The notes under the pieces are model-generated. The model was not told the DNA's origin. It made no database searches and saw nothing but the letters and a program-made list of their open reading frames with translations. The position numbers were made by a program, and so were the translations under genes. DNA of 64,000 nt from a virus: IMG/VR virus record IMGVR_UViG_3300045988_056900; one strand, written 5' to 3'. Positions 1 to 64,000 of this stretch are shown here, in pieces. Positions within the stretch are counted from its first letter, which is position 1, and each line of letters begins with the position of its first letter.

Positions 1-88
1 ATGCTGCTAAATATAAATCGGTTTCAACTTCCATGTTTGTATTCCATGGGATCTCGTCTTCTATATCCTGACGGATATGTTTAGACAT
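1..88 (-). CDS. small ORF (29 codons visible) ending ...DLYLAA; its stop codon runs off the window edge
   Basis: ATG at 86-88 on the minus strand. Reads MSKHIRQDIEDEIPWNTNMEVETDLYLAA. Base 1 is the T of the presumed stop. The terminal DNA TTAGCAGCAT matches the end of the 8595 gene (TTAGCAGCATAA). Confidence 0.35.
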   Translation of the reverse strand, partial: MSKHIRQDIEDEIPWNTNMEVETDLYLAA

Positions 89-123
89 CTTGTATATGAC
101 TATCGTTAGAAATAAAATCATAG

Positions 124-1008
124 TTAAAATGGATTCAAAATCTTATTCTCCATTATTTCGATACATACTTCATCCATATCAGATGACTGTGTATCATCCT
201 GAGTAGATACTTTGTCCTCTTCTTTTATTTTTTCAGTAGAAATATTCATATCTTTAGCTATTTGAGTTAAAGGTATATCTTCAAAGAGAACAACTTCATC
301 TAAGAATGCAGAAATATTATCAAATGATTTTACTTTCATATATTTGTTAATGAAGTTCACAACTTCATCTATATTCTTAACTCCTTTATCTTCTGCCATA
401 TAGCGTACAAATACAGAGTTAGAATTAGCTTCATACTGTTTGAAATAACGAACACGTGAGCATCTATCAAAGAAGTTCTCATCTATCTTTTCTGCTCTAT
501 TACAAGTCATTAATACAAGTTTCTTTGCTGTTGACTCTACTCCATCCAAGAATCCTAATAGATCCTTAGTTTCCCACCAATAATCGTTCTTCTCAATCTC
601 ATCAAACATGATTACTACAGGAGTAGTAAAGTTTTTGAAGAACGCACTTAGTTTATCAGCAGGATAGTCAGTTGCAACAACAATAATAGGTAGATTACTT
701 TCTAAGGCAATACGTTTAGAGAGCATTGTTTTGCCTGTACCTTTAGTACCAGCAAGTAATACACCTGTTGTTTGGTTAGAACTTTCAGAATTGAAATAAG
801 TAAGCACGCGATTAATAAAGTTATTATCCTCATCTAGCTTATACAGTTTCTTTGGCATATTCAAATCACCATTTTCTACTAGATAAGATTTTCCTTCCAT
901 ACGATTGTACTTTAGATCGTATACTTTACCTTTAATAAGTTCATATGCTAATCCTTCTAACTTTGGTTTAACTGTGATCTCATTACCTACTTTAATAAAT
1001 TCTGCCAT
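124..1008 (-). CDS. AAA+ family ATPase
   Basis: 294-aa ORF. Walker A GTKGTGKT, Walker B VVIMFDEIE, TAA stop. Confidence 0.8.
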   Translation of the reverse strand: MAEFIKVGNEITVKPKLEGLAYELIKGKVYDLKYNRMEGKSYLVENGDLNMPKKLYKLDEDNNFINRVLTYFNSESSNQTTGVLLAGTKGTGKTMLSKRIALESNLPIIVVATDYPADKLSAFFKNFTTPVVIMFDEIEKNDYWWETKDLLGFLDGVESTAKKLVLMTCNRAEKIDENFFDRCSRVRYFKQYEANSNSVFVRYMAEDKGVKNIDEVVNFINKYMKVKSFDNISAFLDEVVLFEDIPLTQIAKDMNISTEKIKEEDKVSTQDDTQSSDMDEVCIEIMENKILNPF

Positions 1009-1019
1009 AACTTCTGTTT

Positions 1020-1400
1020 TTATGTTTTTAGTTTGTCGATTAACTCATCGACTTGTTTCTACGTATGTACAACATAGAACGCTGTTTTAGGTTCATGTGT
1101 GTACAAATAATAGTTAAATAACTTTTCACGTAAAGGCCATGCCTCATTTGGAAAGCCTTTACATTCAATCACAAAACCTTTACCAACAAAGTCTGGTAAA
1201 TAGGTCATTGCTCTATATTTTTTGTTGTTAAAAGTAAAAGCTGGAAGTAGCTCATATCTATGCATTTCATAATCTGCTAGAATATTTGCTTCTTTCAGCT
1301 TTTTATATGTATATGTTTCAAGTTTACTTCGAAATTTAATTCCGTCATATTCGTTAGGAGTTGCATTTCGAACTCTACCTTGTTTTTTCTATTTCTTCAT
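1020..1400 (-). CDS. DUF1064-like PD-(D/E)xK nuclease (RecU/resolvase-like), readable only with TAG as sense
   Basis: ATG 1398-1400, in-frame TAG at 1389-1391 (codon 4) and 1059-1061, TAA at 1020-1022. Reads MKK[TAG]KKQGRVRNATPNEYDGIKFRSKLE...YLPDF...IECKG. There is no in-frame ATG between the first TAG and the conserved N-terminal motif. Confidence 0.55.
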
Positions 1401-2352
1401 ATAACCATTTTTTTACTTTCTCAAATCCATTTGCTTTAATAGCGTCAGATATATCTTTTGCCTTAAATTTCTTATGGACTAACATACCTTCTAAACCTGT
1501 TTTAAGGCTTATTTTACGGAGATATTTTACTCCAGCTTCATCTCTATCAAATAGTATAATAATACGTTTAAATCGCTTCTTTAACTGTTCTAGAATCTTA
1601 TTAGGTATAAATGTAGATTCAGATGAAGGTGAAATGGCTGGAATACCCATTTCATATAAACACATAACATCTTTCATACTTTTAGTAATAATTAAGATGT
1701 CACCTGTTTTTGGAAGCTGCTTAAATCCCTGAATATCTAATTCAGTAAGATTATTACGCCACTTTGTATATTTGTCTGCTAAAGGTTTATATATCTTAAA
1801 ATGATTGTATACCTTATAAGCATACATAGGATTATCTTCTTTATAAATGCTTTTTACTATGCCATTACATAGGTAGTACTTTATACTACTTACTCCAAAT
1901 TTTCTTAGAGTTTCTACCGTAATATTAAACTGCTTCCAGTAATTGATGTCAGTTTCAGTAAATTCCTGACGTACAACACCAATTACTGTTTCAGTTGACG
2001 GTATATATTGCTTAGAGCTAACGAGTTGCGTATCGTTAGTAATTTTAAGTCTTTCAACAATATCTTTAAGTATATCCGAGTAATTAGTTATACCTGTATA
2101 AAGTTCTATAAACTTTATTACATTTCCACACTGACCTGTTCCATGATCTTTAAACAACAACTGTTTTGTTTTTCTACTATAAAAGCATCCAAACGAAGGA
2201 GTTTTGTCTTTTCTCAATGGAGAATTATAGATCATTCCTACTTTAAAATTACCTATATACGCTGCATATATATCATACTCACTTACTCTAGAAAGAATCC
2301 AATCTAGAGTGATATTAAATGTATCTTTTACTTTTGTTGTATCGTAAATCAT
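1375..2352 (-). CDS. DNA primase (TOPRIM domain)
   Basis: 325-aa ORF. TOPRIM-like ILIITKSMKDV...ISPSSE and IILFDRDEAG (DxD). Ends in TAG. Confidence 0.75.
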   Translation of the reverse strand: MIYDTTKVKDTFNITLDWILSRVSEYDIYAAYIGNFKVGMIYNSPLRKDKTPSFGCFYSRKTKQLLFKDHGTGQCGNVIKFIELYTGITNYSDILKDIVERLKITNDTQLVSSKQYIPSTETVIGVVRQEFTETDINYWKQFNITVETLRKFGVSSIKYYLCNGIVKSIYKEDNPMYAYKVYNHFKIYKPLADKYTKWRNNLTELDIQGFKQLPKTGDILIITKSMKDVMCLYEMGIPAISPSSESTFIPNKILEQLKKRFKRIIILFDRDEAGVKYLRKISLKTGLEGMLVHKKFKAKDISDAIKANGFEKVKKWLYEEIEKTR

Positions 2353-2449
2353 ATGATATATTATTTATTGTCAAAGCAACGGGACTCGAACCACGTCGTA
2401 TAAGCAATCAACCTTATACGTAACCCAATTTGTTATACTTCGGTATAAA

Positions 2450-2475
2450 ACGTAGGTTAGAATCCTAACCTACGT
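2450..2475 (-). terminator. 11-bp perfect hairpin followed by a T-run on the minus strand, downstream of the SSB-like gene
   Basis: ACGTAGGTTAG-AATC-CTAACCTACGT. The minus strand continues TTTTATACC. A second small hairpin TTATAC-TTCG-GTATAA lies at 2432-2447. Confidence 0.45.
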
Positions 2476-2518
2476 ATTCCTAGCTTATGCTCTAGGTAGC
2501 TACTATTTTTAAGTTATC

Positions 2519-3142
2519 TTAGAACGGCAGATCGTCTGCTGGAGAACTGTTCATAGTAGATAGATCATCTACTTTAGTCTCTTTATCAGCAATGACAGGT
2601 TTTGTAAATCTGTCAATAGACAACTCTCTAATCAAACTCTTATTTTCTGGATTTGTTTCTTTGTCGTAGAACCCTTCTGGTAATACCATAGGTTCAATTA
2701 CTGCAAATTTAACATAAGTAGGCAAAGTAGTATAACCATTATCATTATAAACTACTTTAACCTTCAATAAGACATCTTTATTAGCTGCATTTAGCATTGT
2801 TACTACCCATTCAGTAAATTCTTTATAAGAACTACCATTAAAGTTCAGTACTCCTTTAGGATAGAAACAATTCATAATTCGCATTATACGAGTAACTACA
2901 TTAGTTACTTTAGCCTGATTCTGTTCAGCAGAATCTCCTTCTCTTTCATTTGGTTCCCACTCTGTATGTAGTAACTCTTTTCCGTCTTTTTCAAAACGAA
3001 ACTCCATAAAGTTTTTTCCAGTAGGAGATGTTGCTGCTCTTACACCAGTAAACTTAACATTATCATGAATACCTGCTTCAAGATATTTACTGTCATTACT
3101 TGTTATTGCTACTTTGCTTGCTAATTCTGTACTATAAACCAT
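2519..3142 (-). CDS. single-stranded DNA-binding-like protein
   Basis: 207-aa ORF in the replication module. Acidic C-terminal tip ...PADDLPF resembles the bacterial SSB tip DDDIPF. The OB fold was not verified. Confidence 0.5.
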   Translation of the reverse strand: MVYSTELASKVAITSNDSKYLEAGIHDNVKFTGVRAATSPTGKNFMEFRFEKDGKELLHTEWEPNEREGDSAEQNQAKVTNVVTRIMRIMNCFYPKGVLNFNGSSYKEFTEWVVTMLNAANKDVLLKVKVVYNDNGYTTLPTYVKFAVIEPMVLPEGFYDKETNPENKSLIRELSIDRFTKPVIADKETKVDDLSTMNSSPADDLPF

Positions 3143-3162
3143 AATTTCTTTGTTTTGTGTTA

Positions 3163-3903
3163 TTATTCAGGTAAGAAAATTCTGTCCATGTGAAACGTAA
3201 TTTCACCGTCTTCGTCGCTTTCTGCTACTACAATATTCTTACCTCGTAAATGTGGTGCTCTTGCTTCTCTTACTATATTACTTCCTCCTTCAAAGGAAAT
3301 AATTGTTTCGTTTTTCTTTCGATAAACATAACCAATAGCATCAGCTTCACCACAGATAATATCTCCTAATCTACCAGTAAGATCTAGAGTCATTTCTGAC
3401 ATCTCTTGACCTTCAATATTTATCTGCTTATCACGAGTATGAGCAATTAATATAAGATGATCACTTAGATCTCTGAACAAGTCGATTACCTTTTTAACAG
3501 CCATTCTTAGCCACATATAACCACTTCCATTTGGAAGAGTACGAATGTCTGTACCTTGATAATTTTTTCCTTGATTAGTGCCTTTGTAGAGCTGTATGGC
3601 ATAGCCCATGCATATTTCCTCAAGTCGAGTTGCATTATCTATAGTAATATACTTATACGGTCTTTTGCCTGTATTCTTAATTTCTTCTCTAATTGCAGCC
3701 ACAATATCTCCAAAATCTTTTACAGATCTTGCTTGTACAACTAGTGCAGATAAAGCCTGATAACCATTCTCTAAATCTATAATTAGATTATTGTCTAGAG
3801 AAGCCATAAGACTGGATTTACCAGCCTTAGGTTTCCCATAAAACACAGAGAACTTTGGATTACATATCTTTACTTCTGTTTTTTCTTTTGGTAATACAAT
3901 CAT
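3163..3903 (-). CDS. AAA_24 / Sak4-like ATPase
   Basis: 246 aa. Walker A GKPKAGKSS, Walker B YITIDNATRLEE, and ILIAHTRD. Confidence 0.8.
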   Translation of the reverse strand: MIVLPKEKTEVKICNPKFSVFYGKPKAGKSSLMASLDNNLIIDLENGYQALSALVVQARSVKDFGDIVAAIREEIKNTGKRPYKYITIDNATRLEEICMGYAIQLYKGTNQGKNYQGTDIRTLPNGSGYMWLRMAVKKVIDLFRDLSDHLILIAHTRDKQINIEGQEMSEMTLDLTGRLGDIICGEADAIGYVYRKKNETIISFEGGSNIVREARAPHLRGKNIVVAESDEDGEITFHMDRIFLPE

Positions 3904-3932
3904 AAAGCTTGTTTATTTTTGTATTCCGTGTA

Positions 3933-3961
3933 TTCTGATAAACTCTGACAATTTCTGATAA
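3933..3961. repeat. three tandem 10-nt repeats TCTGA(T/C)AA upstream of the AAA_24 gene
   Basis: TTCTGATAA / CTCTGACAA / TTCTGATAA with a 10-nt period. The same motif array occurs at 11544-11582. Confidence 0.6.
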
Positions 3962-3981
3962 GTACGGAATTAATATCTTAT

Positions 3982-4419
3982 TTAGAACCAACCATTATTT
4001 TTAATCTTAATTGTGATATCAATAATAGTCTTCTTTGTTTTCGGTTTTAGATGGTTCAATGAGCCCGGCATAATAGGAATAATGTCGTAGCCAATCTGAA
4101 CGAAATTATCGAAGATACGAATCGGAGTACCGAATTCATCTTCAAAGTCATAATCTTTTGCAAGAGAACTAAGTCCTGCAATAGCTTTGAAGAACTCGTC
4201 TTCCAAATTATACTTATTATTCAAGAAGTCATTTGCTGTATAACCCAAATTTGTCGGGATAGTATCTAATAGATACAAATCAACAGTAGTCTTTTTCTCT
4301 TTCTTGCCACCCAACCAAGGATATGCATTCAAGAATTTTTCAGCTAGACTTTCTTTAAAGTTATTAGCACTAGTATTATTATTTTTCTTCGGTAATGTAA
4401 ATGTATATGTTGTAATCAT
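3982..4419 (-). CDS. hypothetical protein
   Basis: 145-aa ORF, tightly packed in the operon. Confidence 0.6.
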   Translation of the reverse strand: MITTYTFTLPKKNNNTSANNFKESLAEKFLNAYPWLGGKKEKKTTVDLYLLDTIPTNLGYTANDFLNNKYNLEDEFFKAIAGLSSLAKDYDFEDEFGTPIRIFDNFVQIGYDIIPIMPGSLNHLKPKTKKTIIDITIKIKNNGWF

Positions 4420-4432
4420 AATTTTTCAGCCT

Positions 4433-5413
4433 TTAATTGTTATTACTAAACGAAATCTTCTTCGTAGGTTCTTCTTCCCTTATAGTCTCAATTAAATTAT
4501 TGTATTTTAGATCGTTATCAAACTCAAGTATAGCGCACTCTCCAGCATCCCTATTCTTTAGGATATGAAGATAGACTTTATTCTTAACTAGTAAACGATT
4601 CGGTCCATACTGTTGTATATTGAGTAGTTCCGGTCTATGAATACATATAACATAATCAGATGCATGGAATATAGTATCCGCAGAAGAAATGTCACTACGC
4701 ATTGGGTAATGCATAGATGGATTGTTAATCCTATCAGGAGCTTCAATGTTTCGATTCATCTGTGATAACTGAATTATAGTAGTATTAGGGTACTTTTTAA
4801 CCTTAATAAACAGTTTCTGTAAATCGGAAATCACTTTCAGTGCAGATTCTTGACCTTCTACAAGTAAAGTATGATCAAGGATAATAATAAATTTCTTACC
4901 CTTTGCATAGTTCTCGTAAAAATAATCAATAGTAGAAGCTATTTCTCCAACCGTCCCAGGTGTATCAACATAATATATCTGGTATGATTTTATTTGTTGA
5001 GACGCTGTCTCAACTTGCGCCAATGTGTCATCGTTTAATTCCTCGTTAGCGCTATATAGCTGTGCAGTAGTTTGCCTTAACTTACTACTTAATTTTCTAC
5101 CTACCTGCCTTGAACTTAACATCTCAAATGAGAAGTTAAGGATAACTACATCCTGTTCAGGATTTAGATCTATTAAATCATTTTCAAGTGTATTAACAAA
5201 TGATGATTTACCACTACCAGATATACCTACTATAGTATATATCGTATTAGGTTCAATTCCACCCATACAGTGTTTATTGAACTTATTCCACCTTGTTCTT
5301 AAAGATTGAATCTCATGATTCTTTCTTTGTTTTATATATTCTACTGCTTCTTTAGCTGCAATAGATATATGGCGGAAGGTAAGCGTATTAGTAGAGTTCT
5401 GTTCCATAATCAT
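4433..5413 (-). CDS. DnaB-like replicative helicase (RecA-like C-terminal domain)
   Basis: Walker A GISGSGKSS, Walker B IIILDHTLL, and the SQMNR motif (cf. DnaB LSQLNR). Confidence 0.85.
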   Translation of the reverse strand: MIMEQNSTNTLTFRHISIAAKEAVEYIKQRKNHEIQSLRTRWNKFNKHCMGGIEPNTIYTIVGISGSGKSSFVNTLENDLIDLNPEQDVVILNFSFEMLSSRQVGRKLSSKLRQTTAQLYSANEELNDDTLAQVETASQQIKSYQIYYVDTPGTVGEIASTIDYFYENYAKGKKFIIILDHTLLVEGQESALKVISDLQKLFIKVKKYPNTTIIQLSQMNRNIEAPDRINNPSMHYPMRSDISSADTIFHASDYVICIHRPELLNIQQYGPNRLLVKNKVYLHILKNRDAGECAILEFDNDLKYNNLIETIREEEPTKKISFSNNN

Positions 5414-5954
5414 TACTAATTATTGGTTCTTCTACTTTCATTTGTTCCTCGTATGTCTCCCACTCATGTTGAGTGAGCCATTTCCACATAGTTTTCATAT
5501 AACCGATTTTACCAGTAATCATTTTATTATCTATCTCATAAGATAAACATTTCATGATGTGCTGATGCATTGCTTTGCTTTTGCCAATTATTCGATTATA
5601 TTCCTTCCTACATTTGTTCACATTTGCCCTTAAAAAACCTTTGGTTCCGTCAGGTCTTATAACATAAACTGGAAATAGGTCATAGAATTCATCAAACATA
5701 GATTTATCTTCTTTAAGAAGTTCTTCTAGTTTTTCTGTTTTCTTTATGACTGTGGTATTGTCTACAGTGCTGGTAGCAATTAGACCACGAGACTCTAACT
5801 CTTGTATCTCTTCTTCATTAACTAGGCTGAGAAGTTTCTGAATGTCTTGATTGATGTTTTTGATATCACTCAATACAAGCGTTAGGAATACTAACTGATT
5901 AATAGATAAGTTTTCAATCCTATCAAGGATTGAGGTGTCTATTTCTAAAATCAT
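5388..5954 (-). CDS. hypothetical replication-module protein
   Basis: 188-aa ORF between the polymerase and the helicase. No motif recognised with confidence. Confidence 0.6.
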   Translation of the reverse strand: MILEIDTSILDRIENLSINQLVFLTLVLSDIKNINQDIQKLLSLVNEEEIQELESRGLIATSTVDNTTVIKKTEKLEELLKEDKSMFDEFYDLFPVYVIRPDGTKGFLRANVNKCRKEYNRIIGKSKAMHQHIMKCLSYEIDNKMITGKIGYMKTMWKWLTQHEWETYEEQMKVEEPIISNDYGTELY

Positions 5955-6009
5955 ATTCTCATATATTATACGAGCATACGGTATTTGAAATATATCTGAT
6001 AAGCCTTTG

Positions 6010-7989
6010 TTAATCCCATAGGCTCATTTGTAACGGTTTTAATTCACGGATTATCTTATAGGCTTCCATAATGTAATACCTATAATTAATCTTTCTCTCT
6101 TCAATTGGTTTATCGTCTAAGTAATTTAATAAAGTAACACCAGATGCAGTAAGCATATTCTGATACTGTTTTTCTTTTGCAACAAATATCTTTTTACCTA
6201 CATATGGTTCATCATATTCTATAATTTCACCTTCTTTGTGTCCTGTTGGTTTCCATTTCCATAAATAGGCACCATTAGTACTTGCATAGAAACGATTAGT
6301 CCTTTGTTGTTCTTTATTATTATACTCAACATGCCATTGTTTACCAGTCTTTTCAGCCATTAGAAAGTCTCTAATGTCTTGGCAACCTTTTATAGTTTCT
6401 TCTACTGGTACTCCGTTCTTAAAAAAGTTTATTACTGCTTTCGGTATGATCTTCGGAGTTAGACCTTTCCCTAATTTCACAGTAGTAATAAACATACCCT
6501 TTTCTTTTACTTTATCATCTTCAGTAATAGCAAAGTAGTCATTTATAGCATATTGATACATAGCCTTAAAACGTTCTTCTTCTAAAGTAAGTTTAGTAAG
6601 TTGTTCCCATTCTCTGCATACTTTGTTTACACTATCATATACAGATTTTTTAAGTAATACAAACAGACCATCTGTATTAGCTTGGACGATTCGACATCCT
6701 AATTGGGTTAGTTTTTCAGCTAGCATTAGTAATAGTAACTGCCCATTTATACGTATTTGCATTACTGCAAATGGACTATAACAGAAATTATGTGGATTCT
6801 GTAAGTTACCTGATAATCCATTGAGAGCAAGCTTTAAGGTTTCGTTTTTAACCTTATTGCCATTGTGTTTAGCTTCGATGCGCTCATCTTTAATTTGTCT
6901 ATATACTTCTAGAAATTCAGGTCCTAAATGTTTAGGATAGAACCCATATTCTATTAGCATACTTGGATATAGTGATGCAACATCTATATCAATGAGCATT
7001 TCATCTTCTTTTGGTATAACTATTTCAGGATCATTCACTGAATGAATTCCTCCAACTCCTACAGAATATCTTAATCCTTCAAATATGAATTTATTTTCAT
7101 ATCCTTTTCTTCCTGGAGATACTATTTGACTTTTCATATCATCTAGTACTTTTTGAAGTATAGGACTATCATACTTAATAAATGGTAGGATTACCTTATT
7201 TAAAGGTATTACATCCATTGGAGATCTTAAATCTTTAATATCATACCAGGTTTGACCTGTCTTTTCAAGATATTTCTGAGTTAAAATCTTCATTCCAATG
7301 TTTACTCCGTCTTTACTAAGTACTCTTACTCCGTATTCATCTTCAATAGCTAACCTTAAATCTACATCTTTTTTACATCTATTGAGTAACTCTTCAGTAG
7401 AATTAACATCATTAATATTATACTCAATCATTGAATCTATTTGATTTTCAGGTAAATCTGCCTGCCAATCTGCAACAAATTCCTGTACATTTCTGTACTG
7501 CATTGTTACTTGAATTTCTTTCAAACCTACTCTTAACTTATTGCTATAAAGCATAGTAAGAATATCAAACGAATCAAAACAAATCATATACTTCCACTTA
7601 CTCCAAGCTCTAATATCGTCTTCACTTGAAGTAGTAATTACTTTACTTAAATTAAATATAGATCTACATATATCTCTATATCCTTTGTATTTCATTACAA
7701 CATAATAATCTATTATATAATTTATAATAGGATTATCATAATGAAGATTATTATAACCACAAAATAATTTATTAGTATTTAACTGAATTTTTGTAGTATA
7801 TAAGTCTCCGAAAGTATAGTCTGTATTAACTGTATGAAAGAAATTGACTAATTCATCTAATTGATTTCTTCTGCAAGATATTTCAAATTTATGCAATTCA
7901 CCTGTTTCTGTATTTTTTACAGTACAATGGAAAACATTGGGGAATACCTCAATATCATATACATAAACAATCTTATCTCGTATAATCAT
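6010..7989 (-). CDS. family B DNA polymerase
   Basis: 659 aa. Exo I DIEVFPN, Exo II NNLHYDNPI, Exo III YNINDVNS, motif A DVASLYPS, motif B KLALNGLSG, motif C QANTDGLFV. Confidence 0.95.
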   Translation of the reverse strand: MIIRDKIVYVYDIEVFPNVFHCTVKNTETGELHKFEISCRRNQLDELVNFFHTVNTDYTFGDLYTTKIQLNTNKLFCGYNNLHYDNPIINYIIDYYVVMKYKGYRDICRSIFNLSKVITTSSEDDIRAWSKWKYMICFDSFDILTMLYSNKLRVGLKEIQVTMQYRNVQEFVADWQADLPENQIDSMIEYNINDVNSTEELLNRCKKDVDLRLAIEDEYGVRVLSKDGVNIGMKILTQKYLEKTGQTWYDIKDLRSPMDVIPLNKVILPFIKYDSPILQKVLDDMKSQIVSPGRKGYENKFIFEGLRYSVGVGGIHSVNDPEIVIPKEDEMLIDIDVASLYPSMLIEYGFYPKHLGPEFLEVYRQIKDERIEAKHNGNKVKNETLKLALNGLSGNLQNPHNFCYSPFAVMQIRINGQLLLLMLAEKLTQLGCRIVQANTDGLFVLLKKSVYDSVNKVCREWEQLTKLTLEEERFKAMYQYAINDYFAITEDDKVKEKGMFITTVKLGKGLTPKIIPKAVINFFKNGVPVEETIKGCQDIRDFLMAEKTGKQWHVEYNNKEQQRTNRFYASTNGAYLWKWKPTGHKEGEIIEYDEPYVGKKIFVAKEKQYQNMLTASGVTLLNYLDDKPIEERKINYRYYIMEAYKIIRELKPLQMSLWD

Positions 7990-8008
7990 AATTAATAATG
8001 TTAGTTTG

Positions 8009-8066
8009 AGTCTGTGGAGGGAATCGAACCCTCATTTAACAGTTTTTCCATTTAAACTACACAGAC
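8009..8066 (-). ncRNA. tRNA-like module A lacking an anticodon arm (58 nt)
   Basis: Minus strand reads GTCTGTG-TA-GTTT-AAATGGAA-AAAC-TGTTAAAT-GAGGG-TTCGATT-CCCTC-CACAGAC-T. It has a perfect 7-bp acceptor stem, a D-arm with GG, and a canonical T-arm. Only 8 nt occupy the place of the anticodon arm. Confidence 0.55.
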
Positions 8067-8119
8067 AACCAGCATACTGCCGCATTAAAATTTCTAAATT
8101 ATGGATTTGCTAGCATATT

Positions 8120-8569
8120 TTAGGCGGCTAGCGAAGCCTTTGTTGTACTTGTTTTTCGTACATACGTTTTCTTAAACGCTACAAGGGAAGCTTTGTACTT
8201 AGCCTTGTCTTCTTTGCTTTGTTTAATAGATTTTGCTTTAGATTGTTTCATATGAATAATCATATGATCAAACTTAACTTGAGCATCGAGCTGTTTTCTG
8301 TCGTATTTATTAAACCTAGGATAATTGATAGATTGAAATACGAAAGTACTTTTTCTCTTTTCAACAAGAGCTTTTGCTCTTTCTCGTTTAACTTTTCTAC
8401 GAGCTTTAAGTTCTTCACTATAGAAGTTTTTTGGTTTAACCTCTTCTTCAGAAGTAATTTGTTTTACTCGAAATACTCTTCTTTCTGCTTTTCGAGCATT
8501 TCTTGCTGCAACTCTCTCTTCACTACGTGCTATTTTATATTCTTCTTTTCTGTTTTTATCTATTTTCAT
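8120..8569 (-). CDS. lysine/arginine-rich protein with C-terminal ...ASLAA
   Basis: 149-aa ORF, TAA stop. Terminal codons are CTA GCC GCC TAA. Confidence 0.75.
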   Translation of the reverse strand: MKIDKNRKEEYKIARSEERVAARNARKAERRVFRVKQITSEEEVKPKNFYSEELKARRKVKRERAKALVEKRKSTFVFQSINYPRFNKYDRKQLDAQVKFDHMIIHMKQSKAKSIKQSKEDKAKYKASLVAFKKTYVRKTSTTKASLAA

Positions 8570-8594
8570 ATCTTGATAATATTAATAGTTAAAC

Positions 8595-9359
8595 TTATGC
8601 TGCTAAAAGTTTTGATTTAGTGTAATAGGTCCAATTGTTATTACTTAAATCTTCAACGGTTATTCCGGTGAACTTATCATTGTTTTCGTACTTCTTAGCT
8701 AATACTTTTACTTTAGAGAATGCTTCTTCTTTATCATTAGCATCTAAATAATCCGTGTAGAAGTCTGTACTTTTCATAGGATTATCTTCGCTTTGATTCT
8801 GTACTACATAACGGAACTTACGAGTGTTCTTTTTGTTATTTAGCACTTCTCTTCCTTTCTTTAGGAATTCTAAAACAGAAGCCTTCACCTCATTTATATG
8901 AGGTCTACTGGCTAACAGTTCAGCTTTATACTCTTTTTCACGTTGAAATCTAACCTTGATTTCTTCATCAGTTAGATTAACTGGTTTCGGCTGAACAAAC
9001 AGTCGTTTTCTAATTAATCGAGTGAACTTCTTCTTCTCTTTCCTAGTATAATGAACTGTAGGTTCAAATCCAGCGCTTGCTAGAATTTGCTTAATAAGCT
9101 CCTTCTTAGCTTGTTTAGCTGTTTTATTTTCCTGACGAGAGTTCTTTCCTACTTCTGTAGTATAGCTTTTTTGCTTAACTTTACCAACTATGTTGGTTAT
9201 TATTACTTTCCCATTCTCACCCTTTGTAATATAGGGAGATGGACCCGGTCTTCTAAATACTTCTTCTACTTTCTTAGATCTACGTAATTTAGAACGGTTA
9301 GTTCTCGATAATTTTTTTCCTTTATGATCTTTATGTTTACCTGATAAATTCTTTTTCAT
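8595..9359 (-). CDS. lysine/arginine-rich protein with C-terminal ...KLLAA
   Basis: 254-aa ORF. Terminal codons are TTA GCA GCA TAA. Confidence 0.75.
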   Translation of the reverse strand: MKKNLSGKHKDHKGKKLSRTNRSKLRRSKKVEEVFRRPGPSPYITKGENGKVIITNIVGKVKQKSYTTEVGKNSRQENKTAKQAKKELIKQILASAGFEPTVHYTRKEKKKFTRLIRKRLFVQPKPVNLTDEEIKVRFQREKEYKAELLASRPHINEVKASVLEFLKKGREVLNNKKNTRKFRYVVQNQSEDNPMKSTDFYTDYLDANDKEEAFSKVKVLAKKYENNDKFTGITVEDLSNNNWTYYTKSKLLAA

Positions 9360-9412
9360 AATCTTGATAATTTTAGAAGTTAATAACTAGCGAGCCCAAA
9401 GGCTCGCATTAA

Positions 9413-9922
9413 TTAAGCGGCTAGACAAATAGGAGCTGATTCAATATCAAGTTCAGCTTTGTCATTAAAATCTTCTAAGTCTTTATTCAACTTATTAATT
9501 TCTATCTGCAGCTTATTCTTTATATTGCTGATGTAAGCTGAAGTGAGTTCCTCACTAATATTCAGATTCTTTTTGCCTTTAGCTCGCTTTATCTTTGGGT
9601 CGATTGTTTTAATCTTCCCTAAATGAAACAGTTGTTCCTGTTTCTCGGATAGTGAAAATATTGTATAATAGTTATTTTCTGCTGGTAAATCAGAGAACTT
9701 CTTATAACCCATATTAATACATTGTAAATACAGTTTCATAAGAATTCGTTCTTCTGCCATTTCTTGAATCTTCGTTAACAGTACCTTAAGGTCATAATTA
9801 CGAATAGTTCCTTTAGAAATGATATTTTCGTTTTTAATAATCGTCCAATATTTAGTAATATCTTTACTAAGTTCATCGCGACGATTTTTTGCATATTTAG
9901 ATGTAATTGATTTCATATTCAA
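9413..9922 (-). CDS. hypothetical protein with C-terminal ...ICLAA
   Basis: 169-aa ORF. Terminal codons are CTA GCC GCT TAA. It is followed on the minus strand by the hairpin GCGAGCC-TTTG-GGCTCGC (9391-9408). Confidence 0.75.
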   Translation of the reverse strand: MNMKSITSKYAKNRRDELSKDITKYWTIIKNENIISKGTIRNYDLKVLLTKIQEMAEERILMKLYLQCINMGYKKFSDLPAENNYYTIFSLSEKQEQLFHLGKIKTIDPKIKRAKGKKNLNISEELTSAYISNIKNKLQIEINKLNKDLEDFNDKAELDIESAPICLAA

Positions 9923-9971
9923 GTGATTTGTTTTTTAAGTTAATACTTGACCGAAATCGTTTACTAGTTAG

Positions 9972-10037
9972 TCATGCATGACAGATTCAAACTGCCGTCC
10001 CTCTGATGAGTGCTCTAATCAACTAAGCTAATGCATG
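9972..10037 (-). ncRNA. tRNA-like module B with a vestigial anticodon arm (66 nt)
   Basis: Minus strand reads CATGCAT-TA-GCTT-AGTTGATTA-GAGC-A-CTC-ATCA-GAG-GGAC-GGCAG-TTTGAAT-CTGTC-ATGCATG-A. It has a 7-bp acceptor stem, a D-arm and a T-arm. A 3-bp/4-nt mini hairpin replaces the 17-nt anticodon arm. Confidence 0.5.
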
Positions 10038-10044
10038 TTATATA

Positions 10045-10139
10045 ATAGAGAACTACCCCATTCAGTAGTCTCTATTAAAGTAGTACCCCATTCAGTACTA
10101 TTAATAGATATTGATATGATGAATACCCAGTTCAGTATT
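10045..10139 (-). promoter_or_regulatory. three tandem stem-loops with a conserved 8-nt loop and covarying stems
   Basis: Plus-strand stems and loops are ACTAC-CCCATTCA-GTAGT (10052-10069), TAGTAC-CCCATTCA-GTACTA (10081-10100) and AATAC-CCAGTTCA-GTATT (10122-10139). The second stem pair changes C:G, G:C, A:T. Confidence 0.55.
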
Positions 10140-10713
10140 ATAAATCATCACGTTCAACAATTTTTATTTCTTTTGCAAAATAGACCGGTAGAATCCGTCC
10201 GTCTGTTGTTTTAGCACCAACATATAGTTTATTTCCTGTTTCAGAAACTCCTACACTTCGGTTATGTTCTTTTTCATTCGAATACTTTTGTAAATACTTT
10301 TCATTGATATACTTAGAATGTAGTTCTCCGTTCGTACTACTTCTTACTACATCAAATAAAATATCTACCATTTTATCCAAATCATTATTATCGGTAGCTT
10401 CTTTTAATATGGCATTCATAATACCATAAAAAGCTTCCTCATTTCTTGCTTCTCCAGTTCCAGACATTGTGTCTGCTAATTTGATTGCTATATCAGTAAT
10501 ACTCACCAGTCCATGAGCATTAAAGAACCGTTGCCACCATCTAGGACCACTTCCATAGTACAAGATAATCTGTCCATCCTCTTGTATATCTACTTTTTTA
10601 GGTCTTTCGTTAATTCTCCCATTCAAGATCTTAACTTTTGCTAAAACAGCTGGTTCATAAATAATTAGCATACGCAAGATATCAACCCGGGAAGGTGATA
10701 ATCTTCCGTTCAT
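10138..10713 (-). CDS. hypothetical protein
   Basis: 191-aa ORF. Confidence 0.7.
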   Translation of the reverse strand: MNGRLSPSRVDILRMLIIYEPAVLAKVKILNGRINERPKKVDIQEDGQIILYYGSGPRWWQRFFNAHGLVSITDIAIKLADTMSGTGEARNEEAFYGIMNAILKEATDNNDLDKMVDILFDVVRSSTNGELHSKYINEKYLQKYSNEKEHNRSVGVSETGNKLYVGAKTTDGRILPVYFAKEIKIVERDDL

Positions 10714-10718
10714 ATCTG

Positions 10719-11351
10719 TTATTCTGTTGTAGTAGTTTCAACATGCACGTTTACTTCTACATCACTTCCAATACCACACTGCCGCATATAATCAGTATAA
10801 ATGCGTTTGTTAGCATCGGAATAACCTCGAACTGTCTTAGACAGATTCAAGCAGTGACGAGCAAAGTTCTCGTAGTGAGTAATAGCACCCATGTTAGCTT
10901 CCTCAACTAATTTGTCGAGATTCGGCAAATCTTCAGCTGAGAAAAACATCGGACTAGCTCCGCTCTTACCAAGGCGGTCAATTGCTTCCGTAACGTTAGC
11001 CCGGGTAGCTTTGCTGAAATCCGGTTCAGCTATTTCGAACATCAAAGGTTCAACACCAGGAATGTCCTTGTTGATAGCAATCTTCGGCCGTTGATCAAGA
11101 TCCTTAGCGACAATACTTACACTCATGATATCAATAGCTTTAATAATATAAGCTTTGATCTCATTGCGGAAAGTATTGATGCCATTCATGACGTCTTCCT
11201 TGTACTTAGGATCTGGATTTACTGCGATAATAGTAAATAACTGCTTACCGAAGTAAGGACCATATTTCTGTGCCACTTGCCGGTTACGTGCTAAGATTTG
11301 TGCAGCTGCGTTAGGAATCTGCGGTGCACTGTTGTTATTCAAATTTTCCAT
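10719..11351 (-). CDS. hypothetical protein
   Basis: 210-aa ORF. Confidence 0.7.
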   Translation of the reverse strand: MENLNNNSAPQIPNAAAQILARNRQVAQKYGPYFGKQLFTIIAVNPDPKYKEDVMNGINTFRNEIKAYIIKAIDIMSVSIVAKDLDQRPKIAINKDIPGVEPLMFEIAEPDFSKATRANVTEAIDRLGKSGASPMFFSAEDLPNLDKLVEEANMGAITHYENFARHCLNLSKTVRGYSDANKRIYTDYMRQCGIGSDVEVNVHVETTTTE

Positions 11352-13499
11352 AAAAAATGTTCCCTTCTTGAGTCCGCATTTGATATACCAATACAGATCA
11401 TTTTTTAGTTTTTAAGTTAATAATAAGTTAATGCTCTCCACTGTTCGATTATTTTATAGCATTACAATAATGGTAATGGTGAATTCAATCACATAATCTA
11501 CTAGGTATTAAAATAATAAATGTTAATTTATTTGAAAATATCTTCTGATAAATTCTCTGATAATTTCTGTTAATTCTGATATGTTTATCGTCCCGTTTCG
11601 ACGGTTAAGATTCAACTTTTTCGATGCTTAACGCACCTCTCACCGTTATTTTATATCGCGATTAGATGCAATATAAAAGACATAGATCATTGACTAATGG
11701 TAAGTCTACCTAGTATTTCCGGATTATCGAAATTCATAGAATTACGGTCGTTTATCTAACGTTACCAACTCACAAGCCCATTACTTATAGTATGGCCCAC
11801 TTGTACCATGCATAGGATTTGTTGTTTATTCTGCTCGAACACGAGGATTTCCACCTCTCATCGTCTCCTTGTTGCTCAATTGTTATTACTATTGAGTCGA
11901 AATGTACTACGCCCTTTAATCTACCGAGACAGGGTGATAGGCGACAGGTTATTAACGAATCAGCGTTCTCTTTACATATATACTTGCAATATATACTTTA
12001 GGAGTTTCTAATGTCAGCGATGACGGTTGGCAGTCTGGGGTGGATCATACTCCTTATCTGACTACTTTACAACAGTAGTTTGCTATCTCTGTACTCGCCA
12101 TTGAACTTCCCAATTTGGTAAAGATTAATAATGTTAACAATTCACTTAGAACAGATTTAACTAGGCCGGTTCTATTCGGCATTAACTTTCAGATGCAGTA
12201 AAGTAACATCATCTGTTACAGTCTTACCTCTCTGGTTCCAGGGTTCTAAGCTGGAGCAGCTTGGCTCTTACTCATTAATTTATTGTTTTTGACCACTACT
12301 AATATCTCCTACTCTGGAATGAGTGTGATAATCTAGCAATGCACCTTTACATATCTTAAAAGGTATAAGCTCTGCTGTTTTTTACGAGGAGTTTTCTAAG
12401 CTTCTCCTTAGTATTATTTATCATTATAATCACACTTGCTAAAGGTGTGTAACGATTAGAATCAGGGTTATTGCGCCCTCAAACCGCTTAGACACTCTTG
12501 GTCTATTCATTCCTCATTCAATTATACTCACACGAACGAATAAGCACGTGAGTCACTTTAGACTTGAAAGACGGTATCAATCTCATATACCTCATCCCTT
12601 ATACGTAAATTCTTTTGCGGCACGCTAGTTACGGTAGCGCACAGGATTGGCTCCTGCTCCCTGGTAATCAGTCTATTTTCACTATAATTTTAACATAGTT
12701 ACTTAGGATCATTGCATGTCCAGCCTTCATATCTTTACTTTGTATAAGTATGTACCATAACACGGTTATCCTTACATTAGTATCAGTAATTACTCCCTTT
12801 ATATTATGAACCAATTATCATAAAAACACTAGAGTTAGCCTATTTTTCCAATCAGGACGCATAGTTGCGTTTTTGTATGAAGCGAGGTTGGAACCCGCTT
12901 GTTGCGTTAGTCAGCCATAATGTATTTTTCGATAATCCTTTTCCAAGGGATTATCCAAGAACCCTTTGTCCTTGTTTCAGCATCGTGTTCATATTCCTTC
13001 TTGAGTCACATCTTGATTGACGCATACGAATATAGAGATTTCGTTCTCTTTTTGAGGATTAAGGATTTCATCTTTTGTAGTTTTTATTTGCTTATTGCTA
13101 CGAATTCATCTCCTCGGTTTTGAATTAATTTGTAACTAGGGTATCTTCTTGTAGCTCCTATATTACGGGTTCTTCACTCTTAATATCACCAGACGGTTCT
13201 CATATTAACAGCGCAGGCTATTCACCCTCTCCTGCTTTCTTATACCTTTTTCACCAGTATAAGTTATTATCCTACCTTTTGAGTATCTCACAGTGTTAGC
13301 TGCTACGAAGCATCTCATAACTACTTCTTACATATTCTCGGATTCTGTCTTTTTTCGGGCTATGTGTAAATGGACACAAACTCCCTGACGCAGTAGTACT
13401 TAAAAACTTCCTTCTGTGACTGCCGGAGTGATTTACGCTATAGTTTTACTCCTCTCGAACTATGATATAATTATAGTATTTATATAGCGGCTATTATCA
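11352..13499. other. 2.15-kb ORF-free block, candidate large non-coding RNA locus
   Basis: No ORF of 60 aa or more on the operon strand. Where I checked by hand (13140-13499), stops occur in all three minus-strand frames even when TAG is ignored. The block is flanked by complete co-directional genes and looks richer in G+C than the flanks. It has many short hairpins, for example CCGT-TTCG-ACGG at 11593-11604 and AAGCTG-GAG-CAGCTT at 12248-12262. Confidence 0.5.
11544..11582. repeat. four tandem TCTGATAA-type repeats
   Basis: TCTGATAA (11544), TCTGATAA (11556), TCTGTTAA (11566), TCTGATAT (11575). Same motif as the array at 3933-3961. Confidence 0.55.
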
Positions 13500-13925
13500 T
13501 TAACTATTTTCCGCTGAGGATTTATCTTCTCCTGTAATTTCTGACTCTGGTTTTACAAGAAATATGTCTCCAGAAGATAAGTTGATGTTTGCAACCACCT
13601 TCTTACCCCGGCATATATCAACTATGCCATTTTTTATATCATTACTACTGATATAATCAATTGGATCCATACGTCCTGGATCAAAACCATCCAAGTGCAC
13701 GCATATACTACTTACAGACGAGCGTAAGTACTGTTCTACGAATAAGATGTTACTTATACTAGCTTTCGCTTGTACCTGTATCATATTAGAACTTTCTCCG
13801 GCTACTATAAAGTAACCGGTTTGATCTACTACCAAATCTAAATTACGCCTAGCATCTTTGCTATTTCGTATAATACGTGATAGTCGCATCATACTATTAA
13901 GCATAATAAGATTCTTCTTACTCAT
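13500..13925 (-). CDS. hypothetical protein
   Basis: 141-aa ORF. Confidence 0.65.
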   Translation of the reverse strand: MSKKNLIMLNSMMRLSRIIRNSKDARRNLDLVVDQTGYFIVAGESSNMIQVQAKASISNILFVEQYLRSSVSSICVHLDGFDPGRMDPIDYISSNDIKNGIVDICRGKKVVANINLSSGDIFLVKPESEITGEDKSSAENS

Positions 13926-14319
13926 TTTGAGATTCTTTAGTAAAAGGAGAAAGTGGCTTTACATCCTCCGGTAAATTAGCTATACTGCGTACCTTTGGAA
14001 ATCCTGTATTTACTTCTTTTACTTTAGTTCTCCACTTAACTACTGGTTTTAATTCGCCAATAGTTGTCACATTCACAATTGCGTCTGCTGTTCCTTTTAC
14101 GGATACTTCTTGAGTATTAACATCATAAGATACTTCTATAGTATCTACATTACTCACAGACTTTGCTTCCTTATTAGAGTGCATCATAGACATCAACTCT
14201 AAATATGAAGGTATTACAGGTTGTTGTGCCTGCACGGGTTCAACTGTACTAAGTATATTATAGCCAACAAATATGCTAGCAATAAATAAACCTACAGCTG
14301 ACAAAATTCTACTATTCAT
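13918..14319 (-). CDS. hypothetical secreted or membrane-anchored protein
   Basis: 133-aa ORF with a hydrophobic N-terminus, ILSAVGLFIASIFVGYNIL. Confidence 0.65.
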   Translation of the reverse strand: MNSRILSAVGLFIASIFVGYNILSTVEPVQAQQPVIPSYLELMSMMHSNKEAKSVSNVDTIEVSYDVNTQEVSVKGTADAIVNVTTIGELKPVVKWRTKVKEVNTGFPKVRSIANLPEDVKPLSPFTKESQNE

Positions 14320-14386
14320 ATTGATTACGAATTAGTGAACAGTCTCTTAAACTTATATACAATACTCCACCAATTATGGAACCGGC

Positions 14387-15925
14387 TTAGCTTTTTTTTT
14401 CTTCAGCTGCAGCCTCTTCTTTCTTGGTTTCCGGATATTCACCTACAAGTACAGGAAGTGGACCTTCAAATTCGGCAATCTTGTCCATAGGTGAACGATA
14501 GTAGTTGATGATCTTACCAACAGCAAAACGCAGTTGCTCATTAGTAGGAGGAATCTTTCCAGGGTAATAGTTAGCACGAACAAGAGAGATAACCTTTCTA
14601 GCACTATCGCGCGCCATTTTGATTTCTGCCAATTGTTCATCAGTTGCTCCTTCAGGAACAGAACATGTGTAGTCATGCATCAATTTGTCAACATAATCCA
14701 CGCCAATTACTCCCATTGTTGCTTGAATAGCTTTGTCATCTGCCGGATTTTCAATCTTCTCGGTTTTGATAACATTACCATTAGCATCAATTTTGTCTTC
14801 CAAGTTATATCGGAAGTTTTCCTGGATGAATGTACGAACGATAAGTACAACTTCATCATCTGTAACAGTAGGTACAGCGCCATGAACAATGCAATGTGCA
14901 CTTACCGGCGAGTTTTCCTTCTTGGTATACAGATATACGGCACGTCCGATTCCTTTCATCAAACCAGCTACAGGTACAAGATGGAAAATCTCATTGATCC
15001 ATTCGTCTATTCGACGATTGTCAATCTTGAGCTTTTCATCAGTAGTACTAGCATTGTTGATACAAAGTTTACGATACCATTCAATGGTGTCAATTAAACT
15101 AATTACAATGTTACGATCTTTACGTAACAGATATTCCAAAGCACTACAGATCTTTTCATGATCTGAACCTACTTTTTCAATATCGGTTTCTGGAACTTCA
15201 AGTTTAGCCAGTTTAGGATCCTTCAGTTCTTCAGGAATAATAGTTTCCTGTGGTCCAAAAGGAATTGCTAACTGACCGTCTGTAGCTCCAGGAAGAGCAC
15301 GCGGTGATGCAAGTTTCACACCGAACATAGTAGCCATTTCTTGCAACGGCATAATCTGTTCAGGAGACACTATCAACTGAAGTTTACCTTCAGCCTGCAT
15401 ACCGATCATTTCTTGCTGAACACCGAGCATTCCAAGGAACCATACAGCATTAATCGCTTGATTAATAGCATTGTATTGTTCAGGGAAGTTCTTCTTCAAC
15501 TCTTCATTGTTAGTGAATCGTTGATGTCCAACAAATGAAAGCATAGCTTTAGCATCTGTAGAACTTGTAGAAGAACCAGTCGGAGCACCGATAGACTTAG
15601 CAAGTGTTTTCACTGCTTCAGCCGGATCTACTTCTTCAGCAATAACTGTAGGAGTCTTATCCTTCTTTGGCTTTGGCTGTTGTGCAGCACCTTTCTGGGC
15701 GGGCTGTTTGTCAGTCTTAGCCTGAGTCTGCGCTTTTTCCTCTTTCTTAGGTTGAGCAGCAGCCGGCTTTTCAGTTGCTGCTGGTGCAGCTACTTGCTGA
15801 GTTGTTTCAGCACTTCCTTTCTCGGTTTTAGTTACTTTTGCAGTGTTACCTGCTTTAGCTGTTTCTGCAGGTTTTGCTGCAGTACTTGCAGCTGCTTGAG
15901 CTGCTTTGTTTTTCTTAGACGACAT
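14387..15925 (-). CDS. hypothetical protein with a ~100-aa A/K/P/Q/E-rich low-complexity N-terminus
   Basis: 512-aa ORF. Codon third positions look G/C-richer than in neighbours. It is preceded by the conserved leader AAACATTATCAAA-ATG. Confidence 0.8.
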   Translation of the reverse strand: MSSKKNKAAQAAASTAAKPAETAKAGNTAKVTKTEKGSAETTQQVAAPAATEKPAAAQPKKEEKAQTQAKTDKQPAQKGAAQQPKPKKDKTPTVIAEEVDPAEAVKTLAKSIGAPTGSSTSSTDAKAMLSFVGHQRFTNNEELKKNFPEQYNAINQAINAVWFLGMLGVQQEMIGMQAEGKLQLIVSPEQIMPLQEMATMFGVKLASPRALPGATDGQLAIPFGPQETIIPEELKDPKLAKLEVPETDIEKVGSDHEKICSALEYLLRKDRNIVISLIDTIEWYRKLCINNASTTDEKLKIDNRRIDEWINEIFHLVPVAGLMKGIGRAVYLYTKKENSPVSAHCIVHGAVPTVTDDEVVLIVRTFIQENFRYNLEDKIDANGNVIKTEKIENPADDKAIQATMGVIGVDYVDKLMHDYTCSVPEGATDEQLAEIKMARDSARKVISLVRANYYPGKIPPTNEQLRFAVGKIINYYRSPMDKIAEFEGPLPVLVGEYPETKKEEAAAEEKKS

Positions 15926-15985
15926 TTTGATAATGTTTTAAATTGTTAATAAATAAATGAATTCTGATAGATTATTTAATGAGGT

Positions 15986-16354
15986 TCAACTATCATCCTC
16001 ATAAGCTGGCGAGTCTCTGCCCTTAGTAGTATGACCACTAACTAATGCGTCTGATAATACTTCGGATGGATATGAAATGTAACTCATTACTCCTGACTGG
16101 CATGTAGTCTCTGTCACTAAAACTACTGGTAATGTGCAATCCATATCCGTATTATCTACGGTATTAATTAGCTGGATAATAGAAGCTGTAGTATCATTTT
16201 TAGTAAAATGATTTACAGCCTCTTTACCCAACATACCTACTAATAGACCAGCTAATATAGTGAATAGAAATACCCACCACATTTTTGTGGAACGCATAGC
16301 GCGTGCTAATACTGCTCCAAATAGAAGCAATACTAAAATCCATGTTGCTGACAT
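15986..16354 (-). CDS. small membrane protein downstream of the sigma factor (possible anti-sigma partner, unproven)
   Basis: 122 aa. Two N-terminal hydrophobic helices, WILVLLLFGAVLA and WWVFLFTILAGLLVGML. Starts 12 nt after the sigma gene ends. Confidence 0.6.
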   Translation of the reverse strand: MSATWILVLLLFGAVLARAMRSTKMWWVFLFTILAGLLVGMLGKEAVNHFTKNDTTASIIQLINTVDNTDMDCTLPVVLVTETTCQSGVMSYISYPSEVLSDALVSGHTTKGRDSPAYEDDS

Positions 16355-16365
16355 AATTAGTAAAT

Positions 16366-16941
16366 TTAATCTGTTAATAATTCTTTTAGTTTCTCTCTTG
16401 CCTTATTAAGGCGTGATTTAACTTGAGACTCTGTGAGTCCAAGATGCTCTGAAATCTGTTTGTAAGACAGATTTTGTATAGAGCGTAGTTCAATTATATT
16501 CCTATACTTCCAACGAAGTCGCGACAAGGCATTATCTAGAGCATCACTTTTCTCTGAGAAGATATAATCTTCTTCAGGTGAATAACTGGCCTGGCTACTC
16601 AACTGCAGAGAGTTGGCATCGTCGTCAATCCAATAGTTCGCTTTTTCCTTTTTAGTATGTCGAATATAATCAATACTAGTATTTATTGCAATAGTTTTTA
16701 ACCACATCTCAAATGAGATATTGTTTATATAACTATCTAGCTTACTAAAAGCTTTAGTAAAAGTAACTGATAATAAATCATCAGCTACATCTTTATTATT
16801 TACAATATAATAAATTGTATTATAAATAATCTTACTAAAACGATTATAAAGCCTTGTGAAGGCAGATTGTTTACCTTCTTTTGCCTGTTTGATCAGTTCG
16901 AAAATCTGTTGCTTTTCTAAATCTGTCATAATTACGGGCAT
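16366..16941 (-). CDS. ECF-type sigma-70 family RNA polymerase sigma factor
   Basis: 191 aa. Region 2-like DDLLSVTFTKAFSKLDSY...FEMWLKTIAINTSIDYIRH. Region 4 HTH LSYKQISEHLGLTESQVKSRLNKAREKLKELL. Confidence 0.8.
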   Translation of the reverse strand: MPVIMTDLEKQQIFELIKQAKEGKQSAFTRLYNRFSKIIYNTIYYIVNNKDVADDLLSVTFTKAFSKLDSYINNISFEMWLKTIAINTSIDYIRHTKKEKANYWIDDDANSLQLSSQASYSPEEDYIFSEKSDALDNALSRLRWKYRNIIELRSIQNLSYKQISEHLGLTESQVKSRLNKAREKLKELLTD

Positions 16942-17067
16942 TTTGTGAGAGGTAATCGCTAGAGTATGTGCATATATATTACTGTTTTATTGAAGTAACT
17001 CTAAAGTTAATCTGGCACGTGGACTACTGTTATTCATCCTTTTTGCTTGACCTCTCTCGTTAGTAGT

Positions 17068-17091
17068 TATAGGGCCGATCAAAGCCCTATA
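17068..17091 (-). terminator. 8-bp hairpin immediately after the 17095 gene
   Basis: TATAGGGC-CGATCAAA-GCCCTATA. There is no clear U-run. Confidence 0.4.
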
Positions 17092-17094
17092 ACC

Positions 17095-17451
17095 TTAAAA
17101 TGGTAATCCTAGTTCATATCTACAGTGATACTCCATATAATCTTTTGAGAACTTTTGATAAGCATCCCAAATACATTCCATAAATTCTCTTTTCATAGCT
17201 ATAGATATTCTATTTGAAGAGAGTTTATTAACCATTCCGCATACTATTCTAATACGGACATCCAGAGTAAACTTAGTATCCTTACCAATTCTTTGAAGTA
17301 TATTAGTATCAAACCAATATATTATGTGTCTAACAGATTCATGAGTTTTCTCTAAATTTGTATAGACCCACCATGATGCTCTCCAATGAAATGATTGATA
17401 TTGTTTACCCCACGGAGTATATACTCTGTTAGTAAGACTGTATAATACCAT
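17095..17451 (-). CDS. hypothetical protein
   Basis: 118-aa ORF. Confidence 0.6.
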   Translation of the reverse strand: MVLYSLTNRVYTPWGKQYQSFHWRASWWVYTNLEKTHESVRHIIYWFDTNILQRIGKDTKFTLDVRIRIVCGMVNKLSSNRISIAMKREFMECIWDAYQKFSKDYMEYHCRYELGLPF

Positions 17452-17899
17452 TTTCCTTTTTGATTTCTCTAGCTATCTTGCATATTACAAGTTGTGCTTG
17501 TGCAGCTGACCAACCTGTCATACTCATGATATATACTTTAGTACTCATAGCACCTCTACCTGGAATAGAAGTATCTACTTTATACCTTTCTTTAAAAGTG
17601 TGATACATAGCATCATCAATGCTTGGCATCTTCGCACCACGCATAGAACGTAATTCTATGGGTAGTTGACATACATCTGATGATTCATAAGGATAAAACA
17701 CATACATCTCTGGATGTGCATATATACTTTGAATCTCAAGAGATTCTTCCTTTACTTCTTTGAATTTTGCTTTTTGAAAAGCATCATTCATAATAATCGC
17801 AGAAACTATCCTTAAATGAGGAGTTTCACCAACAACAATTGCTAGAAGTTCGATATCACTTCCAACCACTTGATATACGCCTGGTTCATTTAGTCTCAT
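17429..17899 (-). CDS. hypothetical protein
   Basis: 156-aa ORF. Confidence 0.65.
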   Translation of the reverse strand: MRLNEPGVYQVVGSDIELLAIVVGETPHLRIVSAIIMNDAFQKAKFKEVKEESLEIQSIYAHPEMYVFYPYESSDVCQLPIELRSMRGAKMPSIDDAMYHTFKERYKVDTSIPGRGAMSTKVYIMSMTGWSAAQAQLVICKIAREIKKENGIIQSY

Positions 17900-18084
17900 G
17901 GTTTATTGATTTCTTTTTTAAAGTTATCTACTATACCAGATACTTGATCCATAGTTAGTTGTGGATATTTATCCATTACTTTACCTATTGCTTCAATATC
18001 TGATTTGCTTTCGTTCAACATTTTCTTGAACTCTCTCTCTTCTTGTCTGGAGTCAAACCAAACCCACCAAGGTACTACGCGCAT
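17896..18084 (-). CDS. hypothetical protein
   Basis: 62-aa ORF with an ATGA overlap to the next gene. Confidence 0.5.
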   Translation of the reverse strand: MRVVPWWVWFDSRQEEREFKKMLNESKSDIEAIGKVMDKYPQLTMDQVSGIVDNFKKEINKP

Positions 18085-18353
18085 TGATATTCGTATTCTT
18101 TAATTTTGTTATTCAATAGCTCCCATTTTTCCTTGTCGATATCAGTTGCTTCTACTAAGTAGATGATATCACAAGATGCTCTAAATACACCACGAATGTA
18201 GTTCATTCCCTCTTTATAATGATATTTGTTCTTATAAATTCTGGGAACATTTGCATGTAGACGAGTTATTAACTCTGTCTTCATTTTCAGTTCTGTTGCA
18301 GCTTTCTCCCATGATTCTGGTAAGTTCTGCCTAATAAAGTTCATTAATCCCAT
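18075..18353 (-). CDS. hypothetical protein (TAG-terminated)
   Basis: 92-aa ORF. The stop codon is TAG at 18075-18077. Confidence 0.6.
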   Translation of the reverse strand: MGLMNFIRQNLPESWEKAATELKMKTELITRLHANVPRIYKNKYHYKEGMNYIRGVFRASCDIIYLVEATDIDKEKWELLNNKIKEYEYQCA

Positions 18354-18389
18354 TTCAAATTAATTTATTGATTAAACTTAATTTAATTG

Positions 18390-18449
18390 TGGCATTAGAG
18401 GGAATCGAACCCTCTAACAGCTCTTACGTCTGATCTAGCCTGATATGCC
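18390..18449 (-). ncRNA. tRNA-like module C (60 nt) lacking a canonical anticodon arm
   Basis: Minus strand reads GGCATAT-CA-GGCT-(14 nt)-AGCT-GTTA-GAGGG-TTCGATT-CCCTC-TAATGCC-A. The T-arm is identical to module A. The acceptor has 5 bp plus 2 mismatches. Confidence 0.4.
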
Positions 18450-18485
18450 TTACCACTTAGTTTTATATTTATTAAAATACTACGA

Positions 18486-18707
18486 GGCGACTGTCACTAT
18501 TTCTAGCGCTAAAATCTATTTCACAACCCCATCATTAGTAACAGTTTCTCTTTAAATAAAGAGTTGTTAACCAGGATACTGTATGCTCCCCTGGGGATAT
18601 CTCACGCTGCTAAGCGTGTATAATCCATTACATAACTTGTATTGCCAGTTATCTGCTTATTGACCTATTCTACTTCACATTGTCGCAGTCAAATGCCTAG
18701 ATGCCCC
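18486..18707 (-). ncRNA. tmRNA-like coding piece: 5' acceptor strand, D-loop-like motif and tag reading frame ending LAA-stop
   Basis: The minus strand from 18707 reads GGGGCAT-CTAGGCATTTGAC-TGCGAC. Positions 18646-18602 read GGC AAT ACA AGT TAT GTA ATG GAT TAT ACA CGC TTA GCA GCG TGA, that is GNTSYVMDYTRLAA*. ACAGTC at 18494-18489 can pair with GACTGT of the upstream acceptor piece. The 3' boundary is a guess. Confidence 0.4.
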
Positions 18708-18863
18708 ATTTAAAGTAGTACTCTTACAAAATTTAACTTATAGTTTGAGTACTACTCCCGATCTTCCTATCGCTGTTAATGAAAAAACTCTTAGAGAGAA
18801 ATCGAAAATTAGCGTAAGATTTCTATACGGGCCTCTTATTATTCTTGCTTATTCCATTTTTTG

Positions 18864-18920
18864 TGGAGCATGAGGGAGTCGAACCCTCGTCCTAACGACT
18901 GATTCATAGACCTAACAGTC
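18864..18920 (-). ncRNA. tmRNA-like acceptor piece: hairpin, GGAC, T-arm, 3' acceptor strand and discriminator A
   Basis: Minus strand reads GACTG-(14 nt)-CAGTC-GTTA-GGAC-GAGGG-TTCGACT-CCCTC-ATGCTCC-A, followed by CAA. ATGCTCC is complementary to GGGGCAT at 18707-18701, with G3:U70. Confidence 0.4.
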
Positions 18921-19551
18921 AATGAGTTTATAAGATTAATTGAAGTATAACTCGCGTACAGAATTAAGCCATTCTTCCTGCTTTATTATTTAACACAGTT
19001 CACAGCACTCTCTACAGGTGAGCCTTCGTTATGTTATACAATATCCCTGCTATTTTTACAATTAATCTTATATTGTGACTAGGTAGGCGACCAAACCTAC
19101 CTAGCCTATGGTCTTTTACGATATTTAAAGTATTCTCATACTATTAATGCCTTGATAACCTGTCTTGGAAGTATAGAATACTTTTCAGCTTCTATACGGC
19201 ATGATGTCTAGCATCGCACTATTCCAAAAATGCCGACTTGATATCATAAGAATGCTATTGCATAATATACTCAAAGAGTATAGAATCTGTATTTATATAT
19301 TGCGCAATTTATATATACATCCTCATGATCTTAGGCACATGATCAGTGGCACGTTGTCATAATGTCCTACTCTGGCATCGGTTGTATTACTACACCTTAC
19401 ACTTGTTGTATGCATGTCAATTCATGCATGAGCTGCATCTTCTGGTACTTAGCACATAAAATGTCATCACCACCTATTAGCTACTTTCTCTAGTTAGGTT
19501 ATATAGTCAGTATTTCTACTGCTAAAACACTATACCTGGACTATGCGCGGA

Positions 19552-20016
19552 TTAAAGGGACAACAGTTGTCCATCCCATCTCCAATCATAACGGGCTTTC
19601 GGGTACTGGTTAAGCAATTTGTTTTGCTGTTCCTGATACCATTTGTCAACTTCACGAAGAAGATTGTTAGCCTCTTTGTAGAGCTCTTTACAATCCTTCA
19701 GGTAGTCTTCAATAGTGATGCCGCCGTTACGCAGTTTATCATCTTTTTCAGAGAACTTCTTCAAGTAATTGAGTTTGACCTCTTTTTCCTTGTCGGTCTT
19801 TTTCATACTCAAATAAGTTGCAAGACGAGTATACTCACTCTTCAAAGTTACGTCAATATGACGTTCCGTGAGCTCCTCTTTACGCTGTTTTGCAATCTTT
19901 TCAGCAGCAGCTTTTGCAACATCTTCTGTTACAGTTGAGCCATTGTTGATTACTTCTTCAATGTTCTCTGCTGATACTTTTGTAATATCAGCTACTTTTG
20001 CTTCTTCTTTTGTCAT
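19552..20016 (-). CDS. hypothetical protein
   Basis: 154-aa ORF preceded by the conserved leader AAACATTATCAAAAA-ATG. Confidence 0.75.
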   Translation of the reverse strand: MTKEEAKVADITKVSAENIEEVINNGSTVTEDVAKAAAEKIAKQRKEELTERHIDVTLKSEYTRLATYLSMKKTDKEKEVKLNYLKKFSEKDDKLRNGGITIEDYLKDCKELYKEANNLLREVDKWYQEQQNKLLNQYPKARYDWRWDGQLLSL

Positions 20017-20063
20017 TTTTTGATAATGTTTAAAGATTGATACTATTGTTAATTAATCTCGAG

Positions 20064-20330
20064 TTATTTACTCTTCTTTTTTGCAAGATATTCTTTACGA
20101 AGACGTCTCTTGCGTTGGTTACATGATTCACGTTTACCTGCTTTGACAAGTTTACGATTCTCATATGCCTGTTCTCTTTTCCAGCTATTTTCACGAATGA
20201 GCTGTAAATAGATAATCTCACGAGCTATATTAGCTTCTGCTTTAGCTTTATGAGCATTGATGCGTCCTTGAATTATCTCTTTTGACACACCTCTTTTTCT
20301 CATTTCTGAGATAATTCTTCTTTGTCCCAT
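20064..20330 (-). CDS. small basic protein
   Basis: 88-aa K/R-rich ORF. Confidence 0.6.
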   Translation of the reverse strand: MGQRRIISEMRKRGVSKEIIQGRINAHKAKAEANIAREIIYLQLIRENSWKREQAYENRKLVKAGKRESCNQRKRRLRKEYLAKKKSK

Positions 20331-20539
20331 ATTTTTGATAATTTGGTTTTAGAATTAAAAAAAGAACTGTTCTGTATATTCCTATCTCTTATTCTACAGA
20401 TAACCCCTATCCTTCTCTCCCTTTATCTGTAGATTTACAGATTGCCGTTGAATAGCCATTACATAGTAATATGTATTAGGGTTTTGGTATATTTACAGTT
20501 CTTTCGGGTTGATTGGAATCCACCATACTAACAATTTAA

Positions 20540-20809
20540 TTAGTAATATAAATCAGGTAAATAAGGCTCTGGCGGAATCTTATTTACCATTTTTAAGTAT
20601 TCATCGTAATGAAATATCTTTTTCCATTTTTCTAGTTCTTCATTACGCTTACGTAGAAGTCTTTCCTGATACGTAAGTTTTGTTGCCATTCTGAGTTTAC
20701 ACTCAAGATCACATTCACTACAGTCGATAATATTATCTTGTGTAGGACATTCGTTAGAAATTGAATTTGAAGTTTTCATGATCATCTCGACCAAATAAGT
20801 GTTTGACAA
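20540..20809 (-). CDS. hypothetical Cys-containing small protein
   Basis: 89-aa ORF. The start is uncertain because it overlaps the upstream gene by 56 nt. Internal ATGs lie at 20785 and 20779. Confidence 0.5.
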   Translation of the reverse strand: MSNTYLVEMIMKTSNSISNECPTQDNIIDCSECDLECKLRMATKLTYQERLLRKRNEELEKWKKIFHYDEYLKMVNKIPPEPYLPDLYY

Positions 20810-21167
20810 TCATAGGTTTACATATTCTTGCAAATTCTTTTGCTGTATCCCTGTCTTTGAATTCCAAGGAATTACCGACAGCAGCATAAGCACCAGCATG
20901 GCCGAGCTCATAGTGCGAACCAACAACGAGCAAGCCCGAAGATTTTCTATTATCTGTATAGTTCCAACCCCATATATAATACCTTATCTCTTTTGGATCT
21001 ATTGTTGTAGGTTTCCAGCCTTCATTTAAAGCTTTTGCAACAGTTTCTAACTTGATGAAGTTCCTAGTTTCATCTGTTAATTTGTAACTTTTATAATTAG
21101 CTACAGGACGAAGACCTAGTATTTTACATGCGTCTTCATAAGGTTTCTCTTTACTTAACTTAATCAT
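20754..21167 (-). CDS. hypothetical protein
   Basis: 137-aa ORF. Confidence 0.65.
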   Translation of the reverse strand: MIKLSKEKPYEDACKILGLRPVANYKSYKLTDETRNFIKLETVAKALNEGWKPTTIDPKEIRYYIWGWNYTDNRKSSGLLVVGSHYELGHAGAYAAVGNSLEFKDRDTAKEFARICKPMIVKHLFGRDDHENFKFNF

Positions 21168-21262
21168 GCCTTTTTGCGATTATAAGGTTCCATTTTCTTA
21201 TGCTTAGGACGTTTTTTGTATTCCGTCTTAGTTTTTACTTCTTTCTCCTTATTCTTTCCCAT
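21164..21262 (-). CDS. 32-aa basic peptide
   Basis: MGKNKEKEVKTKTEYKKRPKHKKMEPYNRKKA. ATGA overlap with the next gene. Below the cutoff of the ORF track. Confidence 0.35.
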   Translation of the reverse strand: MGKNKEKEVKTKTEYKKRPKHKKMEPYNRKKA

Positions 21263-21264
21263 AA

Positions 21265-21735
21265 TTAAAAGAGTTTTAATATACCATTGATCTCTTTCAA
21301 ATAATATGGAATATTTGAAAGATGTTTAGCCTCAAGAACTTTCTTACAAGTAGGTTGTAATCTTCCAGCACTTATCAGATATTTAATTATATCTGTATTT
21401 TGCTGACGAATATCTGCATCATTGAGGAATCTTTTTACAAATTCTACTTTGAATAAACTTTCATTGCTGAAGTTCACAGGATTACCTACTTTTGTGATAA
21501 TATTATCACAGAATATAGATGTAAGTTCTTCAAGATTTGGTTCCTTAGCAGTCATTGTTTCTGCTTTTGATACTAATATTTTAGCTACATCAACATCTTC
21601 GAAATCAACAATCTTTAAATTGTCTGATTCTATTTTTATATGTTGAGTCATAGCATTAGCAATGTCCCGAATGGTTATATCTTTACGGGCATTACTAACA
21701 TAATCGCCTTCAAATAAAATTACTATTGCTTTCAT
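21265..21735 (-). CDS. hypothetical protein
   Basis: 156-aa ORF. Confidence 0.65.
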   Translation of the reverse strand: MKAIVILFEGDYVSNARKDITIRDIANAMTQHIKIESDNLKIVDFEDVDVAKILVSKAETMTAKEPNLEELTSIFCDNIITKVGNPVNFSNESLFKVEFVKRFLNDADIRQQNTDIIKYLISAGRLQPTCKKVLEAKHLSNIPYYLKEINGILKLF

Positions 21736-21737
21736 AA

Positions 21738-21986
21738 TTATTGATTAATTACTTTTATTTCTATTTCATACTCATCTAATTCTGCCTTAATATCATCAGT
21801 AGATGATTCAGACTGAATTTCAAAATATGGACATAATTGAACTTCTTCACTTGGTTTGCTTCTAGCTATAGCTTTTGCTACAGATATAGGCATACCTAAG
21901 ATTTTATTTAATGCTAACATATTAGCATAAAGATGACCAGTATGTAGAATCATACTAGTAATGTACCTTTTGGATTCCTTTTTCAT
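21738..21986 (-). CDS. hypothetical protein
   Basis: 82-aa ORF. Confidence 0.55.
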   Translation of the reverse strand: MKKESKRYITSMILHTGHLYANMLALNKILGMPISVAKAIARSKPSEEVQLCPYFEIQSESSTDDIKAELDEYEIEIKVINQ

Positions 21987-22464
21987 TTTTACATAGGCTT
22001 TAAAATTGTTAGTTAATAAATATGATGACGTCTGTATACAGCACTATATACAGAATAATTTACCGCAGTGCTACGGAGATTTGAGACTAATACTATAAAG
22101 CAATAGCGCTCTATTGCACATCTGTTATTAAAGAAATCATTTCCACATATTACTATGTTTAATTTAAACCCTCACATGTTTTAGGATTACTCCAGAGTAC
22201 AAGCAGAAAAGGCTGTCAAACCTAATCTTATCACTCACCTGATTTTAACGTCCGCACGATCGTAGTATTTGCAATTATCAGTACTAATTAGAGTAATTGC
22301 CACCCTTCTTCTCCCGCTTAAAAATACTACTTACGCCCCACAGGCTTGTCATCTTCTGAAGACTAGTCTATTCTCACGAACAAACTAGTTGTGTCGAAAT
22401 TTTTAAACCATTTCTATGCAAAATGCTTCAAAAAACTGTAATAACTTGTTTTAATTATTACTCT

Positions 22465-22923
22465 CTAACGCCTTAGAGAATCACGAGGATTCTTCACAGA
22501 ATCCATTGGGGTAATTATATCACGCTGAATAACTGCGCCTTTGAGTACATCTTTAAAATGCTCTTTGTTTGATTCATATATATAAACAATGTCACTATTC
22601 GACAATGATGTACCATGAGTCATAAGTATATCAATTAGAATAGCTTCAGGCATTGCTAAAAATATACTATCAATGCGCATTCCCTCTTTCACGTCTTCTC
22701 TAAATTTGAGAATTTCTTGTACCGTTGGTACATGTTCAACTGCTTTTGCAGTATCAATGCAAACTGATTCGTCTTCCGACGTAACAATCTTAGCAATAGG
22801 TTCATGACACAGAAACACTATTACTCCAGTAGCGATTGCTAATGCAATGACTACTAATATCGTCCAAAAGCATCCATTAGACGATTTTCTTACTACAGGA
22901 TATTGATTATCTTCCATACTCAA
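22465..22923 (-). CDS. membrane-anchored hypothetical protein (TAG-terminated)
   Basis: 152 aa. TM helix CFWTILVVIALAIATGVIVFL. Stop is TAG at 22465-22467. Confidence 0.65.
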   Translation of the reverse strand: MSMEDNQYPVVRKSSNGCFWTILVVIALAIATGVIVFLCHEPIAKIVTSEDESVCIDTAKAVEHVPTVQEILKFREDVKEGMRIDSIFLAMPEAILIDILMTHGTSLSNSDIVYIYESNKEHFKDVLKGAVIQRDIITPMDSVKNPRDSLRR

Positions 22924-23105
22924 TCCTCCAGTTCATCTAGTAGTTCAGATACTACGGACGGAGTCTCGATGATATCGAACTTCTCACCGCATATTGATAC
23001 TAAACTTCCGTTACTATTTCCACAGCAGTAATCTAATGATACTGATGTGAATGTTAACTCTTCTCCGTCCACTGTATGGACTGTAGCAGATCTTTTTTTT
23101 CCCAT
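22920..23105 (-). CDS. hypothetical small protein
   Basis: 61-aa ORF preceded by the conserved leader AAACATTATCAAA-ATG. Confidence 0.55.
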   Translation of the reverse strand: MGKKRSATVHTVDGEELTFTSVSLDYCCGNSNGSLVSICGEKFDIIETPSVVSELLDELED

Positions 23106-23131
23106 TTTGATAATGTTTTTAAAATTAATAA

Positions 23132-23461
23132 TTATTTAATAGTATCACCTACAAAGTATACATTCATATATAAATAATCTGCAATATACGCTTTGTATTC
23201 ATTTCCAGTAACAGGATTTACTAAACGTATTACATATGTATCTTCATCTTCTTGATATTTATCAGATACTACATAATGTTTAAACCTCATTTGCAAATCC
23301 ACAAAACCATATGGATCTTTAGGCTCCCAGTTCTTTAGTATATAAATAATAACTACTATAGTTACCATTACTACTAATAACTTGCTTGTTGAGTTAAGAA
23401 TATTACTACTCCTTCTTATCATACTATTTGTTGATTTCCTTCCATAATTCAATTCCTTCAT
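23132..23461 (-). CDS. membrane-anchored hypothetical protein
   Basis: 109 aa. TM helix LLVVMVTIVVIIYIL. Confidence 0.6.
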   Translation of the reverse strand: MKELNYGRKSTNSMIRRSSNILNSTSKLLVVMVTIVVIIYILKNWEPKDPYGFVDLQMRFKHYVVSDKYQEDEDTYVIRLVNPVTGNEYKAYIADYLYMNVYFVGDTIK

Positions 23462-23720
23462 GTATTACTAGGAAAACAACAGCAATTGCTCCTATAAATA
23501 GAAGTAAATTGAAAAATGTTGTCATTATTATTTAATTTGTTAATACTGTTAAATAATTTTAAATACATTAGCTTCACATGCAAACTAGGAAGATTTGTTT
23601 TTAACATGTTACTAGACTCTATCACCACGATGAGGTTGTATTTATTGATAGAGAAGACTACTACAACACCTTATTAGACTCGGATTTTACATGTAGTAGT
23701 CGGGGAATACGTGACAGGTA

Positions 23721-24107
23721 TTAATATATATCAAATGTGTAACCATTTTCAATAAATAAGCCTTTTATTTTTTCTACGTCAAGATCTTCTAGTCTACCTT
23801 CGTATACTAACTTCAAAGGAAATATTAGAGCATCTTCTTTGATATATGTATCTACTATGTCTTTAGTTGGTTTCAGTCCTAAACCAAATTCTTTTACCAG
23901 TTTTAATATCTGTAATTTGGTTGTCATATCACCAGTAATACATACTGTTGGTTCTTTAGTTTCACTTCTACCCGTTATTAAAACAGATAAAAATGCATCA
24001 ATAGCTGGTTCATTAGAAAATGTATCTAATGCTTGAGCTAGTTTTTCTTTAGTTATTTGATTACGTTCAAATAAACTTTCAAGTACATAATTTTGAATTG
24101 AGTTCAT
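23721..24107 (-). CDS. protein with a ribosomal bL12 (L7/L12) C-terminal-domain-like region
   Basis: 128 aa. KLQILKLVKEFGLGLKPTKDIVD aligns by eye with E. coli L7/L12 [24 protein letters not shown] (quoted from memory). Confidence 0.5.
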   Translation of the reverse strand: MNSIQNYVLESLFERNQITKEKLAQALDTFSNEPAIDAFLSVLITGRSETKEPTVCITGDMTTKLQILKLVKEFGLGLKPTKDIVDTYIKEDALIFPLKLVYEGRLEDLDVEKIKGLFIENGYTFDIY

Positions 24108-24921
24108 ATATTATAATGTTTTAATTAGTAATCAAATAGAAATAAAGTAAGCGCATTATATCCGCCCTTATACATATGAATGCTATGCTATTCTCTTACT
24201 TTATAATTTGAGACTTCTTTATTGGTTACTTCTTGCTCAAGGAAGACCTCAACTATTTTATTTTTCTCTAGTTCCGCATTGTAATAGTTAACAGATGCGG
24301 CAACTTCATACTTAAAATGATACTTATTGTTCAGTTAGTATCAGACTGTCAAGCTCCGTACACCTTATTTCCGGATGAAACATTTTCTCTTTGCTTGCTT
24401 AGATTAGTTACTTTAAAGAGTTGCACATCACAGCGAACCTAACTGTGACCTCTTACCACGTGGATTATTTAACTATTAAATATCAATAATTTACTGTGCA
24501 TATAAGTTAAAGATAAATAATAATTAATTACTTTGACTCTGCATTGTCCACCGACTTGTCACGGCCTTCATTGGTTGCATTAAAGTAATAATATATGTGA
24601 AATCACACTATCCTCACAGACCGTGTAATTGTTAGTTTAATTTTTCAGAAAATCTCTTGCATTTTACACCTAAAACTCTATGAGCAGCAACTCACATCTA
24701 TTAGATAGTTTGCGCGCGTTTTATAATAGAGAAACCGGTGCCCTCAATGTCTTGGGAAGTTATTGAGTTTTTTGTTTATCAAATTATATTAGTTGTTATT
24801 CCTTTTCTTTTAAATAATAGTATATAATTATACATATTATGATTATTCCTCCTGCAAATTGTATCTGTGACCATTCCATATTAATGAAAGTTTCTATTTT
24901 AATTATGTGTTGTTATTGACA

Positions 24922-24951
24922 ATAAAAAAGAAAGTCACTCCGAAGAGTGAC
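24922..24951 (-). terminator. Rho-independent terminator after the 24961 gene
   Basis: Minus strand reads GTCACTC-TTCG-GAGTGAC followed by TTTCTTTTTTATT. Confidence 0.75.
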
Positions 24952-24960
24952 AATCTTTTA

Positions 24961-25674
24961 TTAAACCATAGCTCCTTGTGGTTGCTGAGGTTGTTGTACG
25001 AATGCTGGTTGCTGTTGTACGGTTTGTGGTTGTACAGTAGCTTGTGCTGGTTGCTGAACTGTTGCGTCTCCCATTACATCATCCTGTGGTGCAATTACTG
25101 GTGCAGTTTGTGGTTGTACGTACTCACAGTAGTTGCTGAATTGAGCTACTCCTAATTCATTTACACTGAATCCTGGGCGATAAACTATTTCATTGCCTAA
25201 GTCTTCGTCTCTTCCGAATATTGTAAATACACGGATAGATGTGTAAATAACTGGTGCAGAACCGTCAGCATTCATAACTCTGTGACCTGCTGGATAAGCT
25301 GGTCTGCCTTGTGGCGCTAATGCTGTTGGTTTACGTGCTGCAACTCCTACAAGATATTTCTTGTAAAAAGGTGCAGGTGCAATCCATTCAGCCCATGCTC
25401 CATTAAGATATGCTAACTCATCAGGTAATGGTTGGTCTGCTTGTGCAGTTCCTCCATTCTGTTGAGATAACAATGGTTCGTACATTCTGATGATTGTTTC
25501 ATCAAATACTGGTGGTAATGAGCCAGCTGCTGCTGCCCATACTCCTGCTGTTGGTATTAATGATGCAGTCATAAAACGACGTTTTCCGTCTGGATTAATA
25601 GTTGCGTCAATTGTACCGTCAGGTTTTTGTCCAACTTTCTTAATTTGAACATTCATTAATTTGTAACGTGCCAT
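24961..25674 (-). CDS. hypothetical protein with a Q/P-rich C-terminal tail
   Basis: 237-aa ORF. The last ~50 aa read QPQTAPVIAPQ...QPQTVQQQPAFVQQPQQPQGAMV. Confidence 0.75.
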   Translation of the reverse strand: MARYKLMNVQIKKVGQKPDGTIDATINPDGKRRFMTASLIPTAGVWAAAAGSLPPVFDETIIRMYEPLLSQQNGGTAQADQPLPDELAYLNGAWAEWIAPAPFYKKYLVGVAARKPTALAPQGRPAYPAGHRVMNADGSAPVIYTSIRVFTIFGRDEDLGNEIVYRPGFSVNELGVAQFSNYCEYVQPQTAPVIAPQDDVMGDATVQQPAQATVQPQTVQQQPAFVQQPQQPQGAMV

Positions 25675-25947
25675 AATACATGTATTTTAATTGGTGAATA
25701 ATCGAAAAGCTATATATTGGTCTGAATGACTAAATAAAGGGCGAAGAAAAGGAAGGAAAAGAGTGAGGAGGTGTATAGTATATCGTTAGGAACATGACCG
25801 AACCCCAGTAACTACATTCTCAATTCTCCATTATTCTTTCCTCTTCATGCGTCCCCAATTCTTGGTAGGTGTGCTTGACTTGCCCCTGTGCGCAGCTTTG
25901 AGCTAGCTTATACAGGTTATATTATATAATCTATCACTTACTGTGTT

Positions 25948-26310
25948 TTACCACGCTTGAGCTTGACATGCTCTATTAATTCCGGCTACATACTCGCACA
26001 TTAATTCATGAGGAGAACAACCTGGATAATATACTTTATTGCCGAGTTCATCTTTACTATACCTTGCGAATACTCTGGCTGTATCACCATATGGAGTTGG
26101 TACATCTACATATTCTCCCTCAAATGTGGACACTTTTTCATCGTTAGGATTATTCATGTACATATCTAATACTAGCATTATTGTATTCTTATCTGTACAT
26201 TTGAAACTAGCATACTCAATACCGTCTAATTTAGAACCAACTACTGTCAATTCAGCACTACCATTATGTGTTGCCGTTAATGTCATCTGTATTACTCTAT
26301 ACTTTGCCAT
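25948..26310 (-). CDS. hypothetical protein
   Basis: 120-aa ORF. Confidence 0.65.
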   Translation of the reverse strand: MAKYRVIQMTLTATHNGSAELTVVGSKLDGIEYASFKCTDKNTIMLVLDMYMNNPNDEKVSTFEGEYVDVPTPYGDTARVFARYSKDELGNKVYYPGCSPHELMCEYVAGINRACQAQAW

Positions 26311-26375
26311 AATTATATAATTTGATGTTAATAATCATAATAAAGGGCAGCCACTAAGGACTGCCCAAGACTAAT

Positions 26376-26585
26376 CTACCACAACCACAAGAATCTTGCT
26401 ATGCGGATGACTAGCCCACTGAAAGCTATACCTACTCCCCACCTCCATACTGTTAACCAAGCATGAAAGTCATATACTTCTCTTGCTACCATAATAACAG
26501 GAGTAATGCACATTACAAGAATGCCTAGGTTAATCAGTATAGTACCAGCATCTTTCAACTTCAACAGTTTTTCACTCTGTTTCAT
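26376..26585 (-). CDS. small two-TM membrane protein (TAG-terminated)
   Basis: ATG at 26583-26585 (the track start at 26591 is TTG). Stop is TAG. Confidence 0.55.
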   Translation of the reverse strand: MKQSEKLLKLKDAGTILINLGILVMCITPVIMVAREVYDFHAWLTVWRWGVGIAFSGLVIRIARFLWLW

Positions 26586-26679
26586 AATCAATTGAATTAA
26601 ATGTTAATAAATGTAAGAGTACGCAACAGCTTTTATAAGGTTGCTCCAATTAAAGGTAACAGAGGCTGAAATGTCCCTG

Positions 26680-26883
26680 TTAGCTAGGTTGTGAGGATGA
26701 GTCCTCACCACAGATAGCATCAATTAATGCGTCTGTGAATTCGTCTTCAACATACTCCATAAGTAACAAATTAAGAATACAAAATAAGCTCCAAAGAAAG
26801 CATATGCTAACCAAGGATACATACACAGTAATGCCATAATCGTAATTTTGATTTTGATAAAACAATACGGGGACTTCCCCCAA
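26680..26883 (-). CDS. possible small ORF, frame uncertain
   Basis: The track ORF starts at TTG. An alternative 37-aa hydrophobic ORF (MALLCMYPWLAY...) lies in another frame of the same region. Confidence 0.3.
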   Translation of the reverse strand: MGEVPVLFYQNQNYDYGITVYVSLVSICFLWSLFCILNLLLMEYVEDEFTDALIDAICGEDSSSQPS

Positions 26884-26976
26884 TTTTTGATAGGAGGGGA
26901 TGACTTGGTGTACTACTCCTCACACGCACAACCCCTCTCTAAATTTTTATCCCCCAAAAATTTTTATAATATTTTT

Positions 26977-27037
26977 TGTTAAATAATGTTAAATTTCTGT
27001 AGTTAAATAGCTTTAAATATTGTTAATAAATGTTAAA
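26977..27037 (+). promoter_or_regulatory. two copies of the TGTTAA-N4-TGTTAAA motif in the divergent control region
   Basis: TGTTAAATAATGTTAAA (26977-26993) and TGTTAATAAATGTTAAA (27021-27037), upstream of the first plus-strand gene. Confidence 0.5.
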
Positions 27038-27170
27038 GGAATGGGAACCAAACACATATATGAGACGTTATAAGGGGAGTAAGAGGGGTAGTAGTACTTA
27101 CTAGTTACTGTAATCTAAAGTAAGAGTAATAGTTTTTAACTACTTCATACCTTTACTTTAATAGACACAT

Positions 27171-27407
27171 ATGGAAGATATAAAATATAGATTTATTAAT
27201 TTAAATAGTATATCTACAAAAGTACACAATAAACAGATACCTAAATACTTACCTTTTAATGAAGCTTATAACTTATACCAAAGAGCTAAGCATATAGGTA
27301 GAACAGATGATGGTTGGGCTCACATTGTAGAAGTAAATAATTCACATTATCATGTTACTTTAGATAGTGGGCATGTTTATATGACAGAAATAGAAATACT
27401 AAAGTAA
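27171..27407 (+). CDS. hypothetical protein
   Basis: 78-aa ORF, the first gene of the plus-strand arm. Confidence 0.6.
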   Translation: MEDIKYRFINLNSISTKVHNKQIPKYLPFNEAYNLYQRAKHIGRTDDGWAHIVEVNNSHYHVTLDSGHVYMTEIEILK

Positions 27408-27691
27408 TGAATACAAAAGTAACTAGAAAACAAGTAGAAGAAGCTAGAAATTACTTATATAACATTAATACACAATTAGGTATGACACTATACGATCCAG
27501 AATTAGCAGAGATAATCAAGAATAGAGAAGTAGTAGAAATTCAAGGTAAAAGATACCATATAGAGAGTTCTCCTCTAGGTACTTGTGATGGTTGTTGCTT
27601 TATGGGTAAACAATGCCCACAGAGAGCTGTAACTTATTGCACCTCAAATGGTGGAAATATTATAGTAGAAGCAGAACCAAATAAGAAATAA
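27407..27691 (+). CDS. hypothetical Cys-rich protein
   Basis: 94 aa. GTCDGCCFMGKQCPQRAVTYCTS. Confidence 0.6.
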   Translation: MNTKVTRKQVEEARNYLYNINTQLGMTLYDPELAEIIKNREVVEIQGKRYHIESSPLGTCDGCCFMGKQCPQRAVTYCTSNGGNIIVEAEPNKK

Positions 27692-27724
27692 TACGTTATA
27701 GTTAGAAACTAAGTAAAAAAGAAT

Positions 27725-28075
27725 ATGGAAGATAAAGTACTAGAAACAGTAGTTAATGGCATTAAGTGGGAAGTATTGAAGGATGTGTTGGTTAAACCAC
27801 TGCCTGCAATTATGGTTACTAAGGAGTTTACAGAACAAGTACCTAATGGTAAAGTAGATGAAGATGGTTTCAATGAGTATGATACTAAGACTGAAACCAA
27901 GGAAGTAGAATCTGATTGGGCTACAGGTATTGTGTTACAGATTCCTTCACACTTAACAGATGTCAAATTTAAGGTTGGTGATACAGTTGCTTATAATAAG
28001 AAGTTTGCAATGTATTTTGATCTACTAAAAGATACGCAATTGGTGAAACCTTATGACATTATTGCCGTTAAGTAA
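27725..28075 (+). CDS. GroES/Cpn10-like co-chaperonin candidate
   Basis: 116 aa. LKDVLVKPLP, GIVLQIP, FKVGDTVAY and YDIIAVK parallel GroES LHDRVIVKR, GEVLAVG, VKVGDIVIF and SDILAIVE (from memory). Confidence 0.45.
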   Translation: MEDKVLETVVNGIKWEVLKDVLVKPLPAIMVTKEFTEQVPNGKVDEDGFNEYDTKTETKEVESDWATGIVLQIPSHLTDVKFKVGDTVAYNKKFAMYFDLLKDTQLVKPYDIIAVK

Positions 28076-28108
28076 TATAACAATCTAATTAAATTTTTCA
28101 TAATGGAG

Positions 28109-28140
28109 AAGGCTCGACTTAGGTCGGGCTTTCTTTTTAT
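28109..28140 (+). terminator. Rho-independent terminator
   Basis: GCTCGAC-TTAG-GTCGGGC followed by TTTCTTTTTAT. Confidence 0.7.
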
Positions 28141-28141
28141 A

Positions 28142-28169
28142 TGTTAATTAATTGTTAACAAATGTTAAA
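28142..28169 (+). promoter_or_regulatory. overlapping TGTTAA-N4/5-TGTTAA motifs
   Basis: TGTTAATTAATTGTTAACAAATGTTAAA, lying directly after the terminator and before the next gene. Confidence 0.5.
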
Positions 28170-28294
28170 AGCTATTAACAATTATTCACAACTAACGTTT
28201 TATAGGCATATGGAAAAATTAATAGTAGTGGGTCTCTGCTTTTCCATGATATGGCTTGCCGTATGGGGACTCAGTGATAAAAATAAGAAATAAT

Positions 28295-28672
28295 ATGGAA
28301 TATACATTTAAGAAAGATTTTGGCTTTTTCAAAGCAAATGATGTACTTACTTGGGATGAGGATCTTAATGCTTTTACTATGGATGTAAAAGAAGATAACG
28401 GCTTCAGATCTGCTATGATTGATGCAAATACTGCTGAAGATCTGTATGAAGAAGGTCTATTGACAAAGGTTAAACCTAATATTGATAAGATCAGTGCTAC
28501 AGTTAAATTCATTGACTCTTTACTTAATCAATACGAAGATGATTACAAAGAAGTAATGCAGAAGTATAAAGAAGGTAAAGTTCAACCGTGCGTTAAAGTA
28601 GAAGCTGAAACAGTATACTTCAATCTTACTAAAGTATTAAATAAAGTTAGAGAAGAATTGACAAATGAATAA
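28295..28672 (+). CDS. hypothetical protein
   Basis: ATG at 28295 (MEYTFKKDF...). The track start at 28256 is TTG. Confidence 0.65.
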   Translation: MEYTFKKDFGFFKANDVLTWDEDLNAFTMDVKEDNGFRSAMIDANTAEDLYEEGLLTKVKPNIDKISATVKFIDSLLNQYEDDYKEVMQKYKEGKVQPCVKVEAETVYFNLTKVLNKVREELTNE

Positions 28673-29057
28673 ATTGGTTAAGAGTGTATCTAAAACCGAT
28701 TTGTTAAAGGAATTCTTAAAAAGCCTTAATGGCATACTTGATCTAACAGATAGAGAATTGGAGTTGTTAGCAACTTTCATTGACTTAGATGTTAACACTC
28801 CAAAACTCCCCAATATCCACAAGAATGTGATATCTACTGAGAATAGAAAGTATATTAAACGTACTCTGGGTATTACTCCAGATAACTTAAGTAGATACAT
28901 ATCTAAGTTTAAATCTTAGGGGATACTGATGAAAGGGAAGGCCGAGGATGAAGTGTTTGTGAATAAGGCTCTAATTCCTGAAATAATAGGTGATAGAGTA
29001 CAAATCACAGTGATTCTAAAAGTAAAGAAAGATGAAGATGAGATCGTTGATGCTTGA
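28665..29057 (+). CDS. hypothetical protein, extended through TAG at 28917
   Basis: Reads ...LSRYISKFKS[TAG]GILMKGKAEDEVFVNKALIPEIIGDRVQITVILKVKKDEDEIVDA, then TGA. If TAG terminates, the gene is 28665-28919. Confidence 0.5.
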
Positions 29058-29418
29058 TGCAGGTTCAATTATACTATGGAAGGAATATAATCCTATTCGT
29101 AAGTTATGGAGTAAAGTAAGAAGAAAAACGCTGCCATTTAACCGTTTTACTATAGTAGGACAAAAGACAGAATTACTTACTACTGATAAACTTGAGAATG
29201 TAGTAGTTTACGAACCGATCAGAAAGTATAACAAATTAGAGAGTAACAAACTTATGACTATTACTTTTGGATTAGGTTCTTCAAAGGAATGGGATGAAGT
29301 AGTTACTATAATTAATATAGTACGACCTAACACACTACTTGCTACTAATAGTATTGATAAGTGTAAGTACTATAAGAGAGTAGAATGGAATGAGAAACTA
29401 GACGAGTATATATACTAA
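29032..29418 (+). CDS. hypothetical protein
   Basis: 128-aa ORF. An alternative start at 29050 gives an ATGCTTGA overlap. Confidence 0.6.
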   Translation: MKMRSLMLDAGSIILWKEYNPIRKLWSKVRRKTLPFNRFTIVGQKTELLTTDKLENVVVYEPIRKYNKLESNKLMTITFGLGSSKEWDEVVTIINIVRPNTLLATNSIDKCKYYKRVEWNEKLDEYIY

Positions 29419-29590
29419 ACTCAGTAATAAGTATAACATACCATATCAAGTAGTAGAAGTAATATGCAATAGTCCTTTCAAGTTTGCTAATAAAGCAATA
29501 ACAGAACTTGATCCCAAACCAGTTATGATGGCTTACTTAGGTAAGTTTAAAGTAAAGAGAAGACATGAAGAAGACGCCAAGAGTAGATAG
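29390..29590 (+). CDS. small protein with TAG at codon 4
   Basis: MRN[TAG]TSIYTKLSNKYNIPYQVVEVICNSPFKFANKAITELDPKPVMMAYLGKFKVKRRHEEDAKSR. Ends at TAG 29588, or at TAA 29615 if read through. Confidence 0.4.
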
Positions 29591-30026
29591 ATACGACCCA
29601 ATAATATACCCTCGTAAATTATGGGTAACAGGAGATGTAATTGGATTAAACAAGATCTTTAAGTTTAATAAGTTAGATAATACTAAAGAGGAATGTGCAT
29701 CAGCTTATGATGAACTTGTAGAAGAATATAACACTACTAAAGATGGATGGCTTACTTGTCCTGTAACACATAAAGCAACTGGTGAATACGGAGCCTTAGT
29801 AATAATAATGGATAGCAGTATAGAAGCAGGTGGAGAAGCCCACGAAGCAGTACATGTAGCTGATTATATATTTGACGAATTAGGAATGTATACACAGTCA
29901 TTTGCAAATCATAATGAACAATACGCATACTTGGTAGGTTGGGTAGCAGGATGCATAAGTAAAACACTAGTAAATATAAAAAGAGAATATGACACACGAA
30001 GAGAGTCTGATGATGTGGAAGCTTGA
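29565..30026 (+). CDS. hypothetical protein with an HExxH motif (possible zinc metallopeptidase)
   Basis: 153 aa. GGEAHEAVHVADYIF. Confidence 0.6.
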   Translation: MKKTPRVDRYDPIIYPRKLWVTGDVIGLNKIFKFNKLDNTKEECASAYDELVEEYNTTKDGWLTCPVTHKATGEYGALVIIMDSSIEAGGEAHEAVHVADYIFDELGMYTQSFANHNEQYAYLVGWVAGCISKTLVNIKREYDTRRESDDVEA

Positions 30027-30399
30027 GATGGAAAACTTCAATAAGAATATCGGGTTGGCTTCCAAAGATATGAAAAAGATGTACAGCATACTTGATACTG
30101 TAATTAATGAAGGTATTGTTACTTATGAAGACTTTACTAATGATATGATTGATGAACTTACTACTCTAATGGTAGAAGAAGGGAAATCAGGAAATGGACA
30201 GAAAGATAGAGCTACTGAAATTGATATCATATGTAAACGTTTAACTGAGAAGTATGAAGCAAAACATAAAGAAGGAAAGTCTGGAGCAGGAGATACAGAA
30301 CTTTCAGCAGATAATACAGAAGTATCAGACAATGAAGAGTTACTCGAATCCGAATGTACCGATGAGGAGAGCAATGGAGATAGTACAGAGATTAAATAA
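29989..30399 (+). CDS. acidic hypothetical protein
   Basis: 136-aa ORF. Confidence 0.6.
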   Translation: MTHEESLMMWKLEMENFNKNIGLASKDMKKMYSILDTVINEGIVTYEDFTNDMIDELTTLMVEEGKSGNGQKDRATEIDIICKRLTEKYEAKHKEGKSGAGDTELSADNTEVSDNEELLESECTDEESNGDSTEIK

Positions 30400-30432
30400 A
30401 GAGAAGTATTTAGGTTATAGAATTGATTGATT

Positions 30433-30804
30433 ATGGTAAAATATTGCGCAAAAGTAAATAATGCTAATATCTACAAAGTAGATTTTGAGAAAGAAGAGTT
30501 CGAGTCTGTTAGTTACTTCAGTGATATTGACTATCGTTATATTATACCAGAAGATGGTATCTTAGAGATAACTGATAAGAACGGTAATAAGAAATCTATT
30601 GAAGTAAAACAGTATGATATGCTACTTAAGATGTACAGTACTACTGGTGACTATGACGATAAAGAGTTCATAGTGATAGATAATCCAGAATTGAAGGACT
30701 ATTATCGTAGAAGAATTGAGAGACTGGAAGCTGATAGAAAAGCAAGAAAAGCAGTATCTGGTGAGAAAGTTTGTTGTGATTGTGAACCAGACGGAGAAAA
30801 GTGA
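30433..30804 (+). CDS. hypothetical protein
   Basis: ATG at 30433 (MVKYCAKV...). Confidence 0.6.
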   Translation: MVKYCAKVNNANIYKVDFEKEEFESVSYFSDIDYRYIIPEDGILEITDKNGNKKSIEVKQYDMLLKMYSTTGDYDDKEFIVIDNPELKDYYRRRIERLEADRKARKAVSGEKVCCDCEPDGEK

Positions 30805-31130
30805 TGGAAAAGATTTTAATTAAAAGAGGTCGTATCGTAGTATACGATACTGACACTAACAGCATAGGATATTGTAGCCCAACATATGTATATTGTAATG
30901 AAATGTACTCTCCACAAAAGAGTGGACAAGTAATCACGGAAACTTAGTTGATTGATGTTAATGCTGGAGATATCGTCATTCCAATATATTATTTCTCTAA
31001 GAAAGAGAATAAGGAAATGACTGAAGTAATAGTCATTACAGACAAAGTTGCTGCTTATGATCTGAATAAAGCTTTAGAGAAAATGAAGTATCACAAAGAA
31101 TATAAAGAAGAAAAGAATGAATCTTGTTGA
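30804..31130 (+). CDS. hypothetical protein with one in-frame TAG
   Basis: ATG at 30804 and TAG at 30945-30947 join MEKILIKRGR...VITET to the track ORF 30948-31130 in the same frame. Confidence 0.55.
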
Positions 31131-31650
31131 TATAGTAGGCGGTAAAGTAGTAATTCATCCTGACTTATACTTTGTACCAGCATTTAAAAAGCTATACGAA
31201 CAAGACACTTCAGAAGATAAGATTCATCAAGAGCTTGTTATTACTTATATAGTACTTATGCATAAGTGGAGTAGCCCATATAAGAAGAGTATGGATGCTT
31301 CTACTAGGGAAATAAGGTTAAAAGAGCAAGTATTCAACGATGTAAATTATCAGCTTACTGAAGATGAAAAAATAGCTGAACAAGAATACATAGATTGGCA
31401 GAATACTAGAATACTAAAGATGCTAGACGCTCAAATGAACAAATTAGACTCAGTTACTAAGTGGTATGAAGAGTCATTAGATGATTGTTTGGATGAGAAG
31501 AAGATCAAGGATCTACTAGCTGGAATGGGTTCTACAGCAAATACTATTAAGAGTATAGAAGCATTAAAATCTATGGTTCAAGCTGAGGAATTAACTATGG
31601 GTAAAGTAAAAGGGGACGCCAAGGTTAATCCTTATGAGTTGGCAGGATAA
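31117..31650 (+). CDS. hypothetical protein (its position is compatible with a small terminase subunit, not shown)
   Basis: 177-aa ORF upstream of the tRNA/terL cluster. Confidence 0.65.
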   Translation: MNLVDIVGGKVVIHPDLYFVPAFKKLYEQDTSEDKIHQELVITYIVLMHKWSSPYKKSMDASTREIRLKEQVFNDVNYQLTEDEKIAEQEYIDWQNTRILKMLDAQMNKLDSVTKWYEESLDDCLDEKKIKDLLAGMGSTANTIKSIEALKSMVQAEELTMGKVKGDAKVNPYELAG

Positions 31651-31711
31651 TACAGTAAAGAACAACATAAAATAAACAACACGTTATAAGTGTTATAAAT
31701 TTAGACTAAAT

Positions 31712-31846
31712 ATGAAAAGAATGATTATTTCGATTGATGCAACACAAGGTGCAGAAAAATTTTGGGAAGAAATTAATGAAGCACACGAAGCTATAATGAA
31801 GGCGAAAAAGCCTTCATTGTGGCAAAGAATTAAATCTTGGTTCTAA
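31712..31846 (+). CDS. 44-aa ORF
   Basis: MKRMIISIDATQGAEKFWEEINEAHEAIMKAKKPSLWQRIKSWF, TAA stop. Confidence 0.35.
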   Translation: MKRMIISIDATQGAEKFWEEINEAHEAIMKAKKPSLWQRIKSWF

Positions 31847-31890
31847 ACCAAAAGGTCCGACGGGGACGGACAACAAATATTCCCCGGCAC

Positions 31891-31993
31891 GGGAGAGTGG
31901 CGGAATGGTATACGGCAGTAGATTGACGGAAGCGCCCTAAAGTCGTCGTTAACAAAGCTCTTGGGTTTGAAAGTTCGAATCTTTCCTCTCCCG
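31891..31993 (+). ncRNA. 103-nt non-canonical tRNA-like element
   Basis: Acceptor GGGAGAG/CTCTCCC. tRNA-Leu-like GTGGCGGAATGGTATAC. Perfect T-arm GAAAG-TTCGAAT-CTTTC. The 69-nt interior has no canonical 5-bp/7-nt anticodon arm in any register I tried. Confidence 0.35.
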
Positions 31994-32001
31994 CTTAATA
32001 T

Positions 32002-32076
32002 TGCCCTATGGTGTAATGGTTAGCACAGGAGGCTCTAACCCTCTTAGTCTGCGTTCGAGTCGTAGTAGGGCTACCA
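32002..32076 (+). tRNA. amber suppressor tRNA, anticodon CTA (reads TAG), tRNA-Gln-like
   Basis: Cloverleaf TGCCCTA-TG-GTGT-AATGGTTA-GCAC-A-GGAGG-CTCTAAC-CCTCT-TAGT-CTGCG-TTCGAGT-CGTAG-TAGGGCT-A-CCA. The anticodon is at 32035-32037. CCA is encoded. Confidence 0.85.
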
Positions 32077-32094
32077 ATAAAGATATTAAACGGA

Positions 32095-34146
32095 ATGGTA
32101 GACTTCAATAAATAGATAAAAAACAGCAATAAGTTTAGACAGCCGGCTCTGAGATTTCTCGAAGTCGGCTCTTATTGTTAGTACCCAGAAGGTACATCAG
32201 AGTACTTTAAATACTGGGACGAATAGATGGATAGATGTAAATATGGTTATACAGCTGATGATGGAGATTTCATCAGTGGGTATAACTATTTTTATTTAAA
32301 CTTCTGTCCTATTCAAAGAATTATCTATACTACTATAAATAATCCAGATGGATCTACTAAGATAAAAAAGACGCGTGATCTATAGTTTCCAGACTTCTAC
32401 GATTACGACTATTACTTCTTTCAAGCAGTAGAAGATGCTGAAGGAGAAGGTAAACACTTATGTGCATTAAAGAGTAGACGTAAGGGTTATTCTTATAAGA
32501 ATGCAGCTATGGCTTGTCGTAACTATTACCTGTTTGCTGGTAGTAAAACATACATATATGCTAGTAATAAACAGTACTTAACAGAAGACGGTATTCTTAC
32601 TAAAGCATGGGACTATATGGACTTTATAGATAAGAATACAGCTTGGGGTAAGAAAAGATCTGTTAATACTTAGATGCGTAAACGTGCTGGATTCTTTACT
32701 AAAGATGAGTATGGTAATGAGATAGAATTAGGTTTCAAGTCAGAAATAATTGGTGTTACTCTAAAAGATAATCCTGACGTAGTTCGTGGTAAAGCTGGTA
32801 AATTAATTATCTTTGAAGAAGCTGGTTCATTCTCAGAACTAGGTGCCGCATGGCAGATTGCTAGACCGTCTGTAGAACAAGATGGTATGGCATTCGGTAC
32901 TATGATTGCATTCGGTACAGGTGGTGACGAAGATAGCCATTTTGAGACTCTTAAAGATATGTTCTATAATCCAGATGGTTATAACTGTATAGGATTTGAT
33001 AACATATGGGATGAAACTCCATCAGATAAAAAGTGTGGATTCTTTATACCTCAGTATACTAACATGGACTTCCGTGATGATGCCGGTAACAGAATATACA
33101 TGGACAATGATGGAAATACATTACGTAGAAAGTCAGTAGAGTATATATTAGCTGAGCGTAGAAAAGTAATAGAGAATGCTACTAACTCTGTAGCCGTAGA
33201 TAGATACGTTGCAGAACACTGTATAACGCCCTAGGAAGCGTGTTTGGAGTTTGGTGGTAACATATTCCCTAAAAAGGAATTACAAGAGCAATTAGCCAAA
33301 ATACGTATCAATAAGAGCCTTAGTAATATGAAGCAAGTAGGCGATCTAGTATGGGAAGCAGATGGATCACTTAAATGGGTTATTAAGAAACACGGTGATA
33401 TTACGTATTATCCTTTGAAAAAAGACGATGATCCTACAGGTTCAATAGTAATATGGGAACACCCAATGAAAGACGCTCCTATAGGATTATACATACTAGG
33501 AGTCGACCCATATGACCATGATTAGTCTGGTACTAACTCATTAGGATCTACATTCGTATATAAGCGATTCTAGGACTTTGAGAACTATTATGATATAATT
33601 GTTGCTGAATATACTGGACGTCCATCAACAGCTGAAGAATACTATGAAAATCTACGTAAGCTAGCAGTATACTATAATGGTAGGATAATGTATGAGAATG
33701 AGCGTAAAGGCTTATTTCCTTACTTTACTGCTAAGCATTGTGATTATTTATTAGCAGATCAACCTGATATTATCTCTGATATAGTAGGTAATACTAAAGT
33801 ATAGAGAAAGAAAGGTTGTCATATGAATAAGTAGATCAAACAATGGGGTGAAGGCCTAATCAAAGATTGGCTAAACGAAGAACAAGCACCTGGCAAGAAG
33901 AACCTACATAACATACTATCAGAGCCGCTATTAGAAGAACTTATAAGCTATAATGACACTGGAAACTTCGATAGGGTCATGGCGTTGATGCAAGTAATGA
34001 TTTATAGAGAACAGCTCTATAATGTAAAGGTTAAAGAGAAGAAAAAAGAGAACAAGAATAGGATACTATTTGAAGGTCCTATCTTCACTCAAGAATGGTT
34101 TCATGACGATGAATCCATTGATAATCTAAAAGCATATATGTTTTAA
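32095..34146 (+). CDS. terL: terminase large subunit, 10 in-frame TAG codons
   Basis: Single frame from ATG 32095 to TAA 34144. TAGs begin at 32113, 32179, 32224, 32383, 32671, 33232, 33523 and three more. Motifs include YFKYWDE, ALKSRRKGYSY, LIIFEEAG and GVDPYDHD[TAG]SGTNSLGS. Confidence 0.85.
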
Positions 34147-34148
34147 TT

Positions 34149-34682
34149 ATGAATGAAGTTTGGAAAGATATTGTAGATTTTCCAGGTTATTAGGTATCTA
34201 ATTTGGGAAGAGTAAAATCCACATCACGTATAGTAAGTGTAAATGATGGAAAACGTTCATATACTTACACTATACCAGAAAGGATTATGAAACTTTCTGT
34301 AAGAGGTAATTATCTATGTGTAACGTTATGTTTATATGGAAAACATATAAATGCTATAGTTCACAGATTAGTGGCTAAAGCATTTATACCAAATCCATAT
34401 GATTATCCTGAAGTTAATCATAAAGATGAAAATAAGCTAAACAACAATGTGGATAATTTGGAATGGTGTACTAGGCACTATAATAAAAATTATGGTACTG
34501 GAAACATTAGAAGTTCAGCCGCTAGAAGTAAAAAAATATTACAAATCATAGACAATGGTTATGTGGAATGGCCAAGTATAAATGCTGCTGCTAGAAATTT
34601 CGGTGTAACTAGTGCTTCTATAAGTTCAGCATGTGAACGAAAACATAAATGTTGTAATTATTATTGGCAATATAAGATATGA
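34149..34682 (+). CDS. free-standing HNH homing endonuclease (NUMOD4 plus HNH_3-like)
   Basis: [14 protein letters not shown][TAG]VSNLGRVKS..., [19 protein letters not shown], and a C-terminal helix-turn-helix-like [13 protein letters not shown]. Confidence 0.8.
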
Positions 34683-34696
34683 GAAATATAAATCAA

Positions 34697-37183
34697 ATGC
34701 CCATTTAGAAACTACCGGCAAACAAAAAGACAGAAGATTGGAAATAGGCCAATATTGATTACATTATAGGTAGAAGTATGGGAGGTTCTAGAAATGGCAA
34801 TAACAGAACTCGCAAAGAGGAAATGTAGACATACTATGATCTTTATAATAGTATATACAATGAGAAAGATCTAAAGTATGTTACTAATCCATTTAAGCAA
34901 TAGGATGGATTTCCTGCAATGGCATAGGACTATAATATAGTTAAGCCTAAGATTGACCTACTATTAGGAGAAGAAACAAAAAGACCATTTAACTTCAAAG
35001 TAGTACGTACTAGTGAGATAGCTACTAGTGAGATGTAGGATAAGGCTAAAGAACTCCTTATTCAGTACATACAAGCTACTATTATGAGTAAGTTAGGTCC
35101 AGAAGAACAAGCTAGATATCAGCAAGCATTGCAGTCTGGTGAGATTATGCCTCCTGAATAGATACAGAAATACATGAGTAAAGACTATAAGGATATAGCA
35201 GAGATAACTGCATACCATAGTTTGAATTATTTAAAGAATAAACTTAACATTACACATGAGTTCTATAAAGGCTGGAAGGATGCACTAATAGGCGGGGAGG
35301 AGATCTATTACGTAGGTATACAGAATGGTAATCCCTGCCTAGAGCGCATTAATCCTATTTACTTTGATTACGATACAGATACTTCAGACTTAGAATATAT
35401 CCATGACGCTCAATGGTGCGTATATGAGATGAAATTATCTGCTACTGATATATATGACCGGTATTATGACAAACTATCTGAGAAGCAGCTAAATCAGCTC
35501 CTAGACATGATGGATGATACGTCTAAAGGAGGGTTCAATCCTGAAGTAAGAAAGACATCGTTAGACTACCCACATATAAAGACTCATAGTATTAATGGGT
35601 TTACATCTAACCCGTTTGATAGTACTAATGCAATTAGTGTATGGCATTGTTGTTGGTAGTCATTTAGAAAGATAGCATTTGTTACTATTGCAGACCCTGA
35701 AACAGGAGAACCAGTAGAGTATATCGTAGATGAATCATACAATGAGACAGGTACTGAAATAAGCGTAGAATGGAAATGGATCATTGAGACATGGGAAGGA
35801 TATAGAGCTGGAGATGACCTTTACTTTGGTATGGGTCCTATTGAGTACCAACACGTATCTGCTGATAATCCTAATGCACAAAGATTGCCATATACTGGAG
35901 TAATATACAATAATACCAATAGTAGACCTAGATCATTAGTAAGTATGATGAAACCATTACAGTACATGTATATTGTACTTTGGTATCGTCTAGAACTTGC
36001 TATGTCAAGAGATAAGGGTAAAGTAGTAAATATGGATATTACTTAGATTCCTAAGTCTATGAATATAGACGTAGCTAAGTGGATGCATTACTTATCTGCA
36101 CTTGGAGTTAACTTCATCAACCCATATGAAGAAGGTTGGGATATACCAGGTAGAGAAGGTGGTAAACCGTCATAGTTCAATCAGATCACAGCATTAGACC
36201 TTACTATGGCTAATACTATTGATCAGTATATAGCATTGATGGATAAGATAGAAGCCATGTTGTCAGAGATAACTGGTGTATCTAAACAACGTGAAGGTTC
36301 TATTTCATCTAATGAATTAGTAGGTAATGTAGAAAGATCTGTAGTACAATCAGCTCATATTACAGAGCCATGGTTTTGGGTTCATAACCAAGTAAAGAGA
36401 GAGTGTTTGATTATGCTATTAAATACAGCTAAGTATGCTTGGAAGGATAGTAAGACGAGTTTGCAGTATGTATTTGATGATGCTACTAGAGCATTTATGA
36501 CTCTTAATGATGATATGTTCTATGAAGATTTTGATATATTTGTAGAAGATACTACTAAGAATCAACAACAGATAGAAGCCCTTAAGAACCTTATGCAACC
36601 TGCTATGCAGAATGGCGCTAGTCTATTAGATATTGCTGAAATCATTACTCTGGACAATGTTACTATGATCAAAAATAGATTAGAGGAAATTGAACAGAAA
36701 CGTATGGAACAACAGCAAGCTATGGAACAAGCACAAGCTGAACGTGAACAGTAGATGTTACAAATGCAGAATGAGGTTAAGGAAGAAGAGTTAATGATCA
36801 AAGAAGCAGAAATGGATCTTAAGAAATATGAGATTGATCAGAATAATGCAACTAAGATTACAGTAGCTCAACTTAATGCTTATAGAGGTTTGGAAGATCA
36901 AGATCAGAATGATAATGGTATTCCAGATACTATGGAAATAGCAGCACAAGCACTTGAAGAGAGAAAGCAAGCATCAGAAGAAGCTTCTAAACAGTTTGAG
37001 TTCAATGCTAAGATGCGTGAATAGAACTTAAAGAAAGAAATAGAAGAGAAGAAAGTAGCTTTAGAGAAGTAGAAATTAGAATCTCAAAAAGAGTTACAGA
37101 AGATGAAAGATGACGCTGCAATGGAAAGAGAGAAACTGAAAGCACGCACAGCAATTCGCAATAAAGTAGCAGGAGAGAAATAA
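34697..37183 (+). CDS. portal protein, 13 in-frame TAG codons
   Basis: One frame from ATG 34697 to TAA 37181 (828 aa) joins track ORFs 35174, 35831, 36206 and 36755. It lies after terL and has a Q/E/K-rich coiled-coil tail. Confidence 0.8.
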
Positions 37184-37184
37184 T

Positions 37185-37538
37185 ATGAAGGTAATACAGA
37201 ATAAATGGATACCGTTTAAAGGTTATAAATACATTAATCTATTTGGTTTAATATTTACTAGAGATGCATCTAAAATAAATGCTAAAGAATATAATCACGA
37301 GAAGATTCATTTGAAGTAGATGCAAGAGATGCTATGGTTACCATTTTACTTATGGTATGGAATAGAGTACTGTATTATTAGACTACTTAGATTCTTTGAC
37401 AAGCAAAATGTAGTATATCACGATGTTAGCTTTGAAGAGGAAGCTCACAATAATGATGATAACTACACTTACCCTGAGACTAGGAAACATTATTCTTGGT
37501 TGAAATATTGTAAAATTAAAAGTTATAAGGAGGATTAA
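37185..37538 (+). CDS. small protein with an HExxH motif, one in-frame TAG
   Basis: MKVIQNKW...EYNHEKIHLK[TAG]MQEMLWLPFYLWYG... Confidence 0.55.
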
Positions 37539-37586
37539 TTATGGGATGCAAGAAAGGCGGAAAGAAACCTGTAAAGAAATAAGGTT

Positions 37587-38624
37587 ATGGACAGACAAGC
37601 ATTTAGAAATAGGATGCAATAGTTGAAGTAGTACCGGGAGTAGAATCCCGGTAAGACTTATCTTGACTTTAAAAAGTACGCTGAAGGAGGAGAGATACCA
37701 CCTAGCAACAAACCTATAATTCCTGAAGAGCCTCAACCATATAAAGGTAAATTATACAAGGATAGATATGGGCGTAAGTATACTGAAGATCAGATGAATG
37801 AGTACTATGATAGTAGTACAGACGAGATTGATAGATTCACTGGGAAACCATTCATTAGAGGATTAAAGCCAGTAGGAGATATTGAAGATGCTGCAAATGC
37901 AACACCTGTAGGTGATGCTATATCTGCGTATGATACTTATAAGGCTTTAAAGAATAAAGACTGGGAAGGTGCTGGATTAGCTGCAATGGGCTTGATTCCT
38001 TTTATTCCTAGTTTAGGCGGTGTTGCTGTTAAATCTTCTAAGAAAATTAGTAAGCCAAAGAGCGCTTACATTCCTAAAGTAAATCCTAACTATAAATAGA
38101 GTGTTATAGATAGGGCTTTGCATGAGTAGAATAATTATTCAAATATGCCATTAAAAGTAATTGAAGAGATAAATGATCAGCGTAACAGAACATATGATCT
38201 GATGCAAGAACCGTATGCTAGAGAAAGAGCAAAGGCCGTAGATCATCAATATGGTACAGATTATTTGAAGGTAAATGAATTCTTAAGGAAGCTCGGTGAT
38301 AAGAGCAAGTTTATTCCATTTAATCAGGCAAAGACTATGTATCCTAATATGACTAGAGATATGTATGATAACATATTATAGGGTACTGAAATCAAAAGTT
38401 ATATGAATCAGTTTAGGAATTACTTGGACCAGAAAGGTAAACTGAATAGAGGAAACTATACAGGTAGCTATAAGAATTTGAAGAAAGAGATAATTGATGC
38501 TCCTAAAGAAAGTTTCAATAACATCAAGGCTATCTTTAATCTATATAGGAGTCCTAAGTTATTCAACAAGGACTTTCAAATGATTCCTATAGTAAATAAT
38601 ACTAACGATAATACTATAGCGTGA
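37587..38624 (+). CDS. virion-module hypothetical protein, 6 in-frame TAG codons
   Basis: A frame from ATG 37587 joins track ORFs 37794, 38145 and 38403. TGA stop at 38622. Confidence 0.65.
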
Positions 38625-38968
38625 TGAATAACTACTCATGTTTGCCAACTAATTTCTTCAGATATGCTTTTGCTCTAATTAAATAGAATGAATATCTAAA
38701 TAAATTTAGATTAGAAGTATGTACTGAAGAATCTACAGAACAGCTTAATAAACCTCTATTTAATCCTAATAGACATCCAAAATTTTCTCCAGATTTATCA
38801 GAAGAAGAGGTAGAATTATTAAAAGATTCAGTATATTTCAATAGAGAAGATTTATTAGAAATACTGAATATATTAATATTAAATTATATAAATTTGGAGG
38901 ACATACTAGATGATCAATTAGACAGACATGGCACTGATAATGCCAGAATATCCGATTCCGAAGTATAA
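38624..38968 (+). CDS. hypothetical protein, one in-frame TAG
   Basis: TGATG overlap start. MNNYSCLPTNFFRYAFALIK[TAG]NEYLNKF...RISDSEV, TAA stop. The minus-strand track ORF 38632-38841 is its shadow. Confidence 0.5.
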
Positions 38969-39143
38969 AGACGGAGGGATACATATCAAGAAAGAAAATA
39001 GAGGTAAGTTTAATGCCTTAAAGAAACGTACTGGTAAAAGTACTGAAGAACTTACACATAGTAAGAATCCACTAACTAGAAAGAGAGCTATCTTTGCTCA
39101 AAACTTTAGTAAAATAGCTAAGAGAAGGAAAAAGAGAAAATGA
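38928..39143 (+). CDS. small basic protein
   Basis: 71-aa ORF. Confidence 0.5.
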   Translation: MALIMPEYPIPKYKDGGIHIKKENRGKFNALKKRTGKSTEELTHSKNPLTRKRAIFAQNFSKIAKRRKKRK

Positions 39144-39670
39144 TAGGCAGATACAGAAGTAAATTTAAACAATTTGACGATAACAACAACTTGCTATGTT
39201 ATTCTTGTAAAAAATACAAATCGTTGGATTGCTTTGATAAGAACCCAGACAAATGGTTTAGAGCAGAAAAAGATACTAGATGTAAACAATGCAAGAAAGA
39301 AGCATATATACGTAGAAAATAGTAGAATCGAGGAAAGAAAGATTTGAATAGACTACTGTATGAAAGATTTCATGGTTTAAAAGACAGATCTAAAAGAAAG
39401 AATATCGAATGTAACATAGATGAAAATTATTTGCACGAACTATGGGAACGTTAGAATGGAATGTGTGCTTTGTCTGGAATACCTATGACATATTACTTTG
39501 ATAGTGGAAGAGTTCCCACTAATTTAAGTGTAGATAGAATTGATCCTAGTCTAGGTTATATTAAAGGTAATCTATAGCTAGTGTGTATGGCTGTTAATCA
39601 AATGAAAAATGATCTTACTATAGAATAGTTGAAATACTTTTGTAGAAGTATATTACAAAACAATAAATAA
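39140..39670 (+). CDS. HNH-type endonuclease with an N-terminal Cys4 finger, 5 in-frame TAG codons
   Basis: CYSCKK...CKQCKK. ELWER[TAG]NGMCALSG. SVDRIDPSLGYIKGNL[TAG]LVCMAVNQMKND. Both TAGs fall where this family usually has Q (from memory). Confidence 0.7.
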
Positions 39671-39688
39671 ATCTAATTATATATAATT

Positions 39689-40855
39689 ATGGAAGAAATT
39701 ACATTAAACGGTTTTGAAGTATTTGAAGACTTTCTGCCAGGAGCTAATGTACCAAAAAAAGAAACACAGCAGACTGAACAGGAAGAAGAAGTTATTAATC
39801 CGGATATAGATGCTGCTGGAGAAGAATTGACTGACGAGGAACTTGAAGCATTACGTAATCCTAAAAAAGACAAAGAAGATGATAATTCGACTAAGGAGGA
39901 TGAAAAGGAGGACACGCCTGCTAAAAAGAAGACCGGGAAGGATAAAGAAGTTGAAAAAGATGATAATTCAACTGGAGAAGACGAGGGAAGTACAGAAACT
40001 GAAGAAACTGATGATGACACTAATGCAGTGAGCGCATTCTTCGGAGTAATGGCAGAGAAAATGGGATGGGACATTGATGAGGAAGATGAAATCCCTTCTA
40101 CTCCTGAAGAGCTTGTTGACTATTTTCAATCCGTAATCGAAGAAAACTCAGTACCTCAGTATGCCAGTGAGGAAGTAGAAGCATTGGACAACTTTGTTAA
40201 GAATGGTGGTAATCTGAGAGATTACTTTGAGATTGATGGAGAGCTTGATCTTGAAGAGATTAGTATTGAGGATGATGAAGTAAACCAGAAACTTGTAGTA
40301 AAAGAATTCTTGAAAGAAAAAGGATTTAATGCTAAACAGATTGAAAAGAAATTGTCCAAATATGAAGATGCTGGTTTGCTTGAGGATGAGGCTGAAGATG
40401 CTTTAGAAGCCCTCAAAGAGATTAAAGAGCAAAAGAAACAACAGCTATTGAAAGACCAAGAAAACCAAGCTAAGGCTGCTGCAAAGCGTCAACAGGAATA
40501 CTTTAATAGCGTTGTCAACGAAATAAAAGGCATGGATGATATTCGTGGTATTAAGATACCAGAAAAAGACAAGAAAGCATTGTTAGAATATATCTTTAAG
40601 CCTGACGCCGAGGGTAAGACACAGTATTAGAAAGACTGGTCTAAGAGCGTAAAGAATTTGCTTGAATCCGCTTACTTCACTATGAAAGGTGATACTTTAC
40701 TGAAAGCAGCTAAGAATGAAGGTTCTAATACTGCTATCAATAAGTTTAAGAGTAGTCTGAATAAGACTGGTGTAAGTAGGAGAACAAAGAAAACGGACAA
40801 CACTAGCACTACAGATATGTGGAAGTCTTTTGCGCAACAGTTGCGTACAAATTAA
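39689..40855 (+). CDS. acidic coiled-coil protein, scaffold-like, one in-frame TAG
   Basis: Joins track ORFs 39689 and 40658. D/E/K-rich. Lies immediately upstream of the capsid gene. Confidence 0.65.
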
Positions 40856-40890
40856 TAATAAACTAAATAAATTAAAATTACTAGTATTTT

Positions 40891-42360
40891 ATGGATAATA
40901 ATATTCTAAATAACTTAGTTTTATACAAAGGTAAATGGTTTTCAGACTTGATTGACACTGCCAAAATCAGTGCAGCTTCGCAATAGAACCCGTATCAGGT
41001 TGCTACCGTATTGTCTTATGTATTTGGAACTAAGGATAGCGGTTACAACACTTCCCTGGATATGTTGACAGGTGGTCTTGGTAATGTAATGACTATTGAC
41101 CAACCGAGCTGGGAATGGAACGTAATGATTGATGCTGACAGAGCAGTAACTATTAGAGATGCAAGATGGAATGGTGCAGCTATTACTTCAGATTCTACAC
41201 CGGGTCTGGGAAATACTCCTATCCAATTGTGGCTTGAAGATAACTGGTTTGGTCCTACTGCAATCTTGGAATTTGATGATAAAGAATACCAAGTACGTGT
41301 AGCAGGTGCTCCTTACCAAGATGGTAATCTTTGGGTATACACTTGTTTCGTAGCTGATGGTCAGCCGTCATCTTATATTCCTGCAGATCTGTTGACTCCG
41401 GGTTGTCAAGTATCTCGTCTTGCTTCTGCTGTAGAAGAATACAGTGAAGAAGGTGATATCCTGAACTATAGTACTCATTTTAAAATGCGTAATTATCTGA
41501 CGACAATTCGTATTAACTATGATATTACTGGTTCAGCTTATTCTACTGTAATGGCAATTGCATTGCAGGATCCGAAAACAGGTAAGAAATCTTATCTGTG
41601 GGCAGATTATCAGGAATGGAAAGCCATGAGAGAATGGTATAAGAGATGTGAAAGAATGTTGGTTTACATGAAAAATAATGTAAACAAAGATGGTTCTTGT
41701 AACTTGAAAGGTACTAACGGTCGTCCGGTATTTATCGGTGCTGGTTTGCTGGAACAGATTGCTCCATCTAACAGACGTTATTACACTGAATTGACTGCAG
41801 AACTGTTGGAAGATTTCTTGTTCGACCTGTCTTACAATGTACTTGGTACTAACGAACGTAAGTTTGTTGCCTTGACTGGTGAAATGGGTATGAGAGAATT
41901 CGACAGAATCCTTAAAGAAAAAGTTGTTAACATGAACTTGATTGATACAGTATTTGTAACAGGTTCTGGTGATAACCTTACTTTTGGTGGTCAGTTCAAA
42001 ACATTCAAGATGACTAATGGCATTGAACTCACATTGAAATACTTCCCATTGTATGATGATCTGATGTACAACCGTAAACTGCATCCGGTTACTAAGAAAC
42101 CGTTGGAATCATATCGTATGACATTCCTTGATCTTGGTAGACGTGATGGTGAAGCTAACATCGTAAAAGTAGTTCGTAAAGATCGTGAATTCGTTACTTG
42201 GACTACTGGTGGTGCTGTTCTTCCGTCAGGTTATGGTAAATCAATCAATACTCTGAGATCTAATGGTAAGGACGGTTATACCGTTTACTTCCTGGGCGAA
42301 ATGGGTATCATGTTGAGAGACCCAAGAGCTTGTGGTGAACTTATCATGGAAGCAGAGTAA
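40891..42360 (+). CDS. major capsid protein, one in-frame TAG near the N-terminus
   Basis: ATG 40891 and TAG 40984 join to the track ORF 41011-42360 (~489 aa). Assigned from position, size, G/C-richer codon use and the strong hairpin downstream. Confidence 0.75.
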
Positions 42361-42385
42361 TTTACACTCTGGAATCCAAAATAAA

Positions 42386-42401
42386 GGGGCCTTCGGGCCC
42401 C
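42386..42401 (+). terminator. GC-rich UUCG-tetraloop hairpin after the capsid gene
   Basis: GGGGCC-TTCG-GGCCCC. No U-run follows, so it could be a stabiliser rather than a terminator. Confidence 0.45.
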
Positions 42402-42431
42402 ACCTAACTAGATAATCTAATATTTGATATT

Positions 42432-43184
42432 ATGGAAGTAATCGTTAGAATCATTAAAACAAATCCTTGGACCGGGATTACTAAATGGCCCACATGTTTT
42501 GATTATGTTGGATCTTATTGGACAAGATCAGGTAATCGTTACACAGGTCTTACTGAAGAACAAGCAAGACGTCTAGAAAAAGAAATTGGTTATCAGGAAG
42601 GAGAACTCTCTCCAAATAGTAATTATTGGAAAACATTTGCATGTCAGATTGGTAAAAAAGATTTGATCTTGCACACAGAAAATCCTTACGATGAACTGCA
42701 ATATTTGTTCCTTAAAAGTCATAAAAGAGTAGCTAATGGTCTTAATAACATTAAACCATCTAGTGACTATGTAATGATTAATAAGGATAGTGAAGCTGAA
42801 GAAGCTAACAAGATCAATAAAGTTAAACGTGATGCATATAGAGAGATGGATAAGATGTCTATTGAAGATATGCGTAAGTGTTTGAGACTGTATGGTATTA
42901 AATCTGATACTATGTCTAATGAGCTTATTGAAGCTAAGATGACTGAACAGATCGAAAACTCACCTAAGAACTTTATGATGAAATGGGTTGAAAACCCTAA
43001 TAAAGAAATTCACTTCGTAATCGAAGAAGCTATCTCTAAAAACATTATTAGAAAGAATAGAGCTAACTATTATTTTGGAACAGACTTGATTGGTAATGGT
43101 CTTGATGATGTAGTTGCTTATTTGAAAGATAAAAAGAATAATGATATTAAGATGGCAATTCTTAATGAAATTAAGTCTAAATAA
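42432..43184 (+). CDS. virion-module protein without any TAG
   Basis: 250-aa uninterrupted ORF. Confidence 0.75.
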   Translation: MEVIVRIIKTNPWTGITKWPTCFDYVGSYWTRSGNRYTGLTEEQARRLEKEIGYQEGELSPNSNYWKTFACQIGKKDLILHTENPYDELQYLFLKSHKRVANGLNNIKPSSDYVMINKDSEAEEANKINKVKRDAYREMDKMSIEDMRKCLRLYGIKSDTMSNELIEAKMTEQIENSPKNFMMKWVENPNKEIHFVIEEAISKNIIRKNRANYYFGTDLIGNGLDDVVAYLKDKKNNDIKMAILNEIKSK

Positions 43185-43882
43185 TGAATAATCGTACTGC
43201 ACATATTTAGTTTAAAGTTATCCTTGATAAGAATGCTTAGGGGGTTGCCTTCGGTGGTGCTCCCGCATTTTTACCATAGGAAATAGACTTATTTCTTAAC
43301 CAAGGATAGGATGAGATCATAAGTAATAAGATTAGTGGTAACAATGTACTTAAAGTAGGATTTGAAGGTTCTCAATAGAGAATATCAGAACTAGATGCAT
43401 TAGTACGTACAGATAAGAATGTAACTGCTAATAGAAGCGAATTTAATGAATTCGTATTAGATAATGTGCATAAGGACGGAGAAAGACTTACTATATGGAG
43501 TGTAATGCTGAAGTATGGTAATTATCCTACTAACTGTTTACTAGTAGATCATAATACAGCTGGATTATTTAAGTAGACATATAATAATACTCCATGGGTA
43601 GAATACCCAGTATCTGCAATAGAGGATAATCAACTGTTAATATATGTTGATCCTATATTGATGGAAGATGAGTTATATAGGCCTACAGATAATAAATATG
43701 CTGTTGATATTACTTATATAAAGAAGCCTACTCCTTTTGATTATACTAAGCCAGACGAAGAGCTAGATTTACCTAATGATGTAATGACTGAAGTAATAAA
43801 CAGAGCTGTAGTACTGGCATTAGAGAATATAGAATCACAAAGAACTGCTGGAAAGTTATAGTTAAACCAATTATCTGAATAA
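43184..43882 (+). CDS. head/neck-module protein, 7 in-frame TAG codons
   Basis: TAATG overlap start. MNNRTAHI[TAG]FKVILDKNA[TAG]GVAFGGAPAFLP[TAG]EIDLFLNQG[TAG]DEII... joins to track ORF 43658. Confidence 0.6.
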
Positions 43883-43884
43883 TT

Positions 43885-44547
43885 ATGCGTGAGAGAGATT
43901 TTCAAATACAGTTTGAAAGATAGTTGTAGACTTTAATACCTGGGTATAATACTACTACTAAACTTAATTCAGATACTATCTTTTCATATATAAATCGTGC
44001 TAAAGATGAGTATGTGAAATAGTTGTATAGAGTATTTCAGCAGAATCAAGAGATAACTGATAAATTACGTACATTGGTAGATAAGACTATCTATACTAAA
44101 TCTGACTTTATGGTAGAGGATAATAGATGGTCAACTAGCTATCCAAATAACTATTTGTTTGCACTAGGTGAAGAAACATTTATTGATATTTATTCTAATG
44201 CTTGTCCATTGTTAGTAGTTAGAACCAGGGACGTATTAGAAGCTACCATAGAAACAGTAGACAGAATTCTAGAAAATAGTTTGTCAGAATACCACCTCCA
44301 CCACAATCAAGCCAGACCTGTTCGCTTATATACGGAGAACAAAATAGTATTGATTACTGATGGAAATTATGGTATTACTAAGTATATACTTACTTACTTA
44401 AGAAATGCAAAAGATTTAGGTAAGGATTTGGTAAAAGAATATACAGAGTTACCAGAAGTAACTCACCAAGAAATTGTTGATGCGGCAGTTAGACTATATC
44501 TGTCAGAAGCGGCTTCAACTAAATAGTCAGATAAATCTGACGAATAA
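43885..44547 (+). CDS. head/neck-module protein, 4 in-frame TAG codons
   Basis: MRERDFQIQFER[TAG]L[TAG]TLIPGY... joins to track ORF 44023. Continues through TAG 44524 to TAA 44545. Confidence 0.6.
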
Positions 44548-44644
44548 AAAAGCGTTCATCGACGTGGAAATCTGAAATAAGGAAAGTAGAAGATGAATAA
44601 AGTTGATATGAGCGCGCATCGTTAAACTAAAATAATTTAATACA

Positions 44645-45625
44645 ATGTTACAACACGTAGATTATATTCTAATCGGTAAAAATCTGCCAGCATCATATAC
44701 AACTGCTGATGCTTTGAGTGCAGGCGACGTTGCTTTGTTCGACCAGAATAGAGCTATCATTAAGACTGCTGCTGATGCAGTTAATGCTACTTCTCTTTAC
44801 GTAGGAGTTGCTCAAAATAAGATTAATGTAACTATGCCAAATGGTACAGTTGCTCAGAAAGCTAATATTAAATTCGGTAATGAAATCCAAAAAGCTTCTA
44901 AACCGAGTGCAGTTATTGGTGAATATGTAGCACCTGTTCAGGACAAAATTGTTATTACTTTGACTGACGCTACTATCGTTGCTGGTCATAGATATGTTCT
45001 GAGAATGGTTTACAAAGATATCTATGAAGCTCCAGGTCAGTTCACACATACTTATGAAGTATATGCTGACTCTAATGACGCTGAAGCTTTGGCAGCTGCT
45101 ATTGTTAAGAAGATTAACAAACACAAAAATCGTAGAATCCAAGCTCAGTCTTCTGCTGCTGTTATTACTTTGACAGCTATGGAAAAAGACGATAATGAAG
45201 GAGTTTACTCATTGAGTGAATACTCTGTAGTTAGCATGGAAGCTACCTTGTATACTACTGTTCCTGGTGCATTGCTGGCTAACCAGCCTACTGCAATCCC
45301 TGGTGCTACTATCGTTAAGACTCCTGGTAATCCTGGTAAAGGCTACTGGAAACAAGTACGTGACGCTGAAGTACGTTTCATGGGCTACCAAGGTCATGTA
45401 TTTACTGGAGCTTATCCTGAAGTAGAGCAGGCTAGAATGGTAGAAGAAGGTGCAACTTACGACTATATTACTATCGAAAACGATAATTTGTATCTGAGTA
45501 ACGATAACCAATATATCAAAACTACTCCGCTTACTACTGAACTGTATGTTAAGCATTCAAGTGGTTTTGCTACCTCTATCGTTGCTAAAGGTATCGAAGC
45601 ATTTATCGCAGGTAAAGCAGCCTAA
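44645..45625 (+). CDS. abundant-looking structural protein without any TAG
   Basis: 326-aa uninterrupted ORF with G/C-richer codon use, followed by a terminator. Confidence 0.8.
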   Translation: MLQHVDYILIGKNLPASYTTADALSAGDVALFDQNRAIIKTAADAVNATSLYVGVAQNKINVTMPNGTVAQKANIKFGNEIQKASKPSAVIGEYVAPVQDKIVITLTDATIVAGHRYVLRMVYKDIYEAPGQFTHTYEVYADSNDAEALAAAIVKKINKHKNRRIQAQSSAAVITLTAMEKDDNEGVYSLSEYSVVSMEATLYTTVPGALLANQPTAIPGATIVKTPGNPGKGYWKQVRDAEVRFMGYQGHVFTGAYPEVEQARMVEEGATYDYITIENDNLYLSNDNQYIKTTPLTTELYVKHSSGFATSIVAKGIEAFIAGKAA

Positions 45626-45647
45626 TAATAAATTACTGTAATAACTA

Positions 45648-45697
45648 AGTGGGGCGGGTTGGATTATTCCTTCCCACTCCACTTTTTTTATTTTTAT
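45648..45697 (+). terminator. bulged hairpin followed by a T-run
   Basis: AGTGGG...CCCACT with an inner GGA-TTAT-TCC, then CCACTTTTTTTATTTTT. Confidence 0.5.
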
Positions 45698-45700
45698 AAT

Positions 45701-46327
45701 ATGAATAAAATAGTTGATGCAAATATAAAGGATAACATACTAAAATTTAATATTATAGCAGATGTATCCATTACCAATAGTTCACAAGTAATAGTATACA
45801 TAAATGAATGCAGTAATATTAAGAACCTGTATAGTGATGATCCTAAGCTGCAAGATTATGTATTTGATTCTACGAATAGTGCCATATCTGTAACTCCAAT
45901 TGTTAGAGAAGGTGAACCAGAGCTAGTTACTACTGTATATACTTATGAGGTATCTATTACTTCTGATATAATTAGTAGCTTTGATTCTAACATGAAGTAT
46001 ATCAAATTATACTGCACTACAGAGAATTATGTTAACGATTACATAGATGGCATAATCTACGATCCTAATACGTTATATGAAGCAGAGATAAAGATGTTAC
46101 ATAGTTATTGTAATACTTGCTTAGATGATAAGCAAATGCAGAAGGTAATGATATTAGTCTTTAAAAGACAGCTTTTAGAATAGGCTATTGCTACTTCTCA
46201 TAATAAAGAAGCTATGCAATATTATTTAGATTTGGTGCGCTTAATGGGCGTTAATGTTAATAAAAAATGTGATAATAATGGATGCTAGGAATGTAAAGTG
46301 TGCTTTAACGGGATGTGTTCCCTGTAA
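45701..46327 (+). CDS. hypothetical virion-module protein, 2 in-frame TAG codons
   Basis: ATG 45701 (MNKIVDANIK...). The track start at 45659 lies inside the terminator. Reads through TAG 46181 and one further TAG to TAA 46325. Confidence 0.6.
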
Positions 46328-46538
46328 TAAAAACTGCATCCAACCTCTTAATCAATTCTTCTATATAACTGTAGATTACAAAGGTAATTTAGTAATAATA
46401 TCTGACTATGTTAAATATCCTGAAGTAGAAGTGGACCCAGCTGATCAATAGATTACGTTCCATGATAAAGAGGTTACGGATTTCAATAAACCTGATACTA
46501 AACTGTTTTACAATGGAATACACAAAATTACTTGGTAA
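46278..46538 (+). CDS. small protein, ends at TAG 46449 or at TAA 46536
   Basis: MDARNVKCALTGCVPCNKNC...DPADQ[TAG]ITFHDKEVTDFNKPDTKLFYNGIHKITW. Confidence 0.4.
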
Positions 46539-47670
46539 AGTAACCTTAACAACAGATGGTCTACACGATAGTGCTAGAACATATGATAGACTATGCTTAG
46601 TATATGACTCTGCATATAGATCTTTCATATCCATTAAAGATGTACCAGCTAACATTAGTATTGACAATAAGACCTATTGGCAACCATTAAGCATAATTAC
46701 AGCTGATAATGAGGATTTAATGGTAGATGAGAATCTACGTATTAAATTTGCAAATAAAGAGTATAACCCTACACAGAATAGCGGTATGGGTTATGTTATA
46801 CTACGCAAGAGAAAAGGCAATATAATCACATAGGAAGACTTCAGTCAAGCTAATACCTTATACGTAGTAGAGTATGATTTCTACTTAGGTAGTAGTACTA
46901 TTACTATACCAGAAGGGTGTGCAATATACTTCAAAGGTGGTACTTTAAATGCAGGTACTGTAGTAGGTACAGATACTATGGCATATGGTACTATAAGTAA
47001 TAAAGGAGATGCTACATTTGATGGTACTTGGTAGGAATCAGGTACAGGAAGTGGAGGAGACCTTAGTGATTTAGAAGAAAGAGTAAAGAGATTGGAAGAA
47101 GCTATGTTCCCATATAAATTTACAGTTAGTGGAGGTGGAGTATATAAGAAAGGCACTACTTCTTCAGTTACTGTTAGATGGTCATTTGTACAAGGTACTA
47201 CGACTGCTACACCTGATACATTAACTATTAATGGAGAGTCTGTAGCTCCTTCATAGACTAGTAAGACATACCTAGATGTAGGTGTAGATACTGATTATGT
47301 GATCAAAGCCACTAAAGATGGAATCGAGTATACTGGTACAGTTACAGCAAGATTTGTTAATCCATCATACTTTGGAGTAGTTCCTAGTAACTTTGTACCT
47401 ACAGAAGAACTAGTGAAAGAACTTAGTAGTGGTGATATTATAAAGAATACTAAGACTTACGCTACTCCTACATTTACACAGAATGCTTAGAAGAACTGTT
47501 ATGCATATCCAAAAGCGTTTGGTATGCTAACTGATATCAGAGATATGAGTAATCAGAATTTGAACGGTTCTTATGTTTATACTGAGATAGCAATTAATGA
47601 CGAGATGTATTATGTATATGTTCTCAAAACGCCATCTACAGTAACAAATTACAAAATAATCTTTAATTAA
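46513..47670 (+). CDS. tail-module protein, 4 in-frame TAG codons
   Basis: MEYTKLLGKVTLTTDGLHDSARTYDRL... joins track ORFs 46462 and 47299. TAA stop at 47668. Confidence 0.65.
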
Positions 47671-47677
47671 AAGATAT

Positions 47678-50395
47678 ATGATACAAATTATAGATAACTT
47701 TGAACATAGAAGTAAACTACCTAATTTCGCCAGAGATCAATTCGATACCCTAGAAGAAATGAAGAATGTTCGTGATGAGGACATTGATGAAGGGCATATA
47801 TCTTATTGTATATCAACAGATAAACACTACAAATTTAATGCTAGCAACGCTATTGATTAGTCTACAGGTAAGTGGCGTGAATTCAAGGGTGAGAAAGGGG
47901 ATCCTGGAAAAGATGGTCAAGATGGGACAAATGTTTCATCTAATCTTACTGCATTCGTCTTTAAGTCTAGTGAAACTACACCAAGCAAACCCGTGGGTGG
48001 TAGTTGGAATTCAGATACTAATGTATTTACTCCTCCAACAGGCTGGTATACAACAGATCAAAACATGGTTGGTACCATCTGGATGTCATGGGCAGTATTT
48101 TAGACTACTGGAACTATTCAAGGGGAATGGTCTACGCCAGTTAGGATAACTGGTGAAAACGGTAAAGATGGATAGGATGGCAAATCAATAGAATTCATTT
48201 ATAAGGTATCTAATAGAGTACCAAATAGTTCTGATAAGCCTAGTAGTGTAAATGAAGATGGTAGTGTGCCAGATGGTTGGACAGATCATCCTACTGGTGT
48301 AAGTGAATCTAATCAGTATGAATGGATGTGTGTCAGAACTAAAACTGATGATTTATGGTCTGATTGGAATGGTCCAACAGTATGGTCTAAATGGGGAGCT
48401 AACGGTAAAGATGGAGATGGAGTAGAATATATATACAAAAGAACTACTACTAACTTATCTCCAGATAGACCTACAGAAGTAAGTCAAGAAGATGACTTTG
48501 TACCTGAAGGATGGACTGATGATCCTACTGGTGTAAACGAGAATAACATGTATGAGTGGGTATGTGTTAGAAAGTACAAAGAAGGAATTTGGAGTGAATT
48601 CAGTAATCCTGCTTTATGGGCAAAATGGGGAGAGAAAGGAGAACCAGGTAAGGATGGGAATGATGGTACATCTGTTAATATAAAAGGAGAAGTAGCATCA
48701 GAAGATCAATTGCCAGAATCAGCTCAACCTGGAGATGCCTACGTAGTAAATGGAGATTTATATGTATGGGATGGATTAAGATGGAATAACATAGGTGGTA
48801 TTAAAGGTCCAGCCGGTGATTCTGCTTACGTACATATAGCATTCGCAGACAATGTTGTAACAGATAGTATGGGCAACGTAGCATAGGTATACGGATTCAC
48901 TACTAGTGGATATACTGTTATGAAACCATTCATAGGTACTTATGCTGATCATACTGTAGCAGATTCGTAGGATCCTTTAGTATATAAATGGCAGAAGAAT
49001 AAAGGAGATAAAGGGGATACAGGTAATGATGGACCACAAGGAGTACCAGGTCCAGCAGGATAGGATGGTAAAACATTATACACTTGGATTAGATATGCAG
49101 AAGATGCAAATGGTACAGGTATAAGCAATAGTCCTGATGGTAAAAGTTATATAGGCTTAGCTTACAACAAAGAAACAGCATCTGAAAGTAATAATCCTAG
49201 TGATTATACATGGTCAAAGATAACAGGTAAAGATGGAGTAGCTGGTCCTGCTGGAGAAGACGGTAAAACATTATATACTTGGATTAAGTACGCTGATACT
49301 ATGCCTACTTCTTCATCTAGTACTATATATGATATACCTAATGAAAATACTAAGTATATTGGTATAGCAGTAAATAAAGATACAGCATCTGAAAGTACAG
49401 ATGCAATGGTCTATACTTGGAGTCTATTTAGAGGAGCAGATGGTACTAATGGTACCAATGGAAAAGACGGTAGAGATGGTAGAATTGTATATCCTGCTGG
49501 TATATATGACGCTACAGTAACTTATACAGCTACTGATACTAAAGCACCATACGTATTATATGGAGAAACATATTATGTTATGAACGTAACCACTAGTTGG
49601 ACTGGTTCATAGAATGATGGTAAAACTCCTGCAGATGATTATGAACAATACGGCGAACATGCTACATGGATACCAATGGAAAAGTTTGAAGCTGTATACG
49701 CTAAGTTATTGATTGCAGATAACGGTACATTAGGTAAGTTTGTGTTCAACGGAAATTACATGTTTAGTCAACAAGGTAAAGATGGAAGTGGTAATAGTTC
49801 TAATGACTATGAAAACTTCAATCCAGACAGACCTGATTCAGGAAACTTTTAGCCTAATCTATACATAGACGGACTTACTGGAAAAATAGTAGCTAGTAAT
49901 GCTTATGTAAAAGGTTCATATAAAGAATAGGCTAAATTGGTTACTAATTCTGATTCTTACTTCTTAGAATATGGCGGAGGTATTATAAGTGTTAATAGAA
50001 GGGTAGATGATCTTATGGGGAAAAATACCCATTAGCACGTAAGTGTTGGTAGTGGTTGGATATATAATTCAGGTAATCCTGAAAAAGAATGGTCTTCATA
50101 CACTATTACTAATGTATCAGATACTCCACTTTTAATAACAAACTATTTTTCAGGTTGTTTCAGAGCATTTAGTTATCTTAATAGTTTATATTATGGAGTA
50201 ATATTACCAGATAAATATAGTTCTGTTACACTGAGAAGAGTGAGAGTGCCAGATGATACTCCTGTAGATTTTGATGGATTATCTAATGCAGGTTATGTAA
50301 ACGAAATAGCTCTTATACAGCCAGGGCAAAACAGAGTAACTACTAATGTAACTTGGACAGTAGGAAAGGTTAATTACAATATGATACAACTCTAA
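47678..50395 (+). CDS. tail fibre with collagen-like G-x-y runs and duplicated modules, 10 in-frame TAG codons
   Basis: 905 aa in one frame, checked codon by codon. GEKGDPGKDGQDG, GEKGEPGKDGNDG, GDKGDTGNDGPQGVPGPAG[TAG]DG. The module DGWTD.PTGV.E.N.YEW.CVR occurs twice. Confidence 0.8.
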
Positions 50396-51417
50396 TGAAA
50401 AACATAGTAGATAAATAGCTAAGATACTCTGTTAAAATAAATTACAGAGACGTTTTAGCATCTATATGTATTAACGAACTAGAATCTTTACTTAACAAAG
50501 TAGATTTAGTTCAAGATAGATAGATGCTAAAAGATATGATCTGTCATTGTAATAGGCATATAGGCGTGGATTCTCCTCTAGGGCTCTTCACTGTATGTAA
50601 TCTATTTACCCCTTATGAAGAACCAGAATGCTCTTACGGTAGAATAATCTATAATATATTCCAAGTAAGAGATGGAGTGGAAGAAGCTCCTATTGATGGT
50701 AAGCAATACGCTAGATAGAATGCGCAGTGGAGTGAAGTCAAAAGTACTGGTGGTGGAGATATGGAAACAAATACTCCTTTAGTTAAACCTACTATGTTAG
50801 TAACATGGATGAACAATAGAACTGGTACTACTAGTACTTCTCTATCAATAAATGCAGAAATAGGTGATGTATATAAATGGACAGGTAGCTACATGTGGAG
50901 TTCTAAGAATGACTATAAAAATCCAGAAACTATGGAGAGTAATGTGTTTGATAAATTGACATCTGATGGAGTACAATCTCCCACAGTAGAAATAGAAGTA
51001 CTGTCTAATGCTAATTATTATGTTACACTTAAAGCTCCTAAGACTGGATATGAAATAATAGACGGTACTTTGGTTCCAGCTACTGGAGATGATAAGTAGA
51101 CTGTAAATAGTAAGATTAATTTCTTATATCCTGTATATTATGGAGTAAATGGAAAATTAAATAAATAGTTAGTATCTTCTAATAATTTAACTATCTCTAA
51201 TGTAACAACAAGTGGTAGTGAGTACTTTGTATATAAGTATCCTAGTAGTTTTCCTAAACTAACTACTATTACTTAGAATGATGCATATAATATAACACAA
51301 GCATTCATTTATAGTGAAGAATAGTTCACAACTGATACAGGACTTAAATTAACAATGAGAGTATATACTTCTGCTAATCCAGGAGCGTTTACTAATGCTA
51401 AACTAAACTTTAAATGA
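50395..51417 (+). CDS. tail-module protein, 7 in-frame TAG codons
   Basis: TAATG overlap start. Joins track ORFs 50524 and 50761. TGA stop at 51415. Confidence 0.6.
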
Positions 51418-54400
51418 CAGAGAGTATAATCACATTCCCGTCGAAGATTGGTAGTAATAATCCTAAAGCCTATGGAGCTATTAATGCGACATAGGTTTCT
51501 GGGCATAAACAAGTTGCTACTACTAGTGATCTATACACTATTTCTGATTCTATACTTAGCGAGAGTAAAGATAATACTAACAATGATGCTATAGGTTAGA
51601 GATGGTTTGTGTAGAGTTCATAGGATTACTATCAATTAATTAGCTGGGAAAATAGAAATAATAGTAGAGGTTGGTCAGTAGTGCAAGGCGGGAGTGGTGA
51701 TGGAGGTACTAACATTGTTATATCTGATACTCCGCCTTTAGATACTAATGACATATGGGCAGATGACTCTGAAAAGTCAATTCCTGAATATGTGAATGAA
51801 GACTTATAGAGTTTGATATAGGCAGTTAATGCTATTCAACAATAGATAAGGAAGTATGAATATGCATTTAACAATCAATTAAGTTCTGGAGATTTTACTA
51901 ATAATACTGCTGATGCTATTACTAGTGTAGAACCAGAATAGCCTGTAGAATATACAGAAGAATAGAACTTAAAATATATAGGTACTAATACGGCTAGAGA
52001 CCCTGAGTATCCAGCATACTCTGAAACTATGATACCTAACCTTAAACATTTATGTATTAAGGCTGGTAAATATACTGACCTATTAGATAATCAAGATAAA
52101 TTTTTAAATAATGAATTATTGTGGTGTACCGATACCCAAAGACTTTATATTAAAAGTGAAGGTAACCTTGTATGGATTAATAAATCCGGAGGTGGTGGAG
52201 GTGAAGACCCAGACCCAGGAGATGAAGGCATGACTAAAGATGATTTAGATAAACTGGACTATATTGGATTTGTAGCTCCAAGTGGACAAACTTATCGTGT
52301 TAAGGTAAGTAATGATGGTAAACTTATTGTTTACATGAAAGAACTCGATACACCTCAAGCAGAACCAACTGGAGGTCAAACAGATCCTAGTACTGGCTGG
52401 GTGTATGTAACTTCTTTGTATTTACAGAAATTATATATTAATAGTTTATACTGCGGAGGACTAACTGCAGATGAACATAGCTATAATTACTGTTCACATA
52501 ATTTCGTAGAACTATCCAATCTAACTGATGCGGATATTAATCTAAATGGGCTATCGTTATAGTACTCTAGTGGTGGTACTAATTGGGAAGTTCTTCCCCT
52601 TGAAGGGCTAATTAAAAAAGGAGAAACATTTCTTATTAGAGGAGCGCAATGCTCAGTAATGGATGCAAATACTACTCGTATCAAAGTAAACAGTTATGAT
52701 ATGGAATGGTATGCTAAAGACGGATAGTTAATTAAGTTTGATAATACTAAAGCAAAGTTTTATCTTACTTGGGGTGATACTCCTTCTAGTGTAGCATCTC
52801 CATATAGTAATGTTGGAGGAAGTTATAAAGTAAGTAAAGGATATATAGATTTAGTGGGATTAAATAAAGAAAATGCCGGTGATGCAGATACTATTGATGC
52901 TAAAGAAAATAATCCATATGCTTATCTCAATTCCAACAGATTATTTACTAAGTATTATAGTATGGACCCAGTAAGTCAAGCTACTAAATCGTTGGATAAG
53001 AGAAATAATGCCAATGATTGGTATTTCGTAGATTTGACTAAAGATATTATTCCTATGATAGAATCTTATACTCCTAAGGCTACTTATGAGCATAAAAATA
53101 TATTCTATAATAAAACCAAACTAGATACTACTAAACCGAACTATATTACATGTACTTTTGGTATTCAAGCAACTGCTCCTAATGCTACTAGATGCTTTAA
53201 CTGGATATCTACTGAGTATCATGACGAATTCTTATGGTATAAGAAGCAAGGAGAATTAGAATGGAACAAAGTAGAATCATTCAAAAATGAATCTGGTATT
53301 AGAAAGTATTATAATAGAATTAGATCTGAGTTTACCGATGGTACAGCATTCACTACTCATAAAGTAATAATCAAAAATCTAAGTGCTGGAGTATATGATT
53401 ACAAGGTAGTTAGAGATGAGAATTACGAAAGTGAAGTATTACATTTTACTGTACGTGAAGGATCAGATGAATTCACCTTTGTTCAAGTATCAGACCAATA
53501 GGGATTTAGATGGGATGAATATCAGATATGGAAATCATCTGCTGAATACATCAAAGACAATGTAGCTGATATGGAGTTCACAGTAAATACTGGCGATATG
53601 ACTCAAAATGGTAATCGTGTTAACGAATGGATTGACTACTATACAGGTAGACAAGCTATGAAGGATTTCGAGGAAATGCCAGTAATTGGAAATAATGACT
53701 TGTGTCCTGCCAACATTTATCAGTTAGGTAATGGAGGTGATAGTTCAAAGATTAATCCTAAGAACTTATCATTCTTCTATACTTTTGAAATGGATGAAGA
53801 GAATCCTCCTATTTTCAACATTGAGGGTAAGGAAGTATTCATTGATTCTCTATATTCATTCAATTATGGCAATGTACACTTCATGGCTATCAATTCTGAG
53901 ATTACAGATGGTACTGAGAAGAATGTGTATGGACTAAGTACAAACGGTTTAGTATATTCTAATATGAAGACATGGTGTCAGAACGATATTAATAAGAATT
54001 CTGATAAGACATGGAAGATAGCGTTTACTCACGAGTTACCATTTACTATTATTACTCAGAATGTGATCAGTAAGTTTTATTGGGATAATACAGAAAACAG
54101 TAAGATTGAAAGATCTGGTAGTCACTTGAACTATAATACTACAGCTGATAATAAGTACTGGTTTAGTAAATTCTGTCAGGAGAATGACATTAGATTAGCT
54201 ATAGGTGGACATAAACATACATATGCAGCTACATTCCCATTGAAGGAGAATCCAGTTAGCACTATGAAACCTATTATTCAAGTGACAGCAGAGATGCTAC
54301 AAGAATCATTTGGTACTACTACTCTTGCTGCTGATAATTCAGATCCACAACTAGAAGGTCAATTATTCCCATCTACATGGATTGGTAATGATGCATATAA

Positions 54401-54794
54401 GACTCAGAAGCACTTATGTACATTTGAGTTAGTAGATAGGATAACTGCTCCTGTATACATTACTAATCAAGCTACAGGTTATAAACACACTTCTAATAAG
54501 GAGTTGCCATCCCCTTATACTCCTTGGGATCACTACTTCTTCCCAGCTACTATTACTCAAACTAGTCAAACAGATATTACAGCTAAAGTAAATGCTGGGC
54601 AAAGATATCCTTTCTATACTATTTATAAAGTAACAGCTAGTAATATTCAGTGCATTACTAAAAAGATTAATTACTTATTTACTTCTGCTGGTAAATATAA
54701 TGTTAATATTCCTAGTAGCAGTAATCCTCCTGCAGCAATTGGTGGAAACGGAGAAATTAATAGTGGTAATGACATAATTGTTATAACAAAATGA
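51414..54794 (+). CDS. 1,126-aa tail-module protein with a lamin-tail-like domain and a calcineurin-type metallophosphoesterase domain, 12 in-frame TAG codons
   Basis: One frame, checked by hand. LTD-like NFVELSNLTDADINLNGLSL[TAG]YSSGG. Phosphoesterase motifs VQVSDQ[TAG]G, TGDMTQNG, GNND, GNVHFMAINSE and GGHKHTYA. Confidence 0.7.
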
Positions 54795-57700
54795 ATTTAA
54801 GAAAGTATAATGAAACTACCGGCACTTGGGATATAATCTCTTCAGGTAATGCTTCTGGTATCATGGTTACAGACCCTCACTTTTTAGATGAGGGTCAAAC
54901 CTTTAAGTCTGTTAATCAAGTATTAGTAGACATGGATGACAAAGTAGAAGAGACTAAACGTAATCTTAGTTGGGTAGTATTAAACGGTACTATTGGTGGC
55001 GGAGGAGGCGGTGGTGGAACCACAGCGTCTATAAAGCTAACTGATGGTAGTATTGTTACTAATGAAGGTGTAAACTATTTGTATTCAACATAGACCAAAC
55101 TGACACTACACTATCTTATTAGTTCTACTAAACCGAACGAGAAGTATAACATATCTGTATCACTAGATGGTAATACTATAATCAGTAAACAGATTGGTTA
55201 TTCTTCTGTACAAGGTACATTAGATATTCCTAATATTGCGTAGTTCTCAAATTCAGCCAGTCATAGTATAGTAGTTACTGCTGAGAATGCAGAAGGTATA
55301 TCTGTTACACCGTATCTACTTACAGTAGTAGAATCTTCTATTAGCCTAGAATCTTCAGTAACATCTGTAACTGCAACTATTGGATTACCATATAATATCA
55401 CGTATAAGATAACAAATAAAGTGTTAGGTTCAGAGACTTCTCTTATTGTTACTAATACTACTAATGGTATATCTAAGAGTTATTCTGTAGGTAAGTTTAC
55501 TTCTGTAGAACCTAAACTATTAGATGTTAACTTCTTTGATCTATTTGATGGTGCTACTCCAACTGCCGGTAGTTCTTATACTATATCTGCTTAGGCTACT
55601 ACATCAGTAGATACTCAGGTAATCAATTCTGATGTGATAACTAACAAAGTAGTAGTAGAAGATGGTTAGACACTAGTAGTACTAGTAGATGGAGTAACCA
55701 CACAAGCAGACATAGAATCTGGAATTGAACCTACTGAGTTTGCACAATCTGGTAATATATCATTCTCATTTACTCCTTATCTAGCAGGAGTATCTATTAT
55801 ATACTATGCTCTAAGAATACAGAGAGGTACCATAATAAATGATATAGGTAACTTTGATGCGGATAGCAGTAATTTCAACTCTAATAGTTATGTGATTAGA
55901 GGTAAAGCTCAAGTGTTTAGTTGGTCTATTCCATAGGAAGAAATGTACCTAGGAGACTATAAAATTACTTTAAGATGCTGGTCTGAGAAAGGTAGTCCTA
56001 TAACAGATACTATAATCAGATGTAATGTAATCGCTGCAGATCAAAGTTTGATTCCTACATAGAATCCAAGCAATACTATGTACGCATAGTGGAATATAAA
56101 ACAAGCTACATTTCCTCAAGAAACATCTGCTAAAATATGGTCTAGCGTTGTACCTAACTTTATTATGCCAGGATAGCAAGAAGAACAATCTGTAACTACT
56201 AATCTTAATGTATATGATACTAATGGTATACTATCGGGCTTCTTGAATGAGAATGGATAGAGTAAATTAAGATTGGCTGGAGAAGCATATGGTGTAGTTG
56301 ACCTATAGCCATTCGCTAGTTCTATAGCAGATAATGCAAACTGGTCTAGATTAGGTTTTACTATATCTACTACGTTTAAAACAGATTTACATCCGTACAA
56401 TGACAGAACTGTATTCTTTATAGGAGACTATTCATCAGACAATAGCTTTCAAGAAGGTATTATAGTAAGTCTAGAAGATGTAATATGGAAGTACACAGAT
56501 GGAGCTATTAAGGAAAGTATATCATGTAAGATACAACAAAACACTGTAAATACTCTTGATTTTGTAGTAGACCAAAGTAATAAAGAAGTTAAGATATTTG
56601 TTAATGGTGTATTGAATGTAGCTAGAGAGATAAAAGATAATTTCACTTGGAGTACATCAAGTAAGATATATTTAGGATGTACTTACTAGAATGGTAAACC
56701 TAGTAACTTCAGCGATGTAGAGTTCTATGAAATGAACTTGTTTAGATCTCCTCTTAATGATAAACAGATAGTTATTAATGCACTTAATGCTAGAGTAAGA
56801 GCTACATTAACTAGTACAGGTTCTGTAGATTTTACAGAGTATAACAACTTAAAGTTAAAGAACTTCTTTAGTATAACAGAGAATAGTAGTTCTTCAACTC
56901 TTTGGGATGACTCTACTGGTACATATGCTAAATTGAATTTTAACAGTCTTATTGGTGATGTCAATAGAAAACCACCTCTTCCAGTAGTATTAATAAACTG
57001 TTCCAATTCTGGGTTTACTAAAGCTGTGTATGAAGCTATCGGTCCTAATACTACTATGTACAATGGTTGTACATTCAGTTATTTCGATCCAGATTCATCA
57101 AGTGGTTCAGCTGTATCTACTACAGAAATGTCTATACAGATACAGGGTACATCATCTACTGGTTATAGAAGTAAGAACTTAGAGATAGCATTTAACAAAG
57201 TAATTACTGACGATGAAGGTAAGACTATTGGACCAGAGTTATTCCAACCTAAGTCTACATGGATGCCAGAAAATCAGTTTACTTTGAAAGCTGACGTAGT
57301 AGACAGTGCTCATGCCAATAACGCTTCTATAGGTAAGTGGATTAATGATAATGCAGATGTACTGTTTGATAAGACACCACCTATGTAGGAACTTGAAGCT
57401 AGACGTCCTGTAGACTCTATTACTCCAAGTTAGACTCATACTGATGTAACTATCAAGCATACACTAGAAGGTTTCCCTGTAATCTTACTTATCTAGTTCG
57501 ATGGTACTAGTACTCAAGAGATGTTGGGTATCTACTCATTTAACTTAGGTCGTGCAGCATACTATAATATGGGTATGAAGTTCTTGAAGAACTTTACTAC
57601 TAAGATTAAGAATGTAACAGGTGAGTACATTGATCAACCACTTCCAGCATTCGTAACTAAGTATGAAGCATATAAAGTAAATGAGAACTTTGGTAGTATC

Positions 57701-60700
57701 AATCAATAGTAGATATACTCATACGAGTTTGGTGATAACGCGAATATCATCGAAACAGCTGAAGGTATACAACCTACTGCATTGTTCATGCAGGATGACT
57801 TAACTGTTATCCAACACGTAGGAGAGTTCAAGTTTAATGGTGCTACTTAGGATGCTACAGCTGTAACCGATAACAATATATGGCAGAGACTGTAGTTACT
57901 GTTTACTACACTAGCCGGTATGACTGGTGAAGAGATAAGTAAATACAGATGGAATACTATAACTAAAGGATATGAAAAAACAGGAGCTACGTATCCTGCA
58001 CAGCAATCCTGGTCTGCTCTTGCCGATGATCTTACTTTAAGACTAAGTATTAGAAATGCATATTCATACTTTATGATATGTGTAGTATTCGGTCTTGTGG
58101 ACTCATTAGGAAAGAATATGGTGTTAAGATCATGGAATGTAGGAGGATCCACTACAGATTAGAATATGAATAAGTGGTACCCATGTTTCTATGATATGGA
58201 TACTGCAAATGGAGTAAGTAATACTGGTGAAGAAAATGTTGCTAAGACGGCATATATAGACGGTTTCAGCAATGCAGATACTACTACGGGTGTGAACTCT
58301 CTTATAATCAAATAGAACGATCCTAATAACGGGTATGACGAATACTCAAGTAGATTGTGGGATGTTCTAAGAGATAGTAGATTCATAAGTACTGGAGTAT
58401 ATTCAGGAAGTGATTATAATGGATTATGGGATCTATGGAGAACCAATAGTTCATTATTAACCAGTTCTTCTATGTTCGTTGAAAACTACTTTAGTGCTTA
58501 GACAAAGAACTGTGGAGAACTATTATACAACTATGACTACCGAGTTAAGTATCTTACGAAATATTAGAAAGATGAAGATAGCCCTGCGTCATATGCTAAT
58601 GTGGAATTCTTGCATGGTACACGTAATGACTTTGTAAGAGATTGGCTAAAGAAGAGATTGACATTTATGGATGGAGTATTCTTATTTGCTAATAATAATA
58701 TTATCTATCCGTACAATGAAAAAGGTTCTTTCAAGTGTGGTGGTGCTTAGAACAACAACTCTAAGTTAACTATTAAGATGAATAGTCCTGCTATACTTAC
58801 TGTGAATATAGGTAATGCAGCAGGTAGTGAAACTAGATATTACATAGAAGAGAATGTGGATACAGATATATATCTACCATCTTTATCTTCATTTAATACT
58901 CAGATTACAGTAAACAATATGTCTGAGATAAGTAATATGAAAGGACTGGACGAGATTAGATTCCAAGGTTTCATGACATCAATGTCGCTACCTAGTATGT
59001 CTGAAATAGATGTATAGAATACTAGTACCTTATCATCTAATCCTATAGACTTTGCTACTATATTCGTTAAGAGATAGGATGGCAAGAGTGTTTCAGATAT
59101 TAGACATATTAATTTGTCTAACACTAGTTTTTGGTCAGGAAACAGTGGTGTTAACTCATTTCCAGTAGACATATAGAACTATAACAAACTAAAGACAATA
59201 GATATATCAAATGGATGTGTAACTTCACTGGCACTGCCTAATGCCGCATTATCTACTCTTACTTTAACAAATTCTGCTATAGAAAGGGTAACTCTAGCTG
59301 ACCAACCTTTTATTAGTAAAATTGATTTTACAGGGTGTAATAAACTACAATCCGTAGAAGTAAGTAATTGTAACTAGATAATAGAATTAGACTTACGTAA
59401 TTTGAGTGACTTAACTAGTATCAATATTATTGGTTGTGCTAAGCTCGAAAGAATTTATGCACCTAACTGTAATAAGTTAGCCACATTTAATGTGTCAAAT
59501 GCTAACGCACTCAAGTCTGTAACCCTATCTAATTGTAATAATGCTAACTTAAGTATTAGTTTAGTAGGAGCTCCTAATCTTGAAGAATTGAATTTAGATA
59601 ATACAAATACTACCGATGTAATTGAATTTGCACCAGGATTCAATAAATTGAAAACATTAAATATTTCTTCAAGTAACATTAATGCATTTCAATTTGGAAA
59701 TGATCCTGTAGCTACTACATCTACAGGTGAAAGAATACTAGATCTTAGTCCATTTACTTTTACTAATCTGTATATGCACTATAATAGTTCTAAGTATGTA
59801 AAATTTAAGAATAGTAAAACAAATCCTTTCGCAGTTAATAGTTCTACTTTTAATAACTGTTCTAGTTTAACTAGAGTATTCGGACACATAAAACTAACAT
59901 CAGGAAGTGTATTCAATACTTGCCCTAACTTCTTTATACACGATGTACTAGAAGACGTGACTATTAAACCAACTAGAGGGCAATGGTACGGTCCAGATAC
60001 AGATACTACAGAAGGTTAGGAATAGTGGGATAACAATCAAGGATTAGAGACTAATATATCCATAGGTACTACTAATTTAAGTAGCTGCTTTGTAGGAACT
60101 AAAGTAAACATATATGATGTGTATTATATATTGAATATGTGTGATGATGTCGAAAACATTGTTTCTATATTTCATTCTTGTTCAAATGTAATTACAGATT
60201 TTAGTAATCCTCTAAGTAGAGACACATTTAAATATTGTGGTAACGTTACTAATGCTTAGCACGCCTTCTATGCTACTAGGCTAACAGGTCCTATGTATAG
60301 TCCTACTCATACTGGAGATACAATTACTGAATACAATGGTTTATTAAGCCCTTTGAAGAAGTTAGTATCCTGCAGTAGTATGTTCAAAACTGCTGCTGGC
60401 AATTTCTACATAGATGATTTATTCTTTGCATAGATAGGTGCTAATCAATATTTACAATTGGCGCATCTGTCTAGCATGTTCAATTACGGTGGTAGTAATA
60501 TAATATTTGTAGATAACTGTGATGAAACTTTAACTTCAGCAGAAGTAGCAGAGGGACGAAGAGCATATGCTAGAGCATCTAAATTATTAAGAGATCTTCC
60601 CAATCTAGATACTATAGCTAATATGTTCAATGGTTGTTGGTTTAATTTCGATACAGAAAGTACCGACGATAGTGTAATATATAGTCCGTTATTCGCTTAT

Positions 60701-62734
60701 AATAGCAAACTAAAAGTAGTTAGTTGGAGTTTCAGAAATATCAAAGCTAAAGGTTCATTGATTAATCTATTTGGTGGTAATTCAGTATTTGATAGTAGTA
60801 ATTTATTCTCTAGGCAAATAACTAAATTATTAGGATGTTTCTATATAACTTCTAATGATGGAGACAAGGTGTATTTCCCTATACACAATAGTATGTTTAG
60901 ATAGATTAAACTTACTTTACAATACATAGGTAATACAGAAGATACTAATCAGATTCCAGATTAGGCTGCTACATGTTTTCATGGTGCTGGTATAAACAGA
61001 GTATTTGTTAGAGAGTCTGATGAAACATATCCTTATGATGTGTTTAAAGGAGTTGTCAATCTAATTGCGTGCCCATGTTTCTTTGCTAACATAACTATTC
61101 CTAATTCCAATGGTGTAGTATATGAACTACCAGGAAACATTTTCTAGGACTGTTCAAATCTAGTACAGATAACAGGTTGTTTTAGAAATCAATCAGTAAA
61201 GTATAAGTTAACAGGTAAGGGATTTACTAATTGTAAACTTACAAATGTTGCGTATGCATTCTATGAAGATTCAAACAGTTATACAAAAGAAGGAGGAGTT
61301 CCATATGGTTTGTTTTATATGGAAAGAGATGTAGTAAGATCTTCTACTGGTTGGAGTCATGCAGATGCACTTAGACTAGGAATAACTGAAAACTTTGGTA
61401 TAACTGAAGAAGGAGAACATGATCCTGGTGCAGTACTTCCACAAACCATTGATTACAGTGAATCAATAAAAGCTGTTAGAAGTAGTATAACTGATATGCG
61501 GTATGTATTAGCAAATTTCTCTAGCCCTAATGCGGAAGGATACATCAGAAAGCAAGTAGAATTAAATACTGTTGAAGACGCAGGAGATTTGATAATAACT
61601 AATGAGAATTACAATGTTTCAGAATTCATAGTAAATGCTGCGTATGACCCGAGAGATCAAATACCTAATCCAGTGTATGATCCTAATAATCCTGGATCTA
61701 CTCCAGAATATATTGATAATCCCAATAAGGATATACATAGAGTAATAAAGAATCCAAACTATAGTCCTTACAAGAAAATATGGAATATTGATTACTATGA
61801 TGGAGTATATGGTCTAGGGGATCTGATATAGAACAGTACTTTGTATCAGAATATACAATCTGGTGTTATAACAGATATTGATCCTAATATACCATCAGAA
61901 TTCTTCAATGAAGACGATATGCGATATCCTCTTAGTCCTGCTGGATAGAATAGATTAGACAGTATGAACTATATAGTTCCATCAGATCTATTTAAATATT
62001 GCGTCAACAATACTAATACTAACATATCAAATGCTCTTACAAGTAGTGGTAGAAAAACTGATCATGAAGTACAAAGATATAATTATGGTATATATGGTAG
62101 AATACCAAATAGAATATTCAAAACTCTTACTAACATATCCAGTTTAACTAATGTGTTTGCGTATTGTTATTGCATTAATCCGTATACTTGGAATGATGAT
62201 AGTAATAATGGACAGATGTTTCCTTCTGATATGTTATCTAACAATACTGCATTAAAAAGCGTTTCAGGACTATTCCGTGGAATATATATACCTGCAAAAG
62301 TAGTTATACCTTCTACTTTACTTAGTAAGAACTTGGCTCTTACAGATATATCTTATTTATTCTATGATGCTACCTTCCAAGGCTCTGCTGATGATGTTCA
62401 ACAGTTAAGTGATACTACATTCTAGTATAATTATATATTACAGAATATATCATATGCATTAGCTAGTACCAATTCTACTGGAGGATGGATGGGACAAGGA
62501 CCGAAGAAGATAGGATCAAATCTGTTTACTCAATCTAAACATAAGAATCTTACGAAGATAACAGGTTTATTCTATGGAGATACTTCTACAACAGGTTCTG
62601 TGCCAGAATTCTGGACATGGCTAAATAATCTTACTAATACGAATAAACAAAATGTATTTGCTTACATGAGTAAGAGTCTTATTACTAATAGTGGTAGCAT
62701 ACCAGAACAATGGGCAACTAATATGAGGGATTAA
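54791..62734 (+). CDS. 2,647-aa multidomain tail protein (LamG-like, CotH-like, leucine-rich repeats), about 37 in-frame TAG codons
   Basis: Ten track ORFs share one frame (position mod 3 = 2). Every gap was translated by hand and contains TAG but no TAA or TGA. CotH-like KWYPCFYDMDTANG. LRR run NLSDLTSINIIGCAKLERIYAPNCNKLATFNVSNANALKSVTLSNCNN. Confidence 0.8.
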
Positions 62735-62735
62735 T

Positions 62736-62921
62736 ATGGATGTGAAGTTATTAACTGATAGAGAGTTATTAGAAGGCATATATACTATGTTGTAGTATGT
62801 ATTAGTCAAGGTAAACGAAATAGATAATGACGATAAACAATTTGGCATGAACTTAGCTGCTGACTTACTCGGCAGCATAGTTTATGACGCTCAACCTAGA
62901 ACTACAAGATATGCAAATTAA
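62736..62921 (+). CDS. 61-aa ORF with one in-frame TAG
   Basis: MDVKLLTDRELLEGIYTML[TAG]YVLVKVNEIDNDDKQFGMNLAADLLGSIVYDAQPRTTRYAN. Confidence 0.4.
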
Positions 62922-63147
62922 ATGGTTAAAAGAGAGTAATAGAATGAAGCACCTGAAGTACGCAATAGTACCAGGTGCTCTGTTCACCATACTATTCGTA
63001 GCTGGTCTAGCATCAGGTATGGAGTTTAAAGATAAAATGTATGGTGGTAAATGGGATTGGTTAGATTGGATAGCTACTATAATTGGTGGTATGATAGGTC
63101 AAGCAATTCAAGTAGGTATAATATTATTATTGAAGTTATGCATATAA
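62884..63147 (+). CDS. holin-like two-TM protein
   Basis: 87 aa. Hydrophobic helices YAIVPGALFTILFVAGLASGM and WIATIIGGMIGQAIQVGIILLL. Confidence 0.5.
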   Translation: MTLNLELQDMQIKWLKESNRMKHLKYAIVPGALFTILFVAGLASGMEFKDKMYGGKWDWLDWIATIIGGMIGQAIQVGIILLLKLCI

Positions 63148-63599
63148 TATCAGAAAGAATAGCGAAAAGAAGTACATATACTATAAGTAATATGTATATA
63201 GATGGCGTTAAGTTCTGCAATGTTCTTGAAGATACGGATAGGGGACTTACACAAGATATGTCGATAGAAGATATATAGAAAGCCAAAGTATATGGTAAGA
63301 CTGCTATACCTACTGGTACATATAAAGTTACTTTAGATATTGTATCTCTTAAGTTTAGTAAATATAAACAATACAAATTCTGTAATGGGAAATTACCTAG
63401 ACTGTTAGATGTATCTGGTTTCGACGGAATACTAATTCACATTGGTAATACAGAGGAGGATACAGACGGGTGCTTACTAGTAGGAAAAAATAATGTAGTT
63501 GGTAAAGTAACAGAAAGTACTGTGACGTTTAAAGCATTATATGATAAGATGCAAGGAGCAGTAGAGAATGGAGAAGAGATTACTATTACTATTAAGTAA
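63138..63599 (+). CDS. DUF5675-like protein (possible cell-wall-active lysis protein), one in-frame TAG
   Basis: MYIDGVKFCNVLEDT...GKTAIPTGTYKV...GFDGILIHIGNTEEDTDGCLLVG matches my memory of the DUF5675 consensus. Confidence 0.6.
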
Positions 63600-63616
63600 T
63601 ACAGAGGAGGATACAG

Positions 63617-64000
63617 ATGAAAACAATTTTATATAATCCTATATTCATTAATCCTTAGGCATACTATGTATTTCCAAGGCTAACTAGGTATCTGCAACCA
63701 GACAATGAGTCTACTGCGGAACCAGCTAACTATATAGGTACAATTGAAGTAAAGGTAATAGCATATGGAGATACTACTTTAAAAAGAACCTATACTAATA
63801 CAGATTCTATAGACCTAAGTGAATTTAAGAATACGTGGATACGTATTAGTCTATTCACTAAAGTAGGTTCATGTGTCTTAGGAGAGTGGAAGATTGGTAA
63901 TATGGAATCAGATCTTCCTTATATAGATCCAGAAGTATTAGCCTCTCTTAAAGCTGTAGTTATAGTTGGCAATAAGACTAATAATGATTCTGATAGAGCT
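63617..64000 (+). CDS. hypothetical protein, 3' end beyond the window, one in-frame TAG
   Basis: MKTILYNPIFINP[TAG]AYYVFPRLTRYLQPDNE..., open to the window end. Confidence 0.5.

Follow-up and report, generated by a model that had tools for sequence, protein, structure and literature searches.

Ribosome rescue by tmRNA is a core quality control process of bacteria. Two-piece tmRNAs, the products of circularly permuted ssrA genes, are known from Alphaproteobacteria, some Betaproteobacteria and Cyanobacteria, and in Rfam they are covered by the lineage models RF01849, RF01850 and RF01851 as well as by RF04321 (tmRNA_permuted), a merged tRNA-domain model. Phages carry tmRNA genes as well. Those of the mycobacteriophage Bxz1 group and of Bacillus phage G are one-piece, DS6A has the tRNA-like domain only, and two-piece genes have already been reported (marine Melnitz-like, pelagimyophage) (PMC9004378; PMC4131195). 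The two-piece genes reported from phages are mainly marine, and each falls into the lineage of its host, alphaproteobacterial or cyanobacterial (PMC9004378).

The locus described here lies in a 64-kb stretch of viral DNA (hereafter the window) from a phage of the family Suoliviridae, whose nearest record is cr60_1 of the genus Buchavirus. Such crAss-like phages are the most abundant phages of the human gut. The block at 18,486-18,920 of the window is a genuine circularly permuted (two-piece) ssrA/tmRNA gene on the minus strand, which confirms a candidate put forward earlier from the letters alone (the sequence-only reading). The crAss-like phage probably has a working two-piece tmRNA gene here, whose RNA is predicted to be expressed, charged and used for tagging.

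Detection and genome setting of the permuted gene

The permuted tmRNA found by ARAGORN spans 18957-18511 (-), and its tag, GNTSYVMDYTRLAA, is the same peptide that the sequence-only reading had translated from a frame at 18646-18602 followed by TGA. No tmRNA was called in 150 dinucleotide-preserving shuffles of the window, and permuted tmRNAs with related tags were called in six RefSeq relatives belonging to three phage subfamilies, across which the gene is syntenic. In a scan of all 4227 Rfam families, RF04321 aligned end to end with the phage gene, scoring 40.3 bits (E 1.6e-6) in the window, below the cut-off of 47, and 50.9 and 49.6 bits, above it, in the sister phages cr114_1 and cr10_1 (L003 and L006). 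The one-piece model RF00023 reached 28.6 bits against a cut-off of 47 and matched the 3' part only. RF01849, RF01850 and RF01851 did not recognise the phage gene in the same scan; among the matches listed, where some lower-scoring overlapping matches of the same clan are hidden, the sole one to a lineage model was a partial beta_tmRNA match in L006 (28.5 bits, cut-off 84). Recognition by ARAGORN and by Rfam models had been suggested earlier as a check: ARAGORN makes the call, RF04321 matches the window under its cut-off, and the lineage models do not recognise the gene. The features are collected in Table 1.

Table 1. Features of the two-piece tmRNA gene and its surroundings in the window
Feature	Position	Strand	Description and basis
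Acceptor piece	18864..18923	-	P2 3'-side strands, T-arm, 3' acceptor strand, discriminator A (18864); ARAGORN, RF04321 and RF00023 alignments
P2c strand ATTGAC	18918..18923	-	Pairs with GTCAAT 18664-18659; 89% paired, 2 double-change pairs
P2b strand TCTAT	18906..18910	-	Pairs with GTAGA 18673-18669; 100% paired, 4/5 pairs compensatory
P2a strand GTCGT-(T bulge)-AG	18892..18899	-	Pairs with CT-GCGAC 18688-18682; 4 double-change pairs
T-arm GAGGG-TTCGACT-CCCTC	18872..18888	-	100% paired, 5/5 pairs co-vary
3' acceptor strand ATGCTCC (U70 = T18867)	18865..18871	-	Pairs with 18707-18701; 98% paired, U:G in 36/36
Intervening segment, 156 nt	18708..18863	-	Presumed removed from the precursor
5' acceptor strand GGGGCAT (G3 = G18705)	18701..18707	-	Pairs with ATGCTCC 18871-18865
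D-loop analogue CTAGGCATTTGA, then P2a 5'-side strand CT-GCGAC	18682..18700	-	Rfam alignment
P2b strand GTAGA, conserved internal loop ATAGG, P2c strand GTCAAT	18659..18673	-	Covariation
Tag frame: resume codon GGC, GNTSYVMDYTRLAA, stop TGA	18602..18646	-	ARAGORN
Window-specific 3' domain of the coding piece	18453..18601	-	Three predicted hairpins; fold z = -1.9
tRNA-like element	18390..18449	-	Acceptor stem GGCAT/ATGCC (5 bp), one central arm, T-arm AGAGGG-TTCGATT-CCCTCT

The gene is surrounded by an ORF-free block of about 1.2 kb (18354-19551), which the sequence-only reading had already noted. Scans of 18300-19600 for sigma-70 promoters and intrinsic terminators gave nothing above the shuffle background. 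A tblastn search of the 64-kb window with E. coli SmpB found no match below E = 1, so the phage RNA would depend on the SmpB of the host. The window has TAG-recoded late genes and also an amber suppressor tRNA; a tie between the tmRNA and recoding was considered and rejected, since cr10_1 has the same tmRNA together with the standard code and no suppressor, which makes the tmRNA independent of recoding.

At the homologous site of sister crAss-like phages in RefSeq (e.g. cr60_1) a "transfer-messenger RNA, SsrA" feature is annotated, so the gene is not new to crAss-like phages, in which the sequence-only reading knew of no permuted tmRNA. The tmRNA database lists 48 "permuted" tmRNA genes under Bacteroidota. 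A literature search combining tmRNA with crAss or Crassvirales returned no paper describing the crAss-like phage gene, only methods mentions of ARAGORN, and the supplementary tables of the 2025 tmRNA database paper contain no phage breakdown. Thus the annotation is already public for sister phages, and the phage tmRNA family itself appears to be undescribed.

Covariation between the two pieces

The string GGAC-GAGGG-TTCGACT-CCCTC-ATGCTCC-A, noticed earlier as the arrangement that ends bacterial tmRNAs, is present at 18892-18864 and reproduces that arrangement far beyond chance. Discriminator A18864 is followed by C18863, and CCA is not encoded. The proposed 5' strand GGGGCAT starts at 18707, 156 nt past A18864, and pairs with ATGCTCC including G3:U70, as had been read from the sequence; this strand and the tag frame likewise exceed chance by far. 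Comparative material for these pairings is plentiful, as the same gene is found in more than 120 related gut-virome loci. The first virome pattern, ATAGGTN{10,14}TAANTGGCAA, was too loose and gave mostly chance matches; it was replaced by a 20-base pattern. The acceptor piece is conserved in 92 loci. Within the D-loop analogue TTTGA is invariant among relatives, a motif that itself formed part of the retrieval pattern.

Over 96 loci the two acceptor-stem strands co-vary and G3:U70 is always kept. The variants include GGGGCAT/ATGCTCC, GGGGCTG/CAGCTCC, GGGGCTA/TAGCTCC, GGGGATG/CATCTCC, GGGGTAT/ATACTCC and GGGCGTG/CACGTCC. Pairing was counted formally for 31 base pairs in 36 diverse sequences: 92.3% of the cells were paired and 19 of the 31 pairs had changed on both sides, which provides the covariation that the sequence-only reading had named as a check. 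The covariation score was 0.423 compared with 0.173 in shuffles, none of 500 shuffles reached the observed value, and partners slid along the alignment scored at most 0.10. G3:U70 is retained in all 36 sequences, and four pairs of the 7-bp acceptor stem co-vary. The P2a, P2b and P2c segments contribute ten pairs with double changes, and the same helices were recovered by an unbiased scan of column pairs. Relatives have, for example, ATATGAC/GTCATAT in P2c, which preserves the helix, and ATTG/CAAT, CTATTAG/CTAGTAG or CTTATGA/TCATAAG in P2a, which for the cr10-like group is out of register in the MAFFT alignment.

An upstream 3' acceptor strand that co-varies with a downstream 5' strand points to a permuted gene as its only explanation, the order of strands that the sequence-only reading had proposed. 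That reading had also found no matching 3' strand downstream, and indeed no complementary 3' strand was detected downstream of the 5' strand, where the T-arm modules pair with local 5' strands of their own. A one-piece gene using the T-arm at 18415-18391 as its 3' end was tried and rejected: its ATGCC strand fails to pair with GGGGCAT, and in relatives, too, the downstream modules have their own 5' partners.

The permuted call might also be a chance ARAGORN match, or what remains of the 3' part of a host tmRNA gene, for example at the attachment site of an integrating element. Such things happen: in the Bacteroidales MAG L213, a false permuted call by ARAGORN combined the true 3' end of a one-piece gene with unrelated DNA downstream of it, and 3' fragments of ssrA occur in phages that integrate there (PMC9004378). 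This explanation is, however, effectively refuted by the empty shuffles, by the synteny in three phage subfamilies and by the covariation of the 3' strand with the downstream 5' strand. Two independent detectors together with strong covariation thus support a circularly permuted ssrA gene.

The two helices first suggested to hold the pieces together fared differently. Their complements, GACTG/CAGTC and ACAGTC/GACTGT, do exist in the window, and as helices they stay at chance level. In the 36-sequence alignment GACTG/CAGTC is paired in 70% of the cells and co-varies to the same extent as the shuffles. ACAGTC (18494-18489) belongs to a segment specific to the window, without a homologue in 210 related loci, and its predicted partner is a local one, within a hairpin of 10 bp; ACAGTC/GACTGT was therefore rejected as a feature of the family. 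Judging from covariation, the true inter-piece helices are the three segments P2a, P2b and P2c.

Tag frame, intervening segment and 3' domain

The tag frame, GGC...GCA GCG TGA, has no start codon and encodes a peptide ending in alanine. It is open in all 92 related loci, where it has 13-15 codons and changes in length by whole codons alone, and the resume context and the C-terminal alanine are kept. A crude count of codon differences gave 495 synonymous versus 1532 non-synonymous ones; taken alone, such counts and those by codon position are not decisive and do not show that the tag is under purifying selection. Pseudoknot 1 would not fit into the phage RNA, as just 12 nt (AAGCAGATAACT) lead from P2c to the resume codon GGC, and these 12 nt take part in no co-varying helix. 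Pseudoknot 1 is nearly universal in bacterial tmRNA and not strictly defining.

An RNA so reduced could be imagined as mainly a decoy, with a tRNA-like domain that titrates host SmpB, AlaRS or EF-Tu and blunts host trans-translation instead of tagging proteins. A decoy role has been proposed for the RNA of mycobacteriophage DS6A, which consists of the tRNA-like domain only, and a similar molecule inhibits tmRNA (PMC4131195; PMC11915505). The lack of pseudoknot 1 and of most other pseudoknots in the phage RNA, and of a detectable phage SmpB in the 64-kb window, would suit such a competitor. A pure decoy, however, needs neither tag frame nor resume context nor C-terminal alanine, all kept in 92 of 92 loci, and covariation is also seen in the P2 helices, which connect the coding part with the tRNA-like domain. 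We consider the decoy improbable beside a tagging tmRNA.

The intervening segment measures anything from 15 to 603 nt among relatives, and the sequences on either side of it are conserved. In cr114_1 it contains a tRNA-His and in cr113_1 a reverse-strand endonuclease gene. The variable length and the inserted genes fit a spacer, the excision of which is predicted. A group I intron (RF00028, 69 and 77 bits) interrupts the acceptor piece within its T-loop in relatives L137 and L140. Genes with a long spacer or with an intron in the T-loop escape annotation pipelines, as happens in cr113_1.

In the relatives inspected, as in the window, the coding piece has a tRNA or tRNA-like element behind it, which in the window probably marks the 3' end of that piece. 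A strict automated rule requiring a 7-nt acceptor stem located this element in 56 of 92 loci, and its acceptor stems co-vary. In the window copy the discriminator A is again followed by C, according to sequence and fold. The gene is one of several structured RNAs clustered on the minus strand (RAGATH-20, RAGATH-9, Hatchet and RAGATH-7), and tRNAs or tRNA-like elements flank or interrupt it in relatives; the modules might thus be RNase P/Z punctuation freeing the neighbouring RAGATH RNAs and ribozymes from one long transcript, with no role at the ribosome. Punctuation would require neither an invariant G3:U70 nor a conserved tag frame, and a split acceptor stem pairing across up to 600 nt, as well as three co-varying P2 helices, would be superfluous. 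This makes a mere processing cassette very unlikely.

The part of the coding piece that follows the tag differs in the window. Relatives have here a compact pseudoknot element, AACGGCTAAGCTAATGTCGTAAAAAGCTGG, which in the window is displaced by the domain at 18453 to about 18601, for which no homologue was found among 210 related loci. Another insert specific to the window occupies 18924-19071, immediately upstream of the acceptor piece. Recombination may have damaged this allele of an otherwise functional family, leaving an RNA that is unstable, misprocessed or inactive, and lacking the post-ORF pseudoknot the window copy may be impaired. On the other hand, identity to cr60_1 is 99% over the acceptor piece, the intervening segment, the tRNA-like domain and the tag frame, the region evidently tolerates change (what is inserted after the stop codon, ahead of the tRNA-like element, differs in other relatives too), the replacement is predicted to fold as stable hairpins, and the downstream tRNA-like element is retained. 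A damaged allele is about as improbable as the decoy, and we continue with a working two-piece tmRNA.

Descent, maturation and possible role

The likeness to Bacteroides tmRNA pointed out in the sequence-only reading is real and appears to be ancestral. The phage gene shares with the one-piece tmRNA of Bacteroidota (RF00023) the 5' motif TGGTTTTGACAGCG, present in many phage relatives and reading GGCATTTGACTGCG in the window; the 3' end GTTTGGACGAGGGTTCGACTCCCTCCAGCTCCAC, which cr10_1 matches at 33 of 34 positions; the resume codon GGC in the context ATAACTGGC; tags starting with GN.., those of Bacteroidaceae being GNNNF/YALAA; and the absence of an encoded CCA, the discriminator being followed by C. 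It differs in being permuted, in lacking pseudoknots 2-4 and in the extra V[TM]DYT[RQ]-like core of its tag. From the 5' end to the resume codon there are 61 nt in the phage and 97 nt in the one-piece tmRNA, the phage being without pseudoknot 1, which accounts for about 33 nt more at this site in Bacteroidaceae. Most likely the phage gene descends from a one-piece Bacteroidota tmRNA that lost pseudoknot 1 together with the greater part of the region of pseudoknots 2-4.

Similarly to the alphaproteobacterial, betaproteobacterial and cyanobacterial two-piece tmRNAs (RF01849, RF01850 and RF01851), the phage gene has the order acceptor piece, intervening segment, coding piece, the pieces can be joined by the acceptor stem and P2, and G3:U70 and a tag frame are present. 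Unlike in these lineages, its signatures are those of the one-piece Bacteroidota tmRNA, pseudoknot 1 is missing, one small pseudoknot follows the tag (in relatives), and a tRNA or tRNA-like element stands after the coding piece. The resemblance to the one-piece tmRNA suggests a permutation event separate from those of the three known lineages.

With other phage tmRNAs the gene has in common that ssrA is phage-borne without a phage smpB. The reported two-piece phage tmRNAs differ from it in their setting, as the gene described here belongs to gut crAss-like phages of Bacteroidota, hosts with a one-piece tmRNA. Compared with the "intron" form in the tmRNA database, that is, tmRNA genes with a group I intron, L137 and L140 share the T-loop intron and differ in being permuted as well, whereas the T-arm of the window is intact. 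The combination of permutation and intron is not listed as a form in the 2025 database paper (PMC11915505). Taken together, the family might represent a fourth, independently permuted tmRNA lineage derived from the one-piece tmRNA of Bacteroidota hosts, minimal and without pseudoknot 1, with flanking tRNA-like elements that aid maturation, with sub-forms having a T-loop intron or a homing endonuclease gene in the spacer, and with a phage-specific degradation tag. This composite picture is tentative, and we hold it with somewhat less than even confidence.

By analogy with established two-piece tmRNAs (Caulobacter) and with tRNA maturation, minus-strand transcription would give one precursor. 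RNase P would cleave it 5' of G18707 and also 5' of the downstream tRNA-like element near 18449, and through this second cut the coding piece would gain a free 3' end; a 3' tRNA-processing activity would trim after A18864, and the CCA-adding enzyme would supply CCA. The two pieces would then anneal through the 7-bp acceptor stem with G3:U70 and the three P2 segments, be charged with alanine by host AlaRS and bind host SmpB. The annealed RNA would enter stalled ribosomes, resume translation on GGC and append (A)GNTSYVMDYTRLAA, so that the ribosome is released and the product marked for degradation. Our best guess is that the phage would benefit from extra rescue capacity and a phage-specific degron while truncated mRNAs abound in infection.

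Phage-encoded tmRNA copies hint that phages tune ribosome rescue during infection. If active, the RNA would be a naturally minimal tmRNA of about 60 nt plus about 150-260 nt without pseudoknot 1, suited to asking which tmRNA parts matter, and a further independent case of gene permutation in tmRNA. Its tag, unlike that of the host, would also offer a mass spectrometry handle on the proteins rescued and degraded in infected cells.

Permuted tmRNA gene in the window and in related phages

The sequence-only reading had proposed a two-piece tmRNA gene at 18486-18920 on the minus strand, and all the strings quoted in its support were found at their positions when the sequence was read again (see table). 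Between the ORF ending at 18353 and the one starting at 19552 the minus strand holds no ORF of 50 codons. ARAGORN called one permuted tmRNA (18957-18511, minus strand, tag GNTSYVMDYTRLAA) and made no tmRNA call when the window was shuffled 150 times with dinucleotide composition preserved. Such a call by itself falls short of proof: in a Bacteroidales MAG (L213) ARAGORN fused unrelated DNA to the 3' end of an ordinary tmRNA and falsely called the product permuted. The Rfam scan at curated cut-offs called no tmRNA family at the window locus. In E-value mode the model RF04321 (tmRNA_permuted) matched end to end at 18923-18602 on the minus strand (40.3 bits, E = 1.6e-6, cut-off 47), and the one-piece model RF00023 matched the 3' part of the gene. 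As the sequences behind RF04321 are alpha-, beta- and cyanobacterial (PMC11915505), its sub-threshold score is unsurprising for an outside lineage.

The region of the gene is 94% identical to the Suoliviridae crAss-like phages cr60_1, cr113_1 and cr109_1, and the identity to cr60_1 is 99% over 18923-18598. A 'transfer-messenger RNA, SsrA' feature is found in the syntenic place in the RefSeq records of cr60_1, cr52_1, cr114_1, cr115_1, cr125_1 and cr10_1, which span three subfamilies; the gene type is thus already annotated in sister phages. ARAGORN called all six permuted, with related tags, and two of them, cr114_1 at 50.9 bits and cr10_1 at 49.6 bits, exceeded the RF04321 cut-off. A 20-base pattern drawn from the coding piece matched at least 120 loci in IMG/VR, most of them, among the matches listed, on gut-virome contigs of approximately 95-104 kb.

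Features of the window and the evidence for them
Feature	Position	Strand	Source
GGAC-GAGGG-TTCGACT-CCCTC-ATGCTCC-A (T-arm, 3' acceptor strand, discriminator)	18892-18864	-	sequence
GGGGCAT (5' acceptor strand)	18707-18701	-	sequence
Tag frame GGC AAT ACA AGT TAT GTA ATG GAT TAT ACA CGC TTA GCA GCG TGA	18646-18602	-	sequence
P2c, ATTGAC (acceptor piece) with GTCAAT (coding piece)	18923-18918 with 18664-18659	-	
P2b, TCTAT (acceptor piece) with GTAGA (coding piece)	18910-18906 with 18673-18669	-	
P2a, acceptor-piece side: GTCGT, bulged T, AG	18899-18895, 18894, 18893-18892	-	
P2a, coding-piece side: CT, GCGAC	18688-18687, 18686-18682	-	
Acceptor stem (acceptor piece with coding piece)	18871-18865 with 18707-18701	-	
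T-arm	18888-18872	-	
Discriminator A	18864	-	
tRNA-like element: 5-bp stem GGCAT/ATGCC, one central arm	18449-18390	-	sequence, fold
RAGATH-20	19327-19428	-	Rfam, above cut-off
RAGATH-9	20360-20516	-	Rfam, above cut-off
Hatchet self-cleaving ribozyme	22237-22363	-	Rfam, above cut-off
RAGATH-7	24318-24529	-	Rfam, above cut-off
tRNA	8009-8066	-	Rfam
tRNA (103 nt for 71-position model)	31891-31993	+	Rfam
Amber-suppressor tRNA, anticodon CTA, labelled Pyl	32002-32076	+	ARAGORN

Covariation, helices and the tag

In 96 of the 127 pattern matches an upstream 3' acceptor strand, with a T-arm before it, is complementary to the 5' strand preceding the pattern. The pairs (5' strand/3' strand) are GGGGCAT/ATGCTCC (43 loci), GGGGCTG/CAGCTCC (23), GGGGCTA/TAGCTCC (8), GGGGATG/CATCTCC (6), GGGGTAT/ATACTCC (4), and GGGCGTG/CACGTCC, GGGGTTG/CAACTCC and GGGGAAT/ATTCTCC (1 each). 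The alanine identity pair G3:U70 holds among the top-ranked stems; a few low-count matches without the TCC end, e.g., GGGGCTA/TGGTCTC (3 loci), were left out of later analysis. An unbiased column-pair scan returned five helices, namely the acceptor stem, the T-arm and the three P2 segments joining the pieces. In the formal count, made on an alignment (A2) of 36 diverse sequences, paired cells amounted to 92.3%, both-sided changes occurred in 19 of 31 pairs and the third acceptor pair was U:G in all 36 sequences. The covariation score was 0.423 vs. 0.173 in shuffles (0 of 500 reached 0.423), and 0.10 or less with partners slid by 1-3 columns. An upstream 3' strand co-varying with a downstream 5' strand is explained by a permuted gene only. 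The feature is real, and its interpretation as a two-piece tmRNA is supported by ARAGORN, RF04321 and covariation together.

The inter-piece helices originally suggested have to be replaced. GACTG/CAGTC shares bases with P2a in another register and is unsupported, and ACAGTC (18494-18489), the supposed partner of a strand in the acceptor piece, sits in a window-only segment, where local pairing is predicted (10-bp hairpin ACTGTTACTA/TAGTGACAGT). In the cr10-like group (L006, which is cr10_1, L037, L057 and similar loci) a 6-bp hairpin approximately 20 nt 5' of the acceptor piece stands in place of P2c (ATTGAC/GTCAAT) of the main group; its stems co-vary (ACGATA/TATCGT, ATATCA/TGATAT, ACAATA/TATTGT) around a constant loop, TAAGAACTG.

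The tag frame is open in 92 loci and comprises 13, 14 or 15 codons, the length varying by whole codons. Throughout, GGC is the first codon, the core [FY][VI][TM][DN]Y[TS] is kept and the last codon before the stop (TAA or TGA) specifies Ala. At conserved residues the codons differ in their third base (e.g., GAT/GAC, TAT/TAC, ACA/ACT/ACG). A crude pairwise count of codon differences, 495 synonymous and 1532 non-synonymous, is indecisive alone because several tag positions vary freely.

Processing signals and mosaicism of the locus

CCA is unencoded in all 92 phage genes; after the discriminator comes a C, and the bases beyond it vary. Most of the 108 retrieved Bacteroidota tmRNA genes show the same pattern. 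Between the two pieces the relatives have 15 to 603 nt of intervening sequence. In cr114_1 this segment contains a tRNA-His (63 bits; L003, 2088-2160), while cr113_1 and several virome contigs have approximately 600 nt there, with a reverse-strand endonuclease gene. Due to this segment (601 nt in cr113_1), ARAGORN and RefSeq miss the cr113_1 tmRNA (L210, NC_055896.1, 2015-2800), which has an unusual T-arm, GGGGC-TATCGTAT-GCCCC. In two IMG/VR relatives (L137, 2200-2975; L140, 4080-4915) a group I intron (RF00028, 69 and 77 bits), with a Cys-rich ORF on the reverse strand, splits the acceptor piece within its T-loop. Before the intron the exon ends in ..GAGGGTTCGAT or ..GAGGGTTCGACT; after it the sequence restarts with (T)CCCTC and the acceptor strand. 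Genes of this type are both permuted and intron-split.

Directly 3' of the coding piece, the relatives inspected have either a full tRNA or a reduced, tRNA-like version, the smallest being a 42-nt acceptor/T-arm minihelix. A strict automated rule (7-nt acceptor stem) confirmed such an element in 56 of 92 loci, and its own acceptor stem co-varies (AGTAAGT/ACTTACT, AGTGAGA/CCTCACT, GATAGGA/TCCTATC). RNase P cleavage at the 5' end of this element would set the 3' end of the coding piece. The element of the window, called as tRNA by neither ARAGORN nor Rfam, has a canonical T-arm, AGAGGG-TTCGATT-CCCTCT, followed by A and C.

The relatives have a compact pseudoknot-like element (AACGGCTAAGCTAATGTCGTAAAAAGCTGG; stems ACGGC/GTCGT and AGCT/AGCT) 10-25 nt past the stop codon, with partial covariation in the column-pair scan. 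In the window its place is taken by 145 nt (18597-18453, minus strand) with no homologue among 210 loci and a predicted fold of three hairpins (z = -1.9). With this replacement the window allele could be impaired. A second window-specific insert (19071-18924, minus strand) lies between the acceptor piece and an upstream hairpin. Both are missing from the 94-99% identical cr60_1, cr113_1 and cr109_1; the tmRNA locus is a mosaic. The upstream hairpin (9 bp, CTAGGTAGG-TTTGGTCG-CCTACCTAG; 19079-19104, minus strand) has an equivalent in cr60_1 and others that comes immediately before the acceptor piece. It may serve to process or terminate the upstream RNA.

The tmRNA belongs to a cluster rich in non-coding RNAs; the Hatchet and the three RAGATH elements lie upstream on the same strand and also flank the tmRNA in relatives. 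Neither Rfam tRNA was reported by ARAGORN, and the plus-strand one may carry an insertion.

Origin and possible role

The motif GGGGN5TGGTTTTGACAGCGGG was found in at least 120 genome contigs, Bacteroidota throughout among the matches listed. According to ARAGORN, these carry one-piece tmRNAs with tags GENNYALAA and GETNYALAA, and the Bacteroidaceae tags are GNNNF/YALAA. The phage genes share with Bacteroidota tmRNAs TGGTTTTGACAGCG (many relatives; the window has GGCATTTGACTGCG instead), the P2a architecture (CAG-CGnn with nnCG-T-TTG), a near-identical 3' end (33 of 34 positions between cr10_1 and GTTTGGACGAGGGTTCGACTCCCTCCAGCTCCAC), the resume context ATAACTGGC and tags starting with GN. In contrast to Bacteroidaceae, the 5' end lies 61 rather than 97 nt from the resume codon, and pseudoknot 1 is the part absent from the phage RNA. 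Lineage-specific Rfam models of alpha-, beta- and cyanobacterial two-piece tmRNAs gave no meaningful match. Given this and the likeness to Bacteroidota, we infer a separate permutation event, probably in or near these phages.

Two-piece tmRNAs are known from three bacterial lineages and mitochondria, and the published tmRNAs of phages include two-piece forms from marine phages. Our literature search found no paper on permuted tmRNA of crAss-like phages or Bacteroidota. The 48 'permuted' genes listed under Bacteroidota genomes in a 2025 tmRNA database (PMC11915505) might be crAss-like phages of the present kind.

The plus-strand late genes (32-64 kb) abound in in-frame TAG (e.g., 37 in the 2653 codons of 54773-62734) and the window encodes an amber-suppressor tRNA, which fits the TAG recoding known in Delta-group crAss-like phages (PMC7886860); the minus-strand region with the tmRNA uses the standard code. 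Read-through of TAG stops could leave more ribosomes stranded at the ends of mRNAs. However, cr10_1 carries the same permuted tmRNA although it uses the standard code and lacks a suppressor tRNA; the tmRNA is therefore independent of recoding. A search of the 64-kb window for SmpB gave no homologue, so the phage tmRNA would use the SmpB of the host.
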